Origin: a virus
Taxonomy: Duplodnaviria > Heunggongvirae > Uroviricota > Caudoviricetes
Virus record (IMG/VR): IMGVR_UViG_3300046543_000050
DNA: 10,809 nt
Reading direction: 5' to 3' (one strand)
The notes beneath the pieces were generated by a model. It was given only the letters and a program-made list of their open reading frames with translations. It made no database searches and was not told the DNA's origin. The position numbers and the translations under genes were made by a program. Shown here piece after piece: positions 1 to 10,809 of the stretch. Each line of letters begins with the position of its first letter. Within the stretch, counting starts at the first letter, position 1.

Positions 1-126
1 ACGGGTTCCACGCTGAAGGTCACGACGAAGAACAAGGGCGAGCAAATCTGGACGACGAAGATCATCGTCAACGTCTCGAAGTACGGCAAGCTGTTCAACC
101 AGTTCCCGACGCGCCAAGTGTCGTAA
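1..126 (+). CDS. 3' end of a hypothetical phage protein (5'-truncated by the window)
   Basis: Frame 1 is open from base 1 to TAA at 124-126: TGSTLKVTTKNKGEQIWTTKIIVNVSKYGKLFNQFPTRQVS*. Codon usage (AAG, ATC, TTC, AAC) resembles the other phage genes. It is absent from the ORF track because it has no start codon in the window. Confidence 0.7.
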   Translation, partial: TGSTLKVTTKNKGEQIWTTKIIVNVSKYGKLFNQFPTRQVS

Positions 127-134
127 AAGAAAAT

Positions 135-170
135 CAGGTTTGGGGTATTGACGAACGATACCCAAACCTG
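135..170. repeat. Imperfect inverted repeat (13-bp arms, one bulged G) enclosing the -35 box
   Basis: CAGGTTTGGGGTAT (135-148) versus ATACCCAAACCTG (158-170), whose reverse complement is CAGGTTTGGGTAT. Loop TGACGAACG (149-157). Confidence 0.85.
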
Positions 171-176
171 TATTAT
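148..176 (+). promoter_or_regulatory. Host sigma70-type (early) promoter
   Basis: -35 TTGACG (148-153), 17-bp spacer, -10 TATTAT (171-176). It lies upstream of an RBS (CGGAG 196-200) and the ATG at 209. Confidence 0.8.
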
Positions 177-208
177 CTTCACATCGACGACGAAACGGAG
201 TTCTGACC

Positions 209-379
209 ATGACCACAACATCCCAACAGAAGCTTCCCCTCGAACAACTGAAGGCACTCGCGACGCGCACTGTCCGACACCAAGAATGCATCGAGTACGT
301 GTTCGCGGATAAGTCGTTCATCGAAGTGAACCGGTACAACCAAGTTGCTCGCTACCTTCCGAACGGATGGCGGCTGTGA
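209..379 (+). CDS. Small hypothetical protein (56 aa), probable early gene
   Basis: MTTTSQQKLPLEQLKALATRTVRHQECIEYVFADKSFIEVNRYNQVARYLPNGWRL*. GGAG RBS 8 nt upstream, directly behind the sigma70 promoter. Its TGA stop overlaps the GTG of the next ORF (GTGA, 376-379). Below the ORF-track size cut-off. Confidence 0.75.
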   Translation: MTTTSQQKLPLEQLKALATRTVRHQECIEYVFADKSFIEVNRYNQVARYLPNGWRL

Positions 380-606
380 AAGCCCACAAGCGAGCGATGA
401 AGCGTCACTCGCAGCACGTTGAGGAATCGTGGTTCACCGTGCGAGTGGACCTCGACCGTCTGGCGGTCCTGATCGAGAACAACTTCGCGGACGGATCGAC
501 CCAGATGATGGTCCTGAACGTCCGTGAGGCCGCGCTACTGACCAAGGAATTGCAACTCTCGACCGCCAGTCTCGAAGCGATCACCGAGCACAAGAAGAAA
601 GGTTAG
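376..606 (+). CDS. Hypothetical protein (about 76 aa)
   Basis: ORF track gives 367..606. GTG at 376 gives a classic 4-nt GTGA overlap with the upstream gene; ATG 367 or ATG 397 are alternative starts. Followed by a terminator. No recognisable family. Confidence 0.65.
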   Translation: MKAHKRAMKRHSQHVEESWFTVRVDLDRLAVLIENNFADGSTQMMVLNVREAALLTKELQLSTASLEAITEHKKKG

Positions 607-636
607 TTTTACCGGTAGAAGAAGTAGAGAACTAGA

Positions 637-670
637 AATAAAAAAGGGGCCATGCTCGGCCCCTTTCTTC
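637..670. terminator. Rho-independent terminator, probably bidirectional
   Basis: Stem AAAGGGGCC (643-651) / GGCCCCTTT (658-666), loop ATGCTC. A TTTCTTC tail follows on the + strand. An A-tract on the left (AAATAAAAAA, 636-645) gives a longer U-tail on the - strand. Confidence 0.8.
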
Positions 671-692
671 ATCTGGTAGTATGTATCAGTCG

Positions 693-700
693 CTTAAATA
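693..700 (+). promoter_or_regulatory. Possible T4-type late promoter variant (CTTAAATA)
   Basis: TAAATA core (695-700), 12 nt upstream of ATG 713, with 2 mismatches to TATAAATA. An extended -10-like TGGTAGTAT (674-682) is an alternative host-type promoter here. Confidence 0.35.
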
Positions 701-712
701 CACAGGTTTGCG

Positions 713-799
713 ATGTTCAAATTTGTGATGGTGATCGTTCAGATGGCGATCTTAGTTGGTGTCCCTGTGTTGGTGCTGTTCAACTCTACGAAGGATTGA
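713..799 (+). CDS. Putative 28-aa single-pass membrane peptide
   Basis: MFKFVMVIVQMAILVGVPVLVLFNSTKD*: about 20 consecutive hydrophobic residues. AGGT RBS at 704-707. It fills the gap between the terminator and ORF 803, and its 3' end contains the AAGGA RBS of the next gene. Confidence 0.5.
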   Translation: MFKFVMVIVQMAILVGVPVLVLFNSTKD

Positions 800-802
800 T
801 TC

Positions 803-1003
803 ATGGTACGTAGGTCTATGGTTCGCGGTTTCGATAGTTATCGTACTGGCACGCGCGTGAAAATCGGTGATCGCGAATTCGTCAGGCTCAACAAGGGCTG
901 GCAAGAAGAAAACTTTATCCCCAACAACGTTTCCACGCGAACGAGCGTAAGTATGAAGCGCATCGAGTCATTCGCGCGGACTCCACACAAGGTCGTAAGA
1001 TAG
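803..1003 (+). CDS. Hypothetical protein (66 aa, basic)
   Basis: ORF track; AAGGA RBS at 791-795; co-oriented and tightly packed with its neighbours. Confidence 0.7.
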   Translation: MVRRSMVRGFDSYRTGTRVKIGDREFVRLNKGWQEENFIPNNVSTRTSVSMKRIESFARTPHKVVR

Positions 1004-1009
1004 GAAAGA

Positions 1010-1201
1010 ATGAAATACACACAAGAACAATTACAAGAGATGGCGGCGGAATTCATGACGCAACTGACAGCGCACAATGACATTCGTTGCCATCAGTTGG
1101 TCGGTCGGATGTCTCAACAGTTGAGGATGCATCCGATGCAGGTACAGCAAGGCATTCACATGCTTGCTATGGGTATGCAGTTCGAAGTGCAGACCGCTTA
1201 G
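1010..1201 (+). CDS. Hypothetical protein (63 aa, Met/Gln-rich, predicted helical)
   Basis: ORF track; AGGA RBS at 1002-1005. Its TAG stop (1199-1201) overlaps the convergent TAA of the gp54-like gene (1198-1200). Confidence 0.75.
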   Translation: MKYTQEQLQEMAAEFMTQLTAHNDIRCHQLVGRMSQQLRMHPMQVQQGIHMLAMGMQFEVQTA

Positions 1202-2043
1202 AACGAAATACCCTGTGAGTAGTACTTCGCATCGTCTGGGGCTTGGTTCAAGGTCCACTGTCCGGCTTGTTTGACCGCAGTATCCACGGTCGATTTCGCC
1301 TGTCCCAAGACGTTGTTGACGGCGGGGATTCCGCCAGCATTTATAAGTTGTTGCGATTCAACTGCACCCTGCAACTTCTTCGATTCAATATCCACGCAGG
1401 ACCACTTACTGTAAGCGAAGGTCACAGTGACTTTTTGAAAGCCCTGTGACCCCGCTGAACCGCTCATTGATGACACGATCTTTGGATATGCATCTTCCAA
1501 TGCGACCGTGTAAATCGTCCCATCCAGCTTGTCCAACTGACCAATCACTACGTCTGTGGTGTACGTGTCAGAGTACGCAACCAACTGCGTATCATACGAG
1601 ACAATCGAATCCATCCAGTAATCGAACAGCTTCTTCGAGTTCATATCGCGGTCCATCACGATAGTCATCGTCACGCCTGATGAACCGCCGTAGTCCATCC
1701 CGGTCGGCATCGGACGCGGGACACCGAATGTGTGTCGCGCCTTCGTCTGTAGCATCTGTGGCGGGTACGTGACCGACTCCACGCGCATCAGGGTCGAACG
1801 CAAGTACTGTGCGTATGGCGACCCGATTAGACATGTTGGCGTACCGAAGAAGACCTCGTACCGGCTTTCATTGGCAAGACCAGTATCGAGAACTTCTTGC
1901 TTGAAGTTCTCGAAACCGTCTTTCGCTCTACCGGAAGCACTTGACTTCGTTTTACCGATACCGAGTGCGTCACGAACCACGTCACCCGCTGCATTGACCG
2001 CGCCGTTGATGCCATTGATTGGCAAAAGATCGAGAAGTGACAT
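1198..2043 (-). CDS. gp54: T4 gp54-like baseplate tail tube initiator (gp19 tail-tube superfamily)
   Basis: Motifs GLANESRYEVFF...VESVTYP...VTMTIVMDRDMNSKKLFDYWMDSI...YTTDVVIGQLD...LEDAYPKIV...KVTVTFAYSKW are typical of gp54/gp19-like tube proteins. It sits next to gp2/gp4/gp48, as in many T4-like phages. AAGGA RBS. A gp3-like tube terminator cannot be fully excluded without an HMM search. Confidence 0.75.
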   Translation of the reverse strand: MSLLDLLPINGINGAVNAAGDVVRDALGIGKTKSSASGRAKDGFENFKQEVLDTGLANESRYEVFFGTPTCLIGSPYAQYLRSTLMRVESVTYPPQMLQTKARHTFGVPRPMPTGMDYGGSSGVTMTIVMDRDMNSKKLFDYWMDSIVSYDTQLVAYSDTYTTDVVIGQLDKLDGTIYTVALEDAYPKIVSSMSGSAGSQGFQKVTVTFAYSKWSCVDIESKKLQGAVESQQLINAGGIPAVNNVLGQAKSTVDTAVKQAGQWTLNQAPDDAKYYSQGISF

Positions 2044-2055
2044 GTGGAGTCCTTA

Positions 2056-2655
2056 TTAAACGGATTGCTTGGCGTCGTGCCAGACGCGTTGCTTGGAAGC
2101 TTTCTGGAATGCTTCGATTGGCAAGAGTGCCGCCATCGGCCATGACGATGATGGAATCTCTAGGAACATCGATTCGGCAGCATCGTTTCGATACATCTTA
2201 AAGGCAAAGTCTGCACCAAGGTTCTTTGCCTTCGACAGACGCATCAGTACGTCATACGTGAGTTTCAATCGGGTGGTCGCATCAAAGCGATCATTGTTCG
2301 CAAGGTCATACAGGTTTGCCAGCAACTTCAGACGCATCGGCGGCGGAAGGTAATGCAGGTTCAGACCGTACCAATATTTGTGACCGTTCTTCTGTAGCTT
2401 GTCGATGTAGAAGATCAGAGGCCACTGGTCCCAATACGGCAAGGAATCCTTATGAATCGCATCGTACTTGTAGAGATACATTCGACCTACGACCGGATAG
2501 TTCGTCAGGCGTCCGGTATCCTGCATCAACTTCGATGGCTTGTACTTGGACTGATTGAGAGACTTGATGCTCATGGTGAACCAATCCAACGATTGACGCA
2601 TGTTGGCTTTGGTTACTTTAAGATTGTCAAACGGTGAAGGTTTGCGTGTTGCCAT
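2056..2655 (-). CDS. gp2: T4 gp2-like DNA end protector protein
   Basis: GRMYLYKYDAIHKDSLPYWDQWPLIF...GLNLHYLPP...W-x-x-AA-x-LP-x-x-x-F signature of the gp2 family. Adjacent to gp4. Confidence 0.9.
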   Translation of the reverse strand: MATRKPSPFDNLKVTKANMRQSLDWFTMSIKSLNQSKYKPSKLMQDTGRLTNYPVVGRMYLYKYDAIHKDSLPYWDQWPLIFYIDKLQKNGHKYWYGLNLHYLPPPMRLKLLANLYDLANNDRFDATTRLKLTYDVLMRLSKAKNLGADFAFKMYRNDAAESMFLEIPSSSWPMAALLPIEAFQKASKQRVWHDAKQSV

Positions 2656-2680
2656 GATGATGACGAAGTAATGAGTACAA

Positions 2681-3136
2681 CTATTTATTCACGCCCAAGT
2701 GTTTCTCAGTCAGGATGATGAACTTGTAGCCCTTGCGTTCGCAATACTTCTTGGCAGCTTCCCACTTGGCTTGATTCGTACACCACATGATTGCTTCATC
2801 GATGTACTTCTTGGACTGACGCTTGGGCTTCTTCGGTTCCTTGGTGTACTTCTCTGGCTTCACTTCGACCAGATAGGTTGTCACGGTCCCGTCAAGATTA
2901 CGGATTGTCATCTTGAAGTCCACGAAGTACCGATGTGCGATGCCGTCGATGGGAGAGATGTAGGGAATGATCGTTTCTTCGCTCGACCATGCGAGAACGT
3001 TCGAACGCTGATCGCAATAATTCATGAACTTCAATTCCCATGAACTGCGATAAGTAATGTTGTGAATATCGCCCTTGTATTTCAGAGGGTTTCTCGGCTT
3101 CCACTTCCCCTTGTACGCGTTTGCTCCGTATGCCAT
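2681..3136 (-). CDS. gp4: T4 gp4-like head completion protein (TnsA-like PD-(D/E)xK nuclease fold)
   Basis: YKGKWKPRNPLKYKGD...YRSSWELKFMNYCD...WSSEE..IPYISPIDG..HRYFVDF...LVEVKP...NQAKWEAAKKYC..G..FIILTE is the canonical gp4 pattern. AGGA RBS. Confidence 0.93.
   Translation of the reverse strand: MAYGANAYKGKWKPRNPLKYKGDIHNITYRSSWELKFMNYCDQRSNVLAWSSEETIIPYISPIDGIAHRYFVDFKMTIRNLDGTVTTYLVEVKPEKYTKEPKKPKRQSKKYIDEAIMWCTNQAKWEAAKKYCERKGYKFIILTEKHLGVNK
2682..2689 (-). promoter_or_regulatory. T4-type late promoter (AATAAATA) for gp2/gp54
   Basis: The minus strand reads AATAAATA, 1 mismatch to TATAAATA. It overlaps the gp4 stop codon and lies 26 nt upstream of the gp2 ATG. Confidence 0.6.
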
Positions 3137-3147
3137 AAGCAGTAGTC

Positions 3148-3555
3148 CTAAATATTCAGTGTGGCTTTTATCGTCTCAAGCTTTTCTAAGTCTTGAGCGT
3201 ATTCTGTTATCTTGCGTTTCAGAAACGCGATGCGTTTGTCGATGGACCGTTCGTCATCATCTGGCTTCCGATTGAAACCGTTCTCGGAAGTTGTGATCCA
3301 TCTCAAATTCGTTGGATGATTGTTCCGTGGGTTGTTGTCGATGTGATCGACAACCGCACCTTCGAAGAACCCGTCAACGTGGACGAGTGCAACTGCGCGA
3401 TGCAGATAAAGGATGGTGGACTTCTGGTTCACATAGACGTTACAGAACAGATGTCCGCTTCCGCTGTCAGTGAATGAGAGTGGGCGTCCTTTCTTTCCGA
3501 TGATATTAAAATCACTGGTCAATTTATAGCCAGTGTGGAATGGGATGTCGTACAT
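3148..3555 (-). CDS. Free-standing HNH homing endonuclease (HNH_3-type) with C-terminal coiled coil
   Basis: LYLHRAVA...VVDHIDNNPRNNHPTNLRWITTSEN motif. Inserted between the minus-strand late promoter and gene 4. Confidence 0.85.
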   Translation of the reverse strand: MYDIPFHTGYKLTSDFNIIGKKGRPLSFTDSGSGHLFCNVYVNQKSTILYLHRAVALVHVDGFFEGAVVDHIDNNPRNNHPTNLRWITTSENGFNRKPDDDERSIDKRIAFLKRKITEYAQDLEKLETIKATLNI

Positions 3556-3567
3556 GGCACCTTTTCT

Positions 3568-3575
3568 TATAAATA
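3568..3575 (+). promoter_or_regulatory. T4-type late promoter (perfect TATAAATA) for gp48 and the downstream island
   Basis: Exact match to the gp55-dependent consensus TATAAATA, 23 nt upstream of the gp48 ATG. Confidence 0.85.
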
Positions 3576-3582
3576 CACATTC

Positions 3583-3590
3583 TATTTAGG
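3583..3590 (-). promoter_or_regulatory. T4-type late promoter variant (CCTAAATA) for HNH-gp4-gp2-gp54
   Basis: The minus strand reads CCTAAATA, 27 nt upstream of the HNH ATG. The same CTAAATA variant occurs at 7194-7200. Confidence 0.65.
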
Positions 3591-3598
3591 CGCATGAA

Positions 3599-4810
3599 AT
3601 GGGACTTCTCGATTCAACACTGTCAAGTGCGATTACCGGCATCAAGAACACAGTCAGTTCTCACTTGCCGTCGATTTCAAATCTCACCAAAGACACGACC
3701 AAACTCGATACCTTTAAAACGGTAGGGACTGACACGCATGAAATTCAGCAAATGCAGTATCCGGCTGACATCACACAGGCGACAGATATTCCGCATTGGG
3801 TGACGTTCTATATCAACGTGCGCGGCAAGTCGAAAATCGCACAACAAAATCCCGATCAATTGGCGACTGGCACTCCCGTTACTCTCGCTGGTGAAAATCG
3901 TCTGGACCCGGCGACGATGGATAACGCTGTAATCGCCCAAGGCACGGTTGGCGGCGCTGTCGCGTCGTTGGGGGCTGGTAAGAAGGTTGGTCTGTATGCG
4001 GCAAAGGCGGCGTTCGCGCGGTCGGTTGGCGGCGGTTCAGGGGCCAAAGCTTCGGCGATCAAAGCGACCATCGCGGGTGTCACGGCTGGTGGTGCTGTCG
4101 TAGGTGCTGGTGCGGTCGCAGGGGGCCTCATGGCGACGCTGACGGTCAAACCTGACACAACCTACCGACTGAAGGACGCGATCACGCTGTACGTCCCACA
4201 ATCGCCTGTATTCCACTCTGGCGCACAGTACGACACAGTGGACTTCGGGGCACTTGGTGGTTTCGCTGCTGGCGGCGCTTCCTACGCCGATACGCTTGAC
4301 AAGTCACAACAGAACCAAGAGGCACTTCTGGCGGCTGCGCGAGCGATGATGAAGGGTCCGGCGAAGTTCCTGACAGGTAGCGGCGCTGGCGCGATGGTCG
4401 AAGCGACGACCAAGCAAACTTTGAATCCGTATCGTGAAGTTCTGTTTAAGCAGATTGACTTCCGTAGGTTCTCGTTTGATTATCGATTCCTTCCGAAGTC
4501 GCAAGCTGAAACCGACACGGTTCAGAAAATCATCAAGACGTTCCGTTATCACATGCACCCGGAACGCAGTTCTGGCGGAATGTATTATATCCATCCATCT
4601 GAGTTCAACATCCAGTATTTCTTCAAGAAGCAAGAGAATACATATATCAATAAGATTTCAACTTGCGTACTGGTTGATATGGACGTTCAGTATGGTCCGT
4701 CTGAAGGGTTCTCGACATTCGGTAATGGTGCTCCCACGGAAATCTCCATGCGTCTGATGTTCCAAGAACTCGAAACTCTCACAAAGGAACGCATCGACGC
4801 GGGCTATTAA
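3599..4810 (+). CDS. gp48: T4 gp48-like baseplate tail tube cap
   Basis: C-terminal half LNPYREVLFKQIDFRRFSFDYRFLPKSQAE...IIKTFRYHMHP...PSEFNIQY...ISTCVLVDMDVQYGP...GAPTEISMRLMFQELETLTKERI is typical of gp48. N-terminal QYP-x-D motif. Follows a late promoter. Confidence 0.9.
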   Translation: MGLLDSTLSSAITGIKNTVSSHLPSISNLTKDTTKLDTFKTVGTDTHEIQQMQYPADITQATDIPHWVTFYINVRGKSKIAQQNPDQLATGTPVTLAGENRLDPATMDNAVIAQGTVGGAVASLGAGKKVGLYAAKAAFARSVGGGSGAKASAIKATIAGVTAGGAVVGAGAVAGGLMATLTVKPDTTYRLKDAITLYVPQSPVFHSGAQYDTVDFGALGGFAAGGASYADTLDKSQQNQEALLAAARAMMKGPAKFLTGSGAGAMVEATTKQTLNPYREVLFKQIDFRRFSFDYRFLPKSQAETDTVQKIIKTFRYHMHPERSSGGMYYIHPSEFNIQYFFKKQENTYINKISTCVLVDMDVQYGPSEGFSTFGNGAPTEISMRLMFQELETLTKERIDAGY

Positions 4811-5706
4811 TGGAACTCAAACAGCTTTTTCAGGCGAAGTACGGTTCGCCAAAAACTCTCGACAAACTCACCGAGCACCCTGAGTCAGTCATTCGGGCAC
4901 AAGTTGCGATTCATGGTTCAGACGGGCATCGCGAGAAGCTTCTGAAAGACAAGAATTCCGGCGTGGTTGCCTGTGCGTTGTCGGGGCGAAATAAAGAACA
5001 TCTCGACGCACACATCAACCATCCGAGTACAATGGTACGGGGCGCGGTCGCTGAGTACGGGAACGCTGGACACCACGCCAGACTGATGCATGACAAGGAA
5101 AGCGACGTGCGCGAAAAGGTTGCCGAACACACGCCAGACGAACACATCACAGACCATCTGGCGGACGATCACGATCACTACGTTCGTGCTGCGGTCGCTC
5201 GCAATCCGAATACCTCAGACCGTACACTCGAACGCCTGAAGGACGACTTGCATGGTTACGTTCGGACCCGCGCGCATCAAGAGTACTCGCGGCGCAACCC
5301 GGACGAATGGATCGCAGAGGACGTGGGCCATATGACATTCGCAGCGCACCAGAAGGTCCATCACAACATCGACGCGATGATGCATGACCCGGACCATGAA
5401 GTCCGCCTGAAAGCGGCGTCAAAGGGTTCTAAGCATCATCTGGACCAGCTTGTCAATGACAGCCATCCGGCAGTGCGGGGTGAAGTTGCGCTGCGCGGTC
5501 ACAGTGACCATCTCGACAAACTGATGCACGATCCACATGAGAACGTTCGTCAGATCGTGGCGATTCGCGGCAAGCATCAACACGTCAAGCATCTGACGAA
5601 TGATTCGGACCCGGTAGTGCGCCAACTGGCATCGAAGCATCCGTCCATGCGGATGAACGAAGAAACAATAATCGCGGACATCCGCACTAAACTACTCGAA
5701 TCATAA
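4810..5706 (+). CDS. KYGS-family His-rich HEAT/LRV-like repeat protein 1 (298 aa, about 10 repeats)
   Basis: N-terminal FQAKYGSPK. About 10 units of the type HLDKLMHDPHENVRQIVAIRGKHQ (24 aa), with one central linker. TAATG overlap with gp48. Confidence 0.85.
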   Translation: MELKQLFQAKYGSPKTLDKLTEHPESVIRAQVAIHGSDGHREKLLKDKNSGVVACALSGRNKEHLDAHINHPSTMVRGAVAEYGNAGHHARLMHDKESDVREKVAEHTPDEHITDHLADDHDHYVRAAVARNPNTSDRTLERLKDDLHGYVRTRAHQEYSRRNPDEWIAEDVGHMTFAAHQKVHHNIDAMMHDPDHEVRLKAASKGSKHHLDQLVNDSHPAVRGEVALRGHSDHLDKLMHDPHENVRQIVAIRGKHQHVKHLTNDSDPVVRQLASKHPSMRMNEETIIADIRTKLLES

Positions 5707-6443
5707 TGGCAACGGCAGACGAAAACAAAGCTGACTTCGGACTTCGGTACGGTTCACCGAAGATGCACGAAAAGATGACGAATCACCCGGAACCCCATGT
5801 CCGCGAATCACTCGCCATGCTCACAGACTCGAAGCCAGTTCTCAGTAAGCTGAGTAATGATAAGAGTGTCGGCGTTCGGCGTGAAGTTGCGAAGCGTGGT
5901 CATGATGATCACTTGAAGAAGCTGATGCATGATTCGGACTACTCAGTACGCGGCGCAGTGGCATACAAGGGTAAGCATCTCGATCACCTGATCAACGATG
6001 AAGACGAGTATGTTCGCACGGCAGTTGCCAGTCGCGGTACGAAGGCCCACCATGACGTACTGGTCAATGACGTTCATCCGAAGGTCCGTGCAGAAGTCGC
6101 AGAGATGGGTACGGACGCGCATCGCGACAAGCTGGTGAATGATCCTGAACCTCTGGTCCGGGCGCGCGTGGCGAAGTTCGGCAACGATGGTCATCGCGAC
6201 AAGTTAGTACATGATGTCAGTCGCAAGGTCCGTACAGAAGTCGCCACAAAGGGCAACGATTCGCATCACCAAATTTTGAAGCATGACAAGGACACCGAAG
6301 TACAACGTGCAGTGATGACGTACTCGAAGAATCCCGATGTCATCCATCATCTGGCAACGTCCCCGGACTCAAACGTCAAGGGTAATGCAGGTTCGAAGTA
6401 TCGTGCATTGACTGGCACATTTGGTAGTGGAAAGGAAGTGTGA
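5706..6443 (+). CDS. KYGS-family repeat protein 2 (245 aa, about 9 repeats)
   Basis: N-terminal FGLRYGSPK. Repeats such as HRDKLVNDPEPLVRARVAKFGNDG. TAATG overlap with the previous gene. Confidence 0.85.
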   Translation: MATADENKADFGLRYGSPKMHEKMTNHPEPHVRESLAMLTDSKPVLSKLSNDKSVGVRREVAKRGHDDHLKKLMHDSDYSVRGAVAYKGKHLDHLINDEDEYVRTAVASRGTKAHHDVLVNDVHPKVRAEVAEMGTDAHRDKLVNDPEPLVRARVAKFGNDGHRDKLVHDVSRKVRTEVATKGNDSHHQILKHDKDTEVQRAVMTYSKNPDVIHHLATSPDSNVKGNAGSKYRALTGTFGSGKEV

Positions 6444-7201
6444 TGGCAGACGATTACGACATCGAAGACACGAAGCATAAGTTCAAGGCTAAATATGGTT
6501 CGCCCAAGATTCATGACGAGATGATCGCGGGCAAGCCCGGTAAGTATGGGATCAAACCACAATACGATCACCTTGAAACGATTGCTAGTCATAAGAACAA
6601 GGCACATCTCGACAAGATGGTCGATCACCCGAATTGGGTAGTTCGAAACGCGGTCGCAGAACATGGCACATCCGAACACCATGATAAACTGATGCATGAC
6701 CCGGACGAATCGGTTCGGATGACGGTGGCAATACACGGAACCGACAAGCATCGCGATCACCTGATGCATGACGAAGATGGACTGGTGCGCAATGCAGTGG
6801 CATCCGAAGGAAATGATCATCATCGCGATCACCTGATGCATGACAATGCCTTGCGGGTTCGCGAGCAAGTGGCGACGTGGGGAAGTACACGACACCATGA
6901 TCATCTTGTGCATGATGGTGGTCCGGTTGTTCGGGCACGAGTAGCACAGAACGGCACTGATGCGCACCGCGAGAAGCTTCTAAATGATCCAGACAACGAA
7001 GTTCGTCTCAACGTCGCAGCTAAAGCAAACAAAGCCCATGCGCAACACTTGATGAATGATCCGGTCCTGCATGTTCGTCGCGAAGCTGCAAGGCGTTACC
7101 AATCATTACATCTCGCCGATGGTGGTCACGATGACGATCTTCTGGCAAAGTTGAAAGAATCCAAAACCGTAAAGTCGTTCAAGACCTTTTCGGCTAAATA
7201 A
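6443..7201 (+). CDS. KYGS-family repeat protein 3 (about 252 aa, 7 repeats)
   Basis: N-terminal FKAKYGSPK. Repeats such as HRDHLMHDEDGLVRNAVASEGNDH. The track start 6440 is GTG; ATG 6443 (TGATG overlap, AAGGA RBS at 6432-6436) is more likely. Confidence 0.85.
   Translation: MADDYDIEDTKHKFKAKYGSPKIHDEMIAGKPGKYGIKPQYDHLETIASHKNKAHLDKMVDHPNWVVRNAVAEHGTSEHHDKLMHDPDESVRMTVAIHGTDKHRDHLMHDEDGLVRNAVASEGNDHHRDHLMHDNALRVREQVATWGSTRHHDHLVHDGGPVVRARVAQNGTDAHREKLLNDPDNEVRLNVAAKANKAHAQHLMNDPVLHVRREAARRYQSLHLADGGHDDDLLAKLKESKTVKSFKTFSAK
6749..6844 (+). repeat. Exact 24-nt direct repeat at a 72-nt period inside repeat protein 3
   Basis: CATCGCGATCACCTGATGCATGAC at 6749-6772 and 6821-6844 (encodes HRDHLMHD twice). 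Confidence 0.9.
7193..7200 (+). promoter_or_regulatory. T4-type late promoter variant (GCTAAATA) for the 7229 gene and the distal array
   Basis: CTAAATA overlaps the stop of repeat protein 3, 28 nt upstream of ATG 7229, at the largest intergenic gap of the island. Confidence 0.6.
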
Positions 7202-7228
7202 TAAACTACCCACTCAAGGCTTACTCTC

Positions 7229-8014
7229 ATGAACATCAACAGTTCCATCGTCCACGCATACAAGCTGGCACACTGGTCAACCCTCGATGAAAGCGTTCTC
7301 ACTGAAGAACAAATTCAATTCGTTATGGAAAATCGCGTCGAATTCTTGAAGAAGAATAACGCATCACTTGACACGTCGCATGACCCGCACGGCGCACATA
7401 AAGAAGCTGGCGACATCATCGACCACTTTGCTACGCACGCTGATCCGACCAAGAACAAGGCACATACGCAATGGATCGTCGGGCAGTACAAGAAGGGTCA
7501 AGTCCGTCAGGAAGACGCTGGTCGTATCCACGGCGCACTGTCGAACTTCGAGAAGTACAAAGGCAAGCTGGCGAACAAAGACATCAACAGCTACAAGAAG
7601 GTGTCTGACGTTGAAGACGCGACTGCACCGCACGAAGGTTCGCACGCTTCGAAGAAGGCCGAAGTTCGCGCAATCAAGCACGAAGGCGCTGACCTGAAGT
7701 ACGAAGACGAACACGTTCAGATTCACCACATCAAGACCGAAGAAGCTGCGAAGCACTACGGCAAGGGCACCAAATGGTGTACGGCGGCTGACAATAACAA
7801 TATGTTCAGTCACTATCACCAAGACGGCCCTATCCACGTCATCACGCACAAGACTGAGAAGGACTCAGAAGGTCGCCCGCGTAAGTTCCAGTTCCATGCG
7901 GCGAGTAATCAGTTCATGGACGAGAAGGACAACGAGATTTCGCACGACGATTTCAAGAAGATCAAGCCGTCATTCCACGCGGCTATCGACAAGCATCCTG
8001 AGATGGTGGATTAA
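7229..8014 (+). CDS. His-rich hypothetical protein with a GTKWCTA motif (PcfJ-like domain suspected)
   Basis: 261 aa. ADPTKNKAHTQWI...KDINSY in the N-half; YEDEHVQIHHIKTEEAAKHYGKGTKWCTAA...FSHY...GPIHVI...KFQFH...QFMDEKD in the C-half. This resembles the TxWC-motif PcfJ-like proteins of large phages (from memory; needs HMM confirmation). No KYGS motif and no 24-aa repeats. Confidence 0.7.
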   Translation: MNINSSIVHAYKLAHWSTLDESVLTEEQIQFVMENRVEFLKKNNASLDTSHDPHGAHKEAGDIIDHFATHADPTKNKAHTQWIVGQYKKGQVRQEDAGRIHGALSNFEKYKGKLANKDINSYKKVSDVEDATAPHEGSHASKKAEVRAIKHEGADLKYEDEHVQIHHIKTEEAAKHYGKGTKWCTAADNNNMFSHYHQDGPIHVITHKTEKDSEGRPRKFQFHAASNQFMDEKDNEISHDDFKKIKPSFHAAIDKHPEMVD

Positions 8015-8017
8015 TCC

Positions 8018-8377
8018 ATGTACCACGATCCGGCACTGAAGAAGGCCATGTTTGCAACGAAATACGGTTCGCCTAAAACTCAGTCCCGGATTGCGAAGCG
8101 TGGGACTGTGGTTCAACGTGTTCACATATCCCACGCTGGACCGCCTGAACTTCTCGATCATATGGTCAAGGACAAGAACTCAGAAGTCCGTTGGAATGTC
8201 GCAAACCGTGGCGAGAAGCGTCACCTTGATCAACTGGTGAATGATAAGGATGGTGATGTTCGTGCAAGAGTAGCGCAACACGGCTACAAGGATCACTACG
8301 AAGCGCTGAAGAATGATAAAGACCCGAAGGTGAAATACTTCGCGGACAATGCAAAGAGAGAAGGACTAAAGGACTGA
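8018..8377 (+). CDS. KYGS-family repeat protein 4 (119 aa, about 3 repeats)
   Basis: N-terminal FATKYGSPK. Repeats such as HLDQLVNDKDGDVRARVAQHGYKD. Starts 3 nt after the upstream stop. Confidence 0.85.
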   Translation: MYHDPALKKAMFATKYGSPKTQSRIAKRGTVVQRVHISHAGPPELLDHMVKDKNSEVRWNVANRGEKRHLDQLVNDKDGDVRARVAQHGYKDHYEALKNDKDPKVKYFADNAKREGLKD

Positions 8378-8379
8378 TC

Positions 8380-8814
8380 ATGAGTGAATTATCAAAACTC
8401 TCCTTCATCAACAAGTACGGCGCGGATCGACACAAGAAGGCTGTCGAACCAAAGATCGACAAGATTCTTGATGCGGGCAGCACGAATGATGTCAGTGACC
8501 TCGCGTATGAAGGTCTGGTCACGAAACCAGAACATGTCACCCGTATCATCGATCACAAGAACGATGATGGACGACATGCTGGCAACAGTCCGATCCATCA
8601 GTTGATTAAGTACAAGAGGGGACAGAAGTACATGACGGATGATCACTGGCATCGTCTGGCGCTTCACCCTGAAGTTGGCGTTACATCGAACGCGCTGTCG
8701 AGTATGCCGCTGAAGCACGTCAAGACGGCTGCACAACATCACCCGGACGACTTCACACGACAGCTTGCAACTAATCACTACGTTCGCCAGAAGCAACTTG
8801 GGGTACAAGAATGA
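8380..8814 (+). CDS. KYGS-family protein 5, divergent subtype B (144 aa)
   Basis: N-terminal FINKYGADR. C-terminal DDHWHRLALH...MPLKHVKTAAQHHPDDFTRQLATNHY is paralogous to protein 7. AAGGA RBS. Confidence 0.8.
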   Translation: MSELSKLSFINKYGADRHKKAVEPKIDKILDAGSTNDVSDLAYEGLVTKPEHVTRIIDHKNDDGRHAGNSPIHQLIKYKRGQKYMTDDHWHRLALHPEVGVTSNALSSMPLKHVKTAAQHHPDDFTRQLATNHYVRQKQLGVQE

Positions 8815-9437
8815 GTAAATCAAAATTTCTGTCGAAGTACGGTTCACCTAAGCATATGGACCGTATGACGACAAGCCCAGATGAATATGATCGTCTGGCT
8901 ATCGCACAAAACCATCCAGATCGTCATTCTAAGATGCTGAATGATCCGAGTGAACGCGTTCGCAAGAATATATCTTACACGACCACGGATAAAAATCATC
9001 TGGACCATATGATGCACGACGCAAGTTCCGATGTACGCGGGAACGTTGCTCGGCATGGACACAAAGATCATCTGGACAAACTGGTGCATGATAAAGACTG
9101 GTATGTTCGTGAACGGGTCGCCAGTCATGGATACAAAGAACACGCCGACAAACTGGTTAGTGATCCTGATCCATCGGTGCGTTACCAAGTTGCCACGCAT
9201 GGTCATCATCACGACAAACTAGTGCATGATGAAAGTTCGTTGGTACGTCAGTCCGTAGCTAGTCGCGGCAATGAAGAACATCGCGCAATACTGGCCCACG
9301 ACAAAGACGTGAACGTTCGAATGGAAGTTGCCAAGAGTTCAGAAGATCGCGGCACCCTCGAAAAATTGAAGGCCGATCCTCACCCAGACGTAGCGCGTCA
9401 TGCGAAGCGTCACTCGGCTGACCTCGGATTTTATTGA
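8811..9437 (+). CDS. KYGS-family repeat protein 6 (208 aa, about 8 repeats)
   Basis: N-terminal FLSKYGSPK. Repeats such as HLDKLVHDKDWYVRERVASHGYKE. ATGA overlap with the previous gene. Confidence 0.85.
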   Translation: MSKSKFLSKYGSPKHMDRMTTSPDEYDRLAIAQNHPDRHSKMLNDPSERVRKNISYTTTDKNHLDHMMHDASSDVRGNVARHGHKDHLDKLVHDKDWYVRERVASHGYKEHADKLVSDPDPSVRYQVATHGHHHDKLVHDESSLVRQSVASRGNEEHRAILAHDKDVNVRMEVAKSSEDRGTLEKLKADPHPDVARHAKRHSADLGFY

Positions 9438-9438
9438 T

Positions 9439-10035
9439 ATGTCGGCAATGTCTAAACTACAGTTTCTTGGGAAGTACGGTTCCGAGAAACATAAAGCAGC
9501 AATCCCGGCCAAGATCGATCACGAGATGTCGAAGGTCAAGACGGATGTCGATCATATGACGGACGACGAAGAAATTCATGGCTTCACAATGGCACAGTCG
9601 CCACTCGTCAAGGGTAAGCATCTGGACAAGCTGGTGAGTACGAATTCATCGTACATCCGTGAAGGTGCGTCGATGAATCCAAATCTTCAACCCCATCACG
9701 TCGATGCCATCATTGCACATGATAAAAGTGGTAATTCAACGAACCACATCATCAGGAACAAGAATGTCAAGATGAATTCTGACCAGTTGCACAAGGCTAT
9801 CGATCATCCGGGCGATAGTCATCCGGCTAGTTGGATTGAAGCGCGGGCATCAGACCTCAATGATGACCATTGGGATAAGCTGGCGAAACATAAGCATCAG
9901 GGCGCTGCATTGGCGGTTTTGCGCCTGATGCCTAAGAAACATCTTCAGACTGCGGCTGAACATAACCCGCATAAGATGATTCGCAATCTGGCACAGGCTC
10001 ACTACGAAGATCGAGAATCAAAGGGACGACAATGA
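9439..10035 (+). CDS. KYGS-family protein 7, divergent subtype B (about 198 aa)
   Basis: N-terminal FLGKYGSEK. C-terminal DDHWDKLAKH...MPKKHLQTAAEHNPHKMIRNLAQAHY. The track start 9400 overlaps the previous gene by 38 nt; ATG 9439 (1 nt after the upstream TGA) or ATG 9448 is more plausible given motif position. Confidence 0.8.
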   Translation: MSAMSKLQFLGKYGSEKHKAAIPAKIDHEMSKVKTDVDHMTDDEEIHGFTMAQSPLVKGKHLDKLVSTNSSYIREGASMNPNLQPHHVDAIIAHDKSGNSTNHIIRNKNVKMNSDQLHKAIDHPGDSHPASWIEARASDLNDDHWDKLAKHKHQGAALAVLRLMPKKHLQTAAEHNPHKMIRNLAQAHYEDRESKGRQ

Positions 10036-10289
10036 CCAAGAATGTAATGTATTTTTCTGCGCCGTGGTGTGCGCCGTGTAAGGCATTTGCACCACAGTTC
10101 GATCAACTGATGGAAAAGCACTCGCACGTTTCATTCTCGAAGATCAACATCGATGACAACTTCGAAGAAGCCCGTACCTATGGTGTGCGCGCTATTCCTT
10201 GCATCGTGATCCTCGAAGATGGCGTTGAAACCAGTCGGCTTGCTGGTGGTGCAGTCAACAAGGCCAAACTCGATCAACTTCTGGGCTAA
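10032..10289 (+). CDS. trxA: Thioredoxin (short form, 85 aa)
   Basis: YFSAPWCAPCK active site (WCxPC), KINID, YGVRAIP cis-proline loop and R-x-x-G. ATGA overlap with protein 7. Confidence 0.92.
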   Translation: MTKNVMYFSAPWCAPCKAFAPQFDQLMEKHSHVSFSKINIDDNFEEARTYGVRAIPCIVILEDGVETSRLAGGAVNKAKLDQLLG

Positions 10290-10774
10290 GTTCTGGCGTA
10301 TTCTCCGACGACCTTTTCACGGAAGTTATTGAGGATACGCAGGGCTTCATCCTTGTCTTTGACTTGGCGTCTCAGCTTCTTGTCGCCGAACGCGCAATGA
10401 ACGATCCACGCCTGATCACGTTCAAGCCAACTAATACCTTTGATACCAGAAGTGTTGTTGCTGTTCTTATCGTGATTGGATAGATTCTGTGTGCGCGAAG
10501 CTTCGCGCAGATTAGAAATCCGATTGTTTCGACCATCGGTATCTTCGTGGTCGATCATCTTCTCTGGGAACTGACCATACACATACAGCCACGCTAGGCG
10601 ATGTGCGTAGTGTCGCGTTCCATCAATACCAATCAAGATGTAGCCCAACTTCTCACTGAATGCGCCCGCAACTTCTCCTACGCGGATACGGTTGCTGGTT
10701 CGAACCTTCCATGTGAATAATCCGGTGTCCTGATCGTAATGAAGGACTTCTTTTAGTCTTGCTTGCGTCAACAT
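10286..10774 (-). CDS. Free-standing HNH homing endonuclease with an AP2-like C-terminal domain
   Basis: LTQARLKEVLHYDQDTGLFTW...AHRLAWLYVYGQFP..MIDHEDTDGRNNRISNLREA...QN, then NTSGIKGISW...W: the common HNH_3 + AP2 architecture. Convergent stop overlap with the thioredoxin. Confidence 0.88.
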   Translation of the reverse strand: MLTQARLKEVLHYDQDTGLFTWKVRTSNRIRVGEVAGAFSEKLGYILIGIDGTRHYAHRLAWLYVYGQFPEKMIDHEDTDGRNNRISNLREASRTQNLSNHDKNSNNTSGIKGISWLERDQAWIVHCAFGDKKLRRQVKDKDEALRILNNFREKVVGEYART

Positions 10775-10809
10775 ATCGTAATTCTAAATATTAGGTTCAC
10801 TACTTAGGC

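Follow-up and report, generated by a model that had tools for sequence, protein, structure and literature searches.

The closest described relative of the repeat proteins treated here is the LRV protein of Azotobacter vinelandii (PDB ID 1LRV; Pfam ID PF01816), which is built from 24-residue repeats with the core L-x2-D-x4-V-R-x2-V-A. The loop of a typical LRV repeat (Pfam consensus) reads N-P-x2-P, and we know of no function for 1LRV. A similar solenoid geometry is found in the HEAT scaffold of the PP2A A-subunit and in the artificial alphaRep binders (TM of up to 0.71 with alphaRep), and alphaRep libraries, in which surface positions are randomised on a constant framework, yield specific protein binders (PMC3754942). 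The alphaRep and PP2A repeats have at least 31 residues compared with 24 in the phage proteins, with which they share no ancestry beyond the fold class, and they have no hub-docking handle.

Two further systems combine a constant element with variable partners. DGR target genes of CPR bacteria contain a PcfJ-like motif upstream of their diversified variable region (PMC5758913), a similar logic of a constant module plus a variable binder. The T4 internal proteins are described as a diverse defence set sharing only a targeting sequence (PMC3012670). They include IPI-III and, with Alt, reach the head by means of this capsid targeting sequence.

The stretch of DNA analysed here, called the window, comprises 10,809 nucleotides from an uncultured T4-like soil phage (IMG/VR record IMGVR_UViG_3300046543_000050). 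It carries an island of eight genes, which encode the protein D and seven paralogous solenoid proteins, A, B, C, E, F, G, and H (Table 1).

Gene order and transcription of the island

Table 1. Features of the island and its flanks, with positions in the window
Feature	Coordinates	Strand	Evidence and remarks
Late promoter motif, T4-type, TATAAATA	3568..3575	+	Exact match upstream of gp48; consensus match only
Baseplate tail-tube cap resembling gp48; the transcription unit starts with this gene	3599..4810	+	phrog_230, E 6.6e-51
A, 298-aa LRV solenoid, handle near residues 4-17, irregular middle insert	4810..5706	+	Pfam LRV 67.6 bits; phrog_20647 E 1.8e-38
B, 245-aa LRV solenoid, handle residues 4-20	5706..6443	+	AF2 pLDDT 95.8; top Foldseek match 1LRV
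C, 252-aa LRV solenoid, seven regular repeats	6443..7201	+	Pfam HEAT 41.6 bits; phrog_20647 E 6.5e-39
CTAAATA, weak late-promoter-like variant	7195..7201	+	Read from sequence; two positions off TATAAATA
D, 261-aa putative hub protein, constant domain	7229..8014	+	121 homologues; AF2 pLDDT 94.4
E, 119-aa short LRV member, handle and 2-3 repeats	8018..8377	+	Pfam HEAT 24.3 bits; phrog_20647 E 5.7e-14
F, 144-aa divergent member (subtype B), handle retained	8380..8814	+	No Pfam match; hhalign to family, probability 98%
G, 208-aa LRV solenoid	8811..9437	+	Pfam LRV 27.8 bits and HEAT 47.4 bits
H, 198-aa divergent member (subtype B), handle retained	9439..10035	+	Aligned with F and an L029 protein
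Thioredoxin, final coupled gene of the island	10032..10289	+	phrog_22, E 3.3e-11; 4-nt overlap with the end of H

The late promoter motif ends 23 nt ahead of the ATG of gp48, whose product is 69% identical to its orthologue in the related locus L002 and whose stop codon overlaps the start of A. From there on, the genes overlap or are separated by no more than 3 nt, with the exception of 27 nt preceding D, the sole real intergenic gap of the island, where the CTAAATA variant is placed just ahead of D. No terminator-like site was found on the plus strand within the island. An earlier note on this DNA had described the array as part of a late operon; the perfect promoter match and the tight junctions speak for this, but the promoter is a consensus match only, and late control of the island is rated as plausible. 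The few contigs that come from RNA libraries could be DNA. The thioredoxin gene at the end of the island is conserved in three related loci (L002, L012, and L013), and its membership in the system is uncertain.

Seven solenoid paralogues with a shared N-terminal handle

The open reading frames of all seven paralogues with the N-terminal KYGS motif are present at the starts given in the earlier note (4810, 5706, 6443, 8018, 8380, 8811, and 9439), and for C and H the ATG at 6443 and 9439, respectively, is favoured by the agreement with orthologue N-termini. The motif, here called the handle, reads K-x-x-F-x-x-K-Y-G, or K-x-x-F-x-x-K-Y-G-S-P-K in its longer form, and its K, F, Y, and G are the same in every member of the seven-way alignment, including F and H, which lack the repeat consensus. 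At the DNA level, the handle is the best-conserved segment among the paralogues (family D9, 73 to 85% identity).

The 31 repeats of A, B, C, E, and G reproduce the consensus of the earlier note, H-[LHR]-D-[KH]-L-[VM]-[HN]-D-x4-V-R-x2-V-A-x2-G-x3, with a spacing of 24 residues (22 in two units) and with an entropy of at most 1 bit in the framework columns V13, R14, A18, D8, and L5. A strict regular expression counts 7, 8-9, 7, 2, and 6 repeats in these five proteins; of the 10, 9, 7, 3, and 8 counted before, those for A and G are a little too large if caps and degenerate units are left aside.

The assignment to LRV/HEAT-like alpha-solenoids, made before from the repeat core, is borne out by profiles and structure. 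The Pfam LRV family (PF01816) matches A and G above its cut-off of 21.6 bits, with B and E falling under it, and the HEAT family (PF02985, cut-off 23.5) is exceeded by A, B, C, E, and G. The AlphaFold model of B folds into ten helix pairs, and its top fold match, 1LRV (E 6.6e-7, TM 0.65/0.68), is also the only sequence relative in the PDB (E 7.6e-10). Compared with 1LRV, the phage proteins are His-rich, lack the Cys-rich N-terminal domain (each repeat protein has 0-1 Cys), and possess a dedicated handle, a panel of paralogues, and a partner protein; their loop reads G-x3-H, in contrast to the typical LRV loop.

The same five proteins match the profile of phrog_20647 (E 1.8e-38 to 5.7e-14), a family of unknown function, in keeping with the view that no characterised family is involved. 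F and H, noted before as degenerate members, match neither this profile nor any in the Pfam search, yet their alignment matches the family alignment with a probability of 98% (hhalign, E 2.4e-13, 171 columns). Both also align with a protein of locus L029, in which a subtype-B N-terminus is joined to classical LRV repeats. The statement that T4 itself has no such array agrees with a tblastn search of 50,697 phage records, in which neither B nor D had a match in T4.

Between relatives, the solenoids are 38 to 64% identical (A 38% to its positional orthologue in L002, C 54%, and G 64%), compared with 65 to 89% for the flanking structural genes, and F is 86% identical to its orthologue in L004 (omega 0.065). 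Omega lies between 0.07 and 0.27 where measurable, which indicates purifying selection on an intact family and not a set of decaying duplicates. The family is diversified on a fixed framework, as claimed, with an orthologue identity of 0.82 at framework positions versus 0.38 at variable positions. Variable residues are thus better preserved between positional orthologues (0.38) than between random repeat pairs (0.16), which suggests specific surfaces.

Protein D and its predicted pairing with the handle

The earlier note had left D out of the system, which does not hold, as many of its relatives are fused to repeats and it is predicted to bind the shared handle; D is the putative constant partner of the seven solenoids. 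It belongs to a phage-only family found at 433 IMG/VR loci, almost entirely from uncultured phages. Among the loci retrieved, a single D gene is typical and a few have two or three copies. The residues D72, T181, W183, C184, T185, and Q221 are invariant and H223 and D234 near-invariant. The search for a solved-structure relative of D found none. Weak structural and language-model similarity was seen to PcfJ-like proteins (Pfam ID PF14284), namely, to AFDB entries of this name (E 2.5e-3 to 1.2e-2, TM 0.23-0.27) and to one ESM Atlas cluster at rank 21 with PcfJ on 26% of its members. However, PF14284 matches neither D (E up to 1) nor any of 44 relatives (E up to 0.1).

Across the family, the D domain is usually fused to repeats. 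About 50 of the 120 D homologues listed have C-terminal extensions after the D domain (residues ~12-237), most of which hold LRV/HEAT units by Pfam or repeat pattern, and in the ESM Atlas viral clusters have the D fold as their N-terminal module, followed by DUF4116, WG, LRV, LRR, or Ank repeats. These single-chain proteins, among them EST35_0205 of phage PA5oct, are 33-56% identical in the D domain and share its invariant motifs G-T-K-W-C-T-A and Q-F-H, whereas in the window the recognition domain is separate and present as seven genes. Stand-alone D has handle proteins beside it at 5 of 15 IMG/VR loci, the other 10 having none within 7 kb, and fused D at none of 45 loci. Further stand-alone D genes flanked by handle proteins are found in L007, L004, and L090. 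A profile of the handle gave nothing significant (E 3.4) against the fused forms and the PA5oct protein. Of the island genes, D evolves most slowly, with 82-90% identity between relatives and an omega of 0.12-0.15.

The structure of D in complex with B was predicted with ipSAE values of 0.80, 0.79, and 0.82, compared with 0.00 for the best of three controls; among benchmark pairs, this mark was attained by 58 of the 80 solved complexes tried and by 2 of the 110 pairs that were mismatched. At least 97% of the contacts agree between the runs, with a partner pLDDT of at least 91. The predicted interface on B covers residues 4-20, which are the handle, and that on D covers its conserved C-terminal face (residues 199-200, 222, 224-229, and 242-261). 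The model covers B, one of the seven solenoids, uses unpaired alignments, and may echo the within-chain packing of the fused relatives.

Because fusions to repeats are common among D homologues, the handle outlasts the repeat body and is invariant even in F and H, handle proteins adjoin stand-alone D only, the handle is the predicted interface with D, D evolves slowest and its partners faster, and the solenoid framework is conserved with a variable surface, we give somewhat better than an even chance to the island being a split hub-and-adaptor system made late, with D as the hub and the seven solenoids as adaptors. The constant hub D possibly has a Cys/His-dependent activity, and each adaptor would start with the same short two-helix handle, which forms the first helix pair of its solenoid and is predicted to dock at one conserved site of D, composed of strand 222-229 and the C-terminal helix. 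As this docking site is single, the seven adaptors would form alternative pairs with D. Each pair may be equivalent to a single-chain protein with D and repeat domains, as found in most related phages, and may have a different binding target owing to the variable surface positions of its solenoid. All eight genes would be expressed late from the gp48 promoter, with perhaps a second promoter before D.

The solenoids might instead work independently of D as binders or scaffolds, with the N-terminal motif as no more than a structural N-cap and D as a functionally separate neighbour, which we regard as improbable. In the monomer model of B, the motif makes up the initial pair of helices and sits on the solenoid in the manner of a cap, its sequence resembles half a repeat (F-x-A-K-Y-G-S-P-K-H-x-D-K-L versus V-A-x-H-G-x3-H-x-D-K-L), and a HEAT/LRV protein related to the solenoids occurs in the Vibrio phage vB_VmeM-32, in whose genome the search of the phage collection with D gave no match. 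However, the fusions, the occurrence of the handle with stand-alone D only, and the predicted interface all link the motif to D, and its persistence in members without the repeat consensus is unexpected for a purely structural cap.

Possible virion loading and role of the proposed hub-and-adaptor system

The earlier note had listed three candidate roles. A panel of binders for host defence proteins stays a candidate, virion-packaged effectors gain indirect support from the PA5oct protein and from the leaders of D relatives, and no specific support emerged for morphogenesis scaffolds. The distant homologue in PA5oct carries the annotation of a structural protein, based on ESI-MS/MS, and is the only single-chain D protein with an experimental datum, which demonstrates presence in the virion and says nothing on the location in the particle. 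T4-like capsid-targeting leaders occur in 44 of the 120 D homologues listed versus 8 of 984 background ORFs; they are close to the M-K-T-Y-Q-E-F-I-A-E of T4, an example being M-L-S-F-K-Q-F-I-I-L-E. A fused form in L009 directly follows homologues of gp21, gp22, and gp23. These observations suggest that D and its adaptors may be loaded into virions. In contrast, all eight proteins of the window lack such a leader, and because D and its whole subclade start with M-N-I-N-S-S instead, head loading in this phage is unsupported. D contains prohead-protease-type motifs ((L/I)-x-E), L-D-E at 19-21, L-T-E at 24-26, and V-M-E at 32-34, whose presence does not equal cleavage.

The hub-and-adaptor system would resemble the T4 internal proteins and Alt in being a late-made (here by prediction), diverse set of accessory proteins. 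Each T4 protein is tagged individually, whereas here the variable parts are predicted to be separate subunits tied to a hub by the handle. Beyond alternative pairing, we infer that the pairs may be loaded into the virion, be delivered to the host, and have some anti-host role. It is unlikely, although the boldest form of the proposal, that D is an enzyme whose invariant Cys/His site serves seven interchangeable substrate receptors plugged into it by their common handle, with the whole set loaded into the virion via the hub and injected against many host targets; if true, this would be a viral counterpart of the adaptor swapping in cullin-type ligases.

It also seems improbable that D and its partners, rather than being head cargo, belong to the accessory proteins of the baseplate or tail and are assembled on the particle beside gp48 and gp53. 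The island is flanked by gp48 on one side and by gp53 or gp5 on the other in the window and in L002, L007, L010, L012, and L013, it shares the late promoter of gp48, and the PA5oct mass spectrometry is compatible with a tail location. However, elsewhere D genes are found after the major capsid gene (L009) or among DNA-metabolism genes (L090), and many family members bear head-type leaders. Position also says little, as the gene of the head-packaged Alt lies near genes 48 and 54 in T4.

A bulk histidine-dependent role in such tasks as metal binding or a pH-switched charge for co-packing with DNA, and free of specific target recognition, appears very unlikely: histidine makes up 6-11% of each of the eight island proteins (1.7% of gp48, 2.4% of the thioredoxin) and occurs at the fixed repeat positions 1, 2, 4, 7, and 20, the calculated net charge shifts from about 0 at pH 7 to between +13 and +22 at pH 5.5, and relatives show weak, sub-threshold matches to a small metal-binding protein family, but His is not enriched across the wider D family (median 2.3%), its partner domains include typical recognition modules such as LRR, Ank, and WG repeats, and the variable residues kept by positional orthologues suggest specific surfaces.

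The proposed hub-and-adaptor system looks undescribed. The D family is large and among the clearest designs of a constant module plus a swappable recognition module in phages, and its split form offers a short, predicted docking motif, seven natural adaptor variants, and a hub in which one Cys is a candidate active-site residue. Should the pairs be delivered along with the DNA, they would represent a second, modular way to equip virions with host-directed proteins, beside the individually tagged internal proteins known from T4. With their portable docking handle, the 24-residue His-rich solenoids could also serve as a natural binder scaffold.

Gene content and layout

The window covers part of a morphogenesis region, from a distant T4-like phage that is uncultured and has a contig of 170,778 bases. 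A megablast search with the entire window against 50,697 phage records yielded zero matches, and near-identical DNA is found in rhizosphere and soil metagenomes from several studies.

Features of the window surrounding and including gene D
Feature	Position	Strand	Remark
Small ORF, 79 aa	367-606	plus	upstream of tail-tube-like gene; no PHROG match
Small ORF, 63 aa	1010-1201	plus	upstream of tail-tube-like gene; no PHROG match
Tail-tube-like gene	1198-2043	minus	
gp2 DNA end protector			in the window
gp4 head completion protein			in the window
HNH homing-endonuclease gene 1	3148-3555	minus	
gp48 baseplate tail-tube cap	3599-4810	plus	
D	7229-8014	plus	
Thioredoxin	10032-10289	plus	after last adaptor
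HNH homing-endonuclease gene 2	10286-10774	minus	

A perfect match to the T4 late-promoter motif ends 23 nt upstream of the gp48 start. From gp48 to the thioredoxin gene, adjacent genes overlap or sit at most 3 nt apart, the sole exception being a 27-nt gap upstream of D that contains CTAAATA, and no terminator-like site occurs on the plus strand inside the island, which comprises the eight genes A to H. In a rhizosphere metatranscriptome library, three short contigs match positions 5514-5716, 7195-7332, and 7478-7740 (the A/B junction and D) at a level of at least 95%, which is too little coverage to indicate transcription, and DNA carry-over is possible.

The gp48-to-thioredoxin unit has an HNH gene on either side. 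At the first HNH site, the close relative L002 carries a different gene of 155 aa, and at the second it has none, gp53 coming immediately after thioredoxin; the two HNH genes therefore look like separate mobile insertions. Translational coupling links the thioredoxin gene to the last adaptor. The gene stands at the island end in L002 and the related contigs L012 and L013, and not in L007; the protein could hold the invariant cysteine of D reduced, or be unrelated.

The repeat paralogues and their conservation

The earlier note had described seven genes with a common N-terminal motif and a 24-residue repeat consensus. The K, F, Y, and G of this motif (K-x-x-F-x-x-K-Y-G, here called the handle) are invariant in all seven paralogues, and the same consensus was recovered from 31 repeats taken out of the regular members A, B, C, E, and G. 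In these repeats, V13, R14, A18, D8, and L5 are nearly fixed, whereas positions 9-12, 15-16, 19-20, and 22-24 are free. The assignment to LRV/HEAT-like solenoids holds as well, as Pfam calls LRV and HEAT in the paralogues and the AlphaFold model of B, based on 17 family members, is an unbroken stack of ten helix pairs with a pLDDT of 95.8. The best match of this model among solved structures is 1LRV, which is also the only sequence relative with a solved structure. The paralogues, here termed adaptors, fall into the LRV/HEAT class; what sets them apart from 1LRV is their composition, loop motif, handle, and context.

The five regular members belong to phrog_20647, a PHROG of unknown function. 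Pfam yields nothing for F or H, which match the family alignment with 98% probability, and a protein of contig L029 combines an F/H-type N-terminus with classical LRV repeats in one chain. NCBIfam and PADLOC gave no meaningful match for D, B, F, or H; a word-based protein search with C returned paralogue A alone, an IMG/VR pattern scan with B found zero relatives, and our literature search on phage HEAT/LRV proteins found nothing specific.

The nearest LRV repeats outside the family are located on two proteins of 872 and 1300 aa (L005:1293-3911 and 8001-11903) of a 120-kb contig, adjoining PBECR4 and DUF3991-Toprim genes, a gene context typical for the polyvalent proteins that phages and conjugative elements encode. 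The 1300-aa protein (P0003) weakly matches LPD1 (large polyvalent protein) and shows no similarity to D.

The related contigs L002/L014, L012, and L013 (~168 kb each) and the fragments L004 and L007 share the gp48-to-thioredoxin/gp53 island, and its genes have positional orthologues there. Orthologue identity is 38% for A, 52% for B, 54% for C, 64% for G, 86% for F, and 82-90% for D, and the flanking structural genes show 65-89%. The close relatives vary in the number and length of the members, with six or seven handle genes apiece. Decay of the duplicates, which the earlier note had named as a finding that would speak against its reading, was not what we observed: omega is 0.07-0.27 where dS is unsaturated, dS being saturated for most pairs and leaving A, C, and G without an omega value. 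Framework positions, for which that note had expected purifying selection, are 82% identical between orthologues versus 68% between random repeats, and variable positions 38% versus 16%; every paralogue therefore retains part of its own surface. The paralogues are not decaying duplicates.

Tandem Repeats Finder detects no 72-nt DNA array, and a gapless repeat search finds the 72-nt spacing at 60-73% DNA identity only; the repeats are therefore of old rather than recent origin. In L015, a more distant phage, an independent expansion has placed at least six handle-LRV genes around D (5783-9831 and 13819-14442). Their first 25 residues are almost identical, which indicates a recent duplication or gene conversion there.

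Related-strain contigs from the metagenome runs X2 and X5 (rhizosphere and soil) end or change to other sequence near positions 4853, 6613, 8014-8018, 8937, and 10025, and in one of them a C-like repeat follows on from the end of D. These breaks and switches fall at or close to island gene borders, suggesting a cassette-like exchange of paralogues among co-occurring strains.

Gene D and the predicted docking of the handle

Pfam has no family for D, and D contains no repeats. The first search found 121 homologues, and about 50 of the 120 listed are longer proteins with a C-terminal extension after the D domain (residues about 12-237), most extensions containing LRV/HEAT units as judged by Pfam or the repeat pattern. 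A scan of IMG/VR with a 14-sequence D alignment found 433 loci with a D relative. The D model has a pLDDT of 94.4, and Foldseek returned nothing at an E value of 1e-3 or better among solved structures. The best VIA-align match, a GNAT-like transacylase (Z 6.8, residues 151-257), lies within the noise range of the tool and was rejected. The AlphaFold DB matches consist of uncharacterised multidomain proteins, with "PcfJ-like" entries appearing weakly. D is not a member of the Pfam PcfJ family and may be a remote relative; the literature on PcfJ offered nothing specific. Over 44 diverse members, D72, T181, W183, C184, T185, and Q221 are invariant and H223 and D234 near-invariant, a pattern of sequence conservation compatible with a thiol-dependent active site.

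The complex prediction for D and B reached ipSAE values of 0.80, 0.79, and 0.82, the best of three controls being 0.00; among solved complexes, 58 of 80 came up to this mark, and among mismatched pairs 2 of 110. The runs share at least 97% of their contacts, with a partner pLDDT of at least 91. On B, the predicted contacts coincide exactly with the handle motif (residues 4-20), and those on D are residues 199-200, 222, 224-229, and 242-261, a face on which F222, F229, and F242 are near-invariant in the fused (with C-terminal repeats) and stand-alone forms. As a model, this supports D-B binding; it was built on unpaired alignments and may mirror the within-chain packing of the fused relatives.

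A rival explanation is that the solenoids are independent and the N-terminal motif is merely an N-cap. In the monomer model of B, the solenoid opens with a helix pair (4-15 and 18-24) formed by the handle, whose sequence resembles a half repeat. The handle is retained in F, H, and 80-residue mini-members without the repeat consensus, it is the best-conserved DNA common to the paralogues, and, of the distinct IMG/VR loci, 5 of the 15 with a stand-alone D have a handle ORF beside it, as against 0 of the 45 with a fused D, all of which agrees with the docking reading independently of the model. A handle profile search against the fused D proteins and the PA5oct homologue of D gave nothing significant (PA5oct E value 3.4), and an "R-K-Y-G-M-S" resemblance seen by eye in the latter was dropped as evidence after this result. 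The lack of a significant handle match in fused forms fits a motif required only for the split chain.

On L090, two handle proteins without an LRV/HEAT Pfam match (7054-8004 and 8740-9513) flank a stand-alone D, which has a T4-like targeting leader and is located among DNA-metabolism genes. These handles sit on other bodies, and therefore the handle may be portable to other proteins. In the more distant T4-like phage L010, the LRV proteins at 7468-8004 and 10068-10367, close to a D with a leader, have a different common N-terminus, N-Y-L-K-x-A-x-x-D-K-S, which may be the form that the handle takes in that lineage.

Possible virion association and the proposed hub

The case for virion association is an indirect one. 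In PA5oct, the sole carrier in culture, the homologue (482 residues, D domain N-terminal, 33% identity) bears the annotation of a structural protein detected by ESI-MS/MS, the source study counting 93 virion-associated proteins. A leader much like the T4 capsid targeting sequence, with an (I/L)-x-E protease site at its end, is found in 44 of 120 D homologues and in 8 of 984 background ORFs, these eight resembling further tagged proteins. On L009, the fused D gene is placed behind those for the prohead protease, scaffold, and major capsid protein, and in L010 an Alt-like ADP-ribosyltransferase is encoded two genes downstream of the island. The likeness to the T4 internal proteins lies in the diverse late set and in the leader tags in relatives of D, but the defining leader is absent in the window's D, its whole subclade, and the seven partners; this D and its subclade start M-N-I-N-S-S ... 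L-D-E-S. The island position in the baseplate cluster would fit a tail location equally well, and a rival explanation makes the island proteins baseplate accessories. We place virion association just short of an even chance.

Histidine makes up 6-11% of all eight island proteins and about 2% of gp48 and thioredoxin, and the few leader-tagged neighbours in the examined loci tend to be His-rich. Owing to the histidines, the calculated net charge of the island proteins, about -4 to +8 at pH 7, climbs to between +13 and +22 at pH 5.5, a pH-switchable polycation property. A bulk His-dependent role is the further rival.

Our core proposal, D as a hub for seven adaptors, appears slightly better than an even call, and the later steps of the mechanism rank lower. 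D and the adaptors would be produced together, late in infection, and each handle would plug into the single site of D, so that seven different heterodimers could form as alternatives. Solenoid surfaces vary among paralogues and are partly conserved in orthologues, and they would bind different partners. D would supply the constant function of the family, be it a Cys-dependent activity or a part in anchoring or loading within the particle. Our literature search found no description of the D/adaptor family or of a hub-handle arrangement in phages.

ESM Atlas clusters that are virus-only have the D fold as their N-terminal module, followed by C-terminal parts with DUF4116, WG, LRV, LRR, or ankyrin repeats. 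Taken with the D fusions, this architecture indicates that D is a constant module, which phages couple to interchangeable recognition domains. In the lineage of the window, the recognition domain is split off as its own gene and multiplied sevenfold.
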